NCBI GenBank assembly: GCA_964599625.1
Contig: CAZRGC010000003.1
Location: 97,759 to 161,758 of the forward strand
Direction: 5' to 3'
DNA: 64,000 nt
Source: an uncultured Gammaproteobacteria bacterium
GTDB lineage: Bacteria > Patescibacteriota > Microgenomatia > UBA8517
In this document: positions 1 to 64,000 of the stretch, one piece after another
How the letters are laid out: every line of letters begins with the position of its first letter
Numbering within the stretch: the stretch's first letter is position 1
Translations under genes and position numbers: made by a program
Notes under the pieces: generated by a model
The model's database searches: none
Told to the model about the DNA's origin: nothing
Seen by the model: only the letters and a program-made list of their open reading frames with translations

Positions 1-1
1 G

Positions 2-361
2 GCAGACGCCGAAAAGATAACACTTCTTAAGTTCAATATAATTTACGAGCTTCTCAAAGAGATTGAGGAAATTATGAAAAAAGGAAAAGTGGTAGAAGTC
101 GGAAAGGCGGAGATATTGGCCATATTCCCGTTTGATAATAAAAAAGTTGCAGGCTCCAAAGTCATTTCCGGAAGAATCACCAAGGGTGACCAGATAATAT
201 TAAGACGGGCTGACAAAGATCTTGGTAAGGCAAAAGCAGTTTCTGTAAGAAAGGGGAAGCAAGAGGTGGGGTCGGTAGGACAAAGTGAAGAATTTGGCGT
301 TATTCTTGAACCACAGCTTGATTTTGCTGTAGGTGACGTGTTAGTATCCGTGGCGAAGTAA
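2..361 (+). CDS. infB: translation initiation factor IF-2, C-terminal fragment (gene starts upstream of window)
   Basis: The frame is open from base 2. The C-terminal beta-barrel region (…GKVVEVGKAEILAIF…VISGRITKGD…EEFGVILEPQLDFAVGDVL) matches the IF-2 C2 domain. The infB-rpsO-pnp neighbourhood is conserved. Confidence 0.8.
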   Translation, partial: ADAEKITLLKFNIIYELLKEIEEIMKKGKVVEVGKAEILAIFPFDNKKVAGSKVISGRITKGDQIILRRADKDLGKAKAVSVRKGKQEVGSVGQSEEFGVILEPQLDFAVGDVLVSVAK

Positions 362-379
362 ACCTGCCTCATTTAAGTA

Positions 380-1345
380 ATGGACAATACTCTATCTCAA
401 TTAATTGATTCGTCTTCATCTGTACTTATTATTTTGCCAACAAAACCGTACTTTGATCAGGTTGCTGCGGGGCTTTCGCTTTATTTATCTCTTAGGGATA
501 AGAAAGATGTGGCTATAACATGCCCAAGTCCAATGACAGTCGGATTTAATAGGCTCATAGGGGTTCAAAAGATTGTTTCTGAGGTTGGCAATAAGAATCT
601 AACAATTAGGTTTGCAGGATACGACGCCACAAACATTGAAAAGGTGAGTTATGATATCGAAAACGGTGAATTCAAACTAACTGTGGTTCCCAAGGTCGGT
701 TTCGATTCTCCTCAAAAGGAAAACTTGAACCTGAATTATTCAGGGATGTCTGCTGACCTTGTTATTTTGGTGGGTGGTGCCAACGAGACTCATTTTCCGG
801 TACTAACCTCACCTGATTTTAGTGTAGAAAAAATTGTTCATGTAGGCACAAGAGTTTTAACCACAACCCGTGAAGTCATGTCGCTTTCGAAACCGGGTTC
901 TTCTACCAGTGAAATTGTTGCCAACATAATTAAGACTAACGAGCTTGCAATGGACCCGGATATCGCAACCAATCTCATCATGGGTATAGAAGAGGGCAGC
1001 TCCCACTTTGAGAGTTCCGAAGTTCGTGCGGAAACCTTTGAGACTTTTGCTTTTCTTTTAAGAAATGGAGGAAGGAGAATGCCTAAAAACAAATTAAGTC
1101 CCATGAATTTTCCTCCAGGATCAATTCCCGGAGTACCCGTAGCCCAGCCAGGGATAAGGCTTCCAAAGATGCCACCGATGCCACCTTTGCAGACTCTACC
1201 TTCTTTTGATGAAGTTCTTGCTCCTGACATGGACTCAACCAAAGAGGAAGAATCTGAAATTGACCCCCCTGACGATTGGCTTCAGCCAAAAGTATTCAAA
1301 GGATCCGTTAACCAACCCGAGTCTTTTAGCGAGAACAAGGGTTAA
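380..1345 (+). CDS. DHH/NrnA-like phosphoesterase fold protein with degenerate catalytic motifs and a Pro-rich C-terminal tail
   Basis: The N-terminal pattern VLIILPTKPYFDQVAAGLSLYLSL…DLVILVGGAN resembles DHH motifs I-III of NrnA (IxHxxPDxDAxGS…DxvixvD) but lacks the His/Asp residues. A DHH gene commonly follows infB/rbfA. The C-terminus is PPGSIPGVPVAQPGIRLPKMPPMPP. Confidence 0.35.
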   Translation: MDNTLSQLIDSSSSVLIILPTKPYFDQVAAGLSLYLSLRDKKDVAITCPSPMTVGFNRLIGVQKIVSEVGNKNLTIRFAGYDATNIEKVSYDIENGEFKLTVVPKVGFDSPQKENLNLNYSGMSADLVILVGGANETHFPVLTSPDFSVEKIVHVGTRVLTTTREVMSLSKPGSSTSEIVANIIKTNELAMDPDIATNLIMGIEEGSSHFESSEVRAETFETFAFLLRNGGRRMPKNKLSPMNFPPGSIPGVPVAQPGIRLPKMPPMPPLQTLPSFDEVLAPDMDSTKEEESEIDPPDDWLQPKVFKGSVNQPESFSENKG

Positions 1346-1395
1346 ATTTCCCCATATGGTTTAAAATGAGATTTTCCTGATCACTTATAGATATT

Positions 1396-2013
1396 ATGGA
1401 CAAAAAAAATGACCCCGTAGGACATGGTTACGGAACAGATACCCAGAGAGTTATAGATACTTATGTTTCTAGTAGAGACATTGAAGAGTATAGAAGGAAC
1501 TTGGGTTTCGAAAACAAAGAATCTTTTTTAGCCAATATTCCCCAAGGTGCAGTACTGCTTGATATAGGTTCCGGTAACAATGAATTTTCCAGAAACATGA
1601 TGGATGTAAGACCTGACGTTAAGATATTTAACCTCAACCCCGCTTTGGCGGACAAAACAAATAGACTATTCAGCAAACGTTACAACAATTCCTCGAACGA
1701 TATAGCAGCAATTAATCCAGGGCTTCCTTACAAAGACGCTTCTTTTGATGTTGTTTTGGACTGCATGGCCAGTATTTACCGAGCAGATCCGATTTTTGGT
1801 ATGACGAGAGAGGAATCAAATTTACAAAAATTAAAGGAGGTTGTTAGGGTTCTTAAACCCAATGGCTTTGCAGCAGTGGGCCCCCTCTTGAGAGAAGACG
1901 AGATTGCAGAGTTAGTTGAGAATTCGAGACGCATTGGTGGTATTTCGGTTCAAAAAGCTAAAATTATCGAGCCTAACTTCCAAAGTTTTCATATCCGAAA
2001 ACTACCTCTTTGA
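1396..2013 (+). CDS. class I SAM-dependent methyltransferase
   Basis: Motif I LLDIGSGNN and the post-I acidic residue are present. VLKPNGF is a motif III-like element. Confidence 0.55.
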   Translation: MDKKNDPVGHGYGTDTQRVIDTYVSSRDIEEYRRNLGFENKESFLANIPQGAVLLDIGSGNNEFSRNMMDVRPDVKIFNLNPALADKTNRLFSKRYNNSSNDIAAINPGLPYKDASFDVVLDCMASIYRADPIFGMTREESNLQKLKEVVRVLKPNGFAAVGPLLREDEIAELVENSRRIGGISVQKAKIIEPNFQSFHIRKLPL

Positions 2014-2114
2014 ACTCAGCCTTGAGTTGTGGTAAAATACCCAAGATGAAAACAAGGTTTTCTCTGAAATGAGGCTACTTTGTTTAACATGACGAATAGT
2101 CTTTCAAGACAACT

Positions 2115-2384
2115 ATGGCACTAGCCAAAGATCACAAACAAGACATTATCAAGAAGTTTTCCCGCGAAAAGGGTGATACAGGTTCTCCTGAAGTTCAGGT
2201 TGCGCTTCTTACCATCCAAATTGAAAAACTCGTAGGGCATCTTAAGGAACACAAAAAGGACGTTCATTCCAGACGTGGACTTTTGTCCATGGTTGCCAAA
2301 AGGCGCAGGCTTTTGAACTATCTTAGAAGAAGAGATGAAGAAAGATACAAAAAGCTTATTGAGGAATTGAAATTAGAGAAGTAA
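2115..2384 (+). CDS. rpsO: 30S ribosomal protein S15
   Basis: An 89-aa protein whose sequence …[39 protein letters not shown] is canonical S15. It lies upstream of pnp. Confidence 0.95.
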
Positions 2385-2402
2385 AATACAAACAGTAGGT
2401 TT

Positions 2403-2456
2403 GAGGTTGAAGATGGTGTCCCGCAACGGCGGGACTTCAGAATACAACCTTCAACT
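2403..2456 (+). promoter_or_regulatory. rpsO-pnp intercistronic stem-loop (nested hairpin)
   Basis: The inner perfect hairpin is gtcccgc-aacg-gcgggac (2418-2435). It is enclosed by gttgaag (2406-2412) pairing with cttcaac (2449-2455). The position is analogous to the RNase III-processed pnp leader of model bacteria. Confidence 0.5.
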
Positions 2457-2470
2457 TACCCCAGAATTAC

Positions 2471-4825
2471 ATGAAGAAAATAACAAAATCTTTAGAGCTC
2501 GGAGGAAAAACTCTGACTCTTACCACAGGTGAACTTGCAGAACAGGCAGCGGGTGCAGTTCTCGCTAGAATGGGCGACACAGTCGTATTGGCAACAGTGG
2601 CCGCAGCTCCACTCAAGATGGAAATGGATTATTTTCCACTTACAGTTGAATACCTCGAAAGACTTTATGCCGGTGGACGTATCAAAGGCAGTAAATGGGT
2701 CAAAAAAGAAGGAAGGCCCACAGATGAGGAAATTCTTTCCGCGAGACTTATAGACAGATCCATAAGACCCCTTTTCCCCAAGACCTACAAAAAAGAAGTT
2801 CAGGTGATTGTCACTGTAATGGCTGTGGACATGGAAAATGACCCTGCCATTTTGGGTGCAATCGCGGCTTCGGCAGCTGTTCACGTTTCTACACTTCCCT
2901 GGAAAGGTCCAGTTGCTCCACTTACGGTTGGACTTATAAACGGAGAGTACAAGATTAACCCGTCAAATTCAGAGATGGAAAATTCACTTATGGATCTTAC
3001 AGTTTCTTCGACAAAAGAGGCTGTTCTCATGATCGAGGCAGGAGCCAAAGAAGTAACAGAAGAGCAAATTGTGGGAGGAGTTGAATTTGCACAGAAAGAA
3101 TCTAAAGCGGTTTTGGCTTTTATTGAAGAACTTGCAAAAGAGGCAGGTAGGGACAGAGAAACATATGTTCCCGAAAAACCTTCTGCTGAACTTGAAAAAC
3201 AAGTAGAAAAACTGGTTGGAGACAAAATTGCGGGTGTTGTTGAAAGCTTGGTTAGTGTAGAAAACGGAAGATCTACAGAGCTTCAGGATTTGATTGACGC
3301 AGTTGTTGCAAATGTTACGGAGGAAGATGCTAAATGGGTTCCTGAGATTGTTGACCATATGAAGAAAGATTATATTCGTAGTCAGATTCTCAAAAAAGGA
3401 AAAAGACCAGACGGCAGGAAACTCACGGAAGTCAGAAAACTTTCTGGTGAGGTTGGCTATTTACCCAGAGTTCACGGTTCGGCTTTGTTCAAAAGAGGGC
3501 AGACACATGTCTTGTCTGTAGCTACGCTTGGTGCTCAGTCAATGGGACTCCTTTTGGAATCTGCAGAAGGCGAAGTCGAAAAAAGATATATGCACCAATA
3601 TTCCATGCCTCCTTATGCCAGCGGTGAGGTTGGAAGATTTGGTAACGCAGGAAGACGCGAAATTGGACACGGTGCTCTCGCAGAACGTGCACTTACACCG
3701 GTAATTCCTTCTCAGGATGAGTTCCCTTACACAATAAGAGTGGTATCAGAAGTTATGAGTTCAAATGGTTCGACTTCAATGGCTTCTGTTGTTGGTTCTA
3801 CATTGTCACTCATGGATGCAGGTGTACCCATAAAAGCTCCTGTTGCAGGTATTGCAATGGGTCTCATTATCGAAAACGAAAAAGAATTTGCGGTTCTTTC
3901 GGATATCATGGGCATCGAGGACTTCAACGGTGATATGGATTTCAAAGTGGCAGGCACCGATAACGGAATTACAGCACTTCAGCTTGATGTTAAGACCCTA
4001 AACCTTACCAAAGAAATTCTGGAGAAAGCACTTGAACAGTCCAAGGATGCAAGGTCCCAAGTGATGAAAGCCATCAAGGACACTTTGGCTGAACCCAGAA
4101 CTACAGTCTCGGAATATGCACCCAAGATTAAAGTGGTTAAGATTCCAGTTGAGAAGATTGGGGAATTTATAGGCCCAAGCGGAAAGAATATCAAAAAGCT
4201 TATGGCTGACACAGGGTGTCAGGTGGACGTTGAAGACGATGGAAGTGTTGCTATATCTGGAGTTGACCCGGACAAGATGCAGCAGGCGGTTGCATTTGTA
4301 GAAGGTTTTGCAAAAGTCGTGCAACCTGGAGAAATTTATGAAGGTGAAGTCGTGAGACTTATGTCATTCGGGGCATTTGTAAATATTTTGCCCGGCAAAG
4401 ACGGCATGGTGCATGTTTCAGACATGGGCCAGGAGGGATTTGTTAAAGATGCAGGAGATGTTGTAAGCATTGGACAAAAAGTTCAAGTTAGAGTTAAAGA
4501 AGTTGACGATATGGGAAGAATCAATCTTTCTATGAATATGGATCCTGCAATGGATGAAAAGATCAAAGCTGAAAGACAAGCAAAGTTTGGTGACAGAGGC
4601 GGCAGAGGTGGCGGACGAGGTGGATTTGGCGGAGGTCGCGGCGGATTTGGAGGCGGCAGAGGTGGCGGACGAGGTGGATTTGGCGGAGGTCGCGGCGGAT
4701 TTGGAGGCGGCAGAGGAAGAAGTTTTGACAGAGCCGATAGGGGTGCAAGTGGGGGACCACATTTTCCTGCATCCAGATTAATGGGTGACAATAATTCTTC
4801 GGGTGGCAACGACTTCGGAAGATAA
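2471..4825 (+). CDS. pnp: polynucleotide phosphorylase with C-terminal RGG/Gly-Arg-rich extension
   Basis: Two RNase PH domains (…RPDGRKL…GSALFKRGQT…; …FNGDMDFKVAGT…), a KH domain and an S1 domain are all present. An extra ~90 aa follows: GDRGGRGGGRGGFGGGRGGFGGGRGGGRGGFGGGRGGFGGGRGRSFDRADRG. Confidence 0.95.
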   Translation: MKKITKSLELGGKTLTLTTGELAEQAAGAVLARMGDTVVLATVAAAPLKMEMDYFPLTVEYLERLYAGGRIKGSKWVKKEGRPTDEEILSARLIDRSIRPLFPKTYKKEVQVIVTVMAVDMENDPAILGAIAASAAVHVSTLPWKGPVAPLTVGLINGEYKINPSNSEMENSLMDLTVSSTKEAVLMIEAGAKEVTEEQIVGGVEFAQKESKAVLAFIEELAKEAGRDRETYVPEKPSAELEKQVEKLVGDKIAGVVESLVSVENGRSTELQDLIDAVVANVTEEDAKWVPEIVDHMKKDYIRSQILKKGKRPDGRKLTEVRKLSGEVGYLPRVHGSALFKRGQTHVLSVATLGAQSMGLLLESAEGEVEKRYMHQYSMPPYASGEVGRFGNAGRREIGHGALAERALTPVIPSQDEFPYTIRVVSEVMSSNGSTSMASVVGSTLSLMDAGVPIKAPVAGIAMGLIIENEKEFAVLSDIMGIEDFNGDMDFKVAGTDNGITALQLDVKTLNLTKEILEKALEQSKDARSQVMKAIKDTLAEPRTTVSEYAPKIKVVKIPVEKIGEFIGPSGKNIKKLMADTGCQVDVEDDGSVAISGVDPDKMQQAVAFVEGFAKVVQPGEIYEGEVVRLMSFGAFVNILPGKDGMVHVSDMGQEGFVKDAGDVVSIGQKVQVRVKEVDDMGRINLSMNMDPAMDEKIKAERQAKFGDRGGRGGGRGGFGGGRGGFGGGRGGGRGGFGGGRGGFGGGRGRSFDRADRGASGGPHFPASRLMGDNNSSGGNDFGR
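4598..4714 (+). repeat. perfect 54-nt tandem duplication (2 copies plus 9-nt partial third) inside the pnp 3' coding region
   Basis: Bases 4598-4651 are identical to 4652-4705 (ggcggcagaggtggcggacgaggtggatttggcggaggtcgcggcggatttgga). The unit is in frame and encodes GGRGGGRGGFGGGRGGFG twice. Confidence 0.9.
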
Positions 4826-4846
4826 TCTTCATTGCCTAAGATTTAG

Positions 4847-5929
4847 GTGATACACTGGAAAGGAATTTTTTTTAAATTTGTTATGGATACTGCCGCACAA
4901 GAAATAAACGTACTTATAGAAAAAGTTAAGGCCTCGGATATGCCCGACAAACTTCGTGAGAGAGTGATGGTAAGACTTAGTCAGTTGGCAAAACTTACAA
5001 ATTCCCCATCTTTTTTGCCAGAATTCGACAGCATGGTCAAATATATTGATTGGATAACAATTCTTCCTTGGAACAAAAGAACTAAAGATGTTTTGGATCT
5101 AGCTAACGCCGCAAAAATTTTGGAAGAACATCATTACGGATTGGCCGAGCTAAAAGAGAGAGTTTTGGAGTACATGAGTGTTATGAAACTTAAAACAGAG
5201 CGCGGAGAAAGTGCAGACATATATAGGGCCCCAATTCTTTGTTTTGTGGGACTTGTTGGTACAGGAAAGACAACGATCGCATATTCTATTGCCGAAGCTT
5301 TGGGACGCCCCATTGCCCGTATTCCTTTTGGAGGAATGGGAGACCCGCTTGATCTTCGTGGACAGTCTCGTATGCACCCCGAAGCAGAGCCGGGGAAGAT
5401 TATTAAAGCACTAAGAGACTGTCAGTCCAAAAATCCTGTCATACTTTTGGATGAAATCGACCGTGTCACAGAACAGGGTAGGGCTTCAATAATGGGTGTT
5501 TTGGTTGAGCTTTTGGACCCTAAACAGAATAAAGCTTTTACTGACCACTATTTAGATTTTCCAGTGGATTTATCCGAAGCATTGTTTATTGCGACAGCAA
5601 ACAACACAACCAATATAGCAACTGCTGTTATGGACAGAATCGAACCAATTTCCATGCCTTCATACTCAGATCAAGAAAAAATAGTAATTGCCAAAAAATA
5701 TATTCTGCCGCACGCGCTTAAAGCGTCAGGGCTTCCCGAGGGGTCTTTAACTATAGACGACGAAGTTTGGATTAATATTGTCCGTCCTTTGGGATTTGAT
5801 GCAGGTATCCGTACATTGGAAAGAAATATAGACGGCGTTGTGAGGAAAGTTGCAAGGTTAATGGTGGAAGGAAAAGCACAAACAGTAAGTGTTACCCCCC
5901 AGAACGTTAAACAATTCATGCCACAGTAA
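4847..5929 (+). CDS. Lon-like AAA+ ATPase module without LAN N-domain and without S16 protease domain
   Basis: The sequence is collinear with the Lon helical linker plus AAA+ module. It has YIDWITILPWNKRT, HYGLAELKERVLEY, Walker A GLVGTGKTT, Walker B ILLDEID, DPKQNKAFTDHYLDFPVDLS and AGIRTLER. The protein ends where the Lon protease domain would begin. The true start may be M4883 (MDTAAQ…). Confidence 0.8.
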   Translation: MIHWKGIFFKFVMDTAAQEINVLIEKVKASDMPDKLRERVMVRLSQLAKLTNSPSFLPEFDSMVKYIDWITILPWNKRTKDVLDLANAAKILEEHHYGLAELKERVLEYMSVMKLKTERGESADIYRAPILCFVGLVGTGKTTIAYSIAEALGRPIARIPFGGMGDPLDLRGQSRMHPEAEPGKIIKALRDCQSKNPVILLDEIDRVTEQGRASIMGVLVELLDPKQNKAFTDHYLDFPVDLSEALFIATANNTTNIATAVMDRIEPISMPSYSDQEKIVIAKKYILPHALKASGLPEGSLTIDDEVWINIVRPLGFDAGIRTLERNIDGVVRKVARLMVEGKAQTVSVTPQNVKQFMPQ

Positions 5930-5992
5930 TGTCACAAGAAAGCTATGCCGCAGTAACTCACTAAGTCTGCGACATAAAATTTACAAGCTATT

Positions 5993-6559
5993 TTGTTGTG
6001 TATAATGTTTGAAATGGCAGAGGTTGGATACAATGTTTACGCACAAGAACGAAGATATATAGAAACCCGTGTTGCTGAGATTACATTGGTGGAGCATATA
6101 GCAACAATGTATAAATCCATTCAAGACAATGTTACTACGGGTTGGCATTCTGTAAACAATACTCAAAACCAAATTCTGGACATATTGGCAAACGATTACA
6201 ATTCATGGCAATCGTTTCCTGAGCACCAAAATAAAGCAGGTTTGGACAGGGGCGCTCACGGTGAATACTTTATGAGACTGATTGGAGCCGGAATATTGGA
6301 GGATTTACCTCACAGATTTTTGTCAGAAGATGGAAAAGACATTTCGGGCGTAGAAATTCTCGCCACTCCTTCAGGAGACGACGGTGTAGGTATATTTGAT
6401 GTGACTTTTAAAATAGAATCAGGCAAAAAGAATGAATTTGGAAGGGTTAGAGTAAACGCAAGTATGCAATCACTTAGAGCTAGGATGAAAGATTTGTCCG
6501 AAGAGATGCGAATTTATAACGAAAGAATAAATGAAGGTAGGGGCGATTGGCAAAAATGA
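5993..6559 (+). CDS. hypothetical protein
   Basis: Supported only as an ORF with coding-like composition. No motif was recognised, and no Lon S16 protease motif (PKDGPSAG) is present. The start may be M6017. Confidence 0.35.
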   Translation: MLCIMFEMAEVGYNVYAQERRYIETRVAEITLVEHIATMYKSIQDNVTTGWHSVNNTQNQILDILANDYNSWQSFPEHQNKAGLDRGAHGEYFMRLIGAGILEDLPHRFLSEDGKDISGVEILATPSGDDGVGIFDVTFKIESGKKNEFGRVRVNASMQSLRARMKDLSEEMRIYNERINEGRGDWQK

Positions 6560-7032
6560 AAATATTAGTCATTTCTGACTCTCATGGACAAATTTCCAAC
6601 CTTGAACATATCTTGGGTTTTGCAAAAAAGATAGGCGCCGGGGCACTTATTCACTGTGGAGATTGGGATAATTTATCTTCCGTAGAAAAAGTTTTGGAGT
6701 CACAAATTCCGCTTTATTCAGTTTCTGGAAATGCCGATGTCGACCCCAGTATTAAAAAAAGACTAGAAGAAGGATCGGAAAAATATGGAGAAAACTTTCT
6801 GTATTTTGAGTTGGAAGGAAAAAAAATCGGAGTGACCCACAAACCTAAAGATGTTAAAAAATATTTTGAAAATAGTGGGGCAGATATAGTTTTTTGTGGA
6901 CATTTACACTCTGTAGACGACAATTTTGTTTCCGGAATCCGAGTTGTCAGACCCGGAGCGGTAAAATCAGGAATAAATATTGTTGTTTATGAAACAAAAA
7001 ATGGAGACCTAGAATTTATAAAAGATGAATGA
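6547..7032 (+). CDS. metallophosphoesterase, YfcE/MJ0936 family
   Basis: It has the calcineurin-like motifs ISDSHG, HCGDW, GNAD and GHLH, and a size of 161 aa. Confidence 0.8.
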   Translation: MAKMKILVISDSHGQISNLEHILGFAKKIGAGALIHCGDWDNLSSVEKVLESQIPLYSVSGNADVDPSIKKRLEEGSEKYGENFLYFELEGKKIGVTHKPKDVKKYFENSGADIVFCGHLHSVDDNFVSGIRVVRPGAVKSGINIVVYETKNGDLEFIKDE

Positions 7033-7615
7033 AAGTATAATTCACGAAAAATACAAAAAACTCCACGAGTTAAAAGACAAAATGGAAAAGGACGAATCTT
7101 TACCTTTGAAAAAGGGTGCCACCCGCCTTGTTTTTGGAACCGGTAACACAGAAGCAAAGATTTTATGTATTGGGGAAGGGCCGGGCTTTAATGAGGACCG
7201 AGAAGGTCTGCCTTTTGTGGGACAAGCAGGGAGGTTGTTGGATAAACTTTTACATCTTGCAGGCATCGAGCGCAAGACGGTATTTATAACAAACGTTGTT
7301 CATCACAGACCCCCTGAGAACCGTGACCCGTTGCCAGAAGAAATATCCGCTTACGGAAAATACCTGGACGAAATAATAAAAATAATAAATCCTAAAATGA
7401 TTATTACACTTGGAAGGTTTTCAATGGCAAAGTTTTTACCTGATGTATTTATTTCTCAGGTGCATGGTAAAAATTACAAAGTTGATTTTGGAGGCAGAAC
7501 AGTAACTATTGTGCCAATGTATCATCCCGCAGCAAGTTTGAGGAACGGCAATATTTTAGAAGCAGAAAAAAAAGATTTTTTAGAACTCGGAAAAATATTG
7601 CGGGATTTTAATTAA
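7025..7615 (+). CDS. uracil-DNA glycosylase, family 4-like
   Basis: Motif A GEGPG is followed by FVGQAGRLLD, and the C-terminal motif is HPAASLR. Confidence 0.75.
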   Translation: MNESIIHEKYKKLHELKDKMEKDESLPLKKGATRLVFGTGNTEAKILCIGEGPGFNEDREGLPFVGQAGRLLDKLLHLAGIERKTVFITNVVHHRPPENRDPLPEEISAYGKYLDEIIKIINPKMIITLGRFSMAKFLPDVFISQVHGKNYKVDFGGRTVTIVPMYHPAASLRNGNILEAEKKDFLELGKILRDFN

Positions 7616-7649
7616 ACCGATTATTGGGTACAATATAGATACTTCGAAA

Positions 7650-9377
7650 ATGAAAACATCTTCGCAAAGCAAAAACATGAATGAAAAAAATATAAAAACC
7701 AATCCCTCGATAATGACAACAAAAGTTACAGGTGGAATGAAATTTATAGCACTTTCGGGAACAACAGGTGTTACAGAGAATCTTTATGTATATGAATACG
7801 GTAACGACATGGTTGTTGTTGACTGTGGTGTCGGGTTTCCCGAATCTGAAATGTTTGGGGTGGACCTGGTTATACCTGATTTTTCTTATATAAAACAAAA
7901 CGCCCACAAATTAAGAGGTGTTCTTATTTCTCATGGACACGAAGACCACATTGGAGGTTTACCTTTCCTGCTAAAGGAAGTAAAAACCACAGTGTATGCC
8001 AGTAAACTTGTTGCCGGTTTTATTCAGGAGAAACTTGATGATGCAGAGGTCCAGGGGAATATTAAAGTCTTTGACCCCGAACGTGATGTTTTGACACTTG
8101 GAGTTTTTAAAGTTACACCTTTCAGAGTTGCCCACTCGGTTCCCGATGGGGTTGGTTTTTGTATCGACACACCCGAAGGAAAAATGTTCCATGTGCCGGA
8201 TTACAAATTTGATTGGACACCTGTAGATGGTAGGCCGTTTGACGTCGCAAAACTTTCTGTTCTGGCATCTGGTGGTGCATTGGCCTTGGCATCGGATTCT
8301 CTGGGGTCTACTTCACCTGGATACACTGAAAGCGAGAGAGAGATAGAAGGCAGAATTGAACCTATTGTGCGGGACGCCAAAGGTAAGGTGTACCTGACCA
8401 CTATCTCGTCAAATATAAGTCGTATGCAGCAAACTCTTAATGTCGCAGCAAAAACAGGAAGAAAAGTATGTTTCATTGGCAGATCTATCGTCAGAAAGTC
8501 CGAAATAGCCAGAGATCTGGGTTTTATGTCGCAGGGGAACGGAATAATTGTTCAACCCAAACAAGCCGCCAAACTTCCACCCAATAAAGTTCTTTATATT
8601 ATTTCAGGTAGTTACGGTCAACCCGGAAGTGCACTATACAGGCTTTGTCTGGGCGACCACGACTTCTTGTCTATTGGCAGTAATGACGTGGTTATATTTT
8701 CGGCAGATCCTGCTCCTCCAGGCAGTAAGGCAAATGTTGATTTTTTGGTAGACAAATTAATCGAGTCTGATGTGGATGTGCATTATTACGACATGCAGGA
8801 AGATCTTCATGTTTCGGGACATGGATGTATCAAAGACATCGAAATGCTTTTTGCTTTAGTTAGACCAAAGTATTTTATACCAATTGGTGGAACAGTAAGA
8901 CACAATAGAGCATATGGACTTATTGCTCAAAGTATGGGTGCCGAAGAAAAAGAAATCCTTGCACTTTTGCCTGGCGACATTGTTGAGTTTAATTCTGGAA
9001 TAGCCAGAAGGTCCGGAAAAATTCAGGTTAAAGAGGTGCTGGTTGACGGATTAGGCATTGGAGATGTTGGCAATTCGGTATTAAGGGATAGACACATCCT
9101 TTCTAAAGAGGGAGTTGTTATTGCAATGTGCCAATTTGATCGCAACAACGGTGTTCTTTCCGCACTCCCCGAAATGATAAGCCGAGGTTTTGTTTTTGAA
9201 CAAAAATATGGCCGGCTTTTGGATGAAGCGTCACGGGACCTTGCAAAGGTCCTGGATAGAAAAAAGAATGTTAACGCGCTTTTTATACGAAACACTACGA
9301 TTGATTTTCTCGAAAAATATTTCTTCCAAAAAACAGGCAGGCGCCCAATGATACTTCCGTTGGTTGTGGAGACTTGA
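7650..9377 (+). CDS. rnj: ribonuclease J (metallo-beta-lactamase/beta-CASP)
   Basis: It carries HGHEDHIGG, the beta-CASP region and a C-terminal domain. The N-terminal ~25 aa are a probable overcall, and the start is more likely M7713 or M7738. Confidence 0.85.
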   Translation: MKTSSQSKNMNEKNIKTNPSIMTTKVTGGMKFIALSGTTGVTENLYVYEYGNDMVVVDCGVGFPESEMFGVDLVIPDFSYIKQNAHKLRGVLISHGHEDHIGGLPFLLKEVKTTVYASKLVAGFIQEKLDDAEVQGNIKVFDPERDVLTLGVFKVTPFRVAHSVPDGVGFCIDTPEGKMFHVPDYKFDWTPVDGRPFDVAKLSVLASGGALALASDSLGSTSPGYTESEREIEGRIEPIVRDAKGKVYLTTISSNISRMQQTLNVAAKTGRKVCFIGRSIVRKSEIARDLGFMSQGNGIIVQPKQAAKLPPNKVLYIISGSYGQPGSALYRLCLGDHDFLSIGSNDVVIFSADPAPPGSKANVDFLVDKLIESDVDVHYYDMQEDLHVSGHGCIKDIEMLFALVRPKYFIPIGGTVRHNRAYGLIAQSMGAEEKEILALLPGDIVEFNSGIARRSGKIQVKEVLVDGLGIGDVGNSVLRDRHILSKEGVVIAMCQFDRNNGVLSALPEMISRGFVFEQKYGRLLDEASRDLAKVLDRKKNVNALFIRNTTIDFLEKYFFQKTGRRPMILPLVVET

Positions 9378-9456
9378 CGTTAATGTTGCAGGCTTGAAGC
9401 TTCCAAGATCTTTTTGTAAAGTATACAATGCATTTGCGTAGTGAAATCAAAATAAA

Positions 9457-11592
9457 ATGAAGCAAAGAAAAAGAATAACAAAACGGGGTTTCAAATTAAA
9501 ACTTAAGAAGGAAACTACTTTTTCTATTGCTCAGATTTTTTTCTTTATTTTTTCTGCTCTTATTTTGGTCTCTTTTTCAAAACAGGGCGCAATTCTTCGG
9601 GGTTTTAATGACTTTTTAACAAATTATTTTGGATGGTCTGCTGTGTTTTTGCCATTTATAACCCTGTCGTTTGCGTTTCTGGTGTCCAAAATTAAATTTC
9701 CTTTGGGTCAACCCAATGTTGTTGTCGGCGGACTTCTTTTTTTTGTTTCTGTGATGGCTTTGGGTAAGGCGGGGGCTTTGGGAGTGGGCTCCTGGGAGAT
9801 GATTGCCAGTTTGATATCTGGGTTTGGGGCTGGATTGGTTTTTTTCTGCTCGGCCTTTATTGGGTTAATAGTTCTTTTTAACACTTCAGTAGATGTTGTT
9901 TTTAAATATTTACAGGGACTTTTCAAGACAGCAAAAGGATATGTAAAAAGCGATACACAATTTAAAGTTAGCGGTTCCGGCATTAGTAAACCCTTAAGCA
10001 CGGGTCCTTTGAAAGTTGTTGGTGGTGGCGCTTCCCCAGCCATTAATTCGAATACTACGGTTACTCCTACAAAAACTACTGTACCCGCAGCCGTTCCTCA
10101 TGCTGCGCTTGAACAAAAGTTGGTGAGCAATGTTCCAGGCGAAGAGATGATTTGGAAATATCCGTCGGTAAATCTTCTTAGTGAAACGGACAATGGTAAA
10201 GCAGAGCGAGGAGATATCAAAGGCAACGCTGATACTATCGAGAAAACCCTGGACTCTTTTGGAATATCTGCGCGTGTTGTGGAAGTAAACCTTGGCCCTG
10301 CTGTCACACAGTATGCCCTAGAGGTGGCACTTGGAACCAAGCTTTCCAAAATAACCTCACTCGAACGTGATTTGGCATTGGCACTTTCCGCACCAACAGG
10401 AACTATAAGAATAGAGGCTCCAATTCCTGGGCGTAATTTAGTGGGAATTGAGCTTCCAAACCGATCTGCCGAGTTTGTGAGTCTAAGAAAAATGATGTCT
10501 TCTGATGAAATGCTGGGTCATAAATCTAAGCTCGCGGTTGCATTGGGTTTTGATGTTTCGGGTAAGCCTATTGTTGCAGATGTTGCCAGAATGCCCCATG
10601 TGCTTATTGCAGGACAAACAGGATCCGGAAAGTCTGTTTGTATAAACACTTTCCTTGCATCAATTCTTTTCAGAGCAGCACCAACCGAAGTAAAAATGAT
10701 ATTGGTTGACCCTAAGCGAGTAGAAATGACTGGTTACAATGGAATTCCCCATTTGTTGACCCCTGTTATAGTTGAGCCGGATAAAGTCATAAACGCTCTT
10801 AATTGGGTAATGGGGGAAATGGATAGAAGATACAAACAATTTGCCGAAGCAGGCGCCAGAAACATTGAGGCTTATAACGAGATGTCCGGTTTTCAAGCCC
10901 TGCCTTATATAGTTGTAGTTATCGACGAACTTGCTGATATTATGCTTTTTTCACCTGTTCAAGTTGAGGACGCCATTACCAGGATTGCACAAATGAGCCG
11001 TGCAACCGGGATACACATGGTCCTGGCAACTCAAAGGCCGTCTGTGGATGTCATTACCGGACTCATTAAAGCAAATGTACCAAGCAGGATTGCATTTGCC
11101 GTGTCGTCCCAAATTGACTCTCGTGTTATTTTGGATACACAAGGAGCAGAAAAGCTTTTGGGTAAAGGTGATATGCTTTATCTACCTCCGGAACAAGCTA
11201 AGCCGTTGAGAATTCAAGGGGCTTTCGTGAATGACAAAGAAATAAACGCTTTGGTATCGTTTATTAAAAATCAGGGAATTGAGCCGCACTACACCGAAGG
11301 TGTCACAACAAGTGTTAAGCCGGGCACTGTTGTAGTTCCGGGAGTTGAAGGAGGGGTTGATGATATGTTCAAAGAAGCGGTAAGGGTGGTGTGTCAATTT
11401 GATCGAGCAAGCGCGTCACTTTTGCAAAGAAAACTTTCAATTGGTTATTCAAGGGCAGCAAGAGTTATAGATCAGTTGGAAGCTGCGGGGGTGGTGGGCC
11501 CCTCTGATGGAACAAGTAAACCCAGAGAAGTATTGGTGCAAAATGCGGAAGAATTCCTTGCCTCATTCGGTGCTCAGCCAGCCCAAGGTTAG
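9457..11592 (+). CDS. ftsK: DNA translocase FtsK/SpoIIIE
   Basis: It has N-terminal TM helices, Walker A AGQTGSGKS, Walker B VVVIDELAD, ATQRPS, and a C-terminal gamma winged helix (LLQRKLSIGYSRAARVIDQLE). Confidence 0.9.
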   Translation: MKQRKRITKRGFKLKLKKETTFSIAQIFFFIFSALILVSFSKQGAILRGFNDFLTNYFGWSAVFLPFITLSFAFLVSKIKFPLGQPNVVVGGLLFFVSVMALGKAGALGVGSWEMIASLISGFGAGLVFFCSAFIGLIVLFNTSVDVVFKYLQGLFKTAKGYVKSDTQFKVSGSGISKPLSTGPLKVVGGGASPAINSNTTVTPTKTTVPAAVPHAALEQKLVSNVPGEEMIWKYPSVNLLSETDNGKAERGDIKGNADTIEKTLDSFGISARVVEVNLGPAVTQYALEVALGTKLSKITSLERDLALALSAPTGTIRIEAPIPGRNLVGIELPNRSAEFVSLRKMMSSDEMLGHKSKLAVALGFDVSGKPIVADVARMPHVLIAGQTGSGKSVCINTFLASILFRAAPTEVKMILVDPKRVEMTGYNGIPHLLTPVIVEPDKVINALNWVMGEMDRRYKQFAEAGARNIEAYNEMSGFQALPYIVVVIDELADIMLFSPVQVEDAITRIAQMSRATGIHMVLATQRPSVDVITGLIKANVPSRIAFAVSSQIDSRVILDTQGAEKLLGKGDMLYLPPEQAKPLRIQGAFVNDKEINALVSFIKNQGIEPHYTEGVTTSVKPGTVVVPGVEGGVDDMFKEAVRVVCQFDRASASLLQRKLSIGYSRAARVIDQLEAAGVVGPSDGTSKPREVLVQNAEEFLASFGAQPAQG

Positions 11593-11673
11593 TGTAATAA
11601 TATAAAATTCCGTTAGGAGATGTTAGGCGATTCGAAGAATCTCCAAAGATGAATTTTATATAAAACAAATTTT

Positions 11674-12303
11674 ATGAAAACAATTGGACAGATACTCAAA
11701 AATGCCCGTGTTGAAAAAAAACTTTCAATTGCTGATCTGGAAGACACCACAAAGATCAAGGAATCTTTTCTAAGATCGATCGAAAATGAAAACTGGTCGT
11801 CACTTCCCGCATTCCCAGTGGTACTGGGTTTTGTAAAGAGCATATCAGGTGTGTTGCATTTAAACGAAAACACAACGGTGGCAATTCTTAAAAGGGACTA
11901 CCCACCCAAGAAACTGACAATAAATCCAAGTCCGGATATTTCTGATAAAAAAATGGTGTGGGGTCCAAAGACGACTTTTTTTGCCGGTGTTTTTTTTGTG
12001 GTTCTTTTTGTTGTTGGGTATTTGGGTTACCAATACTACAAATTTGTTTCTCCACCAATGATAAGACTGGAAAGTCCCAAGGAGAATCAAATGATTTCAG
12101 GGAGTTCTGTTCTCGTGTTTGGTTCAACAGATACAGACGCCAAAATAACTGTAAACAACCAACCTGTTTTGGTTGATGACGGGGGTAAGTTCAAAGTAGA
12201 TCTTGGAGTGAGCAAAGCGACTCAGGAAGTTGTTGTGAAGGCCACGTCCCGTACTGGCAAAGAGAGTGTAGTTTCGCGTAAAATAAACGTAAGTCAAAAC
12301 TGA
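11674..12303 (+). CDS. RodZ-like HTH (XRE) membrane protein
   Basis: The N-terminal HTH (IGQILKNARVEKKLSIADLEDTTKIKESFLRSIENENWSSLP…FVKSI) matches the RodZ signature. A single TM helix and a periplasmic C-domain follow. Confidence 0.55.
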   Translation: MKTIGQILKNARVEKKLSIADLEDTTKIKESFLRSIENENWSSLPAFPVVLGFVKSISGVLHLNENTTVAILKRDYPPKKLTINPSPDISDKKMVWGPKTTFFAGVFFVVLFVVGYLGYQYYKFVSPPMIRLESPKENQMISGSSVLVFGSTDTDAKITVNNQPVLVDDGGKFKVDLGVSKATQEVVVKATSRTGKESVVSRKINVSQN

Positions 12304-12306
12304 TAT

Positions 12307-12540
12307 ATGGACTCTGTTCAAACACTTTTAGTGATCGTAGTGATAAGCCTGACGTTGCTTTTGATGGTTGTGGGTGTTCAAGTGATGCTTATAATTTTTG
12401 ATCTTAGAAAGGCAATCAAAAGACTCAATAGTATTTTGGAAGACTCAATTTTGGGTGGAGGACTTATACGACCCGAAAAGCTGACTTCAGTTATGGAGAT
12501 CCTCAGGAAAAACAAGAAAATTGAGACTCACGGAGGATAG
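12307..12540 (+). CDS. small membrane protein, hypothetical
   Basis: A 77-aa ORF with one strongly hydrophobic helix. Confidence 0.3.
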   Translation: MDSVQTLLVIVVISLTLLLMVVGVQVMLIIFDLRKAIKRLNSILEDSILGGGLIRPEKLTSVMEILRKNKKIETHGG

Positions 12541-12582
12541 GAGTATAATCTATAGGATAGTTTTCGTTTAGAGGAGTGAACC

Positions 12583-12936
12583 TTGAACATAAGATTACCC
12601 TACTGGATTACAGGGATTGCCTGGATCCTTATATTTATCTACCTGGGATACAACAACATCAACTACCTTTCCGGGCGCCCTAACACATATTTTGGCGGTG
12701 TCGAGGCCATGATTCTCGTCATGGGTGGTGTTGGTCTTGTTTTTTCGGTCTTTCAATTTAAGTATGGGCTTTTGGGAGTTGGCATCCTGATGCTGGTGTT
12801 CGCTGTATGTGGCGGGCTTGCGACAATTATCACATCGGTGAACCTGGAATACATGGTGCAGTATTTGAAAGGTTTGTCCTTTCTGGCTCACACCTCCCTT
12901 CCCAATTTTGTGGTTCTTTTTGACAAAGAAAGTTAA
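12583..12936 (+). CDS. membrane protein, hypothetical
   Basis: 117 aa with about three predicted TM helices. A clear terminator follows. Confidence 0.35.
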   Translation: MNIRLPYWITGIAWILIFIYLGYNNINYLSGRPNTYFGGVEAMILVMGGVGLVFSVFQFKYGLLGVGILMLVFAVCGGLATIITSVNLEYMVQYLKGLSFLAHTSLPNFVVLFDKES

Positions 12937-12941
12937 GGCCT

Positions 12942-12979
12942 AACCGCGACGACAAAAAACCGTCGCGGTTATTTTTTTT
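12942..12979 (+). terminator. rho-independent terminator
   Basis: The stem aaccgcgacg/cgtcgcggtt is followed by an 8-T run. Confidence 0.8.
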
Positions 12980-12985
12980 GACCAA

Positions 12986-14815
12986 ATGCGATATACTTTA
13001 CGCATGACGACGAAGGAAATAAGAGAAAAATATTTAGAATTTTATAAAAAACAAAACCATAAGATTATTGCTCCATCTCCGTTGGTTTTGGAAAACGACC
13101 CAACAACGCTGTTTACTTCGTCCGGAATGCAACAAATGATCCCCTACTTAAAAGGTGAGACGCATCCTCTGGGAAAAAGACTTGTTGATTCGCAGCCGTC
13201 ACTCAGGCTGCAAGATTTGGAAGAAGTTGGAGATAATCGTCATACGACTTTTTTTGAAATGCTTGGTAATTGGAGTTTGGGTGATTACTTTAAAGACGAA
13301 CAACTCAATTGGATCTGGCAGTTTTTTACAAAGGAGCTTGGGCTTAATCCCGACAGACTTTACGTGTCATGTTTTGCCGGAAACGAGAGTGTTGCAAAAG
13401 ATGAGGAATCATACGAAATTTGGAAAAAAATTGGTGTTCCCGAAAATCACATTCATTTTTATGATGCCAAAAAAAACTGGTGGAGCAGAGCAGGTGGGCC
13501 CGACCAAATGCCTGCTGGTGAAGTGGGTGGACCAGATAGTGAAGTCTTTTTTGAATTTGAGAATGTGTCCCACAACCCAGAATTTGGCAAATTTTGTCAT
13601 CCGAACTGCGACTGTGGAAAATTCATGGAGATTGCCAACTCAGTTTTTATGCAGTTTAAAAAAGAGAGTAGCGGGAGTTTGAGCGAGCTGCCTCAGAAGA
13701 ATGTCGACTTTGGGGGAGGTCTCGAAAGAATCTCGGCTGCTTTAAACAATGATCCTGATATTTTTAAAATAGACATTTTTGACTCAATTGTTAAGAAGAT
13801 TGAAAAAGAAGTTGGTGCAGAGTACGGAACTGACGAAAAGAAGACAAAGAGTTTCAGGGTTATAGCGGATCATCTTCGTGCTTCCTGCAATCTTCTTTCG
13901 GAGGGCGTCATTCCTTCCAACAAGCTCCAAGGTTATGTGCTTAGGCGTTTGGTTAGACGGGCGATGTTTCACTTTCACTTGTTGGGAAGCGGAATTTCTG
14001 GGAGTGCAGTCTCATCCATCGCTGAAAGCCTTAGAAATGAGTATCCAATTATCGATAAAAACTGGCAAGTTGTATCAGAAAACTTGACTATAGAGGCAAC
14101 AAAGTTTGAATCTGCTCTCAAACGGGGTCTTGCCAAATTGACTAAGGGGGTTTCCGGTGGCAAAAACATTGACGGTAAGTTTGCATTTGACTTGTATCAA
14201 ACAGAGGGTTTTCCTCTTGAGCTTACGCTTGAGATTTTGACTCAAAACGGAATGCAGTTTAGTGACAACGAGAAGAATAATTTTGCATCGGAATTTGAAA
14301 AACATAAAGAAAACTCAAGAACAACAAGTGCCGGAATGTTTAAAGGTGGTTTGGAAAGTAAGAGCGATGAGACAATCACCAAGTTGCATACTGCGACACA
14401 TCTTTTGCATGCATCGCTGAGAAAGGTATTGGGAGAACATGTTTCCCAAAAAGGAAGCCATATTACGAAAGAAAGATTGAGATTTGATTTTTCTCACCAA
14501 TCTAAACTTACTCAAGAACAGATAAAAGAAATTGAAAATCTTATAAACGAACAAATTAAAAAAGATTTACCTGTGTCTTTTGAGATGAAAACTCTTGATG
14601 AGGCGATTACAGAAGGCGCTTTGCATTTTTTTGCGGAGAGATATGGGAGTGAGGTTAAAGTCTATACGATTGGTGACCCTAAGGGTGATTATTTTTCTAA
14701 AGAAATATGTGGCGGTCCCCATGTTGCCCACACTGGCGAGGTTGGTAATATTAGTATAATAAAGCAAGAGAGCATTGGTTCAGGAACAATTAGGATTTAT
14801 GCGTCTATAACCTGA
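12986..14815 (+). CDS. alaS: alanine--tRNA ligase, short form lacking C-Ala domain
   Basis: FEMLGNWSLGDYFK marks the class II AlaRS core. The editing domain motifs HTATHLLH and CGGPHV are present. The protein ends after the editing domain at 609 aa. The start is possibly M13004. Confidence 0.85.
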   Translation: MRYTLRMTTKEIREKYLEFYKKQNHKIIAPSPLVLENDPTTLFTSSGMQQMIPYLKGETHPLGKRLVDSQPSLRLQDLEEVGDNRHTTFFEMLGNWSLGDYFKDEQLNWIWQFFTKELGLNPDRLYVSCFAGNESVAKDEESYEIWKKIGVPENHIHFYDAKKNWWSRAGGPDQMPAGEVGGPDSEVFFEFENVSHNPEFGKFCHPNCDCGKFMEIANSVFMQFKKESSGSLSELPQKNVDFGGGLERISAALNNDPDIFKIDIFDSIVKKIEKEVGAEYGTDEKKTKSFRVIADHLRASCNLLSEGVIPSNKLQGYVLRRLVRRAMFHFHLLGSGISGSAVSSIAESLRNEYPIIDKNWQVVSENLTIEATKFESALKRGLAKLTKGVSGGKNIDGKFAFDLYQTEGFPLELTLEILTQNGMQFSDNEKNNFASEFEKHKENSRTTSAGMFKGGLESKSDETITKLHTATHLLHASLRKVLGEHVSQKGSHITKERLRFDFSHQSKLTQEQIKEIENLINEQIKKDLPVSFEMKTLDEAITEGALHFFAERYGSEVKVYTIGDPKGDYFSKEICGGPHVAHTGEVGNISIIKQESIGSGTIRIYASIT

Positions 14816-14878
14816 TATTATATAGTCATATTAAAACAAGATATCAGTTTTGTTTTGCTATAAATAGCTGCCCAAAAG

Positions 14879-17107
14879 ATGAATTTAAAAGATTTTTTGT
14901 CCAACAAAGGAAAACCACCCGAACTCTATTGGTCGTTGGTATTGGAAGACGGTTGGGTTCAAGCCGGTATTTGGTATATAGATCAGTCTGTTGCGCAGGT
15001 TGTTGGAACAAGTCCCGCAGCAGCATGGGAAGTCAAAGAAGAATTGGTTGGAGCAACTGATTCAGCTTTGTCTTCGGCGATTCAAAGACTTCCGGAGGAT
15101 TACCCCGAACCCAACAAGACAGTGTTTGGCGTTCCTTCTTCATGGGTCAAAAACGGCGAGATCGACGAAGATCATTTGAGGTTGATTAAAAAAATTTGTT
15201 CAGAACTATCATTGATACCTGTGGGTTTTGTTGTGCTTCCTGAAGCAATTGCACATCTTTACAAGTCTGAAGAAGGGGCGCCTGTTAATGCGATAGTAAT
15301 GGGAATAGGGAGAGAGAATTTGGAAATTGCAGTGTTTTCTTTGGGTAATCTGTTGGGTACAACTCAGGTTGCCAGAAGTGTGTCTTTAATCGATGATGTT
15401 ACCGAGGGGCTATCCAGATTTGAAAGCTCTTCACCGCTCCCGTCTAGGTTTATTCTTTTTGACGGAAAAGGGGGAGAGTTGGAGGATGCTAAAGACCAAA
15501 TCCTAAAAAATCGTTGGGAAGAGAGTGAAAGAGTCAAATTTTTACACACACCAAAAGCTGAAATATTGCTCCCCGAAAGGAAAGTTTTGGCAACGTCTTT
15601 GGCGGGTGCAAACGAAATTGCAGATGTCTCAAAAGTTGAAACTCAAGACCAAAAAGAAGTTATCGAAGGTCCCTATACGGAGAACATCCCACCCGAAACA
15701 GCAAATGTCCAGGAAACAAACGAAGTTACACCTGAAGACCTTGGTTTTTCTTTGGATTCCGACGTGAGTTTGAACAAACAGGTTGAACCTGATGTTGTAA
15801 AAGCTTTTGAAAAACCGCCGGCTACTGAGCACGTGCAGCCCACGATTCACCGTCAATCTCCTGTTTTTGAACATAAGCCAAAAATTAACCTTAAAGAAAT
15901 GTTCAATAAAGTGAAAACAAAAGCATCGGCTTTGCTGAAAAGACTTTCGTTTTCGGCAAAAATCTCTTCTGCCAGACATGGAGTGATGAAGCCGGTGTAT
16001 CTGGTTGTTCTTGTGCTTGTTTTGGCAGGACTAGGGGCGCTTTGGTGGTTTGTACCCAAAGCGGAAGTAGTTGTATATGTTAGGCCTCAAATAGTTCAGG
16101 AAGAAACAGAAGTTGTATTTACAACTAGTGGCCAGGGTGACATAAATTCGGGGTTGGTTGCTGCCAAATCCGTGACCTCTAATGTTAGCGGCGAAAAGAC
16201 GAAGTCGGCAACTGGAAGCAAACTTGTCGGTGACAAAGCCAAGGGTACAGTACAAATTCAAAACGGCACAGCATTTCCAATCAATCTGACTGCCGGAACT
16301 TTTTTGGTGTCGTCGGGTAATTTAAAATTCGAACTTGATCAGGCAGCCTCAGTCTCTGCTGCGCTGTCCCCGACTTCGCCGGGAACGGCTAGCTTGTCTG
16401 TGACGGCGGGTTCGATAGGCGCGGAATACAATTTGGCAAAAAGTGAAGTATTCAAGGTAGGCAATTATCCCAAAGCCGAGGTTGATGCCACATCAATAAC
16501 CGACTTTGCAGGAGGAAGCTCCAGACAGATTTCAGCCGTAAGCAAAGTGGATATTGAAACATTGCAAACTTCACTTAAAGAGGAGCTAGTACAAAAAGCA
16601 AAGGAAGATTTATCGTCTAAGGTTTTAGACGGCCAAGTGTTGGTTTCTGATTTTGTTTCAAGCGATGTTGCATCCGAAACATTTGATCACAAACAGGGTG
16701 AAGAAGCCAACAACGTTAAGTTAAATATGGAGATTGCTGCCAATGCGCTTGTGGCCGACAAGAACAATTTATATGATTTTGCATCAAAAGTTCTGACTGA
16801 CAAAAAACCGGAGGGTTTTGTTTTAAGAAACGAACAAATAAAGTTCGAGTTTAGTTTTGTGGAACAAAAAGACGAGGGTTATGTTTACAAGGTAAAAATC
16901 AATGCAAATTTCCTACCTTCATTTTCTGAGAAGGACATAGTAGATAAAATTATTGGAAAGAACCGGGCAACCGCAAAAAATTATCTGTCGAGTATTCCTG
17001 GCTTCGTAAGGGTGGAACTGAAAATCAATCCGCCTTATCCGTTTATATTTAACAGCCTTCCAAGAGTTAGAAAAAACATTGATATTACAGTTGAGGCAGA
17101 CAGGTAG
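14879..17107 (+). CDS. membrane-anchored protein: N-terminal actin-like (FtsA/PilM-type ASKHA) domain, one TM helix, large extracytoplasmic domain
   Basis: Residues 1-250 show ASKHA-like topology (SLVLEDGWVQAGIW as phosphate-1; GVPSSW…LIPVGFVVLPEAIAHLY; AIVMGIGRENLEIAVFSLG) with degenerate ATP motifs. A TM helix is VYLVVLVLVLAGLGALWWFV. The remaining ~350 aa are Ser/Thr/Val-rich. Confidence 0.4.
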   Translation: MNLKDFLSNKGKPPELYWSLVLEDGWVQAGIWYIDQSVAQVVGTSPAAAWEVKEELVGATDSALSSAIQRLPEDYPEPNKTVFGVPSSWVKNGEIDEDHLRLIKKICSELSLIPVGFVVLPEAIAHLYKSEEGAPVNAIVMGIGRENLEIAVFSLGNLLGTTQVARSVSLIDDVTEGLSRFESSSPLPSRFILFDGKGGELEDAKDQILKNRWEESERVKFLHTPKAEILLPERKVLATSLAGANEIADVSKVETQDQKEVIEGPYTENIPPETANVQETNEVTPEDLGFSLDSDVSLNKQVEPDVVKAFEKPPATEHVQPTIHRQSPVFEHKPKINLKEMFNKVKTKASALLKRLSFSAKISSARHGVMKPVYLVVLVLVLAGLGALWWFVPKAEVVVYVRPQIVQEETEVVFTTSGQGDINSGLVAAKSVTSNVSGEKTKSATGSKLVGDKAKGTVQIQNGTAFPINLTAGTFLVSSGNLKFELDQAASVSAALSPTSPGTASLSVTAGSIGAEYNLAKSEVFKVGNYPKAEVDATSITDFAGGSSRQISAVSKVDIETLQTSLKEELVQKAKEDLSSKVLDGQVLVSDFVSSDVASETFDHKQGEEANNVKLNMEIAANALVADKNNLYDFASKVLTDKKPEGFVLRNEQIKFEFSFVEQKDEGYVYKVKINANFLPSFSEKDIVDKIIGKNRATAKNYLSSIPGFVRVELKINPPYPFIFNSLPRVRKNIDITVEADR

Positions 17108-17145
17108 CACTTAACTTCATCCAAATAATTGTTTATATTTGTGAG

Positions 17146-17826
17146 ATGGATCAACGTACAGTTCTTAGAATATCGGCAATAATCTCAGGTATATCAGGGG
17201 TAATAATACTGGTTGGAGTTTTTTATCCAATAATTTCATACAATTCATCAAAAACCATACCACTCGTTGCACCCGTAACCGAAGAAAATTCCGGTAACCC
17301 TGTTGTTGAAGGTTATCAAACCACACAAAGTTTGGACTACACCCAGGCCAGCAATTGGTTTCAGGGTGGTAATGTTACCAAGAGTGACTTTATTTCTTCG
17401 AAAATTGAATACTACACAATAACCATCCCCAAACTGAAAATTGACTCTGCAACTGTGGCAATTGGTGGAGAGGATTTAAGCAGCCACCTTATACAGTATC
17501 CCGGAACCGCCGTACCGGGAAAAAGGGGAAACTCAGCGATTTTTGGACATTCTATTTTGCCAATTTTTTACAACCCCAAAAATTATCTTGCAATATTTTC
17601 ACTTCTGCCAACCCTTAAGAAAGGTGACGAGATTTTCATCAACTACGACGGTATAGCCTACACTTATAAGGTTGAGTCCATGTTTGAAGTTCTTCCAACA
17701 GACATTCAAGTTCTTGACCAGGATTCCTCTGACTCATTTTTGACACTTGTCACATGCGTACCTCCGGGAGACCCAGGACAACCAAGGAGGCTTGTTGTTA
17801 GGGCAAGAGTTGTTCCGCCTACTTAA
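17146..17826 (+). CDS. sortase family transpeptidase
   Basis: It has an N-terminal TM anchor, a catalytic His context AIFGHS, the Cys motif TLVTC, and a conserved Arg (RLVVRAR). Confidence 0.8.
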   Translation: MDQRTVLRISAIISGISGVIILVGVFYPIISYNSSKTIPLVAPVTEENSGNPVVEGYQTTQSLDYTQASNWFQGGNVTKSDFISSKIEYYTITIPKLKIDSATVAIGGEDLSSHLIQYPGTAVPGKRGNSAIFGHSILPIFYNPKNYLAIFSLLPTLKKGDEIFINYDGIAYTYKVESMFEVLPTDIQVLDQDSSDSFLTLVTCVPPGDPGQPRRLVVRARVVPPT

Positions 17827-18219
17827 ATGAAAATCATCGGAATAGATTACGGAAGAAAAAAAATAGGAGTGGCACTTTCTATAAACGGATTTGTGGAGCC
17901 AATCAAGGTGTTGCATCTTTCCAACTACCAAGATGGTTTGCAAAAAATAAGAAGCGTGGTTGAATCCGAGAGTCCAGAAAAGATTGTCGTGGGTGTTTCT
18001 GAGGGCGAAATGGGCCTTGAGATAGAAGATTTTGCTGATGACTTGGCAGAAATGCTCAGTCCAACTCAGATTGAACTTTTTGATGAGACCCTCTCTACAA
18101 AAGATGCTAACTTTATTGCCAGGGAATCTGGTGTCGGACGTAAAAAGCTAAAAGAGATGGAAGATGCCTATGCGGCTACGATAATGCTCCAAAACTATTT
18201 AGACTCAAGCGTCTCGTAG
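17827..18219 (+). CDS. ruvX: Holliday-junction resolvase-like RuvX/YqgF
   Basis: The N-terminus is IIGIDYGRKKIGVALS and the size is 130 aa. It is adjacent to mltG, as in many bacteria. Confidence 0.8.
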   Translation: MKIIGIDYGRKKIGVALSINGFVEPIKVLHLSNYQDGLQKIRSVVESESPEKIVVGVSEGEMGLEIEDFADDLAEMLSPTQIELFDETLSTKDANFIARESGVGRKKLKEMEDAYAATIMLQNYLDSSVS

Positions 18220-18273
18220 TTTGCCAATTCTTGGCTGGTCCTAAAAAAGATAGTTTGGATTTGTCGAAAAAGG

Positions 18274-18507
18274 TTGACACGCCAGCCTTCGTGTTATACT
18301 TTTATTACACAAATGTTTAAAACAGTTATAGCACCAATACAGGCTTGGTTGATGAGTCAAGGAAGATGTGTGGGTTGTGGAACTGAACTTTCGGAAGGAA
18401 CAACCAAAAGTACAAGATTTGGTGAACAGGTTACCTGCAAAAAATGCGGTAGGATTTTTATCAAGAAAGACGGAAAATACCGCAGGGCCCTTCTTGAAGA
18501 GGTTTGA
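18274..18507 (+). CDS. small zinc-ribbon protein, hypothetical
   Basis: Two CxxC pairs are present (CVGCG…CKKCG). The start is possibly M18316. Confidence 0.35.
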   Translation: MTRQPSCYTFITQMFKTVIAPIQAWLMSQGRCVGCGTELSEGTTKSTRFGEQVTCKKCGRIFIKKDGKYRRALLEEV

Positions 18508-18515
18508 TTTTTTAA

Positions 18516-19487
18516 ATGAAAAAGCTACTTTACGTTCCTTTGTTTCTCTTGTTGCTTGCTTTGGGAATTTTTGCCTGGTTTTACTCAGTAATTAAACCCG
18601 TGGCATCAACCAAAGAGTTCACAACTTTTGTAATCAATAGGGGCCAGTCTGCAGGTCAAATTGCTCAAAATTTGGAAAGTTCTGGGATTATAAGAAGTGC
18701 TTTGGCTTTCAAAGTTTATCTTCAATTCACAAATCAGTCTGGAAAAATTCAAACGGGTGAATTTAGACTTTCGCCGGGACTTTCGCTGTTCGAAGTTGTT
18801 GATGCATTGCAAAAAGGACCATTGGAAATTTGGGTCACAATACCCGAAGGACTAAGAAGAGAAGAGGTGGCTTCAAGATTTGCAGATACTCTTGGAAAAG
18901 ATCAGCTGTTTGTCGACGAATTTTTGAGTCTGACTGAGGGCAAAGAAGGAATGCTTTTTCCTGACACATATCTGTTTCCTAAAGAAGCGTCTGCGTCATC
19001 AATTGTTAAAAAGTTGTTGAGCAATTTTGATGCCAAAACCCAAGGTTTGTCTTCCGCAACCAACCTTAACCCTAACCAAGTACTAACATTGGCATCCCTG
19101 ATCGAGAGAGAGACAAAAAAAGGCAGTGAAAGAGAAATTGTTGCGGGAATACTTTTGAAACGCATGGAAGCGGGTTGGCCCCTGCAGGTTGATGCTGCCG
19201 TTCAGTATGCAGTTGCAGATAAAAAGTCGGGAGGAAAGTCTTTGGATAATTGGTGGCCGATATTAACCAGAGATGACTTGGGAATAGATTCACCATACAA
19301 TACTTACAGGTTTCAGGGCCTACCACCGGCACCAATTGCAAACCCAGGGTTGACCGCAATTAAAGCTGCTTATAGTCCCCAAGACTCAGAATATTGGTAC
19401 TATATACATGACAACTCAGGTGTAATCCACTACGGCAGGACACTTGAAGAGCACAACCAAAACATTGCAAAGTACTTGGGGAAATGA
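18516..19487 (+). CDS. mltG: endolytic murein transglycosylase MltG (YceG-like)
   Basis: It has a signal/TM N-terminus and the YceG signature YNTYRFQGLPPAPIANPG. Confidence 0.85.
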   Translation: MKKLLYVPLFLLLLALGIFAWFYSVIKPVASTKEFTTFVINRGQSAGQIAQNLESSGIIRSALAFKVYLQFTNQSGKIQTGEFRLSPGLSLFEVVDALQKGPLEIWVTIPEGLRREEVASRFADTLGKDQLFVDEFLSLTEGKEGMLFPDTYLFPKEASASSIVKKLLSNFDAKTQGLSSATNLNPNQVLTLASLIERETKKGSEREIVAGILLKRMEAGWPLQVDAAVQYAVADKKSGGKSLDNWWPILTRDDLGIDSPYNTYRFQGLPPAPIANPGLTAIKAAYSPQDSEYWYYIHDNSGVIHYGRTLEEHNQNIAKYLGK

Positions 19488-19500
19488 TCTATATTACCTG

Positions 19501-19528
19501 TTGACATGGTGTATTTTTCTAATATAAT
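19501..19528 (+). promoter_or_regulatory. sigma70-type promoter for rpoB (TTGACA-N16-TATAAT)
   Basis: Both hexamers are exact consensus. Two hairpins follow in the leader at 19538-19557 and 19562-19581. Confidence 0.65.
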
Positions 19529-19605
19529 CCCCATTAGGCGTACATAGATTGGTACGCCAGTCCCGCTTCTTTGTAGCGGGAATTTAGTGTCTTTAAACTA
19601 CAAAA

Positions 19606-22600
19606 ATGAACTCAAAAACTAACCGCAGAAATTTTGGTAAAGATGACACAAACCTCCCAGTCATAAATTTATCAGAAGTCCAAACAGAAAGCTGGAAGTG
19701 GTTTTTGACAGAAGGAATCAAAGAAGAACTCATTCAAATTTCCCCAATTGATGATTTTACCGGGAAAAACTGGCAACTAATTCTCGGAGACCATTCCTTG
19801 GGAGTCCCCACAATTTCTCCAAGACAGGCACAGAAAAAAGGCATAACATACTCCTCACCTTTGAAGATAAGAGCAACTTTAGTAAACAAGAAAAATGGAC
19901 GTGAAGTAACCCAGGATGTTTTCTTGGGAGATATTCCACAAATGACTACCCGTGGCACCTTCATCGTTAACGGAATTGAAAGAGCAGTTATCAACCAGAT
20001 TGTCAGATCTCCGGGAGCATATTTCTCAGGTGAACTCGATCCTTCATCAGGAAGGGTTTTGTATAAGGCTGAAATCAGACCACTTCACGGAAGTTGGTTG
20101 GAATTTGAAGTTACAAGAGGTGATCTCATTTATGCAAGAATTGACAGGCGCAGAAAAGTGTTGGCGACCACTTTCCTGAGGGCAATGGGTCTTGAATCCG
20201 ATCAGGAAATAATGTCTGCCTTTGCAGATTCTGATAAACATGCAGAACATAAATATATTGCCACAACACTTGCTAAGGATTCCACAAAGACTAGGGAAGA
20301 AGCTCTTATAGAAATTTACAGAAAAATGAGGCCAGGAGAACCAGCTGTTTTGGACAATGCCGAAACACTTTTTGCTACTCTTTTTACAGACGGCAGAAGG
20401 TACGACCTTGGTAAAGTTGGAAGGTTCAAGATTAATAAAAGACTTGGTGTAACTCTTCCCAACGATAAGTCCACATGGGTTTTAACAAAACAAGACGCAG
20501 CCGCATCGATCAATTACCTTTTGGGACTCCAAAATGGAAACGGAAGAATTGACGACATTGACCATCTTAGCAATCGAAGACTCAGAAGAGTTGGTGAACT
20601 TGTTGCTGTCAACGCATTTAGAGTGGGACTTTTAAGACTTGAAAGGTCCGTTAAGGAAAAGATGAGTTTGATTTCCCCTGATGACAAACCTCTTCCTGCA
20701 AGCCTCATCAACGCAAGACCTTTAATAGCATCACTAAACGAATTTTTCCGAAGCAATCAGCTGTCAACCATATTGGATGACACAAACCCCTTGAGTGAGG
20801 TAGATAACCTTAGACGTGTTTCTGTTCTTGGTACGGGTGGTATAAACAGGGAACGTGCAAGTTTCTCAATTCGTGACGTTAACGCTTCTCAATATGGAAG
20901 AATTGATCCGGTCAGAAGCCCTGAAGGACCAAACATTGGATTGGTAACATATCTTACCCTTTACGCAAAAGTAGACGAATTTGGATTTATTCAGGCTCCA
21001 TACAAAAAAGTTGAAAAAGTTAACGGAAAAATGAAAATCTCAGATGAGGTGTCCTACCTTACAGCCGACGACGAAGAAGACAAATACATTACCCATTCGG
21101 GAGTTGGAGTCGATAAAGACGGTTTTATAACAGATACTCGTGTACCGCTTAGACAAAGAGGAAAGTTTATCGAAGGTGACGTCGAGCTTGTTGAGTATAT
21201 TGACATTACACCTAGAGAAGTTATTGGTGCATCTGCTTCTCTCATTCCGTTTTTGGCCAACGACGAAGGTAACAGAGCCCTCATGGGAAGTAACATGCAA
21301 TGTCAGTCTGTTCCTCTTGTAAATCCGGAATCTCCAGTGGTCGGAACTGGTATGGAAAAGGTAATTTCGGCAGGAATGCAGAGAGTTTTTACAGCCAGGC
21401 ACGCAGGAGTTGTTGAATGGGTTGACGGGGAAAAAGTAATAGTCAAACTGGACAAGAAGGAAGAGACAGAGCCGGGAACCGAGATGGAGGACGTTGAGAT
21501 TACTGACGGAGGAAAGAAAGAAGTCTATTATCTTACAAAGTTTAAGCGCACTGCTCACTCAACTGCTTACAACCAAATAGCACGGGCAATGCCAGGCCAG
21601 AAAGTTAATGTTGGAGATCTTTTGGTGGACGGTCCTGCAAGTCAGCACGGAGAGCTTGGACTTGGACGTAATTTGGTGGTTGCTTATGCAAACTATGGTG
21701 GATACGGTTTTGAGGACGCTATTCTCATATCCGACAGATTAGTCAGAGAAGATCTTTTGACCTCTATTCATATCGAAGAATACGACGCCGAGGTTGTTGA
21801 TACCAAACTTGGTCCTGAAGAAATTACCAACGACATTCCTAACGTTTCCGAAGCCGAACTTGCAAATTTGGCAAGTGATGGAATTGTAATGATTGGAGCC
21901 GAAGTTGGCCCCAATGACATTTTGGTGGGTAAAATCGCACCAAAAGGAGAAACAGAGCTGACATCTGAGGAGAGGCTTCTGAGAGCCATATTCGGTGAAA
22001 AGGCAAGAGAAGTTAGAGACACATCTCTAAGAGTTCCTCATGGAGAAAAAGGAATTGTAGTTGATGTTCAGGTTTTGGATCGCGACAAGGGTGATGAACT
22101 AGGGGCAGGTGTAATCAAAAAGGTTATAGTCAGAGTAGCCCAAATCAGAAAGATCACAGTAGGTGACAAAGTTGCGGGCCGTCACGGAAACAAGGGTGTT
22201 GTTGCTAAAGTAATGCCAGTTGCAGACATGCCTTATATGGAAGACGGAACACCTGTAGATATTATTATCTCCCCACTTTCTGTTATTTCCCGTATGAATT
22301 TGGGACAGCTCATGGAAGCACATCTCGGATGGGCACTTCTTAAAAAAGGTGACAAAGCTGCACTCCCTGTTTTTGACAAGATTGGTGCAGACACAATTAC
22401 AAATGAGCTTAAAGATGCCGGTCTTCCTGTAACAGGAAAAACACGACTTTATGACGGTAGAACCGGTGAGCCGTTCAAAGAGGATACTGTGGTCGGAGTT
22501 TCATACATCATGAAGCTTATCCACATGGTGGAGGACAAGACTCATGCACGCTCAACAGGTCCGTACTCACTGGTTACACAACAGCCGTTGGGAGGAAAAG

Positions 22601-22974
22601 CTCAAATGGGAGGTCAGAGACTTGGAGAAATGGAAGTCTGGGCACTCGAGGCACACCGTGCCAGCCATACATTGCAGGAAATGCTTACCATTAAATCCGA
22701 CGATGTGTTAGGGCGTGCCAAAGCATTCGAAGCAATTGTCAAAGGAATTGATATTCCAGAAGCAACAATACCAGAGTCGTTTAAGGTTTTGGTTAGGGAA
22801 CTTAACTCATTGGGTCTTGCAATTGACCCTAAAGGAGTTAGCCTTGCAAAGGTAGAGGAAACATCAACAGACGAAGGGGCGATTCTTGCAGAAGCAGCCG
22901 GAGCTGAATTGGTTGCAACAGAAGAACTTTTAGCCAAAGACAGTCCAATGGAAGTCGAGGAGGCGGCAGTCTAA
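19606..22974 (+). CDS. rpoB: DNA-directed RNA polymerase subunit beta
   Basis: 1122 aa with conserved RpoB blocks (…GRHGNKGVVAKVMPVADMPYMEDGTPVDII…). Confidence 0.97.
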   Translation: MNSKTNRRNFGKDDTNLPVINLSEVQTESWKWFLTEGIKEELIQISPIDDFTGKNWQLILGDHSLGVPTISPRQAQKKGITYSSPLKIRATLVNKKNGREVTQDVFLGDIPQMTTRGTFIVNGIERAVINQIVRSPGAYFSGELDPSSGRVLYKAEIRPLHGSWLEFEVTRGDLIYARIDRRRKVLATTFLRAMGLESDQEIMSAFADSDKHAEHKYIATTLAKDSTKTREEALIEIYRKMRPGEPAVLDNAETLFATLFTDGRRYDLGKVGRFKINKRLGVTLPNDKSTWVLTKQDAAASINYLLGLQNGNGRIDDIDHLSNRRLRRVGELVAVNAFRVGLLRLERSVKEKMSLISPDDKPLPASLINARPLIASLNEFFRSNQLSTILDDTNPLSEVDNLRRVSVLGTGGINRERASFSIRDVNASQYGRIDPVRSPEGPNIGLVTYLTLYAKVDEFGFIQAPYKKVEKVNGKMKISDEVSYLTADDEEDKYITHSGVGVDKDGFITDTRVPLRQRGKFIEGDVELVEYIDITPREVIGASASLIPFLANDEGNRALMGSNMQCQSVPLVNPESPVVGTGMEKVISAGMQRVFTARHAGVVEWVDGEKVIVKLDKKEETEPGTEMEDVEITDGGKKEVYYLTKFKRTAHSTAYNQIARAMPGQKVNVGDLLVDGPASQHGELGLGRNLVVAYANYGGYGFEDAILISDRLVREDLLTSIHIEEYDAEVVDTKLGPEEITNDIPNVSEAELANLASDGIVMIGAEVGPNDILVGKIAPKGETELTSEERLLRAIFGEKAREVRDTSLRVPHGEKGIVVDVQVLDRDKGDELGAGVIKKVIVRVAQIRKITVGDKVAGRHGNKGVVAKVMPVADMPYMEDGTPVDIIISPLSVISRMNLGQLMEAHLGWALLKKGDKAALPVFDKIGADTITNELKDAGLPVTGKTRLYDGRTGEPFKEDTVVGVSYIMKLIHMVEDKTHARSTGPYSLVTQQPLGGKAQMGGQRLGEMEVWALEAHRASHTLQEMLTIKSDDVLGRAKAFEAIVKGIDIPEATIPESFKVLVRELNSLGLAIDPKGVSLAKVEETSTDEGAILAEAAGAELVATEELLAKDSPMEVEEAAV

Positions 22975-23023
22975 AAAAATTGAAGCTTAACCAAGGCTAA
23001 AAATTTGGTAAAATACGAAAATT

Positions 23024-26000
23024 ATGGAACAAATGGCAGATCTAAAAAACTTAGCAGACTTTAAGAGTCTTTTGGTGCGTTTCGCGTCACCGGAAGAAAT
23101 CAGAGCTTGGAGCCGTGGAGAAATAACCAAACCCGAGACAATCAACTACAGAACCCTCAAGCCGGAGAAAGATGGACTTTTTGACGAAAGGATCTTTGGA
23201 CCTACAAAAGATTGGGAGTGTTATTGTGGTAAGTACAAGAGGATTAGATACAAAGGAGTTATTTGTGATAAATGTGGTGTCGAAGTCACCCAATCTCGTG
23301 TTAGACGCGAAAGAATGGGTCATATCACACTTGCTTCGCCGGTTGCACATGTCTGGTTCTTTAAAGGTGCACCTTCAAAGATCTCACTTCTTTTAGGGGT
23401 TGCTCCAAGAGGAATTGAACAAGTGGTCTATTTTGCAAGATATTTGGTCACTGAAGTAGACGAAGAGAAGAAGAAAGATGCCATGAAGAGCATTGAGAAT
23501 GCCAAGAATGAAAGACTCGACGAAATCGCAGAAGGTTTTAAATCCAGAAAAGATGCACTCAAGCAAGAAGAGAAAGAAGCTAAGGACAAAATATCTGCAA
23601 AAATCAAAGACAAAGAACAGGCGTCATTAGCCATAAGTGAAATCGAGCTTTCATTAAGAAAGAAAGAAGCTGCAGTAGGCGAAGAAGAAAAAGGTACTAT
23701 TTCCAAAACAGAACAGCTTTTTGAAAATCTTAACCTTGTAATTAAAAGCCTTAAACCTCTTAGTATTCTTTCTGAAGAAGAATACGATGAGCTTTATCAG
23801 CATGGTGCAGCAGATTTCTTTACAGCCAAAATGGGTGCTGACGCAGTATTGGAAGCCGTATCCAAACTTAATTTGGAAGAAATAGTCAAACCTTTGAGAG
23901 AAGAAATCACAACAATTAAGGGTGGAAGTAGCAAGTATGTGAAATTGGTTAAAAGACTCAAGCTTATAGAAGGACTCAAAAGAGCAAAGGTAAATCCTTC
24001 GTGGATGGTTCTTAAGGTTCTTCCGGTGCTTCCGCCAGACTTGAGACCAATGGTTCAACTTTCAGGCGGGAGATTTGCAACAAGCGATCTTAACGATCTT
24101 TATAGAAGAGTAATCAACAGAAACAACAGATTAAAACATCTTATTAGTCTTGGTGCCCCCGAAATTATCTTGAGAAACGAAAAGAGAATGTTGCAGGAAG
24201 CAGTCGACTCTTTGATTGATGCATCCCAAAGAAAGGCAACAAGAAAGTCCCGAGGTAGACAACCATTAAGGTCGCTTTCCGACATGCTTCGTGGTAAACA
24301 GGGAAGATTCAGACAAAACCTTTTGGGTAAACGTGTCGACTATTCCGGCAGGAGCGTCATCATCGTCGGACCCGAACTCAAACTCACTCAGTGCGGACTT
24401 CCCAAAGATATGGCTCTTGAAATGTTTAAGCCTTTTGTTCTTCGTGAAATGATTGCCAGAGGAATTGCACCCAACGTAAAAAGTGCCAAAAACATGCTCG
24501 AAAGACGACCTCCCGAGGTGTTTGATATTTTGGAAGAAATCACCAAAGATCATCCTGTGCTTTTGAATCGTGCGCCAACTTTGCACAAACTTTCAATTCA
24601 GGCTTTTTATCCTGTTCTTATTGAAGGGAGCGCAATAAGACTTCATCCTGCAGTTTGTAGCGGATTTAACGCAGACTTTGACGGAGACCAGATGGCTGTA
24701 CACGTTCCACTTTCAAAACAGGCTATCGAAGAGGCCAGAGCCTTGATGCTTCCATCCAACAACTTGCTTAGACCTGCTGACGGATCTCCTGTTGCCACCC
24801 CTTCGTCTAAAGAAATTGCTTTGGGCGCTTATTATCTCACCAGTGATGACGACAGAATTCCGATGGGTGAAACTGTTTTTTCAGACAAAGACGAAGCCAT
24901 ATATGCATATCAGTGTGGACGAATTGAGGTAAGGCAAAAAATAAACGTTTATATGAGTGGCAAAATAGTTACAACAACAGTTGGAAGAATTCTTTTCAAC
25001 GAAGTTTTGCCAGAGAACTTTGATTATGTGAACGAGGCGGCGACATCATCGCTCATCAAGGGACTATTCGTAAAAGCTTATGCCACAGTATCCAAAGATA
25101 GAGTTGTTCAAATGGTAGACGACATTAAAGACCTCGGATTTTTGGGAGGGACAATGTCTGGTATATCTTTTGGAGTGTTTGATGCCAAAGTCTATCCCGG
25201 AAAAGCAGATGTTCTTAAAGAAGCAGATGCAAAAGTTGCCGAAATCGAAGACAACTTTGATCAGGGGCTTATCACAGCAGAAGAGAAAAAGCGCCTTACT
25301 CAGGAAGTTTGGATCGACGTTTCTGAGGACTTGGCAGACAAGACTTGGAACGAAATGGAGCCCACAAACCCAATTAGGGTTGTTATTGATGCAAAAGTAG
25401 GTCGTGCAAGCAAAGATCAAGTTAAACAGCTTGCAGCCATCCGCGGACTTGTTGTTGACCCGCTTGGAAAAATCGTTGAACTTCCTATTAAGTCCAACTT
25501 CAGGGAAGGACTTTCGATATTTGAATATGTTACATCATCTCGTGGTTCCAGAAAGGGTCTTACCGATACAGCTATCAAAACCGCCGACGCAGGTTATCTT
25601 ACACGCCGTTTGGTAGACGTTGCTCATGACGTGATCATTAGACTCGAAGATTGTGAAGCCAAAGAAGGACTAATCATTAAAAGAGACATCAGGACACCGG
25701 CATTTTATGCCAGAATCCTTGGAAGGTTTGCAGCAAAAGATGTTGTAGGGAAAGATGGGAAGAAAGTTTTGGTTCCCGCCGGCGAGCTTATTGACGAAGA
25801 AAAAGCAAAAATGATCGACGAAAGTGGAATTTCAGAACTTACTTTGAGATCTCCTCTGGAGTGCAGGGCCAGATATGGAATGTGTGCCAAGTGTTACGGA
25901 TGGGATTTGGGTACCAAGAAAGTTGTTGATTTGGGAATGCCTGTGGGAGTTGTTGCTGCACAATCAATCGGAGAGCCTGGAACCCAGCTAACACTTCGTA

Positions 26001-26743
26001 CTAAACACGCAGCTGGTGTGGTTGGAGTAGACGTTACACAAGGTCTTCCTAGGGTTGAAGAACTTGTGGAATCAAGAATTCCCAAAGTTGTGTCTGCACT
26101 TTCAGAAATCGCAGGCAAAGTCAGAGTTGGTGAAGCAGAAGAAGGTTGGACTGTTACCGTTGTTAGCAAGGGTACTCCCAAAGAAGAGAAGTCATACATT
26201 ATTCCAAAGACCTTGGAACTGGCAGTGGGAGATGGAGATCTTATAGACTCGGGTACACCTTTGGCCAAAGGACCGCTTGATATCAAAGATGTTCTTTCTA
26301 TAAAAGGGCTGAGAGCTGCTCAGGAATATTTGGTAAACGAAATCCAAAGAGTCTATGAATCTCAGGGAATTCCCATTAATGACAAACACTTTGAGGTAAT
26401 TGTCCGAAAGATGAGTGATGAAGTAAGGATTGTTACAACAGGAGACACTCCTTTCCTTCCGGGAGAGCTTACAAGTCGTGCAGTATTTGAAGAAGAAAAC
26501 GAAAAAGTTTTGGCAGCGGGTGGGGAACCTGCAAGCGCACAACAAGTTGTCTTGGGAATTACCAGAAGGGCTTTGTACACAGACAGCTGGCTTTCGGCAG
26601 CATCTTTTGAACAGACAACAGATGTTCTTACGGAGGCTTCACTCTTGGGCCGAGAAGACAGGCTTATTGGACTCAAGGAAAACGTTATCATCGGAAGACT
26701 TATTCCGGTTTCCCCAGAACGGGCCGCCTTGCCTCAGAAGTAA
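23024..26743 (+). CDS. rpoC: DNA-directed RNA polymerase subunit beta'
   Basis: 1239 aa. The Zn finger is CYCGKYKRIRYKGVICDKCG and the catalytic motif is NADFDGDQM. Confidence 0.97.
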   Translation: MEQMADLKNLADFKSLLVRFASPEEIRAWSRGEITKPETINYRTLKPEKDGLFDERIFGPTKDWECYCGKYKRIRYKGVICDKCGVEVTQSRVRRERMGHITLASPVAHVWFFKGAPSKISLLLGVAPRGIEQVVYFARYLVTEVDEEKKKDAMKSIENAKNERLDEIAEGFKSRKDALKQEEKEAKDKISAKIKDKEQASLAISEIELSLRKKEAAVGEEEKGTISKTEQLFENLNLVIKSLKPLSILSEEEYDELYQHGAADFFTAKMGADAVLEAVSKLNLEEIVKPLREEITTIKGGSSKYVKLVKRLKLIEGLKRAKVNPSWMVLKVLPVLPPDLRPMVQLSGGRFATSDLNDLYRRVINRNNRLKHLISLGAPEIILRNEKRMLQEAVDSLIDASQRKATRKSRGRQPLRSLSDMLRGKQGRFRQNLLGKRVDYSGRSVIIVGPELKLTQCGLPKDMALEMFKPFVLREMIARGIAPNVKSAKNMLERRPPEVFDILEEITKDHPVLLNRAPTLHKLSIQAFYPVLIEGSAIRLHPAVCSGFNADFDGDQMAVHVPLSKQAIEEARALMLPSNNLLRPADGSPVATPSSKEIALGAYYLTSDDDRIPMGETVFSDKDEAIYAYQCGRIEVRQKINVYMSGKIVTTTVGRILFNEVLPENFDYVNEAATSSLIKGLFVKAYATVSKDRVVQMVDDIKDLGFLGGTMSGISFGVFDAKVYPGKADVLKEADAKVAEIEDNFDQGLITAEEKKRLTQEVWIDVSEDLADKTWNEMEPTNPIRVVIDAKVGRASKDQVKQLAAIRGLVVDPLGKIVELPIKSNFREGLSIFEYVTSSRGSRKGLTDTAIKTADAGYLTRRLVDVAHDVIIRLEDCEAKEGLIIKRDIRTPAFYARILGRFAAKDVVGKDGKKVLVPAGELIDEEKAKMIDESGISELTLRSPLECRARYGMCAKCYGWDLGTKKVVDLGMPVGVVAAQSIGEPGTQLTLRTKHAAGVVGVDVTQGLPRVEELVESRIPKVVSALSEIAGKVRVGEAEEGWTVTVVSKGTPKEEKSYIIPKTLELAVGDGDLIDSGTPLAKGPLDIKDVLSIKGLRAAQEYLVNEIQRVYESQGIPINDKHFEVIVRKMSDEVRIVTTGDTPFLPGELTSRAVFEEENEKVLAAGGEPASAQQVVLGITRRALYTDSWLSAASFEQTTDVLTEASLLGREDRLIGLKENVIIGRLIPVSPERAALPQK

Positions 26744-26789
26744 GGTAGATGATACAATACAGCCTTGAATTAACCTAAACCGATTTATT

Positions 26790-27215
26790 ATGCCAACAAT
26801 TAACCAACTTACCAGGAAAGGTAGAAAAAGAGTTATTAAGAAAATGAAAACTACTTCTCTCAAGAAGTGGTTTAACGCTAAAGAAAGAAGTTTCAAAGAA
26901 AACCCTTCGGCTTTCAAAAGAGGGGTGGTTTTGGCTGTGCGTACTATGACTCCCAGAAAACCAAATTCGGCTCTTCGAAAAGTTGCCAGGGTTAGGCTTT
27001 CCAACAAGCAGGAAGTTACAGCTTATATTCCAGGTGAAGGGCACGAACTCGCCGAGCATTCTATCGTATTGGTCCGAGGAGGGCGTGTTAAGGATTTGGC
27101 CGGGGTTAAATATCATGTAGTTCGTGGAAAGTTTGACACAACCGGTGTTACTGGAAGAATTAACGGTCGAAGCAAATATGGAGCAAAGATGAATCAAAAA
27201 GCAGCAACTAAATAA
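26790..27215 (+). CDS. rpsL: 30S ribosomal protein S12 (with ~13-aa N-terminal-region insertion)
   Basis: [16 protein letters not shown]…[18 protein letters not shown] is canonical. The extra segment is [13 protein letters not shown]. Confidence 0.95.
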
Positions 27216-27217
27216 AT

Positions 27218-27697
27218 ATGTCACGAAAAGGACAGTTCAGAAGAATAAAAGCACAGCCCGACCCGGTTTACGGAAGTTTCCTTATTTCCAAGCTCATCAA
27301 CAGGGCAATGTTTGATGGCAAAAAGTCTGTTGCCAGAAAAGAAATATATAGCGCGCTCGAGATCATAAGAGAAAAGATGGGCGAAGATCCGGTTAAAGTC
27401 TTCGACAGAGCAATGGAAAATATTAAGCCTGTGATGGAAGTCAGACCCAGACGTGTAGGAGGAGCTGCCTATCAGGTTCCTCAACAGGTCAGAGGTGATA
27501 GGCGTGAATCTTTGGGAATAAGGTGGTTGGTTGCAGCAGCAAATTCAAAATCCAACTCCGAATTCAAGACATTTGGTCACAAAATGGCCCAAGAAATAAT
27601 GGACGCGGCAAAGGGCGAAGGGGCGTCTGTCAAAAAGAGACAGGATGTCGAACGTGTTGCCGAAGCCAACAAAGCCTTCAGCCATTTTAGATGGTAA
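27218..27697 (+). CDS. rpsG: 30S ribosomal protein S7
   Basis: Canonical S7 sequence, 159 aa. Confidence 0.95.
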   Translation: MSRKGQFRRIKAQPDPVYGSFLISKLINRAMFDGKKSVARKEIYSALEIIREKMGEDPVKVFDRAMENIKPVMEVRPRRVGGAAYQVPQQVRGDRRESLGIRWLVAAANSKSNSEFKTFGHKMAQEIMDAAKGEGASVKKRQDVERVAEANKAFSHFRW

Positions 27698-27731
27698 ATA
27701 TGGTTTGTCACTCAAGGTGATAATATAAAAC

Positions 27732-28511
27732 ATGTCTGGCCCCGATTCCCCTTTTCACTCAGACTCAAGTGTTTTCGAAACAAAAAACTCTCATATAGAC
27801 ACCCCTTTAGAGACAGTAATAAAAGCGGATTATTGGGCCAATTCACATTATCCTCAAATGTGGATAGCAAAACGCCTGGTTACAACGCACGCAGCTTTGG
27901 AACAGGTGCTTGCGGGAAAGTTGTTGTGGAGTGATTTTTCCACATCACAACTCCCCGACGTTTTTATTGAACCCCATATGAAAGAAAAGGCAAATAAAGC
28001 ACATGCTGCATATGGGCAACCTGCAATAATGGATCGTGATCTTAACAACCTGTGGAGGTCTGATGTAAGTGATGTATCAAATACACTTTGGAATTTGCTG
28101 CCCGACAAGGGAGACCCGTTGGAAATCCAAGACGTAACAATTGCCAAAGCCTTGAAAGACCCAAAAAATAAACAGTTTTTTGGGTCGTTGTTGGGTGTAT
28201 TGGCGGCAGAGAAGTCGGCCTTGGAAAGCCAGGAGTGCCTGGAGATATCAAAAGACCTGCGTGAGTCATTAAGAGACCTTCATCATAAAAAATTTGACCG
28301 CGGGTATAGTTTTTCTTTAAAGGAACAAGCTGACTTAAGGGTCAGATGGAACGCTATTTCAGACCGTCTCGAGTCTGTTTTGCAGCGGGAGCTTTCAAAG
28401 GCCAATCAAAAAGCAAAACTGATGCTTAACGATAGCCAATTGGAGTTTCTAACGCATCAAATCCATGTTGGTTCGAGAGTTGTGGCCAGTACGCCGATGG
28501 AGTCTTTTTGA
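27732..28511 (+). CDS. hypothetical protein inserted between rpsG and fusA
   Basis: A 259-aa ORF starting 34 nt after rpsG. No recognisable motif. Its composition looks GC-richer than the neighbours. Confidence 0.5.
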   Translation: MSGPDSPFHSDSSVFETKNSHIDTPLETVIKADYWANSHYPQMWIAKRLVTTHAALEQVLAGKLLWSDFSTSQLPDVFIEPHMKEKANKAHAAYGQPAIMDRDLNNLWRSDVSDVSNTLWNLLPDKGDPLEIQDVTIAKALKDPKNKQFFGSLLGVLAAEKSALESQECLEISKDLRESLRDLHHKKFDRGYSFSLKEQADLRVRWNAISDRLESVLQRELSKANQKAKLMLNDSQLEFLTHQIHVGSRVVASTPMESF

Positions 28512-28591
28512 TTCATATTGAGCTTTGGAGTTTTAACTGATAAAATCACTTTTGCTTCCGATAGGGAGTTTTTTGTTTGGATCTTACTTAA

Positions 28592-30763
28592 ATGGCAGAA
28601 GTTGCAAAGAAAAAGGCAAGTATTGTTATGACGGCCACCAAGGACCGTGTAGTTTCCTATGAAAAAATTAGAAACATAGGAATTATTGCCCACATCGACG
28701 CAGGAAAAACTACAACAACAGAGAGGCTTCTTTATGAAACAGGCAGGACCTACAAATTGGGGAGTGTCGATGATGGAACCACAGTTACAGATTGGATGGC
28801 CCAAGAAAGGGAGCGTGGGATCACAATTGTTTCTGCTGCAATCACCGCTTTTTGGGACCTTAAAACAGATTCGTCTGTAGAAGCTGGTCATTACAGAATT
28901 AACCTTATTGATACACCAGGCCACATCGACTTTACTGCAGAGGTAGAAAGAAGTTTGAGAGTTCTAGACGGTGCTGTAATGGTATTTGATGGAAGGACAG
29001 GTGTTGAGTCCCAATCCGAAACAGTTTGGAGACAGGCAGATAAATACAACGTCCCAAGAATTTGTGTTCTAAATAAACTCAACTTGATTGGAGCTGACTT
29101 TGAAAGCTCAATCCAATCAATCAGAGAAAGACTCAAGGCAAATGCATCCCCGGTAGTAGTTCCAATTGGTCAAGAACACGACCACAGAGGTGTTGTGAAC
29201 CTTATTACAATGAAAGCTTTGACATTCAAAGCTATCGAAGACCACGAACTTACAGAAGGAGAAATTCCTGCAGAAGTTGCCGACATGGCCCAAAAATACA
29301 GAGCCGAACTAATTGAAAAGGTTTCAGAATTTGACGACGAAGCTCTTAACATGTTTTTGGAAGGAAAAGAACCGGATGAAATAACTCTTAAGCGGGCAAT
29401 CAGAAAAGGAGTTATTGCCGGCAAGTTCTTCCCCGTATTTGGTGGAGACAACAGAACTGCAGAAAGCCAGTTGCTTTTGAACGGGGTTGTGGAATTTTTG
29501 CCGTCTCCAATCGACGTTCCACCTGTGGTCGGTTCAAATCCCAAGACCGGAGAAGAAGAAAAAAGAGAAAGAAAGAACGAAGCTCCGCTTTCCGCTTTGG
29601 CATTCAAGGTTATCACGGATCCTCATGTAGGACGATTGGTTTATATGAGAGTTTATTCCGGAACACTCAAAACAGGACAAGAAGTCTATAACTCATCCAA
29701 ACAAAAATACGAAAGAATTGGAAAACTGGTTCTTTTGCACGCTGACCAAAGAGAGCTTATTGAAGAAGCATTCGCAGGAGAAATTGTTGCGGTTGTCGGT
29801 GTAAAAGATACTTCTACAGGTGATACGGTTTGTGATTCGGATCATCCAATATTCTTGGAGTCAATTTCGTTCCCAGAACCTGTCATATCACTGGCAATCG
29901 AACCCGCAACCAAATCTGATCAAGAAAAAATGGGAATTGCCCTTTCCAAGCTTTCGGACGAAGATCCAACCTTTAGAATCAAAAGCAATCCCGAGACAGG
30001 GCAGACAATTATCTCCGGTATGGGTGAGTTGCAGCTAGAGGTTTTGGTAGACCGTATGAAACGGGAATTCAATGTTGTCGCTAATACCGGTGCTCCGCAG
30101 GTTGCGTACAAAGAAACAATCAAAAAATCAGGCGATGGAGAAGGAAAATACATCAGACAAACAGGAGGACGCGGACAGTATGGACACTGTCTCCTTAGAC
30201 TTGAACCTTTGGGCAGGGGTGAGGGTTTTGAATTCAAGAGTGAAATCAAAGGAGGGGCAATTCCACAAGAATACATTGGGCCAATCGAAAAAGGTGTCAA
30301 AGAAAAGATGGAGAATGGAGTTTTGGCGGGCTTTCCTATGGTTGACATGAGAGTTGTCGTTTATGACGGATCATTCCACGAAGTTGACTCTTCTGAAATG
30401 GCCTTCAAGATTGCAGGATCGATGGCTCTTGAGGATGGTTTCAAAAAATCAGATCCGGGACTTTTGGAGCCCATAATGAAGATAGAGGTTTTCACCCCAG
30501 GTGAATTCATGGGAGATGTCATAGGAGACCTTTCTAGTAAACGTGCACAAATTTCAGGGTCCGAAGAAAAAGCGGGAGAAACAGTTATCTACGGCAGTGT
30601 TCCTTTGGCCGAGCTTTCTGGTTATGCAACCAAACTTAGGTCGTTGACTCAGGGTCGTGCCAGGGCCTATGTGGAGCCGTCACACTATGACGACGTTCCT
30701 TCGCATATAGCCGCGCAGGTTATAGAAAAGGCAGGTAAAGTTACAATGGCCAGGGGCCAGTAA
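28592..30763 (+). CDS. fusA: elongation factor G
   Basis: G1 is AHIDAGKTT, and DTPGH, NKLD-type motifs and domains III-V follow. Confidence 0.96.
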   Translation: MAEVAKKKASIVMTATKDRVVSYEKIRNIGIIAHIDAGKTTTTERLLYETGRTYKLGSVDDGTTVTDWMAQERERGITIVSAAITAFWDLKTDSSVEAGHYRINLIDTPGHIDFTAEVERSLRVLDGAVMVFDGRTGVESQSETVWRQADKYNVPRICVLNKLNLIGADFESSIQSIRERLKANASPVVVPIGQEHDHRGVVNLITMKALTFKAIEDHELTEGEIPAEVADMAQKYRAELIEKVSEFDDEALNMFLEGKEPDEITLKRAIRKGVIAGKFFPVFGGDNRTAESQLLLNGVVEFLPSPIDVPPVVGSNPKTGEEEKRERKNEAPLSALAFKVITDPHVGRLVYMRVYSGTLKTGQEVYNSSKQKYERIGKLVLLHADQRELIEEAFAGEIVAVVGVKDTSTGDTVCDSDHPIFLESISFPEPVISLAIEPATKSDQEKMGIALSKLSDEDPTFRIKSNPETGQTIISGMGELQLEVLVDRMKREFNVVANTGAPQVAYKETIKKSGDGEGKYIRQTGGRGQYGHCLLRLEPLGRGEGFEFKSEIKGGAIPQEYIGPIEKGVKEKMENGVLAGFPMVDMRVVVYDGSFHEVDSSEMAFKIAGSMALEDGFKKSDPGLLEPIMKIEVFTPGEFMGDVIGDLSSKRAQISGSEEKAGETVIYGSVPLAELSGYATKLRSLTQGRARAYVEPSHYDDVPSHIAAQVIEKAGKVTMARGQ

Positions 30764-30805
30764 AGTATTTGACTTAAAAACCCCGCGGTGTAAACTGAAT
30801 TAAGT

Positions 30806-31600
30806 ATGAATTTCTTTAAGAAAGTTGCTTCTAGTGTTTATTCCCCGGAGTTCTATTCCCAAATACCCAAAATGACACTTGGTTCTGTGTTGGGTTATTT
30901 TTTCTTGCTGCTTCTAGTGGTCGAACTTGTCATGTTTGGCAAAAGCATGCCGGAGTTTATGTTTGGTTTCTCAGGAAAGATAAAATCTACAATAAGCGAG
31001 GTTATCGACACTTATCCCAGTAATTTGGTTTTGACAATCAAAGATGGAGCGCTTTCCACCAATGTTAAGGAGCCTTACTACCTTATGGATAAAACCAACA
31101 ACAAGTTCGCGGTTATAGACACAAAAACTGCATACTCTGCCGATCAATTTAAAAAGTACAACGTACCGGTCTGGGTTACCAAAGATACTGTTTTTTACCA
31201 AGACAGCGACCAAATCAAGAGCAATAGTTTTGTAGAGATGAAAGATATGGTGGTAAACAAAGAACTTGTAAACAGTTTTTCTGCCAAAATATCTCCCTGG
31301 ATTCCATATTTTGGCCCTGTTGTTATGATTTTTGCACTCGTAACTCTTTACGCCCTCCAATCTTTCAGACTGGTTTATGGGTTTTTCCTTGCACTTTTAA
31401 TTTTGCTGGTTGCCAAAATGACCAAGAAAAGTCTGACGTATAAAGAATCTTACAAAGTAGGGATATTTGCCATGACACTACCCTTTATTTTAGAAGCGCT
31501 TAATACCTATATCGGTTGGAAGGCTTTTCCGTTCACTTTTACTATAATTGCACTTATTGTTGTTGGCGTAAATTTTGCAGGATCCAACTCGAAGAAGTAG
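30806..31600 (+). CDS. hypothetical membrane protein between fusA and tuf
   Basis: 264 aa. It has an N-terminal TM helix, a central soluble region and about four C-terminal TM helices. Confidence 0.45.
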   Translation: MNFFKKVASSVYSPEFYSQIPKMTLGSVLGYFFLLLLVVELVMFGKSMPEFMFGFSGKIKSTISEVIDTYPSNLVLTIKDGALSTNVKEPYYLMDKTNNKFAVIDTKTAYSADQFKKYNVPVWVTKDTVFYQDSDQIKSNSFVEMKDMVVNKELVNSFSAKISPWIPYFGPVVMIFALVTLYALQSFRLVYGFFLALLILLVAKMTKKSLTYKESYKVGIFAMTLPFILEALNTYIGWKAFPFTFTIIALIVVGVNFAGSNSKK

Positions 31601-31610
31601 AATATTCCTA

Positions 31611-31640
31611 TTGACAGCTTTATTTAGGCTCAATTATAAT
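31611..31640 (+). promoter_or_regulatory. sigma70-type promoter for tuf (TTGACA-N18-TATAAT)
   Basis: Exact consensus hexamers 115 nt upstream of the tuf ATG. An inverted repeat gatttcttagagaaatc lies downstream of the -10. Confidence 0.6.
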
Positions 31641-31754
31641 TGCTCTAGGTAATTAGATTTCTTAGAGAAATCATAATAACTTTGGAGGCTAAATATGCCT
31701 CTTGTTTTTTGAAAGACAGTTATTTATACTAGCATTTCGGTAAAATTAAAAAAA

Positions 31755-32945
31755 ATGGCAGACGCAAAACAAAAATTTGATCGCAGCAAACCACACGTAA
31801 ACATTGGTACTATTGGTCACGTTGATCACGGAAAGACAACCTTGACCTCTGCTATCACCATGGTTCTTGCCAAGCAAGGACTCGCCACAGCTAAGAAATA
31901 CGAAGACATCGATTCAGCCCCAGAAGAGAAAGAAAGAGGAGTTACAATCAACCTTTCTCACCAAGAATACCAAACAGCAAAAAGACACTATGCTCATATT
32001 GACGCTCCTGGCCATGCCGACTATATCAAGAACATGATTACCGGTGCAGCACAAATGGACGGAGCAATTCTGGTTGTTTCCGCAGCAGACGGACCCATGC
32101 CTCAGACAAGAGAACACGTTATTTTGGCCAGACAGGTTAACGTGCCAGCTTTGGTAGTTTTCCTCAACAAATGTGATACAGTTGATGATCCAGAAATTAT
32201 CGACTTGGTAGAAGCAGACGTAAGAGAACTTCTCAAAAAATACGAATACCCAGGAGATGAAGTTCCTGTAATTCGAGGTTCCGCTCTCAAAGCAGTCGAA
32301 GGCGACGCAGAAGCAGAAAAGAAGATCACAGAGCTCATGGATGCAGTAGACAGCTACATCCCTGATCCTGTAAGACAAACAGATAAACCTTTCTTAATGC
32401 CTGTTGAAGACGTATTTACAATTTCAGGACGCGGAACAGTTGTTACAGGTAGAGTAGAACGCGGAGTTATCAAAGTTAACGAAGAAATTGAAATAGTTGG
32501 TATCAAAGACACAGCAAAGTCAGTTGTCACAGGTCTTGAGATGTTCAGGAAGACTTTGGACGAGGCTATGGCAGGTGACAACGTTGGAGTTCTTCTAAGA
32601 GGTGTAGAAAAAGATCAAGTAGAAAGAGGACAAGTTCTCGCAAAGTCGGGAAGTGTTACTCCGCACACAGAATTTGAAGCAGAAGTTTATATTCTTTCAA
32701 AGGAAGAAGGAGGAAGACACACGCCTTTCTTTACAGGTTACAAACCTCAGTTTTATATTAGGACTGCAGATGTAACAGGAGAAGCAACACTCCCCGAAGG
32801 AATCGAAATGGTTATGCCTGGCGACAACGCTAAGATGAAAGTCAAACTTATTCAGCCAGTAGCTCTCGAGGAAGGTCTTAGGTTTGCAATCAGAGAAGGC
32901 GGACACACAGTAGGTGCAGGAGTTATCACCAAGGTACTTGTATAA
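31755..32945 (+). CDS. tuf: elongation factor Tu
   Basis: [17 protein letters not shown] and NKCD motifs in a 396-aa protein. Confidence 0.97.
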
Positions 32946-32985
32946 CCGCTAAAAGCTTTCACGCTTCTAGCTCTTTCATAAGGAT

Positions 32986-33291
32986 ATGGCAATTAGACTA
33001 AGAGTCAAACTTAAAAGTTATGACCACAGGGTCTTAGATGAAGCAGCCGGTAAAATTATAGATACCGCGCTATCATCTGGTGCAAAAATTGTCGGTCCTA
33101 TTCCTCTCCCCACAAACCGCAGCGTAATGGCAATCAAAGAATCACCATTTACGGACAAAGACGCTCAGGAACACTTTGAAGTTCTAACCCACAAAAGACT
33201 TATTGATATTTTGGACCCAACCCCCAGAACTGTTGATTCTTTGGGCAACCTCGACCTCCCTGCGGGAGTTTCTATCGAGATTAAGATGTAA
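32986..33291 (+). CDS. rpsJ: 30S ribosomal protein S10
   Basis: A 101-aa protein with the [16 protein letters not shown] signature of S10/NusE. Confidence 0.95.
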
Positions 33292-33310
33292 GGCCTCTTG
33301 TTCGACCAAA

Positions 33311-33346
33311 CCCCATAGTTGGAATAACTGAACTACCTGATATAAT
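33311..33346 (+). promoter_or_regulatory. promoter-only copy of island cassette (CCCATAGTTGGAA-N16-TATAAT)
   Basis: It shares the CCCATAGTT-(-35) core with the three full cassettes. It lies immediately after the rpsJ stop. Confidence 0.45.
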
Positions 33347-33392
33347 GCCAATGTCTGAATTAAGTTAGATCTTTGTACAATCAAAAAGGAAT

Positions 33393-33701
33393 TTGACTAT
33401 GGATCCGATAAGAGTAGTTGTTGCAGTGGATGGCGACAAGGCAAAGTTCCACACCACTTTTCCGTTGGACGTGTATTTACCAGGACGACAAAAAAGGTCT
33501 GAAAAAGGCCAGGAGCTGGTAAACAAGTTGAAAGAGGTCAAGGGTATTAAAAACGAAGAGTTGGATATCTGGATCTACGAATATGAAATTTCGGCCAATA
33601 AGCTACACGCCTTTAAATGGAAGGATGAGGTCGCACCTGCTGTAGTTGAGGTTCTCAAGACCTTTTACAATCTCGGCACAGTCGAAATTGTATACGAATA
33701 A
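33393..33701 (+). CDS. hypothetical protein (island ORF 1)
   Basis: A 102-aa ORF with no recognisable motif. It is preceded by the cassette promoter. Confidence 0.4.
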   Translation: MTMDPIRVVVAVDGDKAKFHTTFPLDVYLPGRQKRSEKGQELVNKLKEVKGIKNEELDIWIYEYEISANKLHAFKWKDEVAPAVVEVLKTFYNLGTVEIVYE

Positions 33702-33734
33702 TACCCTGTCCGAATATCTGTTGTGTTAGTTTTT

Positions 33735-33823
33735 GCTCCGCTTTGTGGAAATTTCCCGGGCGGAGTTTTTTGTGGCCAACATTAGTCCCATAGTTGGATT
33801 TATGGTGGTTAATCTGCTAGAAT
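33735..33823 (+). repeat. hairpin + T-run + promoter cassette, copy A
   Basis: ctccgc…gcggag stem, TTTTTTGTGGCC, CCCATAGTTGGAT-N18-TAGAAT. Confidence 0.7.
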
Positions 33824-33866
33824 CCGCTAGCACGTTGAATTATTACAGAACGTCCTTGGAGGAACA

Positions 33867-35015
33867 ATGATTCTTGGACTGAAATTAACTGTCGAAAACG
33901 ACGATATTGTCGACATTGGCGGAGATTTGTACGTCAAAAACTCCAAAGCCATGAAGCGTCTTCACAGGGAGCTTCGCTACCTGGGATACCAAATCGACAA
34001 CTTGCGGCACGATAAATACCGCTTGGACAAGGGAGCCACCCCGCGCGAAATGGAAAAAGGTGGTTGGTCGCTTTGGTTTGCCAAGTTACCCAATATCAGA
34101 CGTGGTGTCTGTGGAAGCTGTGGAGCAACCATTTCCACTCTCGGCATTCAGTCACACGGCCACAAATGCGAGAGGTGCGGCGAAGTGACCTACTGGGAAA
34201 TGGTGGAAGGATCAGTAATCCGGTTCGTCTTTTTGCAAAAAGAGGGCCGTGGAATGTGGGATCCCGAGCTTAAGATGAAAGTGCACCATTGGGATACGCG
34301 TGAAGGGCTTTTATATCTTTACCCGGAAGCCTTGGAAGGTGGCCTTTCGACTGTGACGGGAGATACAGCACGGCAGTACTTGGGCAATAACCACGAAAAG
34401 TGGAATGTAGTCACGATCGATGGCCAAAAAATTATCGTGATCAAGTACCCCAAGCAGTGGCGGCGCGATACGGCTGTTATCGAACCTTATGAGATTTACG
34501 GTCATCAGTGGAATCACAAGATCGTCAAAATCTACAAAGGTAAACATTACAGTGACTGGGACCGGCTCCCTGTTCCCGAGACATTTTCTATCTACGAAAC
34601 CTGGCACTGGGACAAGCTTGTGGCTTCGCCAACATTGCACAGGCGTGTATTGCAGGCTGTTCACAACACCGATGACAAGGGTTGGCACTACCAAGACGGT
34701 CGTCCCTGGTTTAGAGAAGGAAGCTGGAAGGGCATGGCAAAGTTTATTCGCCATTTTACAGCCCTTGATGCTGATGCCTTTGACCGAGCCTGGCCACGTT
34801 TCAGAAACGACGGTCCCGGCGGGATCGACGACTTGGCACACTTCTGTCACCCCAAAGCCATCACTCGTGATGAGCCAAACATAGGTAATGTTCTTGTTGC
34901 CATGGGGAAACGCATGGAAAATAAGTCTCTCACGCGCGATGAGATCGAAGCAGCCAAACGCGGCTTGAGCGATCCATTGACGGGTGATTTTTTACGTTCC
35001 CTGCGTAAGCGTTAG
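33867..35015 (+). CDS. hypothetical Trp/His/Arg-rich protein with Cys4 zinc ribbon (island ORF 2)
   Basis: 382 aa containing CGSCG…(14)…CERCG and many W/H residues. Its GC looks clearly higher than the surrounding ribosomal genes. Confidence 0.45.
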   Translation: MILGLKLTVENDDIVDIGGDLYVKNSKAMKRLHRELRYLGYQIDNLRHDKYRLDKGATPREMEKGGWSLWFAKLPNIRRGVCGSCGATISTLGIQSHGHKCERCGEVTYWEMVEGSVIRFVFLQKEGRGMWDPELKMKVHHWDTREGLLYLYPEALEGGLSTVTGDTARQYLGNNHEKWNVVTIDGQKIIVIKYPKQWRRDTAVIEPYEIYGHQWNHKIVKIYKGKHYSDWDRLPVPETFSIYETWHWDKLVASPTLHRRVLQAVHNTDDKGWHYQDGRPWFREGSWKGMAKFIRHFTALDADAFDRAWPRFRNDGPGGIDDLAHFCHPKAITRDEPNIGNVLVAMGKRMENKSLTRDEIEAAKRGLSDPLTGDFLRSLRKR

Positions 35016-35018
35016 TTT

Positions 35019-35106
35019 TGGAGTCTCACTCCGCCTTGTGGAAATTTCCCGGGCGGAGTTTTTTGTGGCTAAAATAAGCCCCATAGTTTGACATAACTTT
35101 GAACCT
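35019..35106 (+). repeat. hairpin + T-run + promoter cassette, copy B
   Basis: ctccgc…gcggag stem, TTTTTTGTGGCT, CCCATAGTTTGACA-N17-TATATT. Confidence 0.7.
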
Positions 35107-35156
35107 TTGATATATTCACAAGGTTTATTTGCACATTATGGTTAAAAGGAGAGACT

Positions 35157-35660
35157 ATGGGAATTACCCATGCAGAGGGTGTTGACTTGCAAGAGTGGGC
35201 GAATGCTCACAAACCGGATGATGACTTGATTTACAGGGATGGTTATTGGCATCAAATCATCTTTGTCCGGGATCGCTTGCCACAGCCGCTTTTTGGCTCA
35301 TACGAAGAGTACAAAGCCAATCCGGTACGCGTGGTGGGTGATCATACAAGCAAATCAGTACTCCTTCCTGTTTACAGTATCAAATTTGCTCCTCTCGAAA
35401 TTCGGATGCGTTACAACTTTTACGACTGGAAAGTGAGTGTGGTATCTCAAGTTCCCATCAGGTCGAACTTTTACCCGTTCCTTTTTAGAGATGAAGCTGT
35501 GCACCCGGTTTATTTTGAGGGTTTTACCAATGACTGGGTTTTTGGCTCCTACTCTGCCGACAACACCAAATTTTCTGTTGAAATTAGCAACGAACACATG
35601 TTGTTCGCTTTCATGGCTATTTTAGCGGGTGATTTGGGCTTGGGAGGCAATAAGAAGTAG
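35157..35660 (+). CDS. hypothetical protein (island ORF 3)
   Basis: A 167-aa ORF with no recognisable motif. Confidence 0.4.
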   Translation: MGITHAEGVDLQEWANAHKPDDDLIYRDGYWHQIIFVRDRLPQPLFGSYEEYKANPVRVVGDHTSKSVLLPVYSIKFAPLEIRMRYNFYDWKVSVVSQVPIRSNFYPFLFRDEAVHPVYFEGFTNDWVFGSYSADNTKFSVEISNEHMLFAFMAILAGDLGLGGNKK

Positions 35661-35673
35661 TTTGGAGCTCAAC

Positions 35674-35761
35674 TCCGCTTTGTGGAAATTTCCCGAGCGG
35701 AGTTTTTTGTGGCAAAAACAAGTCCCATAGTTTGACAAAGCCTCGAATATGGTTTTATAAT
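35674..35761 (+). repeat. hairpin + T-run + promoter cassette, copy C
   Basis: ctccgc…gcggag stem, TTTTTTGTGGCA, CCCATAGTTTGACA-N18-TATAAT. Confidence 0.7.
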
Positions 35762-35922
35762 CATCTGTTGTCAGAAATTTGTACTTTACAAAAAATAGCT
35801 TGGCAGGCAGCTTTTTACCCGTAAAATTTATGGTTGAAAAGCTGCCTACGGATGATAGTGAGGCGTATGGGAGCACTCCTAAAACAAAAACCAAATAAAA
35901 ATTAGAAAGTAACAGGAGCAAA

Positions 35923-36300
35923 ATGTCTCAATCTCAAAAGCGCGTTTCCGAACGCGAGGTACCCGAAGTCAATCCCAACAAGAGGTTTTTCCCAGACTTT
36001 CCTCTTTGCAACGACACGGCTACCCACACAAGCTATTCATACAGGAACAAGAAGGATGTCGGTGAAAAGGGTGTCGCCTTGGTAGAGGCTGTTTTGGCAA
36101 TCCACGGCGTGATCGATCTGACGATCTCAAAGAATGAACTTCGGGTCGTCAAACAACCTGCCCACACCTGGGAAGAGGTTACACCTTTGATCCACAATGC
36201 TTTCAGGCATGTTTACGGCGACGATATCAAATTTATCGGAGAAAACAAGGCTATTTTGGCCTACAGACGTCTCCGAGTTGCCATGAACGTGGCTAAGTAA
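35923..36300 (+). CDS. hypothetical protein (island ORF 4)
   Basis: A 125-aa ORF. The 160-nt leader contains an 11-bp hairpin at 35805-35847. Confidence 0.4.
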   Translation: MSQSQKRVSEREVPEVNPNKRFFPDFPLCNDTATHTSYSYRNKKDVGEKGVALVEAVLAIHGVIDLTISKNELRVVKQPAHTWEEVTPLIHNAFRHVYGDDIKFIGENKAILAYRRLRVAMNVAK

Positions 36301-36315
36301 CATCAATGGCCTTCC

Positions 36316-36393
36316 GGCCCAAATCTCACAAGGTTTGGGCCTTTTTTGTGGGTTTGACCCGTGCTTGCGGCGTTTTGGTATATCTGATATAAT
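36316..36393 (+). repeat. degenerate cassette copy D: hairpin + T-run + promoter in front of rplC
   Basis: The stem is ggcccaaa…tttgggcc, followed by TTTTTTGTGGG and TTTGACC. A -10 TATAAT lies at 36388-36393 with a weak -35 TTGCGG. Confidence 0.55.
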
Positions 36394-36539
36394 TCCGAAT
36401 AACAAATATGGTGGTTACAATGTTTGCTCAACCACGCTAAGTTAGTCTTTGGCAGATGCCTCACTGGCGCCTTCCGAAGGCGCTTTTTTGTTTAATGTCC
36501 TTCGACTCGCAAGAGCTCGCTCTAGGATCCAAAACAAAT

Positions 36540-37265
36540 ATGATCAACACAATTTTAGGTTCCAAGCTGAAAAACAGTCAAACCTTCTTGCAAGGGTTTA
36601 GGATTCCCGTGACCAAAATCATGGCAGGCCCCTGTACAGTCACTCAAATTAAGAAAATGGACAAAGATGGATATTGGGCAGTTCAGATCGGATTCGGTAC
36701 CAGACGCACCAAAGTTACTTCAAAAGCACTCCAAGGACACCTCAAACTAACAGCAAAAGAAAACCTTTTCCCCAGACATCTTAGAGAAATAAGATTAACA
36801 GAAGAACCCGAGTTTAAAGTAGGCGATACAATAAATGTCGCCGATATTTTTGCTGCAGGGGACGTTGTTGCTGTCACTGGGGTTTCCAAAGGCAAGGGAT
36901 TTGCCGGCGTTGTCAAAAGGCACGGTTTTCGTGGAGGACCCAGAACTCATGGACAATCTGACCGCGAACGCGCACCCGGATCAATCGGACAAACAACAAC
37001 ACCAGGCAGGGTCTACAGAGGCAAAAGAATGGCAGGAAGAATGGGTGGCGAACAAATAACCATCAAAAATTTGCATGTGGTATCAGTGAATGCAGACACC
37101 GGCGAGGTGGAAATTTCAGGACAGGTTCCGGGATCCGTTGGAACACTTCTTTCAATCAAAAAGATCAAAGCAGGCAGTCTTAAAGATTTGGAACACGAAA
37201 CAGTTGCTCAGGTAGTAGAAGGAGAAGGTGCTAAGGTTGCAGGTTCGGCACCAAAATCAGAATAA
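36540..37265 (+). CDS. rplC: 50S ribosomal protein L3
   Basis: Homology begins at MINTILGSKLKNSQTF (M36540). The longer ORF starting at 36456 is an upstream overcall. Confidence 0.9.
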   Translation: MINTILGSKLKNSQTFLQGFRIPVTKIMAGPCTVTQIKKMDKDGYWAVQIGFGTRRTKVTSKALQGHLKLTAKENLFPRHLREIRLTEEPEFKVGDTINVADIFAAGDVVAVTGVSKGKGFAGVVKRHGFRGGPRTHGQSDRERAPGSIGQTTTPGRVYRGKRMAGRMGGEQITIKNLHVVSVNADTGEVEISGQVPGSVGTLLSIKKIKAGSLKDLEHETVAQVVEGEGAKVAGSAPKSE

Positions 37266-37270
37266 TCAAA

Positions 37271-37933
37271 ATGCTGAAAATAAATTCATACACACTCAAA
37301 GGTGAGAAGAAAGGAGAAATAGTTCTTCCCAAGGAGTTTGATGTCAAACTAAATCTTCCTTTGTTGGCTCAGGCAATTAGAGTTTACGAAGAAAGATCTC
37401 ATGTCGGTCTTAGAAACACAAAAACAAGATCCGAGGTCAACAGAACCACCAAAAAAATTTACAAACAAAAAGGAACAGGTGGGGCCAGACATGGAAGCAG
37501 ACGCGCTAACGTGTTTGTGGGCGGAGGCATAACTTTTGGTCCCAGACCGGAACGAAGAATCTTAACTCTTACTTCGGCTCTTAAGTCTTTGGCAAAAATG
37601 ACAGCCTTTGTTTACAAAGCAAGTGAAAAGTCGCTGATTGCTGTCGAAGGCCTTTCTAAAATTGATAAGACAAAAGTAGCCGGAGAATTTCTCAAAAAGT
37701 TATCCACCGAGCTTAAGGCAAATAGGTTCACTTTTGTAATTGCAGACAAAAACGCCGCTTCAAGAAAGTTCCTTAGAAACTTGGGCAATGCTGTTCCGAT
37801 TTCGTTCAAAGAAGTTAGCGCCTTTGATGTGGCCCGCGGTGGTGTTGTAATAATGGACGCTGATATTTTTGAAAAAGCAGCCGACAAAGCCGTAAAGACT
37901 GTCAAAAAGATAGCTGTTAAGAAGCAAACATAA
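37271..37933 (+). CDS. rplD: 50S ribosomal protein L4
   Basis: KQKGTGGARHGSRRANVFVGGGITFGPRP. Confidence 0.95.
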   Translation: MLKINSYTLKGEKKGEIVLPKEFDVKLNLPLLAQAIRVYEERSHVGLRNTKTRSEVNRTTKKIYKQKGTGGARHGSRRANVFVGGGITFGPRPERRILTLTSALKSLAKMTAFVYKASEKSLIAVEGLSKIDKTKVAGEFLKKLSTELKANRFTFVIADKNAASRKFLRNLGNAVPISFKEVSAFDVARGGVVIMDADIFEKAADKAVKTVKKIAVKKQT

Positions 37934-37950
37934 GAAATAAATATATAACT

Positions 37951-38226
37951 ATGATTAAACCAGTATTTACAGAAAAAAGTTTAACGCTTGCCAGACAGGG
38001 TAAGTATTCATTTTGGGTGGACAAAAATGCAACCAAGCCCGCGCTTAAGGCTGCCATTGCAAAAATGTTTGGAGTTCATGTTTTGTCCATTAAAACAATC
38101 ACCATCCCGGGTGAATCCAAAAGAAATGTACGAGGCAAAAAGATAGTTGTTCTCCCAAGTAAGAAGGCGGTTGTAACTCTCAAAAAAGACGAAAAAATAG
38201 ACATTTTTGAAGAAACCAAGAAATAA
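37951..38226 (+). CDS. rplW: 50S ribosomal protein L23
   Basis: A 91-aa protein with canonical L23 sequence. Confidence 0.93.
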   Translation: MIKPVFTEKSLTLARQGKYSFWVDKNATKPALKAAIAKMFGVHVLSIKTITIPGESKRNVRGKKIVVLPSKKAVVTLKKDEKIDIFEETKK

Positions 38227-38264
38227 AACATAGAATATAGAACATAAAACATAAAAAATAAAAT

Positions 38265-39017
38265 ATGAAAAGACTCAAATCAATATTATCCAAAAAATCA
38301 GGACGTGCAGGGGGAACAGTTGTTGTCAGACACCAAGGTGGACGACACAAAAGATTTTTGAGAGAAATCGATTTTAAGCGTGTTCACAAGGATGTTTGGG
38401 GAGTTGTTCAGGCAGTAGAATACGATCCCAACAGAAACTCAGAAATCGCCCTGGTACTTTACGAAAACGGCAAGAGAGGGTATATTTTGTCTCCTGTCGG
38501 TCTTACGGTTGGGATGAAGGTGATAAGCTCAGAGTCCGCGCCAATAGAGCCCGGGAACTCACTTCCTTTAAAATTGATTCCAGTGGGTGCTCAGGTTCAC
38601 AACATAGAATTAACAAAAGGCAAAGGTGGCCAAATAGTTAAAGGGGCAGGAAGCGCAGCCGTTATTTTTGGACGTGAAGAAGCTTGGATTTTGGTTAAGC
38701 TTCCGTCTGGAGAAATCAGAAGATTTGATCCGGAATGTTATGCCACAGTTGGTCAAGTCGGCAATGTTGATGCCAAAAACGAGATAATGGGGAAAGCGGG
38801 AAGAGTGAGGCATATGGGTGTAAGACCTTCAGTTCGTGGAGTTGCAATGCATCCTAATGCACATCCTCACGGAGGAGGAGAAGGAAGAAGTGGAATTGGT
38901 ATGAAGCACCCCAAGACTTTTTATGGTAGAAGTGCAGTCGGAAAAACAAGGGCTAAGAAAAAATATTCTGATAGACTAATAGTTCAAAGGAAGGGAGGCA
39001 AAGCCCTTCTGGGTTAA
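38265..39017 (+). CDS. rplB: 50S ribosomal protein L2
   Basis: GGRHKRFLREIDFKR…HPHGGGEGR. Confidence 0.96.
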   Translation: MKRLKSILSKKSGRAGGTVVVRHQGGRHKRFLREIDFKRVHKDVWGVVQAVEYDPNRNSEIALVLYENGKRGYILSPVGLTVGMKVISSESAPIEPGNSLPLKLIPVGAQVHNIELTKGKGGQIVKGAGSAAVIFGREEAWILVKLPSGEIRRFDPECYATVGQVGNVDAKNEIMGKAGRVRHMGVRPSVRGVAMHPNAHPHGGGEGRSGIGMKHPKTFYGRSAVGKTRAKKKYSDRLIVQRKGGKALLG

Positions 39018-39025
39018 TTTAAATT

Positions 39026-39307
39026 ATGGCAAGAAGTTCAAAAAAGGGTCCGTTTGTAGACCCGATACTAGTCAAAAAGTTGGAAAAAGGAATGGGCACA
39101 AAAGAAAGCCCTATCAAAACCTGGTCCAGAAGATGCCAAATTTCACCGGAATTTGTTGGTAAATATTTTCAGGTTCATAACGGTCGTGTATTTATCGATG
39201 TATTTGTAACAGAAGACATGGTCGGCCATAGGCTTGGTGAGTTTTCACCTACAAGAACATTCAGAGGACACGGAGAGATAGTCAAAAGAACGATGGACAA
39301 GACGTAA
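39026..39307 (+). CDS. rpsS: 30S ribosomal protein S19
   Basis: [11 protein letters not shown]…[32 protein letters not shown]. Confidence 0.95.
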
Positions 39308-39341
39308 ATGTCTTCGTCTGGCGACGTAAAAAAGTAAAACT

Positions 39342-39803
39342 ATGGAAAAAACATACACATCAACTCAAAAATATCTGATTATGAGTCCTAGAAAAATAAG
39401 ACTTGTAACTGAACTTGTAAAAAAGATGAAACCGCTTGATGCGATTGAGAAGTTGCCCTTTGTTCAAAAAAGAGCAGGAGAGGTTGTTGCAAAAGTAATA
39501 AAAAGCGCTTTAGCAAACGCTAGAGTTCAGGGTGCGACCGATACAGATTTGGTTTTTAAAGAGATTCAAGTTGGCGAAGGACCCAGACTCAAAAGAGGTA
39601 GGGCTGCAAGCCGCGGAAGATGGCATCCGTTTAAACACAGAATGTCACACATTAGAGTGGTTTTGGTATCAGGTAAACAAGTAAAGACAGTGGAAGCCGA
39701 AGTGACCAAGAAAGTAGAAGATAAAGAAGTCAAAGCAGAAGTAGTGAAGAAAGAGACGCCGGCAAAAAAAGCCGCAGCAAAGAAAAATGGGACAAAAGGT
39801 TAA
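39342..39803 (+). CDS. rplV: 50S ribosomal protein L22 (Lys-rich C-terminal extension)
   Basis: An L22 core with a KKVEDKEVKAEVVKKETPAKKAAAKK tail. It overlaps rpsC by 17 nt. Confidence 0.92.
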   Translation: MEKTYTSTQKYLIMSPRKIRLVTELVKKMKPLDAIEKLPFVQKRAGEVVAKVIKSALANARVQGATDTDLVFKEIQVGEGPRLKRGRAASRGRWHPFKHRMSHIRVVLVSGKQVKTVEAEVTKKVEDKEVKAEVVKKETPAKKAAAKKNGTKG

Positions 39804-40443
39804 TCCAATCGGTATAAGAATCGGAAGCTACCTTCCTTGGAAATCAAGATGGTTTGCCGACGGTGGTGTTCTGAAGGACTTTTTGGTGGAAGATATCAAA
39901 ATCAGAAAAGGACTCATGGAACGTCTCAAGCTTGCCGGAGTCACAACTGTTGAAATCGAAAGACTTCCCAAAAGCATGGTGATTTCGATAACAGTCAGTA
40001 GGCCAGGAGTTGTAATTGGGCGAGGCGGAACAGGAATCGAAGACGTCAAAAAATTCGTAATGAGCATAATTAACGAGGTTAGAAAGAAAAAAGTTAAAGA
40101 TCTTAAAATCGACATTAGAATCAATGAAGTCAAAAATGCAGAACTTTCGGCACATCTTGTTGCAGGAAGGATTGTGGGAGAGTTGGAACGTAGAATTCCC
40201 CACAGACGTGCAGTTACAAAAGCTCTCGAAAGAGTAATGGCCTCGGGGGCCTTGGGAGCCAAAGTTGTTTTGGCAGGGCGCATAAACGGAGCAGAAATCA
40301 GCAGAGTTGAAAAGTTCCATGTTGGATCTGTTCCCACTCAAACACTTAGAGAAACTGTCGATTATGCACAGACACCGGCATCGCTTAAAAGAGGTTATGT
40401 CGGGGTAAAAGTTTGGATACACAAAAAACAGGAAGGTAATTAA
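39787..40443 (+). CDS. rpsC: 30S ribosomal protein S3
   Basis: MGQKVNPIGIRIG followed by a KH domain. Confidence 0.96.
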   Translation: MGQKVNPIGIRIGSYLPWKSRWFADGGVLKDFLVEDIKIRKGLMERLKLAGVTTVEIERLPKSMVISITVSRPGVVIGRGGTGIEDVKKFVMSIINEVRKKKVKDLKIDIRINEVKNAELSAHLVAGRIVGELERRIPHRRAVTKALERVMASGALGAKVVLAGRINGAEISRVEKFHVGSVPTQTLRETVDYAQTPASLKRGYVGVKVWIHKKQEGN

Positions 40444-40448
40444 CGATT

Positions 40449-40859
40449 ATGATGCAACCAAAGCGAAGAAAGTTTGTAAAAGAGTTTAGGGGAAGACGAC
40501 GCGGTCTCGCTACCCGCGGTGCCAGTATGGCTTTTGGAGAATTTGCACTGAAGGCTCAGGAAGTTTCTTGGATAACATCTGCTCAGATTGAGGCAGCTAG
40601 AAGAAGCATAACCCACAATCTAAAAAAAGGTGGACGTGTTTGGATTAGAATTTTTCCGGACAAGCCCATTACCAGTAGGCCAGCAGGAAAAAGAATGGGT
40701 GGAGGAAAGGGAGATATTTCGACATATGTTGCAGTAGTTAAACCCGGAATGATACTTTTTGAAGTTGCAGGGGCAGCGGAAGATGTGGTTAGGACTGCAT
40801 TCAAAAGAGCATCCGCCAAGCTCCCGATAGATGTCAAGATAGTTACAAGAGAAGACTAA
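40449..40859 (+). CDS. rplP: 50S ribosomal protein L16
   Basis: A 136-aa protein with canonical L16 sequence. Confidence 0.95.
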   Translation: MMQPKRRKFVKEFRGRRRGLATRGASMAFGEFALKAQEVSWITSAQIEAARRSITHNLKKGGRVWIRIFPDKPITSRPAGKRMGGGKGDISTYVAVVKPGMILFEVAGAAEDVVRTAFKRASAKLPIDVKIVTRED

Positions 40860-40863
40860 GACT

Positions 40864-41091
40864 ATGAAAAGAAAAGAATTTACAGATTTAAAAACAAAAC
40901 AGATAAAAGACCTTTTAAAAATGGTTTCTGCCAAAAGTCTTGAGGCGGGCAAGAAACAAATGGAAGTGTCCGGAGGAAAAGAAAAGAATCTAAGATCGGT
41001 CAAAAATATCCGAAAAGATATTGCCAGAATTTTGACGTTAATCAAAGAAAAGCAGATAATCGAGACTTTGGAGAAAGGAGTGAATAAATAA
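40864..41091 (+). CDS. rpmC: 50S ribosomal protein L29
   Basis: 75 aa in the conserved position after rplP. Confidence 0.85.
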   Translation: MKRKEFTDLKTKQIKDLLKMVSAKSLEAGKKQMEVSGGKEKNLRSVKNIRKDIARILTLIKEKQIIETLEKGVNK

Positions 41092-41094
41092 TTT

Positions 41095-41340
41095 ATGAAA
41101 ATTTTTAGAGGAAAAGTAATCGGTAAAAAGATGACCAATACTGCGACTGTGGCTGTAGAGCGTGTTATTGTTCACCCTCTTTATCAAAAAAGATTCAGAC
41201 GCGATACAAAATATCAAGTCCACGACGAGATGGATACAAAAGTTGGTGATACTGTCAAATTTGCAGCCAGTAAACCCTATTCAAAGACAAAGAAATGGAA
41301 AATTTTGGAGATAGTTAAGGAGAAAGGGGGAGCCAAATAA
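41095..41340 (+). CDS. rpsQ: 30S ribosomal protein S17
   Basis: GKVIGKKMTNTATVAVERVIVHPLYQK. Confidence 0.93.
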   Translation: MKIFRGKVIGKKMTNTATVAVERVIVHPLYQKRFRRDTKYQVHDEMDTKVGDTVKFAASKPYSKTKKWKILEIVKEKGGAK

Positions 41341-41705
41341 TGGTGCAGTTAAGAACAATGTTGGTTCCTGCAGACAACAGCGGAGCCAAAAGACTCCAGA
41401 TAATTGGAGTTCCTGGAAGAGTTGGTAAAATTGCCACTTTGGGAGATGTTGTTCTTTGTGTAGTCAAAGGCGCGGACCCAACAGGTGTGGTGGCTGATCA
41501 CGAAAAAGTGAAAGTGCTTATCGTACGCACCAAAAAAGAAGTAGGCAGACCAGATGGAAGCTATATCAGATTTGACGATAACGCAGGGGTGGTAATTGAT
41601 AAACAAGGGTTGCCAAGGGGTACCAGAATATTGGGACCGGTTGCCCGCGAGGTTAAAGAGGCAGGGTACAACAAAATTGCATCACTCGCCCGTGAGGTTA
41701 TATAA
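41340..41705 (+). CDS. rplN: 50S ribosomal protein L14
   Basis: MVQLRTMLVPADNSGAK. Confidence 0.96.
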   Translation: MVQLRTMLVPADNSGAKRLQIIGVPGRVGKIATLGDVVLCVVKGADPTGVVADHEKVKVLIVRTKKEVGRPDGSYIRFDDNAGVVIDKQGLPRGTRILGPVAREVKEAGYNKIASLAREVI

Positions 41706-41720
41706 GCAAACAAAACAAAT

Positions 41721-42035
41721 ATGCTCAAAATTAAACTTGGAGACACAGTCAAAATAACAGCAGGCAAAGACAAAGGCCGCGAAGGGAAGGTTGAAAAAAT
41801 CTACCCAGAGGACTCAAAGGTTGTTGTGCCAGGCGTAAACCTGTACAAAAAACACGTTAAAGGTTTTGGTGACGTTAAGGGTGGAATCTACGAAATTCCC
41901 AGAGCTTTGGGATTTGGAAAAATTGCACTTATATGTCCAAAATGCAAAAAAATAACCAGAGTTGGTTTCAAATTTGCGGGTAAGGAAAAAGTGAGAGTTT
42001 GCCGCAAGTGCGGAAAAGAAATCGACGGTAAATAA
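41721..42035 (+). CDS. rplX: 50S ribosomal protein L24 (zinc-ribbon variant)
   Basis: A KOW domain GDTVKITAGKDKGREGKV. The C-terminus carries CPKC…CRKC. Confidence 0.9.
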   Translation: MLKIKLGDTVKITAGKDKGREGKVEKIYPEDSKVVVPGVNLYKKHVKGFGDVKGGIYEIPRALGFGKIALICPKCKKITRVGFKFAGKEKVRVCRKCGKEIDGK

Positions 42036-42040
42036 ACAAT

Positions 42041-42619
42041 ATGGAAAATAATAAACAAAGATTACAGGTTAAATACGAAAAAGAGGTTAAGCCGGTTTTG
42101 ATGAAAGAGTTTGGCATCAAACACGAACTGGCCACTCCCAAGATTGCCAAAGTGGTTGTTAATATGGGAGTCGGAAAACTCTCCAAGAACCAAGCCCAGA
42201 TGGACGCACTTAAAAAAGATATTGCTACCATGACAGGTCAGGCGCCGTCGGTCAGAAACGCGAAGGTTTCTATTGCGAGCTTCTCGCTCAGGGAAGGACA
42301 GCCTGTAGGTTTGTCAGTGACTCTTAGAGGTGCCTCTATGTACGGTTTTCTGGATAGACTAGTTTCTATAACCTTACCGCGTCTTAGGGACTTTAGAGGA
42401 GTTTCTGGTAAGTCTTTTGACCAGGCAGGCAACTACACCCTTGGTTTTCAGGAACATACGGTTTTTCCGGAAATTGACCCGACCCGGTCTGCTCAGCCTC
42501 ACGGAATGGAAGTAACAGTAGTTGTAACAGGCACCGATCCGTCAGATAAATCAGGCACAAACGTGGTAAAATCCAAAAGACTTTTAGAGCTTATGGGTAT
42601 GCCTTTTGAAAAACCCTAA
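42041..42619 (+). CDS. rplE: 50S ribosomal protein L5
   Basis: A 192-aa protein with canonical L5 sequence. Confidence 0.95.
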   Translation: MENNKQRLQVKYEKEVKPVLMKEFGIKHELATPKIAKVVVNMGVGKLSKNQAQMDALKKDIATMTGQAPSVRNAKVSIASFSLREGQPVGLSVTLRGASMYGFLDRLVSITLPRLRDFRGVSGKSFDQAGNYTLGFQEHTVFPEIDPTRSAQPHGMEVTVVVTGTDPSDKSGTNVVKSKRLLELMGMPFEKP

Positions 42620-42655
42620 GGTTTTTGGTTCTAAAGTACAAATAAATATAAACAT

Positions 42656-42841
42656 ATGGCAACAACAGCAAAAGAAGTAAGAGAAACAAAAAAATTAAAG
42701 TACGCAATTAGGTACCGCAATAGGTGCCGCCTTTGCGGAAGAAGCAGAGGTTACCTTAGAAAATATGGTATTTGCAGACTGTGTTTTAGAGAGCATGCCT
42801 TAAGAGGTGAAATTCCAGGTGTCAGAAAGGCAAGTTGGTAA
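42656..42841 (+). CDS. rpsZ: 30S ribosomal protein S14, type Z (zinc-binding)
   Basis: A 61-aa protein with CRLCGR…CRLC. Confidence 0.93.
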
Positions 42842-42853
42842 TTAATAATAACT

Positions 42854-43261
42854 ATGAAAAAAGCAGAAACAATCAAACACGGAACAGTTAACTACGGAGT
42901 AGGAGATTTTCTTATAAAAATCAAAAACTGTTCTATGGCCAAAAACAAAAGCCTGGTAACCAGATATACAAAACACAATATGGCTATCGCAGAAACTCTC
43001 AAGAAACTTGGCTATTTGGACGAAGTCAAAAAAGACGGACTCAACCTCCATCTTTCTCTGACATTCAAAAACAAAAGACCTGTAGTTATGGACCTCAAAC
43101 TTGTTTCCAAACCAGGACTTAGGGTTTACAAGGGAGTAGATGAAATTGAAAGCAAAAAAGGACCTTCCCTTCTTTTGATTTCTACACCTTTGGGAGTAAT
43201 TTCTTCCAAAGAAGCCATCAAAAAGAGAGTTGGCGGAGAAGTAATAGCAGAAATTTGGTAA
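42854..43261 (+). CDS. rpsH: 30S ribosomal protein S8
   Basis: A 135-aa protein with canonical S8 sequence. Confidence 0.93.
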   Translation: MKKAETIKHGTVNYGVGDFLIKIKNCSMAKNKSLVTRYTKHNMAIAETLKKLGYLDEVKKDGLNLHLSLTFKNKRPVVMDLKLVSKPGLRVYKGVDEIESKKGPSLLLISTPLGVISSKEAIKKRVGGEVIAEIW

Positions 43262-43265
43262 AAAT

Positions 43266-43814
43266 ATGTCAAAGATAGGAAGACAACCAATTAAAATTGC
43301 CCAAGGAGTAACGGTTGCGGCCGACAAATCAAATGTCAAAGTCACCGGTCCCAAAGGAACGCTTGATCTTGCATTGCCTGCAGGTGTAAGTGTGGAAGTT
43401 AAAGATGGTGAAGCGCTTGTGAATGTCAAAGGCACAGGTAAGTTTTACTCTAGCCTTCACGGAACAATCCGTTCGCGCATCAACAACAATGTAAAAGGTG
43501 TGAGTACGGGTTGGAATAGACAGCTTGAACTTGTGGGTACAGGTTTTAGGGCCGAAGTTTCGGGAAAAACATTGACACTTACTGTAGGATATTCTCACCC
43601 TGTAAAAATCGAGGCACCCGAAGGGATTACGTTCAAGGTGGAAAAATTAATAGTAACCGTTGAGGGTTACGATAGAGTAGTTGTCGGACAAGTGGCTGCA
43701 AATATCAGAGCAGTAAGACCGCCCGAACCATACAAAGGAAAAGGAATTAAATATGTCGACGAGGTTATAAGAAGAAAGCCTGGTAAAGCTGCAGCAAAAA
43801 CAACAGGAGCATAA
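43266..43814 (+). CDS. rplF: 50S ribosomal protein L6
   Basis: 182 aa with duplicated L6 domains. Confidence 0.95.
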   Translation: MSKIGRQPIKIAQGVTVAADKSNVKVTGPKGTLDLALPAGVSVEVKDGEALVNVKGTGKFYSSLHGTIRSRINNNVKGVSTGWNRQLELVGTGFRAEVSGKTLTLTVGYSHPVKIEAPEGITFKVEKLIVTVEGYDRVVVGQVAANIRAVRPPEPYKGKGIKYVDEVIRRKPGKAAAKTTGA

Positions 43815-43832
43815 TCCCAGCAGTAAAATATT

Positions 43833-44192
43833 ATGAAAACAATACAACTTAAAGCTAAAAGACAAGCAAGAAGAAAAACAAGTGTTAAGTCCAAGATTTT
43901 TGGGACAACCGATAGGCCAAGACTTTCCGTTTTCAGGTCCAACCTGCACATTTACGGACAGTTGGTGGACGATGTTAAAGCTATTACAGTCGCAGCTTTT
44001 TCCGACCTTAAACTCAAAAAATCAGATAAAATGACAAAATCGCAAATTGCAGAAGCGGTTGGCGAGGAACTTGCCAAGCTCGCAGTTGCTAAAAAAGTCA
44101 AAAAAGTAATTTTTGACAGAAACGGATTTATTTATCACGGACGAGTAAAATCACTGGCAGAGGGAGCAAGAAAGGGAGGATTGGAGTTTTAA
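43833..44192 (+). CDS. rplR: 50S ribosomal protein L18
   Basis: A 119-aa protein with canonical L18 sequence. Confidence 0.93.
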
Positions 44193-44201
44193 GATATAAA
44201 T

Positions 44202-44708
44202 ATGGCAAATTTTAACCGAACATATGCCGACCAGGCACCAAAAGAATATGAGGAGACAGTTGTTCAAATAAACAGGATCTCCAAAAAGACAAAAGGTGGA
44301 AACACAATGAGATTTTCTGCACTTATTGTGGTGGGCAACAGAAAAGGAAGAGTTGGGGTTGGTATGGCCAAGGCACACGACGTTAGAAACGCAATCCGAA
44401 AATCAATCGAGGCAGCCAAAAGAAATTTGGTGGACGTTCCTCTTACTGGAACAACCATCCCTTACTCAGTAAGCGAAAAGTATTCTGCAGCTAAAATTCT
44501 TTTGAAACCAGCACCCCCCGGATCCGGAATTATTGCAGGCGGACCAATGAGAGTTGTTTTGGAAGCGGCAGGAATCAGAGATGCAGTCGGAAAAATTTTG
44601 GGAACAAAGAATAAAATTTCTAATGTTTATGCGACACTCAAGGCGCTGGAGCAAGTATCACGCCTTGTTGTTATGAAGAAAAATGAGCCAAAAGCAGAAA
44701 CTAAATAA
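44202..44708 (+). CDS. rpsE: 30S ribosomal protein S5
   Basis: A 168-aa protein with canonical S5 sequence. Confidence 0.95.
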   Translation: MANFNRTYADQAPKEYEETVVQINRISKKTKGGNTMRFSALIVVGNRKGRVGVGMAKAHDVRNAIRKSIEAAKRNLVDVPLTGTTIPYSVSEKYSAAKILLKPAPPGSGIIAGGPMRVVLEAAGIRDAVGKILGTKNKISNVYATLKALEQVSRLVVMKKNEPKAETK

Positions 44709-44710
44709 CT

Positions 44711-45118
44711 ATGAGCAAATTACCAAAAGTTGTAACAAAGTCAAAAAAGAGAATCGGTAGAGGTTTTGGAACCGGTAAAGGTGGACACACCACAAACCGC
44801 GGACAGAAGGGGCAAAAATCCCGTGGTTCCATTGGAGTTCTTTTCGAAGGAATGAAAGTCAAGAAGTCACTTCTTAAAAGACTTCCATTGCAGCGCGGAA
44901 AAGGAAAGTTCAAAGCCAACGGAAAACCGGTTATTGTTACCCTTACCGACCTGGATATTCTCCCAACCGGTAGTGAAATTACTTTAGATCTTTTGATCAA
45001 AGAGAACTTGGTCGACCCTATTTTAGGCCGAAAATTCGGAGTAAAAGTCTTGGGAGGAGGAAAATCTACCAAGAAATTTACTTTCAAAGTCCCAACTTCC
45101 AAATCTGTAGCCAAATAA
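44711..45118 (+). CDS. rplO: 50S ribosomal protein L15
   Basis: GRGFGTGKGGHTTNRGQKGQKSRG. It follows rpsE directly, so there is no rpmD. Confidence 0.94.
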   Translation: MSKLPKVVTKSKKRIGRGFGTGKGGHTTNRGQKGQKSRGSIGVLFEGMKVKKSLLKRLPLQRGKGKFKANGKPVIVTLTDLDILPTGSEITLDLLIKENLVDPILGRKFGVKVLGGGKSTKKFTFKVPTSKSVAK

Positions 45119-45122
45119 ATAT

Positions 45123-45599
45123 ATGACAGAAAGTCCAACACCTGTTGGAGAAGAAGCAGAAAAACTACAAAAAACATCACTTTTAGTGATGTATTCACGC
45201 CAAGATATGGCAGATACAGCCCTTGAGGTAATAAAAGAACTTAGGGAAGCAGGTCTTAATGTCATCGATATAAACGATAAGATTGCAGATGGCTCGTGGG
45301 TGGGTGAGTCGGATAAAATATTGGAAAATACCCCAGCAGTTCTTGTTATTCCATCAAAATCCATAAAAGAAGATGGTTTGGTTAAGGACGCAGTTTACCG
45401 TGCCGACATGCTAAGGGTAGAAAAAAGAAAGAGAATCGTTCCAATATTTTTTCAGGCTAATGCAAATGTTTCGATAGGAGGCCTTGGCAGCCTTGCCGGA
45501 ATAAATTGGGACGGTGAGACAGAAGGGATTCAAAATTTTGATAAGACTGCAGCTTTCGGCCACCTCAAAACTTTTGTCGCCCAAAATACTAATTCATAA
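45123..45599 (+). CDS. TIR-like (Toll/interleukin receptor / SLOG-type) single-domain protein, putative
   Basis: The TIR fold order is followed: betaA LLVMYSRQD, alphaA ALEVIKELREAG, betaB NVIDIN…IADG, AVLVIPSKS, and betaD RIVPIFF. The call rests on motif topology only. Confidence 0.4.
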   Translation: MTESPTPVGEEAEKLQKTSLLVMYSRQDMADTALEVIKELREAGLNVIDINDKIADGSWVGESDKILENTPAVLVIPSKSIKEDGLVKDAVYRADMLRVEKRKRIVPIFFQANANVSIGGLGSLAGINWDGETEGIQNFDKTAAFGHLKTFVAQNTNS

Positions 45600-45601
45600 A
45601 C

Positions 45602-46030
45602 ATGGAAACAATTAAACCTAACGGGTTTTTGACAAGCTTCGAGTTTGAGGGATTAAAACTTCCTGTGGAATACGTGAGAACAGATCAAGTTTGTGAGGGT
45701 GTAACTTGCGACGTTTACAAATTTTGGGGAGACAAAAAGAAGGACTTGGCGATAATAACAATACAACCTGACGCCAAAACACCACCCCAAAAAGTTTTGT
45801 CGGGAGAAAAAACAATCGAAGGATATATTTCGGGATCGGGTGTATTTACAGTGAAAAAGGACGACGGGGGTGAAGAAAGAATATTGGTAGAAGATAAGCC
45901 CACAGAGTACTTTTCAATTCAAGTAAACGTAGGGGACACAATGCAATGGAAAGCTTCGGAAGATTCTATTCTTACTGTTTTTGAAGTTTGCTACCCCCCA
46001 TACGAAGACGGCAGGTTTCAAAATCTTTAG
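45602..46030 (+). CDS. cupin-fold protein, putative
   Basis: A beta-rich 142-aa protein with a GYISGSG…(acidic)…ILVEDKP pattern like cupin motifs 1 and 2. Confidence 0.35.
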   Translation: METIKPNGFLTSFEFEGLKLPVEYVRTDQVCEGVTCDVYKFWGDKKKDLAIITIQPDAKTPPQKVLSGEKTIEGYISGSGVFTVKKDDGGEERILVEDKPTEYFSIQVNVGDTMQWKASEDSILTVFEVCYPPYEDGRFQNL

Positions 46031-46045
46031 TGTTATACTTCCAAT

Positions 46046-46489
46046 ATGTCCCGCGATAGATTCAGACTTCTTGCAGCGTGTTACTTATTGCCAATAAAGG
46101 GGAAGAAAGTTCTTTTGTCCCGCCGTTTTAACACTGGCTGGAAGGATGGTTGGTATTCCTTGATTGCAGGGCATTTGGATGGCAACGAATCTGTAAGCGA
46201 CTCAATGATTCGTGAAGCGAAAGAGGAGTCTGGTATTGAAATTGCCAAAAAAGACTTGGTTCCTTTAACCTCCGTTCACCACAAAACAGAAGACTCAGAA
46301 TATGTGGACTTTTTCTTCGCAGTAAAAAAGTGGAAAGGTGAACCGCAAATCAAGGAGCCCAACAAGTGTGACGATATGTCCTGGTTTCCAATAGACAAAC
46401 TTCCGGAAAAATTACTTCCACACGTTAAGCAAATAATTCAAAACCTGGACTCCAATGTTCCTTTTTTTGAACACGGATGGAACAAATAA
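46046..46489 (+). CDS. NUDIX hydrolase
   Basis: The Nudix box GHLDGNESVSDSMIREAKEESGIEI fits Gx5Ex7REUxEExGU. Confidence 0.8.
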   Translation: MSRDRFRLLAACYLLPIKGKKVLLSRRFNTGWKDGWYSLIAGHLDGNESVSDSMIREAKEESGIEIAKKDLVPLTSVHHKTEDSEYVDFFFAVKKWKGEPQIKEPNKCDDMSWFPIDKLPEKLLPHVKQIIQNLDSNVPFFEHGWNK

Positions 46490-46504
46490 CTGCTAAACTA
46501 TTTT

Positions 46505-47476
46505 GTGGCTCAAAAAGAAGACGACTCCTACCAAAAATATCTTGAAGACAAACACTTGGCATTTGCAACGCCCGAAAGTCTGGTATCGTCTATGGTAAAA
46601 AAGGCAACGGGATCAGAACCCTTTTCTGTCGAAAAGTTGATTCAGGGTGAAGTGAACGAGGTTTATGATGTGGAGGCTGGTGGTCAAAATGTAATAGTAA
46701 GAATTTCCCGACAAGGACCGGAAAATTTTGAAACCGAAGAAACTGTAATACGCCTCGCTTTGCAAGCAGGTGTACCCGCTCCCAAAGTTCTTCTTTTGGA
46801 ATCTGCCTCAACCGAAACCGAAGAATTGACCTTTTGTATAGAAGAAAAGATTGAAGGAAAGCCATTGAAAGAATTACTAAAAACTCTGGACGCAGAAACT
46901 CTCAAGGCAATTCTGATTCAGTCGGGCGAGATATTATCCCGTATCCATTCATTGGAAACGGACAGATTTGGGCCCTTGGATAGGCAGGTCTTTTATCCTT
47001 CATGGACAGAATATTTATTCAGGAAGGAAGAAAATAAACGTGAGATAATTGAGTATGGCTCTAAAGTGGGACTCCTGCCCGGTGTTATAGATAAAGCCTT
47101 TTCTATACAAAGGAAAAACTCAGGAATTTTGGAAATACAAATCCCCTATATTCTGCACGGCGATTTTAGTCCCAAACACATTCTCACGAATGGAAAAACA
47201 GTCACTGGAATAATAGATTTTGAAGACGCCAAAGGAGGCGATCCGGTGAGAGATATTGCTTGGATGAACTTTTTTTATGGCGATTCGGTAAATCTTGAGT
47301 GGTTTTTAGAAGGATACGGAAGGGAAAAAACAGGAATGGACTTTGATATAAAAATGAGACTTTTGAAAGTTAACTTGGGACTGGACCTGTTGGATTATTA
47401 CGGATCAGAAGGTAATATTTCAGGACTTAAATACTCGAAACGTAAATTGGAGGAAGAGATGGAATTTTTCAAATGA
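46505..47476 (+). CDS. phosphotransferase-family kinase (APH/choline-kinase-like fold)
   Basis: The Brenner motif is ILHGDFSPKHIL and the metal-binding segment is IIDFEDAKGGDPVRDIAWM. A Lys-containing N-lobe is present. Confidence 0.65.
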   Translation: MAQKEDDSYQKYLEDKHLAFATPESLVSSMVKKATGSEPFSVEKLIQGEVNEVYDVEAGGQNVIVRISRQGPENFETEETVIRLALQAGVPAPKVLLLESASTETEELTFCIEEKIEGKPLKELLKTLDAETLKAILIQSGEILSRIHSLETDRFGPLDRQVFYPSWTEYLFRKEENKREIIEYGSKVGLLPGVIDKAFSIQRKNSGILEIQIPYILHGDFSPKHILTNGKTVTGIIDFEDAKGGDPVRDIAWMNFFYGDSVNLEWFLEGYGREKTGMDFDIKMRLLKVNLGLDLLDYYGSEGNISGLKYSKRKLEEEMEFFK

Positions 47477-47483
47477 CCCGACA

Positions 47484-48065
47484 ATGAATTCAAACACAAT
47501 AGTAATTTTGGGAACCCTGATTGGTGCAATTGGCTCGATCTTTTATCTTGTCGACGTTGTTAAGGGAAAAATAAAACCCAATCGGGTTTCTTTTATTCTT
47601 TGGTCACTCCCACCATTGATATCTGCATACGCAAATATTAAAAGTGGCGGTGGAATTGAATCTTTAATGACTTTTAGTGTTGGTTTTTTTCCACTGCTTA
47701 TATTTTTGGCAACTTTTCTCAACAAAAAATCCGTTTGGAAACTTACCAAATTTGATTTTGTTTGCGGCGCACTTTCACTTTTGGGATTCCTGCTTTGGCA
47801 GGTAACAAAAGAAGGATATTTGGCAATAACTTTTAGTATAGTTTCCGATTTTTTGGCTGGAATTCCCACCATAACAAAAACTTACAAACACCCAGAAACG
47901 GAACTGGCTTGGCCCTGGTTGATGCCGGTCTTGGGAGAAATTCTTACACTTTCCACACTTGGGGATATTACTTATCTCAACTCAGGTTTCATGATTTACG
48001 TAACTTTGTATAACACAGTCATTTTTCTTTTGGCGCAGTATAAAATCGGAAAGATATGGAAATAA
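47484..48065 (+). CDS. integral membrane protein, hypothetical
   Basis: 193 aa with about six TM helices. Confidence 0.45.
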   Translation: MNSNTIVILGTLIGAIGSIFYLVDVVKGKIKPNRVSFILWSLPPLISAYANIKSGGGIESLMTFSVGFFPLLIFLATFLNKKSVWKLTKFDFVCGALSLLGFLLWQVTKEGYLAITFSIVSDFLAGIPTITKTYKHPETELAWPWLMPVLGEILTLSTLGDITYLNSGFMIYVTLYNTVIFLLAQYKIGKIWK

Positions 48066-48562
48066 TTAAACTACCTGTTTCAGAGTGGAAAAGTTATAAA
48101 GCAATAAGGCTTCGAGCTCTCAAGGAAGACCCTCAGGCATTTGGAGCCTCATACGACGATGCGGTCAAATTTGACGAGTCCGAATGGAGACGCAGGCTTG
48201 AAAATGCCGAAAATTCGGACAGAAGTTGGTTATGGTTTGCACAAGAAAACCAGAAAATTGTAGGCCTTATTGGGGCATATATGGAAAAAGGTGCAACAAA
48301 TGAGGCAACTATAGTTTCTGTTTTTGTTCCCAAGGAAGAAAGAGGGAAAGGAATATCGAGCCTTTTGATGGATAAGATGATATCCGAACTTTCAGCTAAA
48401 CCATATCTCAAAAAAATTAATTTGACTGTGAACAAAGACCAAGTAGCGGCCGTAAATCTTTATACAAAGTTTGGTTTCGTAAAAGTCGGTGAGCAAAATT
48501 TTAAAATGGGAAACGGTCAGAAGGCTGTGGAATTTGTTATGGAAAGACAAATTAGCACTTAA
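48056..48562 (+). CDS. GNAT family N-acetyltransferase
   Basis: Acetyl-CoA motif A is VFVPKEERGKGISSLLMDKM. The size is 168 aa. Confidence 0.7.
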   Translation: MEIIKLPVSEWKSYKAIRLRALKEDPQAFGASYDDAVKFDESEWRRRLENAENSDRSWLWFAQENQKIVGLIGAYMEKGATNEATIVSVFVPKEERGKGISSLLMDKMISELSAKPYLKKINLTVNKDQVAAVNLYTKFGFVKVGEQNFKMGNGQKAVEFVMERQIST

Positions 48563-48606
48563 GGTCTGTCATTGATAACTTAGTTGCGATATAATTCAAC
48601 TTCGGT

Positions 48607-49890
48607 ATGTTTGAACAAATTTTGAATTTCTTCAAGAAAGCTGTAACCACACCTTCTATTAGGAAGAAGCTTCTGGTTACCGCGGTTATCCTTGTTGTAT
48701 TTCGTTTGGCAGGACATATCCCGGCCGCAGGAATAGATCGCAATACACTCACCGCACTCTTTTTGGGAAGCCCTCTTCTTTCGCTTTTGGATGTGTTTTC
48801 CGGAGGAACTCTTGCAAACTTTTCTATTTTGGCCTTAGGGCTTAACCCTTACATCAATGCATCCATTATTTTGCAGCTTTTGGGTTATGTAGTTCCATCG
48901 TTGGAAGCCTTGCAAAAAGAGGGTGAGTACGGCCAGGAGAAAATAAATCAGTACACAAGGCTTTTGACAGTGCCTCTTGCGGCTCTCCAGGCGTTTGGTA
49001 TGTACGCACTCCTTAAGGGGCAAAATGTAATTTCCAATCTTGCTCCTTTGGAACTTTTGGCTTTGGTGATTACGATGACAGCCGGAACTGTTTTCTCGGT
49101 TTGGTTGGGAGAGCTGATTAGCGAGTATGGATTTAAAAATGGAGTTTCCCTGCTAATTTTTACAGGAATAGTAGCAAGACTTCCTGTTGTTTTGGGACAG
49201 TCGGCCAGTGTTGTACAGTCGCAGGATATTCTGAAAGTAATTCTCTTCCTGGTTGTAGCAGCTTTGGTTGTGGGAATGATTATTTTCATAAGTGAAGCTT
49301 CCCGCAAAATCCCAATACACTATGCAAAAAGACGCACCGACACAGGTTTGGGGGCAACTTCCTATTTACCACTAAGACTCAATCAAGCAGGTGTGATTCC
49401 TATCATATTCGCGGTTTCATTGGTTTTGATACCTTCGCTTATGGGTCAGTTTTTGGCCAACATTCCAAATGCTGCTGTTGCGAATGCTGCCAGATTCATA
49501 AGTACTGCATTTAATCCCCAGTCTGTTGTCTATAACCTTACATATTTTGTTTTAGTGTTTGGTTTCACTTATTTTTATACAGCGGTTATTTTCAATCCGG
49601 ATAAAATTTCCGAAGATTTACAAAAAGGTGGAGGTTTTATTCCGGGAATCAGACCCGGAAAAGAAACATCCAAATATTTGTCTTTCGTTTTGTCTCGTTT
49701 GACAGTGGTTGGAGGAGTGTTTTTGGGTTTGGTTGCTGTCATGCCTTCTTTCTTTCAAAATTCGATTGGTGCCAGTAATTTAGCAATTGGAGGAACTGGG
49801 GTGTTGATTGTTGTTTCTGTGGCTTTGGAAATTGTCAGAGAAATGGAAGGTGAGTTGGTAATGGGTAAGTATGAAGGTTTTCTAAGATGA
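48607..49890 (+). CDS. secY: preprotein translocase subunit SecY
   Basis: 427 aa with 10 TM helices and canonical SecY blocks. Confidence 0.96.
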
Positions 49891-50519
49891 ACATCATTTT
49901 AATTGGGCCTCAAGGGTCCGGAAAAGGAACTCAAGCAAGACTTATTTATGAGAAGTTTAACTTTTTTTATTTTGAGTCTGGGGCCTTCTTGCGAAAAATT
50001 GCCGAAAACAATCAGGAGCTGAAAGAAGCATTGGCCTCTGGTATGTTAGTACCAGACAGGGAAATGACATCATACCTTTCTGCTTTTTTGGATCAGGAGG
50101 GTCTTTATGACGATGTGATTTTTGACGGGTTTCCAAGAACTGTTGACCAATTTAAGTTTTGGAGAAAATGGCTTGAAGACAAAGAGGTGAAATTGGACCT
50201 AACACTCCTTCTGGTTATTAGCGAGGACGAAACAGTCAGAAGACTGTCGGCAAGAAGGCTCGATCCCGCCAGCGGGGCCATATACAATTTGGTGACAGAT
50301 CCCCCACCCAAAGAAGTAGACATTAGCAAATTGGTTCACAGGGACGACGACAAACCCGAGGCAATTAAAAAAAGGCTTGCTTTATACAAGGAACGCACAG
50401 AACCCCTGATAGAGGAACTCAGGAGTGTGTCAGAGGTTGTGGAAGTCAGCGGAGAACGACCAATTGACGAGATTGCCAAGGAGATTAGAAAGATTATAGA
50501 ATACCGCCTCAGGTCATGA
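49887..50519 (+). CDS. adk: adenylate kinase
   Basis: P-loop [11 protein letters not shown], with a LID domain lacking Cys. Confidence 0.93.
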
Positions 50520-51265
50520 TTACAATTAAAACTGACGAAGAGATCAAAATAATGGCGGAGGGTGGCGCCAAACTTGGACGGGTTAAAAACTCCCTCAAAG
50601 AAGCGGTGGCTTCGGGTGTCAGGGCCTCTGAGATAGACAAGTTGGCCGTTGAGCTCATCAAAAAGGAGGGAGCGGAAGTGGCATTTAGCAAAGTGAAAGA
50701 CTACAAATGGGCTACCTGCATAAATGTAAATGAGAGTCTGGTGCATGGAATTCCCCATGACTCAATAGTTTTCAAAGATGGCGATGTTGTTTCAATAGAT
50801 GTTGGGGTTTATTACAAGGGCTTTTTTACCGACACTTCTATATCTACAGTCATCAACCCTTCTCCCGAAGTAAAAAAATTTGTGAATATAGGAAAGATGG
50901 CTCTTGAGAAGGCAATATCCAAAGTAAGGATTGGAAACTATATATACGACATCTCAAAGGTGATCGAAGACGCCGTCGAAGGTGCAGGCTACGCAACAGT
51001 CAAAGCCCTTGTGGGGCATGGTGTGGGGCGTGAGCTTCACGAGGATCCGCAGATACCATGTTTCGTTCCCGGCAAACGTGAGGAAAGCCCGGAAATCAAA
51101 AAGGGTATGGTTTTGGCCGTGGAGGTAATGTATGCTATGGGAAGCGATAAAGTGGCCATCGCCGAAGACGGGTGGACAATTGTTATGCGTGATGGTAAAA
51201 TATCAGCACTTTTCGAGGAGACAGTGGCAGTAACCGAAAAAGGCCCTAAGATACTGACTCTTTAA
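50516..51265 (+). CDS. map: methionine aminopeptidase type I
   Basis: A pita-bread fold with conserved metal ligands (D…D…H…E…E context). Confidence 0.92.
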   Translation: MITIKTDEEIKIMAEGGAKLGRVKNSLKEAVASGVRASEIDKLAVELIKKEGAEVAFSKVKDYKWATCINVNESLVHGIPHDSIVFKDGDVVSIDVGVYYKGFFTDTSISTVINPSPEVKKFVNIGKMALEKAISKVRIGNYIYDISKVIEDAVEGAGYATVKALVGHGVGRELHEDPQIPCFVPGKREESPEIKKGMVLAVEVMYAMGSDKVAIAEDGWTIVMRDGKISALFEETVAVTEKGPKILTL

Positions 51266-51316
51266 GTTAGTTATATCCACGTAAAGTAGGTAGTCTAAGG
51301 CTATCTGTGTCAAAAA

Positions 51317-51532
51317 ATGAAAACGACAAGCGTACTGGAAGTTGACGGAACAGTTAGTCAGGCCTTGCCCAATACAATGTTTAGGGTTGATTTGGCTGAC
51401 GGCCGAGAGGTCTTGGCAACTTTGAAAGGCAAAATGAGACGAGCCTATGTCAGGATTTTTCCGGGCGACAGGGTTAAAGTTGAAATGACACCTTTTGACG
51501 AAAAGAGAGGGAGAATAGTTTTTAAGTATTAA
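51317..51532 (+). CDS. infA: translation initiation factor IF-1
   Basis: A 71-aa S1-like protein with canonical IF-1 sequence. Confidence 0.95.
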   Translation: MKTTSVLEVDGTVSQALPNTMFRVDLADGREVLATLKGKMRRAYVRIFPGDRVKVEMTPFDEKRGRIVFKY

Positions 51533-51565
51533 AAAGAGAAAGGAATTTATATCAATAAGATAGCT

Positions 51566-51679
51566 ATGAAAGTTATAAGCTCAATCAAGCCAAGATGTAA
51601 GGACTGCAAAATTGTCAAAAGACGAGGGGTGCTTTATATTATTTGCAAAAATCCTAGGCACAAACAGCGTCAAGGTTAA
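51566..51679 (+). CDS. rpmJ: 50S ribosomal protein L36
   Basis: Translated manually because it is under the 60-aa ORF cut-off: [37 protein letters not shown]. It carries the C-x2-C…C…H zinc ribbon. Confidence 0.9.
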
Positions 51680-51689
51680 TTTTAAATAA

Positions 51690-52100
51690 ATGAGAATTGT
51701 AGGTATTGATTTACAAGACGGTTGGAAGGTAGACTACGCTCTGACAAAAATCAAGGGGCTTGGATGGACATTGTCCAGAAAAGTCATGAAAAGCGTAGGA
51801 GTTGATTTGGCAAAAAGAGTTTCAGAACTTACAACCGACGAGGTTAGCAAGATCTCTGCAGAGCTCGAAAAATATACAGTAGAAGGAGATTTGGCCAGGG
51901 TTGTCAGAGGTAACATTCAAAGACTGCAAGTAATCGGATCTTATAGGGGTTTGAGACATTCCAGAAATCTTCCGGTTAGGGGTCAAAGAACCAAAACTAA
52001 CGGTCGTACAAAACGAGGTAAAAGAAAGACAGTTGGTGCATTCAAGAAAGAAGTTCTTTCCAAGATGGCAACTGCCAAAGCTGAAGACGCAAAGAAATAA
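51690..52100 (+). CDS. rpsM: 30S ribosomal protein S13
   Basis: MRIVGIDLQDGWKVDYALTKIKGLG. Confidence 0.95.
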   Translation: MRIVGIDLQDGWKVDYALTKIKGLGWTLSRKVMKSVGVDLAKRVSELTTDEVSKISAELEKYTVEGDLARVVRGNIQRLQVIGSYRGLRHSRNLPVRGQRTKTNGRTKRGKRKTVGAFKKEVLSKMATAKAEDAKK

Positions 52101-52109
52101 TTTATTTAA

Positions 52110-52490
52110 ATGGCTACAACAACTAAAAATATTAAAAAAGAATCCAAACTCGGAAAGATTTACGTTTCTGCTTCGTTCAATAATACATTGGTTACCATTA
52201 CAAACGATCGTGGGGAAACACTCGCTTGGGGTAGCTCAGGTGCGTCAGGTTTCAAAGGAACAAGGCGCGCAACTCCTTATGCTGCAACAACTGCAGTTGA
52301 GAAAGTCTTAGGAAAAGCTAAATCTGAATTTGGTGTTGAAGAAGTTGAGATTTACGTAAAAGGTCCCGGACCGGGCAGAGATGCCGCACTGCGTGCTGTA
52401 AGAAGCACTGGGGTTAAAATCAATTTGATTGCGGACATCACACCGGTTCCACACAACGGACCAAGACCCAAGAAAAAGAGGAGAGTGTAA
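52110..52490 (+). CDS. rpsK: 30S ribosomal protein S11
   Basis: A 126-aa protein with canonical S11 sequence. Confidence 0.95.
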   Translation: MATTTKNIKKESKLGKIYVSASFNNTLVTITNDRGETLAWGSSGASGFKGTRRATPYAATTAVEKVLGKAKSEFGVEEVEIYVKGPGPGRDAALRAVRSTGVKINLIADITPVPHNGPRPKKKRRV

Positions 52491-52520
52491 GCAAATAAAT
52501 AAAACAAAAATAAAAAAGAC

Positions 52521-53120
52521 ATGGCAAAATACGTAGGACCAAAAGATAGACTTTCAAGACGCGAAGCGTTTGATATTTTTAGTGCTGGAACAAAACTCAC
52601 AAGACTCAATGTTCCGCCCGGGGTTCATGGGCCAAAAGGTTCCAGATCTTCTTCCCAATACGGAAAGCAGCTCAGGGAAAAACAAAAGGTCAAAAGAATG
52701 TATGGCATTATGGAAGCACAGTTCGAGAGGTATGCAACCGAAGCTTTCAAATCCAAAGGAAACACAGGTGAAGCACTTCTATCTGCTCTTGAGAGACGTT
52801 TGGATAGTGTTGTCTACAGACTTGGCCTTGCTCCCAAAAGGACATCTGCAAGACAGCTTGTTTCTCACAGACACGTGCTCGTGAACGGAAAAAAGCTTAA
52901 TATTCCTTCGTACAAAGTCATGGTGGGGGATACAATTTCCCTGGATGGTAAGGGTATGAATATTCCCGAAATCAAAAAAAGCATCGACAATGACGAGTAC
53001 AAAGCCCCTGAGTGGTTGGAAAGAAAAGCTGCAGCAGGAAAAATGGTTAGAGAGCCAAAAAGAGGAGATATAACAGAACCTATCAGCGAACAGGACATAG
53101 TAGAGTTTTATAGTAGATAA
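52521..53120 (+). CDS. rpsD: 30S ribosomal protein S4
   Basis: A 199-aa protein with an S4 domain. Confidence 0.95.
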   Translation: MAKYVGPKDRLSRREAFDIFSAGTKLTRLNVPPGVHGPKGSRSSSQYGKQLREKQKVKRMYGIMEAQFERYATEAFKSKGNTGEALLSALERRLDSVVYRLGLAPKRTSARQLVSHRHVLVNGKKLNIPSYKVMVGDTISLDGKGMNIPEIKKSIDNDEYKAPEWLERKAAAGKMVREPKRGDITEPISEQDIVEFYSR

Positions 53121-53198
53121 AGACAAATTGAGGCTATTTTGTGCCTAAATAGGCAATTTCAGAATTGGTGTTGAAAAACACTTAAATTAGGTTTAAAA

Positions 53199-53224
53199 TA
53201 GCTCAATTCCCAAGAAATCTTGGG
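53199..53224 (+). terminator. hairpin + T-rich tract between rpsD and rpoA (possible intra-operon attenuator)
   Basis: cccaag-aaat-cttggg followed by acttttattt. Confidence 0.4.
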
Positions 53225-53251
53225 ACTTTTATTTGTAAGCGAGTTAATAAT

Positions 53252-54169
53252 ATGAACGAACCAATGTTTGAGATCAAAGAAGAAGGAAAGTCGGCAAACT
53301 ATTCAAAGTTTGTGATTTCTCCTTTGGAGAGGGGTTACGGACTTACAGTCGGAAACTCTCTCAGGAGAGTTTTATTGACCAGCCTTTCCGGAATTGCAGT
53401 TACTTCTGTTAAGATTGCAGGTGTTAAGCACCAATTCTCAAGCCTTAGCGGCATGAGAGAGGATGTAGTAGAGTTTGTTTTAAACCTCAAAAAAGTCAGA
53501 TTCTCCGGAGACATAGATAAAGTAACCAAAGCCACAATCGAAGTAAGTAAAGAGGGTGAATTCACAGCAGAAAACATTAAAGTTTCAGGAGGGGTAAAGG
53601 TTGTTAATCCGGAACTGGTACTAGGAACACTCAACAAGGGGACAAAACTTTCTGCGGAGCTCACAATCGAAAAAGGAGTAGGTTTTTCTCCCGCGGAAGA
53701 TAGATCAGTGGAAACAATTGGACTTATCCCCATGGACGCATCTTTCTCTCCTGTCAAAAGAGTAAGCTACAAAATCGAAGAGACACGTGTTGGACGCCTT
53801 ACAAACTACGACAAACTTATTTTGGAAGTCTGGACAGATGGCACAATGGACGCCGCAGATGCAGTTACCGAATCTGGTAAAATTTTGGTTTCTTACTTTG
53901 GACAGGTGGTAAACCCCAAAAAAGTAGAGGAAGCCGAAGTCGAAATTAAAAACGACCTTGGTTTGGTGGGTAAACTCTCTGTAGAAGAAATTGGACTCCC
54001 AACAAGAGTCGCAAATGCTTTAATCAAGGCTGGTTTTGAAACAGTCGAGCAATTGGCATATGCCAAGAAAGAAGATTTGGTCAAAGTCAGAAACTTGGGA
54101 GAAAAGTCCCTCAAAATTATAGCGGCTGCACTCGGAACAAAAGGAGTCGAGTTCCAGGCTATAAAATAA
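53252..54169 (+). CDS. rpoA: DNA-directed RNA polymerase subunit alpha
   Basis: An N-terminal domain plus a C-terminal domain (…RVANALIKAGFETVEQL…). Confidence 0.95.
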   Translation: MNEPMFEIKEEGKSANYSKFVISPLERGYGLTVGNSLRRVLLTSLSGIAVTSVKIAGVKHQFSSLSGMREDVVEFVLNLKKVRFSGDIDKVTKATIEVSKEGEFTAENIKVSGGVKVVNPELVLGTLNKGTKLSAELTIEKGVGFSPAEDRSVETIGLIPMDASFSPVKRVSYKIEETRVGRLTNYDKLILEVWTDGTMDAADAVTESGKILVSYFGQVVNPKKVEEAEVEIKNDLGLVGKLSVEEIGLPTRVANALIKAGFETVEQLAYAKKEDLVKVRNLGEKSLKIIAAALGTKGVEFQAIK

Positions 54170-54215
54170 TAGTCCCGAACTTCGATTTTCTACATTCTGT
54201 CTTAAATTTCATCAC

Positions 54216-54695
54216 ATGAACAAGAAAGTCTTTGGAAGAAAATTGTCCAGAAGCAGGCCTGCAAGAGAAGCTTTATTTGCCTCAATTGCTCGCGCAATGC
54301 TTCTTAATGGAAAAGTTGAAACAACCAGGGCCAAAGCCAAGGCTACTCTTGGCATGCTTGAAAAAATGGTAACAGTTTCCAAAAAGGGAACAGTTGCAGG
54401 TATGAGGCGTGTTTTGGCAGATCTGGATAATCAAAGAGATGCTCTAAACGCTTTGTATCAGGAGGTTGCACCATCGTTTACAAGGACGTCCGGTTTTATC
54501 AGACTTATCCAACTTCCAAACAGGAAGGGTGACAATGCCCAGATGGTAAGGATGGAATGGACTGATAAAATTGTCAAAAAAGCCGTGCCCGCCGGCAGGC
54601 AGGAAAAAGTTGTTAAAGAACCTAAGAAAAAAGAAGTTAAAAAAGTAGAAAAATCGGCTAAAAAAGTAGCAACAAAGAAAGAAACAAAGAAATAA
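54216..54695 (+). CDS. rplQ: 50S ribosomal protein L17 (Lys-rich C-terminal tail)
   Basis: An L17 core followed by a KKEVKKVEKSAKKVATKKETKK tail. Confidence 0.93.
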   Translation: MNKKVFGRKLSRSRPAREALFASIARAMLLNGKVETTRAKAKATLGMLEKMVTVSKKGTVAGMRRVLADLDNQRDALNALYQEVAPSFTRTSGFIRLIQLPNRKGDNAQMVRMEWTDKIVKKAVPAGRQEKVVKEPKKKEVKKVEKSAKKVATKKETKK

Positions 54696-54696
54696 A

Positions 54697-55116
54697 ATGA
54701 AAACATACCAGCCATCATCCAAAGAAATCACAAGAACCTGGCGTGTAATGGACGCCAAGGATAAGATTTTGGGTAGATTCGCCACAGAAGTTGCAATAGC
54801 ACTTACAGGCAAAGACAAAGTTACCTACAGCACACATATGGATTCTGGTGATTTTGTGGTTGTTTTGAACTCCGAAAAAGTAAAGGTAACAGGCCGAAAG
54901 GCCTCTCAGAAAGTTTACAGAAGCCATTCTGGATACCCAGGTGGTTTTCGAGAAAGAAAGTTCTCCAAGGTTATGAACGAACATCCTGAGAGAATCTTGG
55001 AAAATGCAATTTCCGGAATGCTTCCTGACAACAAACTCAAAGCCAAAAGAATGGCAAGGCTCAGAGTTGTGGTAGGTGACAAAAATCCGTATTCGGATAA
55101 AATTGAGAAACAATAA
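54697..55116 (+). CDS. rplM: 50S ribosomal protein L13
   Basis: A 139-aa protein with canonical L13 sequence. Confidence 0.94.
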   Translation: MKTYQPSSKEITRTWRVMDAKDKILGRFATEVAIALTGKDKVTYSTHMDSGDFVVVLNSEKVKVTGRKASQKVYRSHSGYPGGFRERKFSKVMNEHPERILENAISGMLPDNKLKAKRMARLRVVVGDKNPYSDKIEKQ

Positions 55117-55118
55117 CT

Positions 55119-55523
55119 ATGGCAAAGAAACTTGATTACACATACGCAATTGGTCGCAGAAAAGAATCCCAGGCAAGGGTGAGGGTATACCGTGGCAAAG
55201 GAGAAAACACTGTTAACGGAATGCCGGCATCAAAATATTTCGAGGGTGAACTTTTCCAAAAAATGCTTGCAAAGCCGATGGGTGCAACCGAAACATCCGA
55301 CAAGCATTATTATTCCGGACGCGTTGTGGGCGGCGGGAAAATGGGACAGCTTTCCTCGTTGATCCTGGCACTTTCCAGGGCTTTGGTAAAGATTTCTCCC
55401 GAAAAAAACAGAATAGTTCTTAGAAAATTAAATCTTCTCACCCGTGATTCCAGAATCAGACAACGAAGGATGGTTGGAATGGGTGGAAAAGCCCGCAGAA
55501 AGAAACAATCTCCAAAACGTTAA
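55119..55523 (+). CDS. rpsI: 30S ribosomal protein S9
   Basis: A 134-aa protein with the canonical C-terminus …RRKKQSPKR. Confidence 0.94.
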   Translation: MAKKLDYTYAIGRRKESQARVRVYRGKGENTVNGMPASKYFEGELFQKMLAKPMGATETSDKHYYSGRVVGGGKMGQLSSLILALSRALVKISPEKNRIVLRKLNLLTRDSRIRQRRMVGMGGKARRKKQSPKR

Positions 55524-55567
55524 CGGTTTTCTTTTTCCATAGCTTCACTTTGTAGTACAATCTTTCT

Positions 55568-55939
55568 ATGGTAAGTGATCGTATTTTGGCAGAGGCTAAA
55601 AAATATATACCTGAGTGTGACTACATCGTAGATCTTTTTGACCTAATGTTTATTTGGGTTAGCGACAAAGCACTAAAGGAGACAGGTTTTACCAAGGATG
55701 AGATTTTGAGGATGCGAAACCTTGATCTTATAGCCGAAGGAATGTATTCCGAAGTTGACTTGCGCAAGCAACTTATTGAAAGAATTACCAAAAAACAGGG
55801 CGAAAACACTTACATTCTCAAAACCGCCAAGGGTCTTTTGAATGTGCGTTATCAATATCAGGCATTTCAATTTGATGGCGGCTGGTACATAACGGGAAAG
55901 ATTTTGGAAACCTCCCCCGCCCCAAATCCTCAGTCTTAA
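55568..55939 (+). CDS. hypothetical protein
   Basis: 123 aa with no confident family. A PAS-like fold is possible. Confidence 0.35.
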   Translation: MVSDRILAEAKKYIPECDYIVDLFDLMFIWVSDKALKETGFTKDEILRMRNLDLIAEGMYSEVDLRKQLIERITKKQGENTYILKTAKGLLNVRYQYQAFQFDGGWYITGKILETSPAPNPQS

Positions 55940-55954
55940 GTTATAATTTTTACA

Positions 55955-56998
55955 ATGTCAGAACCACTTTATGATCCGACGGTTTTGGAAAAATATGAAG
56001 TGCCGGAAGCTTTCCGTTATTCGTTGGACGAAGAAGAGGTGACCAACGAAGAAATTTCGGCTGTCAGGCGTTTGGTAAGGGAAAATAAAATAGAGCAAAA
56101 AGGAGCATTTGCAGCAGGTATTAAATACGCGAGGCAAGAGATAATAGCGCTGGAGAATGATCTGGGTCTGGTTCAGAAAGATGAAAGGTCGATGCAAGTA
56201 GCTGTCTTACCCGACGCAGTATTTGAAAAGGCATACTTTGATCTTACCCGTCAAGAAGCCGGAGACAGTGGTGGCGGTTATGCAAACGCACTGGGAAGTG
56301 TTGTATTAAGAGCAAGTACCGACCCTGCATATATAAAATCTTCAATGGTTTACCACGAGTTTGTACATAAGTTTATAGATAAGCATATACAGGTTTTTTC
56401 CAAGGTAAGACGCCCAAGTGGCAGAATTGCCCATGATTATGTAGATAGAAGATCGGGTCTATCGGTGGAAAATGTAACCAAAGAAAGCTCGGCAAAAGGG
56501 ACAAAACCCCGCGGCGAACTTTTGAATGAGCTGGGAAACTACATGGAACAGCATAGGTTTATTTTAAATATATTGGATAAGCCCGAATTTGCTGAAGAAA
56601 AACAGAGGCGCGAGAAACTTCTCAGATCGATGGGTTTTGGAGAATCGGGAGGGTTTTGGATAGCAAATGTCAAAAAGCAGGATGGGAGTACATTGCAGAT
56701 AAACCTTGATAGAGACAGTATTCATATTGACGAAAACGGGGATTTTAATCCCGCAACCCTGTTTTTTTATATGCAACTTGCAACGGATTTGGGAAAGGCA
56801 TGTGACCCACAAAACGATGGGGCGGCTTTCAGGAAGCTTCTTTTGGATTGTAAAGTTGATCCCTCAAAACAAAACGAACTCAGAAAGATGGTGGATATGG
56901 GAATGGGAGAGGGTTTTTACACCAGATTAAAGTCGGCGGGTTACCAATCGGACGATGAACTTTTAGACCTCATTGTAGAGGTGCAATCCAAACTATAG
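55955..56998 (+). CDS. hypothetical protein with HExxH motif (putative zinc metallopeptidase)
   Basis: MVYHEFVHKF is the only recognisable motif. The size is 347 aa. Confidence 0.35.
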   Translation: MSEPLYDPTVLEKYEVPEAFRYSLDEEEVTNEEISAVRRLVRENKIEQKGAFAAGIKYARQEIIALENDLGLVQKDERSMQVAVLPDAVFEKAYFDLTRQEAGDSGGGYANALGSVVLRASTDPAYIKSSMVYHEFVHKFIDKHIQVFSKVRRPSGRIAHDYVDRRSGLSVENVTKESSAKGTKPRGELLNELGNYMEQHRFILNILDKPEFAEEKQRREKLLRSMGFGESGGFWIANVKKQDGSTLQINLDRDSIHIDENGDFNPATLFFYMQLATDLGKACDPQNDGAAFRKLLLDCKVDPSKQNELRKMVDMGMGEGFYTRLKSAGYQSDDELLDLIVEVQSKL

Positions 56999-57180
56999 TG
57001 AAACCTATTGTGTGGTAAAATAGGCTCCTACGGGGTGTAGTTTTAGCCAGCAGGCGAAATACACACTTTAGTCTTAGTTACAAACGGGGTGTAGTTTACC
57101 CGGTAAGCTTCGATGGGTCCCTTCCCATCTCAGGTGCTTTGCACCAAGCTTGGCCAGTAATCTCCACCCCTCGCATAGCT

Positions 57181-57253
57181 CGGGGTGTAGTTTACCGGTA
57201 GAATGGGCGCATGGGGTGCGTCCGGACTGAGTTCAATTCTCAGCACCCCGACC
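57181..57253 (+). tRNA. tRNA-Pro (anticodon GGG)
   Basis: A hand-folded cloverleaf. The acceptor is cggggtg/caccccg. The D-arm is gttt-accggta-gaat (A14, G18G19, A21). The anticodon arm is ggcgc-atGGGgt-gcgtc (U33). The variable loop is 4 nt. The T-arm is ctgag-TTCAATT-ctcag. The discriminator is A, followed by CC. Confidence 0.8.
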
Positions 57254-57754
57254 GAATGGTGGGTTTAGTTTATAAAGGTCGGCAAGGGTTTTTTTGACGC
57301 TTTCAAAACCGATATTTTTAAGATTTGGAATATCTTTGATATCCACCCAAACCAGTTCTGATACGTCGTCACTTGCTTCTATCTCTCCACCCGTAATCTC
57401 CACAATAAACTGAAATACTAATATTGGTTTGTCCGCATCACCATATGTGTCGGGATAATTCCCGAGAAGTCTGATTACTTTAACATCAAGCCCTGTTTCT
57501 TCTTTTGTTTCCCGAATAGCAGCCTCTTCAGCTGACTCTCCCGGGTTTATAAATCCTCCAATCACATCATATGTTCCTTTGAATGGTTCGTTTTTTCTTA
57601 TTGCCAGAAGTACTTTATTGTTTTTTATGGGAATTGCTGAGGCGCCGGGTACAGGGTCTTGGTAAATACTAAACCCGCAGTCCAAACAAATGATTTTGGT
57701 TTCTTTGAGGTCCAGTTTCCGACTTCCGCAAACAGGGCAAAATATATATTTCAT
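57233..57754 (-). CDS. NUDIX hydrolase with N-terminal zinc ribbon (NudC-like)
   Basis: The zinc ribbon is CPVCG…CLDCG and the Nudix box is GGFINPGESAEEAAIRETKEETGLDV. The start is taken at MKYIF (57754), where ATGA overlaps the upstream gene's stop. The longer ORF running to 57874 is rejected. Confidence 0.75.
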   Translation of the reverse strand: MKYIFCPVCGSRKLDLKETKIICLDCGFSIYQDPVPGASAIPIKNNKVLLAIRKNEPFKGTYDVIGGFINPGESAEEAAIRETKEETGLDVKVIRLLGNYPDTYGDADKPILVFQFIVEITGGEIEASDDVSELVWVDIKDIPNLKNIGFESVKKTLADLYKLNPPFGRGAEN

Positions 57755-58311
57755 TTTTCTACCTTCGAATTTTCGAACATTGTCTTTAGTGTCTTCCAAT
57801 TCTCTGGTAACGGTGTGCCATTTTGTGATAATTCCAAAGCAAAAAGAATTATTTTTTCGTCTCCATCTTGCCAATCCTCAATTCTTCTGTCGGGATAATA
57901 ATAACCATTCGGTGGTATTTGGATGTCTTTGTTTACCTTGTAATCAGTAAAATACTGAGGTATTTTGTCGGGAAACATGTGTGCAATTCCCGAAAAGGCG
58001 TCCATAACAGAAGCGGCATATTTTGAACCGTTTTCGGAAACATCAGGGCCGTCTTCCACATGTCTTTGTAAATTTTTTATATGCATGTGCAACACTTTTG
58101 TTTCAAATACTTTCTTTTTTCCATCCTTGGTTACCGGCAGATAAACCTGACTTCCACCTTGGTCCAAGATGTAATCATGTGACACTTTGTCCAATACACT
58201 TCTGGCTTTTTCCCTGAAGTCGTTGCCAAGACGTTCTGTTAAGTGCAAATTATTTTCGGCAAGTTTTCCTGTGTGTTGTCTCAATTCTATTTTGTCGTTT
58301 GTTGAGTCCAT
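57751..58311 (-). CDS. hypothetical protein, cotranscribed with NudC-like gene
   Basis: A 186-aa ORF with a 4-nt overlap onto the downstream NUDIX start. Confidence 0.45.
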   Translation of the reverse strand: MDSTNDKIELRQHTGKLAENNLHLTERLGNDFREKARSVLDKVSHDYILDQGGSQVYLPVTKDGKKKVFETKVLHMHIKNLQRHVEDGPDVSENGSKYAASVMDAFSGIAHMFPDKIPQYFTDYKVNKDIQIPPNGYYYPDRRIEDWQDGDEKIILFALELSQNGTPLPENWKTLKTMFENSKVEK

Positions 58312-58366
58312 GGAGATAGTCTAACATTTTAATTGCTTTTTTATCTGCTAAGGAGTAAAAAAAGCT

Positions 58367-58981
58367 ATGCCCAAGAAAGAAACACATTCTTTGATTGAGT
58401 ACTTGGCAATACGCGAAGAAGAACGAATGAAAGCTGTTCGCGAGGGAACACCCGGAGTGCAAAAACGGCTTAAAGAAATGATTCTTCACAGATGGGGGGA
58501 GATTTTGGCAATAAAACAAACAGAAATCCCGCCCGAAATCCATGAAATGGTTGGGTACAAAATGCCGAAAACCGCGGCAACAGTTCTTTGGATGTCGCCT
58601 TCCCCAAACGATTTTGATGTTTTTGGTAAAACCGACATTGATTCAGTGAGTCTTTTTACACAACTTGCCCAAAACACACTTTGGGAAGCCAATAAAAAAA
58701 GTGACGTTTTGAATTATTTCCAAAAACTTGCCGATAATTTGTCGGATTTGAAACACAAATTTAAAATTCCCACCGAGATCAGATATTTTTCACCGCGTCT
58801 AAATGAAAGTGTTTTGCAAACATTATGGAGGCTTCCTTCACCTTGGCTTTGGGGATTTGATGACCGCGATGAGGTTGTTGACTTGCGAAGGTCGCCAATG
58901 GGTATGTGGAAAGACAACGACAGACAACAAGTTATAAATTATATGAGAGTTGTTGCTGACAACATTGAGTATATTCATTAA
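58367..58981 (+). CDS. hypothetical protein
   Basis: A 204-aa ORF with no recognisable motif. Confidence 0.4.
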   Translation: MPKKETHSLIEYLAIREEERMKAVREGTPGVQKRLKEMILHRWGEILAIKQTEIPPEIHEMVGYKMPKTAATVLWMSPSPNDFDVFGKTDIDSVSLFTQLAQNTLWEANKKSDVLNYFQKLADNLSDLKHKFKIPTEIRYFSPRLNESVLQTLWRLPSPWLWGFDDRDEVVDLRRSPMGMWKDNDRQQVINYMRVVADNIEYIH

Positions 58982-59042
58982 TTCTACCTTCATCCTGTAA
59001 TTGCTTCTTGTAATTTGTTTTTACAAATAGTAAAAAGTACCA

Positions 59043-60131
59043 ATGGCAAACAAGAAAAAACCCGAAACAGACGCACCGGTCAAACAAGAAGGTGCATCCG
59101 CAAAGCTTCAGGCAATCAAACTTGCCATGGATCAGATTGAGAAACAATACGGAAGGGGTTCCATTATGCGACTTGGAGAAAGAACTCCGGAGCAAATGAA
59201 AATAGAAGTAATCTCAACAGGGGCAGTTGCCTTGGACTTGGCACTTGGAGTGGGTGGATTTCCCAGGGGAAGGATAATTGAAATCTATGGACCAGAAGCT
59301 TCCGGAAAAACTACACTGGCATTATCAGTAATTGCAGAAGCTCAGAAAAAAGGCGGGCAGTGTGCTTTTGTAGATGCAGAACATGCTCTAGACCCAGTAC
59401 GGGCCGAAACAATAGGAGTTGATTTGGACAATCTTCTTATGAGCCAGCCTGATACAGGCGAGCAGGCTTTAGAAATTACAGAAACTTTAATCAGGTCGGG
59501 TGCGCTGGACGTTGTCGTTGTTGACTCGGTCGCCGCTCTTGTGCCGCGGGCAGAGTTGGAGGGTGAAATGGGTGACTCTGTCATGGGTATGCAGGCACGC
59601 CTTATGTCCCAAGCATTAAGAAAGCTCACAGGCGCAATTTCCAAGTCTAAAACTGTTCTTATATTTACAAACCAACTCAGACAAAAAATCGGTGTCATGT
59701 TTGGAAATCCGGAGACAACACCCGGCGGACTTGCGCTTAAGTTTTATGCATCCGTAAGAATTGACACCAGAAGGATAGAAGTCCTGAAAGATGGTGAACG
59801 TGTAATTGGTTCACGCCACAGGGCCAGAATAGTCAAAAACAAAGTTGCGCCCCCTCTTCGAGTAGCTGAATTCGACATAATGGAGTCAGAAGGAATATCC
59901 AAGTCCGGCGGACTTTTGGATGTGGGACTTGAGCTTGGTATAGTTGGAAAAAACGGTTCATTCTTTAATTACGACGGTAAACCCATAGCCCAAGGAAAAG
60001 AGGCTGCCAAAATGTATCTTTCCGACAATCCCAAAGTTGCAGACGAGATAGAAAAGAAAATCCGCGATATGGCAACCTCCGGAAAAAAGCTTCCCAAGGA
60101 AATAGGCGAAGAAGATTCAGAGGAAGAGTAG
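59043..60131 (+). CDS. recA: recombinase RecA
   Basis: Walker [11 protein letters not shown]1/L2 loops, and an acidic C-terminus. Confidence 0.97.
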
Positions 60132-60140
60132 AATAAGATT

Positions 60141-60746
60141 GTGCCGACAGTCACTTCATTAAAAAGCCAGAAAAAAGACGGAAGAGTTAATGTTTTTATA
60201 GATGGCAAATTTGGATTCGGAATAGACCTGGACAATTTAGTTCTCCAAAAAATAAAAATCGGAAAAGAGTTTACCGACGAAGAATTGGCAGAGGTGGTTA
60301 AAAAAGCAGAGTTTCAAAAGACTTTGGACAAACTCTTGGCATATGCAACACTCAGACCCAGGTCAGAAAAGGAAGTGTCCAACTACTTCAAAAGAAAAAA
60401 GATTCATGATAGTTTATGGAACACCCTTACCGACAAACTTCGGCATTTTGAACTTTTGGACGATCTTAAATTTGCCCGTTGGTGGGTGGACCAAAGGCAA
60501 TCTTTCAAGCCCAAGCCAAAAAGAATATTGGTTGCGGAACTAAAGACAAAGGGTATAAAAGATGTTTTTATTGAAGAGGTTTTGGGTGAAACAAAATTGG
60601 ATGAGGTGGTTATGGCCAAAAACATTTTGGAAAAAAGATCCTATAAATGGGCCAAATTTGAACCAAGGATAGCACGACAAAAAATGGCGCAATACCTGGG
60701 TGGAAAAGGTTTTTCTTGGGAAACTATTGAGAAAGTTCTTCCTTGA
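60141..60746 (+). CDS. recX: RecA regulator RecX
   Basis: GTG start, 201 aa, three helical repeats (…LRPRSEKEV…LDDLKFARWWV…LKTKGI…). Confidence 0.75.
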   Translation: MPTVTSLKSQKKDGRVNVFIDGKFGFGIDLDNLVLQKIKIGKEFTDEELAEVVKKAEFQKTLDKLLAYATLRPRSEKEVSNYFKRKKIHDSLWNTLTDKLRHFELLDDLKFARWWVDQRQSFKPKPKRILVAELKTKGIKDVFIEEVLGETKLDEVVMAKNILEKRSYKWAKFEPRIARQKMAQYLGGKGFSWETIEKVLP

Positions 60747-60862
60747 TTAGAGGTGGTCTAAGATGGTAAAATAGCACAGTCAAAGATTATGGTTAAAAGA
60801 GCACAAAATTCAGCCCCTTTTGCCACAAGGCTTTCTTAAGCCCCTCTTTGCGTTATTAGAAT

Positions 60863-62026
60863 ATGTCTAAACAGGACGAATATATCGAAAAATTGGCCAA
60901 AGTGGCTAAAATGACCTCTGAAGAGGCTAAGCGAGCTCTTCTTGACGAGGTACAAAAGGATCTGGTGGGCGAAATTGCCAAGAAGATTAGAGCCGCGGAA
61001 GAAAAGATTAAAGAAGAGGCCAAATTAAAGGCTCAGGAAATTCTTTTGGACGCCATGAAACAGGGAGCCACCCAATACACCGCTGAGTACACAGTTTCTG
61101 CGGTTACAGTCCCCAACGAAGACGTCAAAGGAAGAATAATAGGTGCGGGTGGAAGGAACATCAGAACTTTTGAAAAAGAAGCAGGTGTGGAAATTGAAAT
61201 TGACGAAACAAACGAAATCAGACTTTCCTCGTTCGACGCAATAAGACGTGAAATTGCCAGGAGATCTTTGGAAATACTTATCAATGATTCAAGAATTCAG
61301 CCTTCCAGAATTGAGGAAGTGATTAGACAAGTGAAAGCAAGTATGGAGGATGTTCTTTTGGAAGAAGGAAAGAAAATCACTCACGAGTGTGGTGTTTACA
61401 ATCTTCCGCTTGAGCTTATGAAGATGATAGGCAGATACAGGTTTAGAACTTCTTACGGGCAGAATTTGGGCATCCACACAATCGAGGAAACCAAAATGGG
61501 AGTTGCTATCGCCGAAGAGATCGGCGCCAATACAGACATTGTAAGACTTGGATGTTTACTCCATGACGTTGGTAAAATTGTCACCGACGAAGAAGGTAAT
61601 CATGTGGAGTTGGGAGTGAATCTTCTTAAAAAGTACGGCATTCCCAAAGAGGTGGTTGCTTGTGTTGCAGAGCATCATGAGGATAGACCTTTTTCTTCAA
61701 ACGAGTCAGTTTGTGTGTGGATAGCAGATGCAGTTTCGGGTTCCCGCCCTGGTGCCAGATATGAACCACACGAAGGTTATGTTAAAAGAATGAGCAAGAT
61801 TGAGGAAATCAGCAAAGGTTTCCCGGGTGTTGACGCAGTATTTGCTTTCCAGGCAGGCCGTGATGTTCGTGTTATTGTTAACCCTGATGAAGTAGATGAT
61901 GACAAACTTACAGTTTTGGCACACGATATTGCCAGAAAATTAGAAAAAGAAGCAGAATATGCAGGTCAGGTTAAAGTATCTGTGATTAGAGAAGTTAGGG
62001 CCACCGAAATTACTTCAGCAAAATAA
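60863..62026 (+). CDS. rny: ribonuclease Y (KH + HD domains), no N-terminal TM anchor
   Basis: A coiled-coil N-terminus, KH domain GRIIGAGGRNIRTFEKEAGVEIEID and HD domain LHDVGK…HHE. It lies downstream of recA as in Firmicutes. Confidence 0.88.
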   Translation: MSKQDEYIEKLAKVAKMTSEEAKRALLDEVQKDLVGEIAKKIRAAEEKIKEEAKLKAQEILLDAMKQGATQYTAEYTVSAVTVPNEDVKGRIIGAGGRNIRTFEKEAGVEIEIDETNEIRLSSFDAIRREIARRSLEILINDSRIQPSRIEEVIRQVKASMEDVLLEEGKKITHECGVYNLPLELMKMIGRYRFRTSYGQNLGIHTIEETKMGVAIAEEIGANTDIVRLGCLLHDVGKIVTDEEGNHVELGVNLLKKYGIPKEVVACVAEHHEDRPFSSNESVCVWIADAVSGSRPGARYEPHEGYVKRMSKIEEISKGFPGVDAVFAFQAGRDVRVIVNPDEVDDDKLTVLAHDIARKLEKEAEYAGQVKVSVIREVRATEITSAK

Positions 62027-62105
62027 TTTTTTAAATTATAAATTTAGTTTCTATCTTTGCCCGAAATCTTGACTTTTTATTCAATGTGTCATATCCTTTT
62101 CGGTA

Positions 62106-62381
62106 ATGACAAAAGGTGAACTTATGGATCAGGTCGCAAGAAAAGCGCACCTCACAAAAAAAGCCGCAGAAGAGGCAGTAGAAGTTTTTTTGGACGAAAT
62201 TGGAAGAGTTTTGGGTAAGGGAGAAAAAGTAGTTTTGTCAGGCTTCGGAACTTTCAGAGTTATCTCCATGAAAGGTAAAACCGTAAAAATTCCCAAAACC
62301 GATAAACTGGTTACAATAAAATCACATAGATCTCCAAGGTTTACTCCTGGTAAAAAACTCAAAAGACAAGTAAGCAGATAA
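62106..62381 (+). CDS. hup: HU/IHF family DNA-binding protein
   Basis: 91 aa with the …GFGTFRV…R.PRF…G… beta-arm. Confidence 0.9.
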   Translation: MTKGELMDQVARKAHLTKKAAEEAVEVFLDEIGRVLGKGEKVVLSGFGTFRVISMKGKTVKIPKTDKLVTIKSHRSPRFTPGKKLKRQVSR

Positions 62382-62444
62382 TTTCCTCGTTATATTTCAA
62401 AGTAGTATACTGGGCCCAGGGGCTAGTTAGCTGTAATAACTATT

Positions 62445-63431
62445 ATGGATAGAGCTGTCATTGTAGATCATCTTGTTAAAAACTTCGAAGTACCCGTAAG
62501 GGGTAAGGGTCTGTCTGGTGCTATTTCTTCATTTTTGTCTCCCAAGGTGAAAACCGTAAACGCTGTCCGCGATATAACCTTTACAATTCAACCGGGTGAG
62601 TTGGTGGGTTTTATCGGCCCAAATGGCGCAGGTAAAACAACCACACTCAAAACACTTTCCGGCCTTTTGTACCCAACTAACGGATTTGTACAAGTCCTTG
62701 AGTTCGACCCTTGGGATAGACGGCCGGAGTTTTTGAAACAAATAGCACTTGTTATGGGTCAGAAAAATCAGATGTGGTGGGATTTGCCTGCAATTGAAAC
62801 TTTTGAACTAAATAGAGCAATTTACGAAATTCCTAAAAAGGAGTACGAAGACTCACTTAAAGAACTTGTCGGTATGTTAGAGGTTGGCAAACTTTTGGAT
62901 ACACCAGTTAGAAAATTATCTTTGGGGCAGAGGATGAGGATGGAGTTGATCGCGGCGTTGATTCATAAACCAAAAATTCTTTTTTTGGATGAACCCACCA
63001 TTGGCTTAGATCTTGTTGCTCAACAAAAAGTTCGTGATTTTATATACGAATACAACCGAAAATACAAAGCAACAATATTGCTCACATCTCACAACATGGA
63101 CGACCTTACAGACTTGGCCAGACGGGTGATTGTAATAGATGAAGGGAAAATGTTATTTGATGGGGTTATCGATGAACTTGTATCAAAATTCGCAAAAGAC
63201 AAAATAATCAAAGTTACCTTTAAAGGCGGCGAAGACATTAAAGAATTGGAAAATATTGGCAAAGTCAAAAAGTTAAATTATCCAACAGCGGTTATTAGTG
63301 TTCCCAGGGATACTGTGCCGGTTGCTGCTTCAGAGCTTTTGCAAAACTATCCTGTGGAAGATCTGACAATTGAGGAGGTTCCCATTGAAGACATAATTAG
63401 AAAAGTCTTTAAAGGAGAACTCAAAAAATGA
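62445..63431 (+). CDS. ABC transporter ATP-binding protein (ABC-2/DrrA-like)
   Basis: Walker A GPNGAGKTT, signature LSLGQRMR, Walker B ILFLDEPTIGLD, H-loop TSHNM. Confidence 0.9.
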   Translation: MDRAVIVDHLVKNFEVPVRGKGLSGAISSFLSPKVKTVNAVRDITFTIQPGELVGFIGPNGAGKTTTLKTLSGLLYPTNGFVQVLEFDPWDRRPEFLKQIALVMGQKNQMWWDLPAIETFELNRAIYEIPKKEYEDSLKELVGMLEVGKLLDTPVRKLSLGQRMRMELIAALIHKPKILFLDEPTIGLDLVAQQKVRDFIYEYNRKYKATILLTSHNMDDLTDLARRVIVIDEGKMLFDGVIDELVSKFAKDKIIKVTFKGGEDIKELENIGKVKKLNYPTAVISVPRDTVPVAASELLQNYPVEDLTIEEVPIEDIIRKVFKGELKK

Positions 63432-64000
63432 ACACTCTGATTTCTGTCTTCAAGATATCGTTTCAACAAGAATTTATTTACAAAGCAAACTTCATTATGT
63501 GGAGAGTCAGAAATATATTTCAGATAATTGTTAATTTCTTTTTATGGACAACTATTTTTGCCGCAAAAGACAGTCAATTTTTTGGTTATGACAAAACAAT
63601 GATACTAACATATGTTTTTATGCTCATGGTGGTAAGGTCAATAGTTTTGTCCGGTCGTGCAAGCGATGTTTCAACAGATGTATCCGAAGGTAACATTTCG
63701 AACTACCTTCTCAAGCCAATAAGCTATTTTAAATATTGGTTTGTAAGAGACATTGCCGGAAAATCGTTGAATCTTTTTTTTGCTTTTTTGGAATTTGGTG
63801 CTTTGTATATTATTTTGCAGCCGGAAATTTTTATCCAAAGTAATCCCTTGTACTTACTCCTTTTTGCTCTGTCATTGGCTATCGCAATACTTATTTATTT
63901 CAATGTTGTTTTCTTAATTTCTGCAGTTCCTTTTTGGGCTCCTGAACTCGGATGGGCATCACAATTTTTGGTGGCTGTGGTTGTTGTTGAGTTTTTGTCC
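63428..64000 (+). CDS. ABC-2 type transporter permease (5' portion, runs off window end)
   Basis: An ATGA overlap with the ATPase gene. Multiple TM helices in an open frame continue to the end of the window. Confidence 0.7.
   Translation, partial: MNTLISVFKISFQQEFIYKANFIMWRVRNIFQIIVNFFLWTTIFAAKDSQFFGYDKTMILTYVFMLMVVRSIVLSGRASDVSTDVSEGNISNYLLKPISYFKYWFVRDIAGKSLNLFFAFLEFGALYIILQPEIFIQSNPLYLLLFALSLAIAILIYFNVVFLISAVPFWAPELGWASQFLVAVVVVEFLS

What the first reader, a model, noticed from the sequence alone, without database searches (positions are those of the whole stretch)
45123..48562. Accessory island between rplO and secY with APH-like kinase, GNAT, NUDIX, cupin, TIR-like and membrane genes
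rplO-secY is a near-universal adjacency in the spc operon. Here 3.4 kb of non-ribosomal genes intervene, all on the same strand and tightly packed. Two belong to the classic aminoglycoside-modifying enzyme folds. One is a phosphotransferase with an HGDxxxxN motif and IIDFEDA. The other is a GNAT acetyltransferase. Their placement inside the ribosomal-protein/translocon operon is suggestive of ribosome-targeting antibiotic self-protection, or of small-molecule modification co-regulated with translation. Both folds also have many non-resistance members, so this remains a hypothesis.
Basis: partly seen in the sequence, partly recalled or inferred. Interest (0 to 1): 0.65.

Follow-up and report, generated by a model that had tools for sequence, protein, structure and literature searches.

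The report
Swappable gene island before secY
In one lineage of tiny uncultivated bacteria (Woesebacteria), the junction between the ribosomal-protein genes and secY has become a drop-in site for swappable accessory genes, and this window carries six of them, including an antibiotic-kinase-like enzyme whose real substrate is still unknown.

Summary
Six co-oriented, tightly packed non-ribosomal genes lie between rplO and secY: TIR-like, cupin, NUDIX, APH-fold kinase, a 7-TM PQ-loop/SWEET-fold membrane protein, and GNAT. The organism is a Candidatus Woesebacteria (CPR).

Among 74 related species the rplO-secY spacer is mostly under 130 bp. In one sub-clade it is 0.3-9 kb, with different, mosaic contents. 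Only that sub-clade has a conserved promoter-like element, with TATAAT ending 8-12 nt before the secY ATG.

Near-identical strains (flanks 96-98% nt) differ sharply inside the island: the TIR allele is 53% aa identical and the kinase tract 70-90% nt. That pattern indicates allele exchange by recombination. The genes are under purifying selection.

It scores far below every resistance-model cutoff, and its neighbours elsewhere look metabolic. The GNAT reaches no AAC or RimI cutoff. An Erm-like methyltransferase occupies the same site in two relatives.

Verdict: a lineage-specific accessory-gene hotspot at an operon boundary. Antibiotic resistance is plausible for some cargo but unproven.

The parts
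44711..45118 (+). rplO (L15), the last ribosomal-protein gene of the S10-spc run and the upstream conserved flank of the hotspot
   Evidence: ORF; Pfam Ribosomal_L27A; 99% aa identity to L174.
45123..45599 (+). TIR-like protein (158 aa), a hypervariable allele that starts 4 nt after the rplO stop
   Evidence: Pfam TIR_2 36.9 bits against cutoff 28. Only 6 representatives (one a repeat artefact) among 1.84 billion proteins. Invariant E100, S78 and W129. 53% aa / ~58% nt identity to the sibling strain whose flanks are 96-98% identical.
45602..46030 (+). Cupin-fold protein (142 aa) without the usual metal-binding histidines
46046..46489 (+). NUDIX hydrolase (147 aa) with an intact Nudix box (GHLDGNESVSDSMIREAKEESGI)
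   Evidence: Pfam NUDIX E 4.8e-18. No NCBIfam equivalog cutoff met. Replaced by a HAD phosphatase in L001. dN/dS 0.08-0.09.
46505..47476 (+). APH-fold kinase (323 aa, GTG start) of a CPR-restricted subfamily closest to APH(2'')-Id and APH(4)-Ia
   Evidence: Pfam APH E 8.8e-23. PDB hits. Invariant H218, D220, H225, D238, R66 and E78. 77 homolog clusters, those with a source name being CPR. dN/dS 0.06.
47484..48065 (+). 7-TM PQ-loop/SWEET/cystinosin-fold membrane protein (193 aa), a probable small-molecule transporter
48056..48562 (+). GNAT N-acetyltransferase (168 aa), overlapping the membrane gene by 10 nt
   Evidence: Pfam Acetyltransf_1 E 4.7e-17. Best NCBIfam hit is rimI at 51.9 bits against 86.4; AAC(3)-I scores 22.6 against 200. 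PDB neighbours are generic or polyamine GNATs. A 58% homolog lies directly after the kinase in L084.
48566..48595 (+). Promoter-like element for secY (CTGTCA-18 nt-TATAAT; the -10 hexamer ends 11 nt before the ATG)
   Evidence: scan. It is the only CTGT-N20-TATAAT in the 64 kb window. TATAAT at 8-12 nt from the secY ATG is conserved in 23 related species, with a further match at 16 nt in L042, and these include every species with a large gap except L068.
48607..49890 (+). secY, the downstream conserved flank, followed by adk, map, infA, rpmJ, rpsM, rpsK and rpsD
   Evidence: Pfam SecY.
46300..47650 (.). Second divergent tract (3' end of NUDIX, whole kinase, 5' end of membrane gene), at 70-90% nt identity to sibling strains against 96-98% in the ribosomal and secY-adk flanks and 93-98% in the adjacent island segments
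   Evidence: Sliding-window identity against L174, L175 and L176. Kinase dS 1.04 against 0.11-0.24 in flanking genes.

Best explanation
The six genes are cargo of a lineage-specific accessory-gene hotspot at the 3' end of the ribosomal-protein operon. They are not a dedicated ribosome-protection operon.

In this Woesebacteria sub-clade secY appears to have acquired its own promoter. This is inferred from a conserved TATAAT 8-12 nt before the ATG, which would give a near-leaderless mRNA. The rplO|secY junction is then a transcription-unit boundary, where DNA can be inserted without uncoupling essential genes.

The extremely conserved flanks provide homology arms. Cargo and alleles are therefore exchanged between strains by homologous recombination. 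This is shown as mosaic divergence; the mechanism is inferred.

Cargo placed on the operon strand directly after rplO, as here with a 4-nt spacer, is probably expressed by read-through from the ribosomal-protein transcript (inferred).

The cargo in this window is a set of small-molecule enzymes kept under purifying selection. The APH(2'')/APH(4)-like kinase and the adjacent PQ-loop/SWEET-fold transporter most likely act on the same imported or exported small molecule, through transport plus phosphorylation. The GNAT, NUDIX and cupin proteins are accessory modifiers or hydrolases. A rare, hypervariable TIR-like protein leads the block.

My estimates for the kinase's role are: about 0.4 for salvage or trapping of a metabolite (amino-sugar-, cyclitol- or nucleoside-like), about 0.3-0.35 for detoxification of an aminoglycoside-like antibiotic, and the rest for other roles.
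For: Hotspot:
- The rplO-secY spacer is at most 232 bp in 39 of 40 species that lack the promoter-like element.
- It exceeds 300 bp (up to 9.1 kb) in 18 of 22 species that have the element (Fisher p 7e-11).
- Other operon junctions are almost never interrupted.
- 104 gap ORFs from 19 sources (the window and 18 loci) fall into 64 families, 42 of them singletons.
- A Pfam census of 118 gap ORFs from 22 sources finds NUDIX 8, GNAT 7, APH 6, SNase 5, and also TPR, Trp-repressor-like, hydrolases, NTP_transf_6 and RrnaAD.
- Further cargo includes a type II restriction-modification pair, an EamA transporter, GDSL lipases, a DHH pyrophosphatase and methyltransferases.
- 'Empty' sites of ~120 bp that still carry the promoter element exist in the same clade: L003, L023 and L025.

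Recombination:
- Against sibling strains, flanks are 96-98% nt identical. The TIR gene is ~58% nt and 53% aa identical, with boundaries at the gene ends. The region 46300-47650 is 70-90% identical.
- The L174 TIR allele is closer to that of the distant L001 (64%) than to W (53%).

Function retained: dN/dS is 0.05-0.09 for cupin, NUDIX, kinase, membrane protein and GNAT.

Kinase recurs at this site: besides the window, L001, L020, L081, L083/L131, L084, L095 and L174-176 carry it at this site with otherwise different neighbours; rplO lies off the L095, L175 and L176 contigs and secY off L174.

Kinase and transporter link: they are adjacent here and in L001 and L175. Homologs of both (34% and 30% identity) co-occur in the unrelated cluster L177, together with MFS, IMPase-like, Ldh_2 and P-loop kinase genes.

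No mobile-element signature: no tRNA, no flanking repeats, no GC shift, and no integrase among the families listed.
Against: - The promoter is a consensus match plus a phylogenetic footprint. It is not a mapped transcription start.
- The clade association is effectively a single evolutionary event, so the Fisher test overstates independence.
- Read-through expression of the island is not shown.
- The census lists only the 25 commonest Pfam families, so a rare integrase or transposase could have been missed.
- The kinase-transporter link rests on two independent contexts only. The other islands that carry the kinase (L020, L081, L083, L084) lack the transporter.
- The recurrence of APH, GNAT and Erm-like genes at a ribosomal locus could reflect a real thematic bias towards ribosome-targeting drugs, rather than neutral accumulation.
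Confidence: 0.65

Rival explanations
1. Dedicated resistance (or self-protection) module against ribosome-targeting antibiotics. The kinase O-phosphorylates and the GNAT N-acetylates an aminoglycoside-like drug. The PQ-loop protein exports it. Placement in the ribosomal operon couples expression to ribosome synthesis.
For: - All 36 solved-structure hits of the kinase-family profile carry antibiotic-kinase or aminoglycoside-phosphotransferase-family names (APH(2''), APH(4), APH(7''), Mph).
- The catalytic loop and Mg-binding motifs match APH(2'')-Id: HNDFSSDH / GIIDFGDA against HGDFSPKH / GIIDFEDA.
- The kinase is directly followed by a GNAT in L084. This recalls the bifunctional AAC(6')-APH(2'') enzyme, itself a 36.8-bit hit.
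- An Erm-like methyltransferase sits at the same site in L021 (217.1 against cutoff 212) and L006.
- APH and GNAT are among the three commonest cargo families.
- The kinase in this window is acidic, pI 4.9.
- AR-like genes, including APH- and AAC-like ones at 20-30% similarity, have been reported across CPR genomes (PMC8651080).
Against: - The kinase scores 39.5 bits against 725 for APH(4)-Ia and 31 against 600 for APH(2'')-Ie/IVa.
- Alignment to APH(2'') stops before the antibiotic-binding C-terminal subdomain.
- In the APH(4)-Ia alignment, the residues I recall as the hygromycin-contacting W235 and W238 align to F and D (residue roles from memory).
- The family median pI is 6.05 and ranges up to 9.4.
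- The family is CPR-only and absent from the viral collection.
- The GNAT meets no AAC model.
- TIR, cupin and NUDIX have no role in this model.
- Most cargo at the site in relatives is unrelated to antibiotics.
- No biosynthetic genes are present.
Confidence: 0.25
2. Anti-phage defence islet. The hypervariable TIR-like protein senses infection or degrades NAD+, with the NUDIX and kinase as partners. Defence genes typically cluster in variable hotspots.
For: - TIR_2 domain present, with an invariant Glu (E100) in the family.
- Extreme allelic divergence of the TIR gene between near-identical strains.
- NUDIX hit to the PADLOC candidate PDC-S07, E 1.8e-9.
- A restriction-modification pair (L068) and an AbiEii toxin (L081) occupy the same site in relatives.
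Against: - No PADLOC system model is matched. The TIR scores only E 0.017 to a SAVED-TIR model and shows no ThsB hit.
- No ThsA, SIR2, SLOG or other effector partner is present.
- The TIR-like gene was found only in the W lineage and L001 among the 80 fetched species loci.
- Its synonymous sites are saturated, so the divergence is an old imported allele rather than demonstrable positive selection.
- The TIR-like protein has no solved-structure relative by sequence.
Confidence: 0.1
3. Core translation-linked functions. The GNAT is a RimI-type ribosomal-protein acetyltransferase, and the kinase is a Bud32/RIO-like ribosome-associated kinase, which would explain the location.
For: - The best curated GNAT hit is rimI TIGR01575 at 51.9 bits. 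The same holds for the GNATs of L084 and L008.
- There is a weak Bud32 hit for the kinase N-lobe, E 5e-5.
Against: - The rimI score is below the cutoff of 86.4.
- The genes are absent from most relatives at this site and are patchy, so they are not core.
- No RimI structure is among the PDB hits.
- The kinase's full-length similarity is to small-molecule antibiotic kinases.
Confidence: 0.05

Closest known systems
APH(2'')-IVa/Id and APH(4)-Ia aminoglycoside O-phosphotransferases
   Same: The kinase has the same APH/eukaryotic-like kinase fold family (PF01636). It shares the catalytic loop with His at D+5 (HxDFSxxH) and the GIIDFxDA Mg-binding motif. These enzymes are the top solved-structure hits.
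   Different: The kinase has only weak similarity to these enzymes. It scores 31-40 bits against curated cutoffs of 600-725. The substrate-binding C-terminal part does not align to APH(2''). The family is restricted to CPR bacteria, and the substrate is unknown.
Bifunctional AAC(6')-Ie/APH(2'')-Ia
   Same: It combines a GNAT acetyltransferase with an APH(2'')-type kinase. Here the two are in one block, and in L084 they are adjacent with a 4-nt overlap.
   Different: Here they are separate genes, split in this window by a transporter gene. The GNAT matches no AAC model at threshold.
Chromosomal hotspots of horizontal gene transfer flanked by core genes (genomic islets exchanged by homologous recombination; from my own knowledge, e.g. 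Oliveira et al. 2017)
   Same: Variable, mosaic cargo lies between two highly conserved core genes. Empty sites exist in related genomes. Allele exchange is visible between close strains. No integrase is needed.
   Different: The site lies inside the most conserved gene array of bacteria (S10-spc-alpha). It is confined to one Woesebacteria sub-clade, and it coincides with a lineage-specific secY promoter-like element.
Canonical spc operon (rplO-secY co-transcription, as in E. coli and B. subtilis; from my own knowledge)
   Same: The gene order is the same: rplN-rplX-rplE-rpsN-rpsH-rplF-rplR-rpsE-rplO ... secY-adk-map-infA-rpmJ-rpsM-rpsK-rpsD.
   Different: There is no rpmD. A 3.4 kb insert lies between rplO and secY. 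A TATAAT ends 11 nt upstream of the secY ATG, suggesting a separate, near-leaderless secY transcript.
PQ-loop / SWEET / cystinosin transporters
   Different: It has no Pfam PQ-loop or MtN3 hit and 6-11% identity to the top three full-length matches. It belongs to an unannotated family of about 670 proteins at ~60% identity across phyla.
Erm 23S rRNA methyltransferases (in relatives, not in this window)
   Same: The gap gene of L021 passes the NCBIfam Erm 'broad' equivalog cutoff, 217.1 against 212.
   Different: It is not present in this window. The L006 copy is below the cutoff. The KsgA score is close behind (167.7 against 171), so a housekeeping-like role is not excluded.

Membership tests
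Aminoglycoside O-phosphotransferase (resistance APH) | APH/ePK-like kinase domain (PF01636) | tested here: met
   E 8.8e-23, 81.7 bits against cutoff 23.2.
Aminoglycoside O-phosphotransferase (resistance APH) | Catalytic loop HxDxxxx(N/H) and a downstream Mg-binding Asp | tested here: met
   H218, D220, H225 and D238 are invariant in 26 family members. The loop aligns to HNDFSSDH / GIIDFGDA of APH(2'')-Id.
Aminoglycoside O-phosphotransferase (resistance APH) | Score at or above the curated cutoff of an NCBIfam resistance model | tested here: not met
   APH(4)-Ia 39.5 against 725; APH(3') 32.7 against 205; APH(2'')-Ie/IVa 31 against 600; Mph(C) 21.3 against 550.
Aminoglycoside O-phosphotransferase (resistance APH) | Conserved antibiotic-binding C-terminal subdomain or residues | tested here: inconclusive
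   The profile alignment to APH(2'')-Id ends at chain residue 233. In the APH(4)-Ia alignment, W235 and W238 align to F and D (their role in hygromycin binding is from memory). No structure model of the kinase was made.
Aminoglycoside O-phosphotransferase (resistance APH) | Phosphorylates an aminoglycoside or raises the MIC | not testable with these tools
   This needs expression and enzyme assays.
Aminoglycoside N-acetyltransferase (AAC) | GNAT fold with an acetyl-CoA motif | tested here: met
   Acetyltransf_1 E 4.7e-17. RGKGIS (R/Q-x-x-G-x-G/A) is visible in the sequence.
Aminoglycoside N-acetyltransferase (AAC) | Score at or above the cutoff of an AAC model | tested here: not met
   AAC(3)-I scores 22.6 against 200. 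No AAC(6') model is among the 25 listed hits.
RimI/RimJ/RimL ribosomal-protein acetyltransferases | Score at or above the cutoff of TIGR01575 or a related model | tested here: not met
   rimI 51.9 against 86.4; PRK09491 24.6 against 173. No RimJ or RimL hit.
RimI/RimJ/RimL ribosomal-protein acetyltransferases | Conserved (core) presence in relatives | tested here: not met
   GNATs occur in the gap of only a minority of genomes, 7 of 118 gap ORFs. Presence of a separate RimI elsewhere in the genome was not tested.
Integron gene-cassette array | attC recombination sites between cassettes and an IntI integrase | tested here: not met
   Spacers run from -10 to 15 nt, leaving no room for attC. No structured repeats were found, and no integrase is among the listed families.
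Core-gene-flanked horizontal-transfer hotspot (genomic islet) | Different gene content between the same conserved flanks in related genomes, with empty sites | tested here: met
   Gaps range from 12 to 9312 bp (up to 9114 bp by the method). 64 families occur among 104 ORFs. Empty sites are L003, L023 and L025.
Core-gene-flanked horizontal-transfer hotspot (genomic islet) | Evidence of recombinational exchange | tested here: met
   Mosaic identity of 96-98% in flanks against 58% and 70-90% in two tracts. dS is heterogeneous, 0.11-1.04. Allele relationships are discordant.
Classical integrative genomic island | tRNA or att target, integrase, and compositional deviation | tested here: not met
   No tRNA, no flanking direct repeats, and GC 0.37-0.42 like the flanks.
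Thoeris-type or other TIR anti-phage system | TIR domain protein | tested here: met
   TIR_2 36.9 bits against cutoff 28.
Thoeris-type or other TIR anti-phage system | Match to a system model and a partner effector (ThsA/SIR2/SLOG, SAVED, etc.) | tested here: not met
   PADLOC gives only a SAVED-TIR hit at E 0.017 and no ThsB or ThsA hit. No effector-like neighbour is present.
Cupin superfamily | Double-stranded beta-helix fold | tested here: met
Cupin superfamily | Conserved His/Glu metal-binding motifs | tested here: not met
   There is no invariant His in the 38-sequence alignment. The invariant residues include Y39, Q63, E73 and the M114-Q115-W116 triplet, E128 and R138.
PQ-loop/SWEET transporters | 7-TM 3+1+3 fold | tested here: met
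PQ-loop/SWEET transporters | Sequence-family membership (Pfam PQ-loop/MtN3) | tested here: not met
   No Pfam or NCBIfam hit at E<=0.1.

The most novel reading that the evidence does not exclude
In this Woesebacteria clade the 3' end of the ribosomal-protein operon serves as a recombination-exchanged expression platform for ribosome-protecting genes. These would be an APH(2'')-like kinase, a partner GNAT, and Erm-like rRNA methyltransferases in relatives. Because the platform is flanked by universally conserved genes, its cargo could move between species by simple homologous recombination, forming a translation-coupled resistome in host-dependent CPR bacteria.
Probability: 0.15. Interest if true: 0.75.

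Novelty: new variant of a known kind. Interest (0 to 1): 0.45.

Why it matters
The S10-spc-alpha array is the most conserved gene block in bacteria, and it is the backbone of phylogenomics and binning for uncultivated lineages. This finding shows that one CPR clade has opened the block at a defined point and uses it as an accessory-gene hotspot.

It gives three things:
- A natural, easily anchored site (rplO and secY primers or HMMs) for harvesting strain-variable genes and measuring recombination in organisms that cannot be cultured.
- A concrete link between a small regulatory change (a secY-proximal promoter) and the birth of a hotspot.
- A short list of recurrent cargo for biochemical testing: the CPR-specific APH(2'')-like kinase, the GNAT, NUDIX, an Erm-like methyltransferase, a rare TIR-like protein and an unannotated PQ-loop-fold transporter family.

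If the kinase proves to be an antibiotic kinase, it would be direct evidence for drug resistance in CPR bacteria. If it is a salvage kinase, it adds to the picture of how these auxotrophs scavenge metabolites.

Tried and rejected
- Integron-like cassette array: rejected. Spacers run from -10 to 15 nt, and no attC-like repeats or integrase were found.
- tRNA- or att-targeted island: rejected.
- Foreign composition: none.
- RNA elements or riboswitch: no Rfam hit in the whole window.
- Conserved kinase partner: neighbour clustering over 91 kinase loci found no single partner. SecY is the commonest neighbour, followed by NUDIX and HAD.
- PQ-loop protein contexts in Anaerolineales and Amesbacteria: uninformative, apart from a recurring Ldh_2 gene.
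- Cupin contexts: uninformative. One copy lies beside NUDIX and MazG-like genes in a Saccharibacteria genome.
- TIR-like protein against PDB sequences: nothing found.
- The 4417-aa hit P0241: a summed weak repeat match, not a relative.
- Kinase relatives on viral contigs: none.
- Acidic pI as a proxy for aminoglycoside binding: not consistent across the family.
- CTGT-N20-TATAAT as a general promoter motif in the window: only the secY site matches. Only one other gene has TATAAT 7 nt before its ATG.
- Literature searches for an rplO-secY island or a Woesebacteria operon hotspot: nothing relevant.
- The afdb50 fold library was unavailable.
- Both structure-prediction slots went to the two proteins without Pfam hits, so no model of the kinase or the TIR-like protein was made.

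Full report
**1. What is there**

Between rplO (44711-45118) and secY (48607-49890) lie six + strand ORFs, with spacers of 4, 2, 15, 15, 7, -10 and 44 nt.
- Pfam assigns TIR_2 to 45123-45599 (36.9 bits, cutoff 28), NUDIX to 46046-46489, APH (PF01636) to 46505-47476 and GNAT to 48056-48562.
- The two ORFs without any Pfam or NCBIfam hit were modelled from alignments of their homologs.

One detail is not: the kinase motif is HGDFSPKH, with an invariant His rather than Asn at D+5.

There is no GC anomaly, no tRNA, no flanking or internal structured repeats and no Rfam element.

**2. Organism and comparative picture**

The closest SecY relatives are Candidatus Woesebacteria / Microgenomates MAGs. 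I fetched 80 species-level loci and measured every junction of the operon from rplE to rpsD.
- Only rplO|secY (19 of 74 above 300 bp, maximum 9.1 kb) and, less often, secY|adk (10 of 79) are interrupted. The other ten junctions are interrupted in 0-3 genomes.
- The interrupted rplO|secY sites are concentrated in the sub-clade closest to the window (SecY 74-89% identical). More distant Woesebacteria have the canonical spacers, nearly all under 130 bp.
- Contents differ from genome to genome. 104 gap ORFs of at least 80 aa from 19 sources (the window and 18 loci) form 64 families, 42 of them singletons. 70% are on the operon strand.
- A Pfam census of 118 gap ORFs gives NUDIX 8, GNAT 7, APH 6, SNase 5, TPR 4, Trp-repressor-like 3, alpha/beta hydrolases 3, NTP_transf_6 2 and RrnaAD 2.
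- Individually scanned ORFs add MazG-like, cytidine deaminase, sigma-70 region 4, HAD, cyclase, a DHH/DHHA2 pyrophosphatase, an EamA transporter, GDSL lipases, SAM methyltransferases and an EcoO109I-type restriction-modification pair. HD and AbiEii come from the precomputed gene tables of L084 and L081.
- No integrase or transposase was seen among these.

**3. Why this junction**

Aligning the 70 nt upstream of secY shows a conserved element, roughly ctgtYTTTAGGATCAg...tttgGGATATAAT.
- TATAAT is invariant and ends 8-12 nt before the secY ATG in 23 of 66 loci; a 24th, L042, has it at 16 nt.
- The bases between the hexamer and the ATG vary freely.
- In the window it is CTGTCA-18-TATAAT at 48566-48595. 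This is the only CTGT-N20-TATAAT in 64 kb.
- With the element, 18 of 22 measurable gaps exceed 300 bp. Without it, 1 of 40 does, and that one is the restriction-modification insertion in L068 (Fisher p 7e-11).
- The test is not phylogenetically independent, because the element marks one clade.
- Clade members with 'empty' sites of ~120 bp (L003, L023, L025) also carry the element.

I infer that the ancestor of this clade gave secY its own promoter, probably yielding a near-leaderless mRNA. That turned rplO|secY into an operon boundary where insertions are tolerated. In the window the cargo starts 4 nt after the rplO stop on the same strand, so it is most simply expressed by read-through from the ribosomal-protein transcript. 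This last step is inference, not shown.

**4. The island is recombinationally active and functional**

Contigs from three other sequencing runs (L174-L176) carry the same six genes.
- Their flanks are 96-98% nt identical to the window: rpsE, rplO, secY, adk and map are 99-100% aa identical, with dS 0.11-0.24.
- The TIR-like gene is only ~58% nt / 53% aa identical, with breakpoints at the gene ends.
- The tract 46300-47650 (3' end of NUDIX, kinase, 5' end of the membrane gene) is 70-90% identical, with kinase dS 1.04.
- The L174 TIR allele is closer to that of L001 (64%) than to the window's (53%), although L001 is a different species with SecY 89% identical.
- This mosaic is what allelic replacement by homologous recombination produces.
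- dN/dS is 0.05-0.09 for cupin, NUDIX, kinase, membrane protein and GNAT, so these are maintained genes.
- In L001 the NUDIX is replaced by a HAD phosphatase at the same position.

**5. The kinase**

Classification:
- Its family comprises only 77 clusters; those with a source name are Microgenomates/CPR.
- H218, D220, H225, D238, R66 and E78 are invariant, so it is probably active.
- All solved-structure hits carry antibiotic-kinase or aminoglycoside-phosphotransferase-family names. For the single sequence the top hits are APH(4)-Ia (56 bits) and APH(2'')-Id (35 bits). For the family profile they are APH(2'')-Id (67.6), APH(4)-Ia (62.4), then APH(2'')-IIa, APH(7''), AAC/APH and Mph.
- The profile aligns HgDFspkH / giiDFedA to HNDFSSDH / GIIDFGDA of APH(2'')-Id.
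- No choline, homoserine, MTR or hexosamine kinase is hit at E<=1e-3.

Reasons for caution:
- Every curated resistance model is missed by an order of magnitude.
- The APH(2'') alignment stops before the substrate-binding subdomain.
- The positions I recall as hygromycin-contacting tryptophans in APH(4)-Ia are F and D here (memory).
- The family pI is not consistently acidic.
- No relatives are on viral contigs.

Genomic contexts:
- Homologs at 47-89% identity sit at this site in L001, L020, L081, L083/L131, L084, L095 and L174-176, with otherwise different neighbours. The short contigs L095, L174, L175 and L176 each show only one of the two flanks.
- Others of 51% identity or less sit elsewhere (L099, L103, L125, P0042, P0055, P0071).
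- Across 91 loci the recurrent non-core neighbours are NUDIX (two clusters, 7 loci and the window) and HAD (3 loci).
- Two homologs are fused to a P-loop AAA_18 kinase domain.
- One fusion lies in a cluster with an MFS transporter, two IMPase-like genes, Ldh_2, DAO, PNPOx, further P-loop kinases and a 30%-identical homolog of the window's PQ-loop protein.
- That second, independent co-occurrence suggests the kinase and the PQ-loop protein work on the same small molecule.

I rate metabolite salvage or trapping at about 0.4, antibiotic detoxification at about 0.3-0.35, and other roles for the remainder.

**6. GNAT, NUDIX and the TIR-like protein**

- GNAT: the best curated hit is RimI (51.9 against 86.4). 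PaiA, ArsN1 and PseH follow, and AAC(3)-I scores 22.6 against 200. PDB neighbours are generic or polyamine acetyltransferases. It is accessory, not core, so a RimI role is unlikely. An AAC role is unsupported but not excluded. A 58% homolog directly follows the kinase in L084.
- NUDIX: the Nudix box is intact, but no equivalog model is met.
- TIR-like protein: the family is extremely rare, with six representatives in 1.84 billion proteins, one of them a repeat artefact. It keeps an invariant Glu, E100, and matches no defence-system model.

**7.

The block is not core, the kinase does not group with sugar or homoserine kinases, and the GNAT does not reach RimI.

A new point in its favour is that an Erm-like methyltransferase occupies the same site in L021 (217.1 against cutoff 212; KsgA 167.7 against 171) and in L006 (191.4). 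AR-like genes of this remoteness are already reported across CPR genomes (PMC8651080).

However, the location is explained without invoking antibiotics, most cargo at the site is unrelated to ribosomes, and no resistance threshold is met. I therefore file the finding as a lineage-specific accessory-gene hotspot at an operon boundary (confidence 0.65). The resistance module is the main rival (0.25).

**8. Novelty and score**

Core-flanked hotspots and APH/GNAT-like genes in CPR are both known kinds. New here are:
- the position inside the S10-spc-alpha array;
- the coincidence with a secY-proximal promoter-like element;
- the strain-level allele swapping;
- the recurrent CPR-specific APH(2'')-like kinase.

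I found no paper describing this. Interest is 0.45: a useful and somewhat surprising piece of genome architecture with testable biochemistry, but not a new kind of system.

Noticed in passing
L021:8709-9524 (-) and L006:8389-9234 (-): An Erm-like rRNA adenine dimethylase lies in the rplO-secY gap of two related species. The L021 copy passes the NCBIfam Erm 'broad' cutoff (217.1 against 212), while its KsgA score is just below cutoff (167.7 against 171). Next to it, L021:7696-8712 is weakly EmtA/Trm14-like.
   Followed up: partly
L068:7953-9948: A type II restriction-modification pair (an EcoO109I-like endonuclease plus a C5 cytosine methylase with a MerR-type HTH) is inserted between rplO and secY. 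This genome lacks the secY promoter-like element.
   Followed up: partly
secY-adk junction in L005, L027, L002, L060, L077, L047, L068, L054, L044, L012: The secY|adk junction is also interrupted (0.4-5.2 kb) in 10 of 79 Woesebacteria species. A 7.5 kb insert lies between map and infA in L076. The contents were not examined.
   Followed up: no
window 44202-45118: No rpmD (L30) gene lies between rpsE and rplO. The two genes are 2 nt apart. This fits the reported absence of L30 in CPR bacteria (from my own knowledge).
   Followed up: no
window 47484-48065 and P0078-P0197: The PQ-loop-fold membrane protein belongs to an unannotated family of about 670 proteins. They stay ~60% identical across Woesebacteria, Amesbacteria, Anaerolineales and Bacteroidales MAGs, with 65 invariant positions in a 33-sequence alignment. 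This indicates unusually strong constraint or recent horizontal spread.
   Followed up: partly
L177:1-11500: A cluster of unknown origin contains Ldh_2, DAO, two IMPase-like genes, a PQ-loop homolog, PNPOx, several AAA_18 P-loop kinases, an MFS transporter and an AAA_18-APH fusion kinase. It looks like a small-molecule (cyclitol- or sugar-like?) pathway and may hold the clue to the kinase's substrate. Ldh_2 also sits next to the PQ-loop homolog in L093.
   Followed up: partly
L017:16709-17149, L004:18653-19093: Close homologs (56-61%) of the island's NUDIX lie 7-9 kb downstream of secY in relatives. This gene therefore seems to move between the hotspot and another locus.
   Followed up: no
P0240, P0243: The few distant relatives of the TIR-like protein carry a ~55-residue N-terminal extension with two CxxC pairs (zinc-ribbon-like), which is absent from the window's copy.
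   Followed up: no
L081:3678-4352: An AbiEii-family toxin gene lies in the rplO-secY gap of a kinase-bearing relative.
   Followed up: no
window 55955-56998: This is the only other gene in the window with a TATAAT hexamer ending 7 nt before its ATG, so it is possibly another near-leaderless transcript. The gene was not identified.
   Followed up: no
window 45090-48610 (all island gene starts): None of the 25-nt stretches read upstream of the six island genes, secY and adk shows a GGAGG-type Shine-Dalgarno sequence. Starts are tightly coupled to the preceding stop codons.
   Followed up: no

What the first reader, a model, noticed from the sequence alone, without database searches (positions are those of the whole stretch)
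45123..46489. Possible TIR-like domain protein adjacent to a NUDIX hydrolase (NAD+/ADP-ribose signalling pair?)
The 158-aa ORF at 45123 follows the TIR fold order. This is LLVMYSRQD (betaA), an acidic helix ending in AGL, NVIDIND…DG (betaB), AVLVIPSKS, and RIVPIFF (betaD). Bacterial TIR domains are NAD+ glycohydrolases or cyclases in Thoeris, CBASS and other defence systems. Two genes downstream is a canonical NUDIX hydrolase, a family that hydrolyses ADP-ribose and its derivatives. A second, NudC-like NUDIX lies at 57233-57754. This could be a minimal TIR/NUDIX signalling or counter-defence module. Alternatively the ORF is a TIR-like SLOG nucleotide-binding protein unrelated to defence.
Basis: inference. 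Interest (0 to 1): 0.55.

Follow-up and report, generated by a model that had tools for sequence, protein, structure and literature searches.

The report
Hypervariable glutamate-less TIR gene in ribosomal operon
The 158-aa ORF really is a TIR-fold protein, but it lacks the catalytic glutamate of NAD-cleaving TIR enzymes and shows no specific link to the nearby NUDIX; what stands out is that it sits inside the ribosomal-protein operon and occurs as very different alleles in otherwise closely related genomes.

Summary

The NAD+/ADPR signalling reading is not supported. The pocket-facing side of helix alphaC is L/P86-A90-A94, and both alignments put Ala at the catalytic-Glu column. The NUDIX is MutT/NUDT1-like. 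In sister lineages a HAD phosphatase replaces or joins it. There are no significant PADLOC, PHROG or viral hits.

The gene is the first of six (TIR-like, cupin, NUDIX, APH-like kinase, 193-aa membrane protein, GNAT) wedged between rplO and secY in a probable Patescibacteria genome. The family is tiny: 47 representatives among 1.84 billion.

The unexpected result is hypervariability. In genomes whose L15 is 99% and cupin 94-96% identical, this protein is only 53-74% identical. The trough is sharp and ORF-sized, the gene tree disagrees with the flanks, and there is direct evidence of recombination.

Best reading (confidence 0.42): a non-catalytic, adaptor-like TIR module with allele-specific interaction surfaces. 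Function is unproven.

The parts
44711..45118 (+). rplO (ribosomal protein L15), the conserved upstream flank; its stop codon is 4 nt before the TIR-like start
   Evidence: Pfam Ribosomal_L27A. 99.3% aa identity to L003, L004, L007 and L008. S5 ends at 44708, so there is no L30 gene.
45123..45599 (+). TIR-like ORF, 158 aa: a single TIR_2-fold domain preceded by a short N-terminal helix; it lacks the catalytic Glu
   Evidence: fold and family. (Ala90/Ala94 at the catalytic column).
45123..45161 (+). Conserved 5' end of the ORF (MTESPTPVGEE), the left edge of the variable tract; contains the palindrome TCCAACACCTGTTGGA at 45134-45149
   Evidence: Nucleotide identity 0.85-1.00 here against 0.4-0.7 just downstream. 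Alignment A6. The hairpin is not significant, z -1.66.
45162..45601 (+). Hypervariable tract covering the rest of the TIR-like ORF
   Evidence: Nucleotide identity 0.40-0.72 to L003 and L007 while the flanks are 0.93-1.00; identity returns to 1.00 (L003) or 0.85 (L007) at 45602. pN 0.16-0.30 against at most 0.065 in every neighbouring gene.
45602..46030 (+). 142-aa cupin-fold protein of unknown function; its start is 2 nt after the TIR-like stop; it is the conserved right flank
46046..46489 (+). NUDIX hydrolase, 147 aa, MutT/NUDT1-like, with an intact Nudix box
   Evidence: PF00293 E 4.8e-18. Best PDB matches are RhNUDX1 at 2.5e-14 and AtNUDT1 at 1e-10. Replaced by a HAD in L001 and accompanied by a HAD in L018.
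46505..47476 (+). APH-family small-molecule kinase, 323 aa
   Evidence: PF01636 E 8.8e-23. Weak similarity to APH(4)-Ia, APH(2'') and Mph, all far below the family cut-offs.
47484..48065 (+). 193-aa hydrophobic protein, a probable multi-pass membrane protein, function unknown
   Evidence: No Pfam, NCBIfam or informative PDB hit. Conserved in all sister loci long enough to reach this position.
48056..48562 (+). GNAT N-acetyltransferase, 168 aa; overlaps the preceding gene by 10 nt
   Evidence: PF00583 E 4.7e-17. RimI-like at 8.4e-14, below the cut-off.
48607..49890 (+). secY, where the conserved operon resumes; adk and map follow
   Evidence: PF00344 E 5.8e-106. The sister loci have the same order.

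Best explanation
ORF 45123-45599 encodes a small, divergent member of the TIR_2 branch of the TIR superfamily. It has kept the TIR core: the YS-x-x-D loop, the I-D-x-x-D betaB, the V-I-P-S betaC, the V-P-I betaD and a family-specific G-I-N-W-D-G betaE. It has lost the Trp/Glu catalytic face of helix alphaC. I therefore think it works like the non-enzymatic adaptor TIRs (MyD88, TRIF, TRAM, SEFIR), as a protein-protein interaction or sensing module and not as an NAD+ glycohydrolase or cyclase. It is the first gene of a lineage-specific six-gene insert (TIR-like, cupin, NUDIX and/or HAD, APH-like kinase, membrane protein, GNAT) packed without room for signals between rplO and secY. It is presumably co-transcribed with the ribosomal-protein operon and expressed constitutively. 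Within a group of closely related, recombining genomes the gene exists as at least three deeply diverged alleles that are swapped by homologous recombination through the conserved flanks. The differences are concentrated on alphaA, the BB loop and alphaB, which are the surfaces TIR domains use to bind partners. That pattern is typical of genes in a biological conflict or a self/partner-recognition role. The NUDIX, HAD, kinase and GNAT genes look like ordinary house-cleaning or salvage enzymes that share the same insertion site, not parts of a signalling pair. Shown here: fold, family, absence of the catalytic Glu, gene order, allele divergence and recombination. Inferred: lack of enzymatic activity, co-transcription, an interaction or sensor role, and selection for diversity.
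Against: No experiment or residue-level structural superposition was possible, so the absence of a catalytic residue rests on two sequence alignments that differ by one helical turn. Asp89 (present in 5 of 8) and Asp95 (window and L007 alleles only) lie next to the aligned positions and could in principle substitute. Many residues on the classical pocket side are conserved (Y24, S25, D28, D49, N51, D52, W59 in most, N128, W129, D130), which would also fit a ligand-binding or unusual catalytic site. The backbone is itself mosaic: APH has nearly as much silent-site divergence (4-fold mismatch 0.48-0.56 vs 0.57-0.59), so silent sites alone do not make the TIR-like gene unique. The sample is small: three alleles in one backbone and five lineages in all. 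No interaction partner has been identified. Nothing ties the gene to phages: there are no PADLOC, PHROG or viral hits.
Confidence: 0.42

Rival explanations
1. First reader's model. The TIR-like protein is an active NAD+ glycohydrolase or cyclase that uses a non-canonical acid (D89, D95 or E100). The NUDIX, or the HAD in sister lineages, degrades or processes its ADPR-type product, forming a minimal signalling, detoxification or counter-defence pair.
For: True TIR fold. Several pocket-side residues are conserved. Hydrolases acting on phosphate (HAD) or diphosphate (NUDIX) linkages recur near the gene: NUDIX in the window, L003, L004 and L007; HAD in L001; both in L018. A HAD of the same subfamily (TIGR02247-like, 30% identity, E 4e-26) lies directly after a Zn-ribbon relative in L009 and L012.
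Against: The catalytic Glu column is Ala in both alignments. D89 and D95 are not conserved in the family. E100 lies 5 residues before betaD, at the end of alphaC that points away from the pocket (inference from TIR topology). The NUDIX is MutT/NUDT1-like, and its match to ADP-ribose diphosphatase is only E 0.023. The NUDIX can be lost (L001). A cupin gene separates the two. The Zn-ribbon relative P0015 has no hydrolase next to it.
Confidence: 0.12
2. Housekeeping reading. The TIR-like domain is a small-molecule or nucleotide-binding regulatory subunit of a salvage or house-cleaning operon (cupin, NUDIX/HAD, APH-like kinase, membrane transporter, GNAT) in a metabolically reduced bacterium, and it diverges quickly simply because it is weakly constrained.
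For: The six-gene order is conserved in five lineages. The neighbours are all small-molecule enzymes. The loops on the ligand-binding side of the fold are the best conserved parts. pN/pS of 0.22-0.40 is below 1.
Against: Weak constraint explains neither the disagreement between the gene tree and the flank tree nor the sharp ORF-sized trough. Within one allele class dN/dS is 0.05, which means strong constraint. In L022 the cupin plus a NUDIX occupy the same site without any TIR-like gene, so the enzymes do not need it.
Confidence: 0.2
3. Translation-linked reading. The protein is a ribosome- or translation-associated factor, which would explain why both the short form and a Zn-ribbon form sit directly after rplO and why another relative sits after a DRG-type ribosome-binding GTPase.
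For: The short form follows L15 in every locus. The Zn-ribbon form P0007 also follows an L15 gene (63% identity; L010). P0008 follows an MMR_HSR1/TGS GTPase.
Against: The L15-secY junction is a general insertion site in this clade; L022 carries unrelated genes there. The P0015 relative lies next to a PolX-like gene, and L025 has unrelated neighbours. A core translation factor would not be expected to be only 53% identical between genomes whose ribosomal proteins are 98-100% identical.
Confidence: 0.1
4. Artefact reading. The apparent hypervariability comes from chimeric metagenome assemblies, or from comparing paralogues instead of alleles.
For: All comparison loci are metagenome contigs.
Against: Allele C was recovered on five contigs, of which the four shown come from four sequencing runs, and allele B on two contigs from two runs, always with the same flanks. 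The window allele is on a 211-kb contig. Each locus carries one copy at the same position. The reading frames are intact and of equal length.
Confidence: 0.04

Closest known systems
Bacterial TIR_2 (PF13676) domain proteins
   Same: Sequence-level homology above the Pfam cut-off and the same beta-alpha core motifs (YS-R-x-D, I-D-x-x-D, V-L-S, V-I-P-I).
   Different: Typical TIR_2 proteins have an invariant Glu on alphaC (E78 in alignment A3); this family has Ala there. Here alphaC is one turn longer, betaE carries a family-specific GINWDG motif, and the protein is a stand-alone 158-aa domain.
Enzymatic TIRs: SARM1, plant TIR-NLRs (RPP1, L6, RPS4), AbTir, ThsB, TIR-SAVED, TIR-STING and the SPARTA TIR-APAZ
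   Different: No equivalent of W638 or E642. No fused or neighbouring sensor (SAVED, STING, ThsA, Argonaute, NB-ARC). No CD-NTase. No match to the Pfam ThsB_TIR model (PF08937) at E up to 1, and the only PADLOC match is the sub-significant SAVED_TIR hit (E 0.017).
Animal adaptor TIRs (TRIF, TRAM, MyD88, MAL) and SEFIR domains
   Different: Only 10-15% sequence identity. The resemblance is one of fold and presumed mode of action, not of family membership. Oligomerisation has not been tested.
Zn-ribbon + TIR-like proteins (P0007-P0009, P0015, P0016, P0026, P0035, P0050; uncharacterised)
   Same: The nearest relatives (E 1e-24 to 1e-4), sharing the same Glu-less TIR-like domain and the GINW motif. 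One also follows L15 and one precedes a HAD of the same subfamily.
   Different: They carry an N-terminal CxxC...CxxC zinc ribbon of about 55 aa that the window's subfamily lacks. Their contexts are otherwise varied.
Nucleoside 2-deoxyribosyltransferase, LOG/SLOG and DUF1863 families
   Different: Clearly more distant than TIR. No Pfam hit to these families at E up to 1. No PGGxGTxxE LOG motif in the sequence (read).

Membership tests
TIR superfamily, TIR_2 (PF13676) | Sequence match above the curated Pfam gathering score | tested here: met
   36.9 bits against a cut-off of 28, E 6e-9, residues 22-131 on profile positions 3-110 of 122.
TIR superfamily, TIR_2 (PF13676) | Profile-profile homology to bona fide TIR_2 domains | tested here: met
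   hhalign probability 98.9%, E 1.5e-17, 108 aligned columns.
TIR superfamily, TIR_2 (PF13676) | Flavodoxin-like betaA-alphaA ... betaE-alphaE fold with TIR domains as the nearest structural neighbours | tested here: met
Enzymatic TIR NADases and cyclases (SARM1, ThsB, AbTir, plant TIR) | Catalytic glutamate on alphaC (SARM1 E642) | tested here: not met
   It aligns to Ala90 (hhalign) or Ala94 (HMMER). Ala94 is invariant, and position 90 is A, V or C in the 8 closest sequences.
Enzymatic TIR NADases and cyclases (SARM1, ThsB, AbTir, plant TIR) | Aromatic residue one turn before the Glu (SARM1 W638; the S-x-W motif of plant TIRs) | tested here: not met
   It aligns to L/P86 or A90.
Enzymatic TIR NADases and cyclases (SARM1, ThsB, AbTir, plant TIR) | BB-loop aromatic that contributes to the NAD+ site (SARM1 F603) | tested here: inconclusive
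   W59 aligns with F603, but it is W in 5 of 8, L in P0004 and V in P0007 and P0008.
Enzymatic TIR NADases and cyclases (SARM1, ThsB, AbTir, plant TIR) | NAD+ cleavage or cyclisation activity, dependent on self-association | not testable with these tools
   Needs a biochemical assay.
Thoeris (ThsB TIR + ThsA) | A ThsA effector (SIR2- or TM-SLOG/Macro) next to the TIR gene, and a ThsB_TIR (PF08937) match | tested here: not met
   The neighbours are L15, cupin, NUDIX, APH, a membrane protein and GNAT. There is no PF08937 hit at E up to 1 and no Thoeris hit in PADLOC.
CBASS/Pycsar/type III CRISPR TIR effectors (TIR-SAVED, TIR-STING, Cat1) | A fused cyclic-nucleotide sensor domain and a nearby cyclase | tested here: not met
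   Single-domain 158-aa protein. The PADLOC SAVED_TIR hit is only E 0.017 and covers the TIR part alone. There is no cyclase in the operon.
Nucleoside 2-deoxyribosyltransferase and LOG/SLOG | Closest fold or sequence match to these families; the PGGxGTxxE motif (LOG) | tested here: not met
NUDIX hydrolase (ORF 46046-46489) | Nudix box G-x5-E-x7-R-E-U-x-E-E-x-G-U and a PF00293 match | tested here: met
   GHLDGNESVSDSMIREAKEESGI at residues 42-64. PF00293 65.9 bits against a cut-off of 21.1.
ADP-ribose or NAD-specific NUDIX (NudF/NudE/NudC) for ORF 46046-46489 | A match reaching the equivalog cut-off of an ADPR or NAD diphosphatase model | tested here: not met
   NudC 34.4 bits (cut-off 158), NudE 22.9 (169), ADP-ribose diphosphatase 14 (248). 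The best PDB relatives are RhNUDX1, AtNUDT1 and MutT-type enzymes.

The most novel reading that the evidence does not exclude
A constitutively expressed, glutamate-less TIR-fold protein embedded in the ribosomal-protein operon of a Patescibacteria lineage is kept as ancient, recombining alleles because it is a specificity determinant in a biological conflict. It could be, for example, a non-enzymatic immune sensor or decoy that recognises phage proteins, or a partner-recognition factor of an episymbiont. That would be an adaptor-type TIR in bacteria and a new kind of variable immune locus located inside a core operon.
Probability: 0.2. Interest if true: 0.72.

Novelty: new variant of a known kind. 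Interest (0 to 1): 0.45.

Why it matters
Bacterial TIR domains are now almost automatically read as NAD+-consuming defence enzymes. This case shows a bona fide TIR fold that has lost the catalytic face. It belongs to a very small family and is not in a defence island but inside the most conserved operon of the genome. If the allele diversity reflects selection, it would point to a non-enzymatic, adaptor-like use of TIR domains in bacteria. It would also show that the rplO-secY junction serves as a variable locus in Patescibacteria, which matters for people who use this operon as a phylogenetic marker or assembly anchor. If the diversity is only recombinational mosaicism, the finding is a modest annotation correction: a TIR-like protein of unknown function and an unrelated MutT-like NUDIX.

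Tried and rejected
(1) PDB sequence search with the single protein found only noise. With the family profile, SARM1 appeared only at E 0.14, so homology had to be shown through Pfam, hhalign and structure.

(2) PADLOC gave no significant hit for the TIR-like ORF (SAVED_TIR E 0.017). The NUDIX hit to candidate PDC-S07 (1.8e-9) is generic NUDIX similarity. I rejected a known defence system.

(3) PHROGs and a viral-contig scan found no relatives. I rejected a phage origin or a phage counter-defence gene.

(4) I considered cupin+NUDIX as the real conserved pair. A NUDIX lies near this cupin family in L022 and L019 as well, but those NUDIX proteins are only about 25% identical to the window's, so this is not an orthologous pair. 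I kept it only as a weak association.

(5) I first read saturated NG86 pS (0.75) as proof of ancient alleles. Checking 4-fold sites at codons encoding the same amino acid showed that APH is almost as diverged (0.48-0.56 vs 0.57-0.59). I therefore dropped silent-site depth as the unique feature and rely instead on pN, tree incongruence, the sharp edges and the allele-pairing test.

(6) The 5' palindrome at 45134-45149 as a recombination or regulatory hairpin: the fold z-score is -1.66, which is not significant, and there is no matching repeat at the 3' edge. Not pursued.

(7) E100 as a displaced catalytic Glu: it lies 7 residues before Pro107, whereas the catalytic Glu lies 13 residues before the equivalent Pro in SARM1 and TIR_2. 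It sits at the betaD-proximal end of alphaC. Rejected.

(8) I do not rely on the organism labels 'uncultured Gammaproteobacteria' (L011) and 'Ca. Asgardarchaeum' (L012). The secY-adk-map-infA order and the absence of L30 do not fit Gammaproteobacteria.

(9) The genome and metagenome scans added only Zn-ribbon relatives with unrelated contexts.

(10) Four literature searches found no earlier description.

Full report
1. What is at the coordinates

ORF 45123-45599 (+, ATG, 158 aa) exists as described. It starts 4 nt after the stop of rplO (L15, 44711-45118). It ends 2 nt before a 142-aa ORF (45602-46030). After that come a NUDIX (46046-46489), an APH-family kinase (46505-47476), a 193-aa hydrophobic protein (47484-48065), a GNAT (48056-48562, overlapping by 10 nt) and then secY (48607-49890), adk and map.

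So the finding lies in a six-gene insert inside the ribosomal-protein operon. All genes are on one strand, and the gaps run from -10 to 44 nt. Promoter- and terminator-like sites are no more frequent than in shuffled sequence.

S5 is followed directly by L15 with no L30 gene, and secY-adk-map follows. Homologues of the 142-aa protein are named Saccharibacteria or Patescibacteria by their sources. From this I infer a Patescibacteria (CPR) genome.

2. Is it a TIR domain?

Yes.
- Pfam TIR_2 (PF13676) scores 36.9 bits against a gathering cut-off of 28 (E 6e-9).
- A profile of eight family members aligns to an alignment of eight bona fide TIR_2 domains plus the SARM1 TIR with hhalign probability 98.9%, E 1.5e-17.
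- AlphaFold2 gives a confident model (pLDDT 86.7, pTM 0.85) with the order betaA 19-23, alphaA 26-42, betaB 46-49, alphaB 59-69, betaC 73-75, alphaC 85-101, betaD 105-109 and alphaE 141-157.
- All top-50 Foldseek hits in the PDB are TIR domains.

3. Is it a TIR enzyme?

Probably not in the canonical sense. In the alignment of bona fide TIR_2 domains the catalytic Glu is invariant (E78 of A3, which is SARM1 E642). hhalign places that column on Ala90 of the window protein and places the following invariant Ala on Ala94. This makes alphaC one turn longer. HMMER against SARM1 places E642 on Ala94 and W638 on Ala90.

The two registers differ by exactly one helical turn, so both identify the same helix face: positions 86, 90 and 94. 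That face reads L/P/E/V/K, then A/V/C, then A in all eight closest sequences. Across fourteen family members no acidic residue is conserved in that stretch.

Asp89 is present in 5 of 8, and Asp95 only in the window and L007 alleles. The nearly invariant Glu100 lies 7 residues before Pro107. In SARM1 and TIR_2 the catalytic Glu lies 13 residues before the equivalent Pro. Glu100 therefore sits at the end of alphaC that leads into betaD, away from the pocket (topological inference). I could not do a residue-level structural superposition, which is the main gap in this argument.

4. How big is the family, and what are its relatives?

It is very small.
- The word-indexed search of 5.8 billion clusters found six short-form members and two longer ones.
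- An exhaustive HMMER search of 1.84 billion representatives found 47 hits at E up to 1e-3, only 3 of them below 1e-10.
- The weaker hits are ordinary multi-TIR_2 proteins.
- The nearest relatives are proteins of about 205-218 aa with an N-terminal CxxC...CxxC zinc ribbon fused to the same Glu-less domain.
- A scan of 185,579 species genomes found three loci, a scan of JGI metagenomes found three, and viral contigs gave none.

5. Context in relatives

Every short-form member is encoded in the same place, directly after L15 and before the cupin. The third slot varies:
- NUDIX in the window, L003, L004 and L007.
- A HAD-IA phosphatase in L001 and L002.
- Both HAD and NUDIX in L018.

The TIR-NUDIX pairing is therefore not obligatory. 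A HAD of the same subfamily follows a Zn-ribbon relative in L009 and L012 (30% identity, E 4e-26; both match TIGR02247 best). I take this recurrence as the only point in favour of a link to a phosphate-ester hydrolase. Another Zn-ribbon relative stands alone next to a PolX-like gene.

A related lineage (L022) has a different insert between L15 and secY: the cupin, a non-orthologous NUDIX (26% identity over an 85-residue local match), TPR, GrpB, CYTH and DHH genes, and no TIR-like gene. The rplO-secY junction is therefore a general insertion site in this clade, which weakens guilt-by-association arguments.

6. The neighbours

- The NUDIX has a complete Nudix box. It is closest to RhNUDX1 (2.5e-14), AtNUDT1 (1e-10) and MutT-type enzymes. 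Its matches to NudC, NudE and ADP-ribose diphosphatase are far below the family cut-offs.
- The TIR-like ORF's best PADLOC match is not significant (SAVED_TIR, E 0.017).
- The second NUDIX (57233-57754, minus strand) has a zinc ribbon and resembles NudC at 60 bits against a cut-off of 158. It is 11 kb away on the other strand and is not part of this block.

7. The unexpected result: hypervariability

I compared each window protein with the sister loci.

| Gene | Identity to L003/L004 | Identity to L007/L008 |
|---|---|---|
| L24, L5, S14, L18 | 100% | L18 100%; S14 100% over the 42 aa present; L24 and L5 not on these contigs |
| L15 | 99.3% | 99.3% |
| TIR-like | 53.5% | 74% |
| cupin | 95.8% | 94.4% |
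| NUDIX | 92% | 91% |
| APH | 89% | 90.7% |
| SecY | not covered | 99.6% |

- pN for the TIR-like gene is 0.16-0.30, against at most 0.065 for all ten neighbouring genes.
- Nucleotide identity is 0.95-1.00 through L15 and the first ~40 nt of the ORF (MTESPTPVGEE). It drops to 0.40-0.72 from about 45162 to 45601. At 45602, the cupin start, it returns to 1.00 (L003) or 0.85 (L007).
- The gene tree disagrees with the flanks. L003's allele is 84% identical to L018's but only 53.5% to the window's. For L15 and the cupin, the window and L003 are far closer to each other than either is to L018.
- Recombination in this population is directly visible. S5 alleles pair L003=L008 and L004=L007, while TIR and cupin alleles pair L003=L004 and L007=L008.
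- Alleles B and C were each assembled independently from several sequencing runs.
- Within allele class C, dN/dS is 0.05, so each allele is under purifying selection.

Caveat: I first took saturated NG86 pS (0.75) as proof of ancient alleles. Four-fold sites at codons encoding the same amino acid show that APH is nearly as diverged (0.48-0.56 vs 0.57-0.59). There are also two lesser troughs at the NUDIX/APH and APH/membrane gene junctions. The whole insert is therefore mosaic. What is unique to the TIR-like gene is its amino-acid divergence, its incongruence with the flanks and its ORF-sized edges.

Variation is concentrated on alphaA (mean pairwise identity 0.42), the BB loop (0.44) and alphaB (0.40). 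The YS loop (1.0), betaC (0.81), betaD (0.87) and GINWDG (0.94) are conserved.

8. Interpretation

The most economical reading is a TIR-fold protein that has given up catalysis and acts through its surfaces, as adaptor TIRs and SEFIR domains do. It has allele-specific interaction surfaces that are exchanged by homologous recombination through the conserved flanks. It is expressed together with the ribosomal-protein operon. Deep alleles held under purifying selection are what one sees at conflict or recognition loci, but I have no direct link to phages or to a partner.

I give this reading 0.42. The rivals are:
- A housekeeping ligand-binding subunit: 0.20.
- A translation-associated factor: 0.10.
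- An assembly artefact: 0.04.
- The remainder is unassigned.

9. Novelty and score

The domain family is known. The Glu-less subfamily, its position inside the rplO-secY junction and its allele hypervariability are not described in the literature I could search. I rate it a new variant of a known kind, with interest 0.45. The proposed TIR/NUDIX signalling pair is not supported. The locus does show an odd and testable pattern, but its function remains inferred.

Noticed in passing
window 45119-48606; L022:6998-11746: The rplO-secY junction, normally a tight gene pair, acts as a variable insertion site in this clade. The window carries six genes there. The related locus L022 carries a different set: the cupin, a 137-aa ORF, a non-orthologous NUDIX, TPR, GrpB, CYTH, DHH/DHHA2 and a 98-aa ORF. 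Several of these are enzymes that act on nucleotides or phosphate esters.
   Followed up: partly
window 46505-47476 and 48056-48562: An APH-family kinase (weak similarity to APH(4), APH(2'') and Mph macrolide kinases) and a GNAT (weak similarity to RimI, streptothricin acetyltransferases and AAC(3)) sit inside the ribosomal-protein operon. They could be enzymes that modify ribosome-targeting antibiotics and are co-expressed with the ribosome, but all family matches are far below the cut-offs.
   Followed up: no
window 46340-46700 and 47230-47600: Two further, shallower divergence troughs (nucleotide identity 0.65-0.83 to L004 and L007 against a 0.93-1.00 backbone) straddle the NUDIX/APH and APH/membrane-protein gene junctions. 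APH has 4-fold-site mismatch of 0.48-0.56 although its protein is about 90% identical. The whole insert is a recombinational mosaic.
   Followed up: partly
L003, L004, L007, L008 (S5, L15, TIR, cupin genes): Allele pairings switch along the operon. S5 is identical in L003=L008 and in L004=L007, but TIR and cupin are identical in L003=L004 and in L007=L008. This is direct evidence of homologous recombination between co-existing strains of this uncultivated lineage.
   Followed up: yes
window 45134-45149: A perfect palindrome, TCCAACACCTGTTGGA, encodes the conserved SPTPVG of the N-terminus at the left edge of the variable tract. The CCAAC/GTTGG stem is kept even in L001, where the loop differs. 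The predicted fold is not significant (z -1.66), and there is no counterpart at the right edge.
   Followed up: partly
L010:2-403 and 439-1059; L009:2-817 and 1134-1790: The Zn-ribbon form of the family also lies directly after an L15 gene in L010 (63% identity to the window's L15). In L009 and L012 it follows a DRG-type GTPase (MMR_HSR1 + Xtn + TGS) on a contig labelled Ca. Asgardarchaeum. This could mean a link to translation or transfer between Patescibacteria and archaea.
   Followed up: partly
window 57233-57754 (-) and 57181-57253 (+): The second NUDIX has an N-terminal zinc ribbon (CPVCGS...CLDCG). It resembles NudC below the family cut-off (60 vs 158 bits), and no SQPWPFPxS-type motif is visible after the Nudix box. 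Its 3' end overlaps the tRNA-Pro(GGG) gene on the opposite strand by about 20 nt.
   Followed up: partly
window 44202-45118; 42656-42841: There is no L30 gene between S5 and L15, and S14 is the short 61-aa zinc-binding type. The sister MAG GCA_964600575.1 is labelled 'uncultured Gammaproteobacteria', which does not fit the secY-adk-map-infA operon layout. The label is probably wrong.
   Followed up: no
window 45602-46030: The cupin family has invariant Y39, T60, Q63, E73, Y75, M114-Q115-W116, E128, C130, P132 and R138. It has Gln63 where I expected a metal-binding His of the classical cupin motif. That reading is by eye from the sequence and the classical motif is from my own knowledge; I did not align it to a cupin motif.
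   Followed up: partly

What the first reader, a model, noticed from the sequence alone, without database searches (positions are those of the whole stretch)
57001..57253. tRNA-Pro(GGG) preceded by two decayed copies of its own 5' half, under a TGTGGTAAAATA extended -10
The 14-16 nt 5' end of the tRNA (cggggtgtagttta(c)c) recurs at 57031 and 57085 upstream of the intact gene (57181). Copy 2 even ends with a near-acceptor complement (ccacccct), but it has no T-arm. An extended -10 (TGTGGTAAAATA, 57011-57022) sits just before copy 1. The whole ~220-nt unit is therefore probably one transcript. Possible origins are repeated partial duplications, footprints of site-specific recombination at the tRNA, or a structured 5' leader. 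The convergent NUDIX gene overlaps the tRNA 3' end by 21 nt.
Basis: seen in the sequence. Interest (0 to 1): 0.5.

Follow-up and report, generated by a model that had tools for sequence, protein, structure and literature searches.

The report
Hairpin insertion modules upstream of tRNA-Pro
The two "decayed copies" in front of this tRNA-Pro gene are conserved hairpin modules, each starting with the tRNA's own first 13-21 bases, and they belong to a recurrent and apparently undescribed pattern in ultra-small (Patescibacteria) bacteria in which selfish DNA, including small GIY-YIG nuclease genes marked by a 20-base palindrome, inserts into the 5' part of tRNA genes while leaving an intact tRNA behind.

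Summary
tRNA-Pro(GGG) lies at 57181-57251, and its first 13-16 nt recur at 57031 and 57085 (3 hits against 0.25 expected).

The "decay" reading is wrong for copy 2. Copy 2 (57085-57180) is a long hairpin: the tRNA 5' segment pairs with an inverted copy of itself and is capped by two small hairpins. Four divergent Microgenomates lineages keep it at 76-89% identity with two compensatory pairs, although synonymous sites are saturated and recA DNA is only 73-77% identical.

Copy 1's first 31 nt are also conserved. A near-identical strain (1 mismatch in 1937 nt) carries a third, 61-nt module bounded by perfect 20-nt repeats.

Of 38 distinct tRNA-Pro(GGG) loci, 7 have such modules. They always sit between the TGnTAAAAT promoter and the intact tRNA.

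In relatives, the same position holds 76-91-aa GIY-YIG genes preceded by the palindrome CCTGCCTGCCGGCAGGCAGG. This occurs in tRNA-Pro, Asn, Lys and Arg genes. In two loci it holds an HNH-type homing endonuclease instead.

Best reading: these are co-transcribed, insertion-derived leader modules. They are relics or non-coding members of a family of selfish elements that invade tRNA 5' ends. Copy 2 is under constraint. No known RNA family matches.

The parts
57011..57022 (+). Extended -10 promoter-like box TGTGGTAAAATA (TGnTAAAAT at 57013-57021), 9 nt before the first repeat copy
   Evidence: Read in the sequence. TGnTAWAAT lies at the same distance (7-14 nt) from tRNA +1 in loci without modules, and from the first copy in 7 of 9 module-bearing loci. 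It is never directly before the intact tRNA there. Function as a promoter is inferred.
57031..57084 (+). Module U1. It contains tRNA positions 1-13 (57031-57043), a mini-hairpin GCCAGCAGGC (57046-57055), AAAT closing a D-stem-like pairing, a decayed inverted copy AAATACACAC (57057-57066) and an AT-rich tail.
   Evidence: repeat. The same 30-nt start, CGGGGTGTAGTTTTAGCCAG(C/T)AGGCGAAA, is found in L012 and L018. Positions 57029-57059 are 96.8% identical to L012, whose recA DNA is 72% identical. The fold is weak in the window (z=-0.8) and stronger in L018 (z=-2.8). The centre matches the palindrome PAL at 9 of 11 positions. My rough estimate is p about 0.04-0.1, so this is not established.
57085..57180 (+). 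Module U2. It contains tRNA 5' segment copy A (57085-57108), hairpin 1 GATGGG/CCCATC (57112-57129), hairpin 2 GGTGC/GCACC (57133-57145), inverted copy A' (57146-57170) and the tail TCGCATAGCT (57171-57180).
   Evidence: MFE is -40.9 kcal/mol, z=-5.9, with 0 of 200 shuffles as good. Four homologues (window, L008, L058, L068/L069) give the same rod plus three-way junction at -36 to -45 kcal/mol. 98.7% of cells are paired and there are 2 compensatory pairs. Identity without the A segment is 76-89%, against four-fold-site identity of 0.21-0.36. There is no Rfam hit.
57181..57251 (+). Intact tRNA-Pro(GGG). ARAGORN extends it to 57253. CCA is not encoded.
   Evidence: Identical or near-identical tRNAs occur in 40 distinct Microgenomates loci.
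57261..57272 (+). Possible fourth, downstream partial copy GGGTTTAGTTTA (11 of 12), 10 nt after the tRNA and inside the tail of the NUDIX ORF
   Evidence: It is the only <=2-mismatch hit among 41 downstream regions. My estimate of the chance expectation is about 0.14, so significance is borderline.
57233..57754 (-). Convergent zinc-ribbon NUDIX hydrolase gene. Its ORF tail runs antisense over the tRNA 3' end.
   Evidence: It is not part of the element and is given for context.
54582..54602 (+). In-frame insertion of 21 nt resembling PAL (GCCGTGCCCGCCGGCAGGCAG) in the C-terminal tail of rplQ (L17). It is absent from 99.2%-identical strains.
   Evidence: 18 of 20 match to PAL, 0 expected; a clean 21-nt gap in L002. 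It links this genome to the palindrome that marks the GIY-YIG tRNA cassettes.

Best explanation
The 150 nt between the promoter and tRNA-Pro(GGG) hold two insertion-derived leader modules. Each module begins with a copy of the tRNA's first 13-21 nt (segment A). It folds back on an imperfect inverted copy of A (segment A') and ends in a short AT-rich tail. The 5' third of this highly conserved tRNA gene is a recurrent entry point for selfish DNA in Microgenomates. Every insertion leaves the old 5' segment attached to the native promoter and supplies a new one, so an intact tRNA gene is regenerated downstream. Full-size versions in relatives still carry cargo: a 76-91-aa GIY-YIG nuclease gene preceded by a 20-nt palindrome, or an HNH-type homing endonuclease. 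The window's modules carry no ORF. They are either relics of such insertions or non-coding members of the same family. Modules are gained, lost and shuffled by recombination between the 16-20-nt direct repeats, probably stimulated by nuclease breaks in the tRNA gene. The whole array is transcribed from the single TGnTAAAAT promoter, and RNase P releases the tRNA. U2, and the start of U1, are kept by selection. The most likely reason is that pairing A with A' locks away the orphan acceptor strand, and A' itself, so that neither competes with the real tRNA during folding. Shown here: the repeats, the hairpins, their conservation, recurrence across lineages, strain polymorphism, cargo-bearing homologous arrangements, and promoter position. 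Inferred: the insertion mechanism, co-transcription, RNase P release, and the reason for the constraint.
For: The repeats are non-random. The U2 rod has z=-5.9. Four lineages share the same fold with two compensatory pairs. U2 is 76-89% identical where four-fold sites are saturated and recA DNA is 73-77% identical. An empty and a filled site are seen in close relatives: L016 has the promoter abutting the tRNA, while L008 has the same promoter, then U2, then the tRNA (they share 80-86% nt identity in flanking genes). L001 differs from the window by 1 mismatch in 1937 nt plus a 61-nt module bounded by perfect 20-nt repeats. Of 38 independently sampled tRNA-Pro(GGG) loci, 7 carry upstream partial copies. 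GIY-YIG homologues at 54-80% identity always sit at tRNA genes. Five tRNA-gene sites (L010/L031, L067, L068/L069, L070, L071) plus L076 show promoter, then a partial tRNA from +1, then PAL, then the rest of the 5' half, then the ORF, then the intact tRNA. These involve tRNA-Pro, Asn, Lys and Arg. L068/L069 carry U2 and a GIY cassette in tandem. L013/L027/L032 have the native tRNA-Pro split after position 24-27 by an ORF with a homing-endonuclease repeat. PAL is polymorphic in this very lineage. Across 481 kb of loci, PAL occurs only in GIY cassettes and at that one site. The promoter box lies only before the first copy. As a precedent, the GIY-YIG enzyme SegB cuts inside tRNA genes and drives recombination-dependent tandem amplification (PMC13096335).
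Against: The window holds no nuclease gene and no clear PAL in U1 or U2 (the 9-of-11 match is marginal), so the link from the hairpin modules to the ORF cassettes rests on shared position, shared architecture and co-occurrence in L068. Strong conservation of U1 and U2 is not what a relic predicts. It fits a host function or recent horizontal spread better. An intact downstream tRNA keeps any nuclease target that lies within the tRNA, so classical homing immunity is unexplained. An 80-aa GIY-YIG protein has no DNA-binding domain and its activity is unknown. In the window and L008, nearest-neighbour folding of the whole precursor favours pairing of A' with the real tRNA 5' strand by 4.6-6 kcal/mol over the modular fold. 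U2 could therefore hinder tRNA folding rather than protect it. Only four U2 sequences exist, and the covariation is modest (31 of 500 shuffles reach it). No transcript data are available.
Confidence: 0.55

Rival explanations
1. U1 and U2 form a host-serving structured 5' leader, whatever its origin. They act as a cis-regulatory or processing element for tRNA-Pro(GGG). A' can pair either with the upstream decoy A (tRNA free to fold) or with the tRNA's own 5' strand (tRNA trapped). This would gate maturation in the manner of an attenuator.
For: U2 and the start of U1 are conserved more strongly than recA DNA. There are compensatory pairs. Alternative pairings are energetically close: the misfold is favoured by 4.6-6 kcal/mol in the window and L008, while the modular fold is the MFE in L058. 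The modules sit between the promoter and the tRNA.
Against: Only 7 of 38 lineages have any module, and close relatives do without them (L016 versus L008). Module content differs between lineages (U1+U2, U1+U1b, U2 alone). The array is unstable at strain level. No ligand or sensor is evident, and no Rfam family matches.
Confidence: 0.22
2. This is the first reader's view: repeated local partial tandem duplications of the tRNA 5' half, followed by neutral decay.
For: There are direct repeats of the 5' end. Repeat-mediated gain or loss of a unit occurs between strains.
Against: The sequence after each A copy is not a copy of what precedes the tRNA. Units contain inverted copies, not just direct ones. 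U2 and U1 are conserved across saturated divergence. The same units appear in distant lineages.
Confidence: 0.08
3. These are footprints of tyrosine- or serine-recombinase integration (att sites) of phages or islands at the tRNA gene, with the island later deleted.
For: tRNA genes are classical integration targets (general knowledge). A tyrosine integrase lies beside the tRNA-Asn cassette in L070.
Against: The repeated part is the 5' end of the tRNA, not the 3' end. No recombinase domain is found in the two ORFs on each side in the window. The units are 54-96 nt. No viral contig holds the tRNA 5' 20-mer or the U2 core. The cargo seen in relatives is nucleases, not integrases.
Confidence: 0.05

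Closest known systems
Free-standing GIY-YIG homing endonuclease SegB of phages T4/T6 in the tRNA gene cluster (PMC2330249; PMC13096335)
   Same: A GIY-YIG nuclease gene is embedded among tRNA genes. It cuts inside tRNA genes. Its breaks drive recombination-dependent tandem segmental duplication that is unstable and collapses again. segB homologues are statistically linked to tRNA genes.
   Different: SegB is about 220 aa with a DNA-binding part and is phage-borne. It amplifies whole tRNA genes. Here the ORFs are 76-91 aa, chromosomal in Patescibacteria, and duplicate only the 5' half from +1. They are marked by a fixed 20-nt palindrome. The window itself has no ORF.
Mobile endonuclease ORFs that enter the end of a gene and bring a replacement gene terminus, such as the Allomyces mitochondrial atp6 insertion (recalled from memory, not checked here)
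   Same: The insertion duplicates the terminal part of the host gene, so an intact gene survives next to a dead fragment. The ORF can read into or out of host-gene sequence.
   Different: Those cases involve protein genes in mitochondria and duplicate the 3' end. Here the host is a tRNA gene, the 5' end is duplicated, and the dead fragment keeps the promoter.
Partial tRNA copies at the borders of integrated phages and islands (attL/attR of tyrosine integrases; general knowledge)
   Same: Direct repeats of part of a tRNA gene flank inserted DNA. Arrays can form by successive insertions and decay.
   Different: Those repeats are the 3' part of the tRNA, the inserts are kilobases long, and a recombinase is present. 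None of these three features holds here.
Group I introns in tRNA genes of Patescibacteria (PMC13011429)
   Same: The phylum is the same. Selfish insertions interrupt tRNA genes, and some carry homing endonucleases.
   Different: Introns sit in the anticodon loop and are spliced out of a single split gene. Here there is no ribozyme (no Rfam hit) and a complete tRNA lies downstream. That paper does not mention GIY-YIG, duplication or palindromes.
Yeast mitochondrial GC clusters (recalled from memory), as a comparator for the palindrome PAL
   Same: Both are short GC-rich palindromes that are optional between strains. Both can sit in frame inside a protein gene and travel with free-standing endonuclease ORFs.
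   Different: The organism and the sequence differ. The link of PAL to the D-arm region of partial tRNA copies is specific to these cassettes.
Attenuator-type leaders with three mutually exclusive pairing segments (for example the trp leader; general knowledge)
   Same: A (U2), A' (U2) and A (tRNA) can form 1:2 or 2:3 pairings of similar strength.
   Different: There is no leader peptide, no terminator U-tract after U2, and no known signal. The output would be tRNA folding, not termination.

Membership tests
Canonical tRNA (for 57181-57251) | Cloverleaf scoring above the Rfam RF00005 gathering score, with a 7-nt anticodon loop containing U33 and a TTCRANN T-loop | tested here: met
   47.6 bits against a gathering score of 29. 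ARAGORN calls Pro(GGG). The loop is AUGGGGU and the T-loop is TTCAATT (read).
tRNA or tRNA pseudogene (for copy 2, 57085-57180) | T-arm and cloverleaf detectable by covariance model or ARAGORN | tested here: not met
   There is no tRNA hit at E<=10 in 56900-57350 other than the real tRNA, and ARAGORN finds none. All four homologues fold as a rod in which the 5' segment pairs with its inverted copy.
Integrase att-site footprint at a tRNA gene | The repeated segment is the 3' part of the tRNA | tested here: not met
   The repeats are tRNA positions 1-13 and 1-21.
Integrase att-site footprint at a tRNA gene | A tyrosine or serine recombinase gene within or beside the insert | tested here: not met
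   The four flanking ORFs have no recombinase domain in Pfam. The inserts are 54-96 nt.
GIY-YIG/PAL tRNA cassette (defined here from L010, L067, L068, L070, L071, L076) | A partial tRNA copy starting at +1 takes the promoter-proximal place, with an intact tRNA downstream | tested here: met
GIY-YIG/PAL tRNA cassette | The palindrome CCTGCCTGCCGGCAGGCAGG lies inside the partial copy | tested here: inconclusive
   U1 has GCCAGCAGGCG (9 of 11 against PAL), and L001-U3 has TGCCGGCA, which could equally derive from the tRNA's own TACCGGTA. No hit with <=3 mismatches occurs at the locus.
GIY-YIG/PAL tRNA cassette | A GIY-YIG ORF between the partial copy and the intact tRNA | tested here: not met
   tblastn with the GIY-YIG ORF and with the 308-aa endonuclease finds nothing in the window. 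There is no ORF in 57031-57180.
Homing endonuclease gene (for the relatives' ORFs) | Nuclease catalytic domain | tested here: met
   Pfam GIY-YIG scores 9e-17 to 1e-17. HNH_repeat scores 3.9e-10 for the 308-aa ORF in L013.
Homing endonuclease gene (for the relatives' ORFs) | Site-specific cleavage of the allele that lacks the gene, followed by copying into it | not testable with these tools
   Only presence/absence patterns (L016 versus L008; different tRNA hosts) are available.
Group I intron in a tRNA gene | A ribozyme core between two halves of one tRNA | tested here: not met
   There are no intron hits in Rfam, and a complete tRNA follows the insert.
Miniature inverted-repeat element (MITE) | Terminal inverted repeats and many dispersed copies | tested here: not met
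   The inverted arms A/A' are present, but the A motif occurs only at this locus in 64 kb and U2 occurs only upstream of tRNA-Pro across 481 kb of loci.
Intrinsic terminator or attenuator | A GC-rich hairpin followed directly by a U-tract | tested here: not met
   The U2 tail is UCGCAUAGCU. The scan hits at 57024 and 57169 are 5-bp stems within the repeats. Only L001-U3 has a U-run, and it starts about 9 nt after the stem.

The most novel reading that the evidence does not exclude
U1 and U2 are domesticated descendants of a previously undescribed and very widespread class of tRNA-gene-invading GIY-YIG/palindrome cassettes. They now act as a three-segment RNA switch: the decoy 5' strand, its antisense, and the real tRNA 5' strand. 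The switch decides whether the precursor folds into a processable tRNA-Pro(GGG).
Probability: 0.12. Interest if true: 0.8.

Novelty: new variant of a known kind. Interest (0 to 1): 0.62.

Why it matters
tRNA genes are the classic landing sites for mobile DNA, but nearly all known cases use the 3' end and a recombinase, or use a self-splicing intron. Here the 5' end is used. The tRNA is kept intact by duplicating its first 13-40 nt, and the promoter is handed to the insert.

The nuclease-bearing form appears very common in metagenomes. There are 5157 clusters at 50% identity with E<=0.001. The palindrome is even translated into gene-caller artefacts such as "LPAGRQA" in 23 of the 150 best representatives. 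I found no description of it in the held literature.

For annotation, the pattern explains orphan tRNA 5' fragments, ORF calls that run into tRNA genes, and odd N-terminal extensions. For biology, it offers a conserved non-coding hairpin whose only evident partner is the tRNA it precedes. It also offers a testable case of how an essential small RNA gene tolerates repeated invasion.

Tried and rejected
- **Rfam.** The whole-window gathering scan returned 0 hits and even missed the tRNA. Permissive scans of the locus and of relatives found only the tRNA. I therefore found no tmRNA, intron, ribozyme or known sRNA. A hammerhead-like GAUGAG in the 80-nt insert of L014/L058 did not score.
- **Neighbour protein.** A protein-based search for relatives of the upstream 347-aa ORF in species genomes found nothing. 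Only three homologues exist in the big protein set, and the 48% and 43% relatives lack the tRNA at that place or run off the contig.
- **Viral contigs.** These hold neither the tRNA 5' 20-mer nor the U2 core. A phage attP origin is therefore unsupported.
- **Copy 2 as an odd tRNA.** I considered a long variable arm, an 8-nt anticodon loop and a degenerate T-arm, then rejected the idea. The rod pairing is the one that shows compensation (T.T in the window versus T-A in L008/L058), and the putative T-stem always has a central mismatch.
- **Tails as inverted promoter copies.** I considered whether the module tails are inverted copies of the promoter and leader. The matches are too short to be significant, so I dropped this.
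- **PAL remnants.** A PAL remnant in U1 is marginal. The one in L001-U3 is confounded by the tRNA's own palindromic D-loop TACCGGTA.
- **Reverse tRNA-like sequence in L013/L032.** ARAGORN at lowered thresholds does not call it.
- **Literature.** Searches for the palindrome, for small GIY-YIG proteins at tRNA genes, and for YhbQ/COG2827 found nothing relevant.

Full report
**1. What is in the window**

ARAGORN finds one tRNA in 64 kb, tRNA-Pro(GGG) at 57181-57253. Rfam's tRNA model gives 47.6 bits for 57181-57251 in a local scan. The whole-window gathering scan returned nothing at all. I treat that as a filter miss.

The motif CGGGGTGTAGTTTA occurs at 57031 (1 mismatch), 57085 and 57181. That is 3 hits against 0.25 expected, and no shuffle out of 100 reached 3 (one search gives the repeat families). 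The neighbours are rpoA, L17, L13 and S9, then two unknown ORFs, the tRNA, a convergent NUDIX gene, two more unknown ORFs, and RecA and RecX. This is a bacterial chromosome. DNA matches place it in Patescibacteria/Microgenomates, the Woese-/Levybacteria group.

**2. Anatomy of the two upstream units**

Unit U2 (57085-57180) folds at -40.9 kcal/mol, with z=-5.9. Its 5' strand is the tRNA 5' segment (A). Its 3' strand (A', 57146-57170) is an imperfect reverse complement of A. The tip is a three-way junction with two perfect small hairpins, and a 10-nt tail follows. It is not a cloverleaf: it has no T-arm and gives no tRNA score.

Unit U1 (57031-57084) holds tRNA positions 1-13, a GCC-AGCA-GGC mini-hairpin closed by a D-stem-like GUUU/AAAU pairing, a decayed A' and an AT-rich tail. 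Its fold alone is weak.

**3. The units recur and are polymorphic**

A Logan contig (L001) has 1 mismatch in 1937 nt against the window. It carries a third, 61-nt unit (U3) between U2 and the tRNA, bounded by perfect 20-nt repeats. U3 is a 17-bp hairpin of A with an imperfect A'. Three other contigs at 99.2% identity match the window's arrangement.

Scanning species genomes and metagenomes for the tRNA's first 20 nt gave 60 loci, which reduce to 40 distinct tRNA-Pro(GGG) loci with enough upstream sequence. Of the 38 that came from these unbiased scans, 7 have one or more upstream partial copies:
- U1-type units occur in L012 and L018.
- U2-type units occur in L008 and L058.
- Other insert types occur in L014/L050/L057 and L010/L031.

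L016 and L008 are close relatives, 80-86% identical in flanking genes. In L016 the promoter abuts the tRNA. In L008 the same promoter is followed by U2 and then the tRNA. This is an empty site next to a filled one.

A TGnTAWAAT box lies within 45 nt upstream of the first copy in 7 of 9 module-bearing loci. It never lies directly before the intact tRNA. The intact tRNA is therefore most likely made by read-through, but that is inferred.

**4. U2 and the start of U1 are conserved, not decaying**

U2 has four homologues: the window, L008, L058 and L068/L069. All fold to the same rod plus junction, at -36 to -45 kcal/mol. In the 19 pairs that can be scored on the automatic alignment, 98.7% of cells pair. 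Two pairs change on both sides: U-A to C-G in hairpin 1, and G-C to A-U in hairpin 2. With only four sequences, 31 of 500 shuffles do as well. The loops vary freely.

Between the window and L068/L069, four-fold synonymous sites are 21-36% identical, which is saturated, and S9 and L13 are 57-59% identical as proteins. U2 without its A segment is nevertheless 78% identical. recA DNA is 73-77% identical between the window and L008, L058, L068, L012 or L018. U2 is 80-88% identical, and U1's first 31 nt are 97% identical to L012. Either selection or recent transfer is needed to explain this. Neutral decay is excluded.

**5. What occupies the same place in relatives**

In L010/L031 the order is promoter, tRNA 1-22, the perfect palindrome CCTGCCTGCCGGCAGGCAGG (PAL), tRNA 23-31, a spacer, an 81-aa ORF and the intact tRNA. 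The ORF's stop codon is the TAG at tRNA positions 8-10. The ORF is a GIY-YIG nuclease domain (Pfam 9e-17).

Its homologues at 54-80% identity were looked up blind, and every one sits at a tRNA gene:

| Locus | tRNA | Arrangement |
|---|---|---|
| L067 | Pro | Same arrangement as L010 |
| L068/L069 | Pro | U2, then copy 1-29, PAL, 30-37, ORF, tRNA |
| L070 | Asn | The last 13 codons are tRNA sequence |
| L071 | Lys | One PAL nested inside another |
| L076 | Arg | Copy 1-22, PAL, 23-42, ORF, tRNA |
| L072 | Cys | ORF after the tRNA, with a different palindrome |

In 481 kb of fetched DNA, PAL occurs only in these cassettes and at one site in the window.

The family is large: 5157 representatives at 50% identity with E<=0.001, mostly 76-130 aa. 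Of the best 150, 23 carry a translated PAL (LPAGRQA, PACRQAG or CLPAGR) in an ORF extension. Many ORF tails and heads are translated tRNA halves.

Separately, in Levybacteria (L013/L027 and L032) the native tRNA-Pro is split after position 24-27. The insert there holds a reverse-oriented 308-aa ORF with a homing-endonuclease-associated repeat (Pfam 3.9e-10). It also holds a reverse-oriented, divergent tRNA-Pro(GGG)-like sequence with an abnormal T-loop. The decayed 3' part of the native tRNA follows. In L032 the ORF has been deleted.

**6. Link to this genome**

The window has no GIY-YIG or HNH-repeat gene. It does have a 21-nt PAL-like insertion (18 of 20 match) in frame in the tail of rplQ at 54582-54602. 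That insertion is missing from the 99.2%-identical strains. The palindrome is therefore active, or was recently active, in this lineage. U1's centre resembles the right half of PAL (9 of 11). This is marginal by my own rough estimate, and I do not rely on it.

**7. Interpretation**

The 5' third of this conserved tRNA gene is a recurrent insertion point. Every insertion leaves the old 5' segment on the promoter side and regenerates an intact tRNA downstream. Repeats of A then allow units to be lost, gained or exchanged.

Nuclease-made breaks followed by homologous repair are the most economical mechanism. The experimentally studied GIY-YIG enzyme SegB cuts within tRNA genes and causes recombination-dependent, unstable tandem amplification (PMC13096335).

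I cannot say how the cassette acquires the 5' half of a new tRNA host, why PAL sits at positions 20-29 of the dead copy, or how the intact tRNA escapes cutting.

The hairpin modules in the window carry no ORF. They share position, architecture and, in L068, physical company with the cassettes, which is why I read them as relics or non-coding members of that family.

Their conservation calls for a reason. The simplest is that an orphan acceptor strand in the same transcript as the tRNA is harmful unless locked into a local hairpin. However, nearest-neighbour folding of the full precursor favours pairing of A' with the real tRNA 5' strand in the window and L008 by 4.6-6 kcal/mol, though not in L058. 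A gating role, or even a cost, therefore cannot be excluded.

**8. Comparison and novelty**

No Rfam family matches. Integrase footprints fail on three defining features. Group I introns of Patescibacteria tRNAs are a different thing (PMC13011429). I found no paper on small GIY-YIG genes with a fixed palindrome inside duplicated tRNA 5' halves. The held library is incomplete, so absence there is not proof of novelty.

I file the window's feature as a new variant of a known kind: selfish-element scars and cargo at tRNA genes. It includes a new conserved hairpin motif (U2).

Confidence is 0.55 for the insertion-derived, co-transcribed module reading and 0.22 for a primarily host-serving leader. 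The remainder covers simple duplication with decay, integrase footprints and other readings.

Noticed in passing
window 54582-54602 (rplQ / L17 tail): A 21-nt in-frame insertion, GCCGTGCCCGCCGGCAGGCAG (18 of 20 match to the cassette palindrome), adds AVPAGRQ to L17. It is absent from L002-L004, which are 99.2% identical overall.
   Followed up: partly
window 57261-57272: GGGTTTAGTTTA (11 of 12 against tRNA positions 3-14) lies 10 nt after the tRNA, inside the antisense NUDIX ORF tail. It may be a fourth partial copy. Significance is borderline.
   Followed up: partly
L013/L027 (about 2590-3547) and L032 (231-470): In these Levybacteria loci the native tRNA-Pro(GGG) is split after position 24-27 by a reverse-oriented 308-aa zinc-finger-rich ORF with Pfam HNH_repeat. 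The insert also carries a reverse-oriented tRNA-Pro(GGG)-like sequence with T-loop GGCGGAA, which neither ARAGORN nor Rfam calls. The ORF is deleted in L032.
   Followed up: partly
L014 3133-3214, L050, L057, and L058 (reverse complement 668-745): A shared insert of about 80 nt (TTGCGACTYRCGAATC...GATGAG...ATATGAAAT..ATTTCATAT) sits inside the D-loop of the upstream dead tRNA copy in distant lineages. There is no Rfam match.
   Followed up: partly
L071 1440-1480: One PAL copy is inserted into another: CCTGCCTGCCG[CCTGCCTGTCGGTAGGCAGG]GCAGGCAGG. This suggests that the palindrome inserts at its own centre.
   Followed up: no
P0012-P0161: Gene callers often extend the small GIY-YIG ORFs through PAL and through tRNA halves. 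This gives artefactual peptides such as MVELADLPAGRQAR at the N-terminus or ...SSAGRASGC at the C-terminus. P0013 is a tandem duplicate of a whole cassette.
   Followed up: partly
L070 1343-2464: A tyrosine integrase gene lies just downstream of the tRNA-Asn that also carries a GIY-YIG/PAL cassette at its 5' side. Two kinds of mobile DNA therefore use the two ends of one tRNA gene.
   Followed up: no
window 55568-56998: The two ORFs upstream of the tRNA (123 aa and 347 aa) have no Pfam domain. The 347-aa protein has only three homologues in 5.8 billion clusters.
   Followed up: partly
window, whole: The Rfam gathering-threshold scan of the full 64 kb reported no match, although the tRNA scores 47.6 bits in a local scan. 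Negative whole-window scans should not be trusted for short RNAs.
   Followed up: yes
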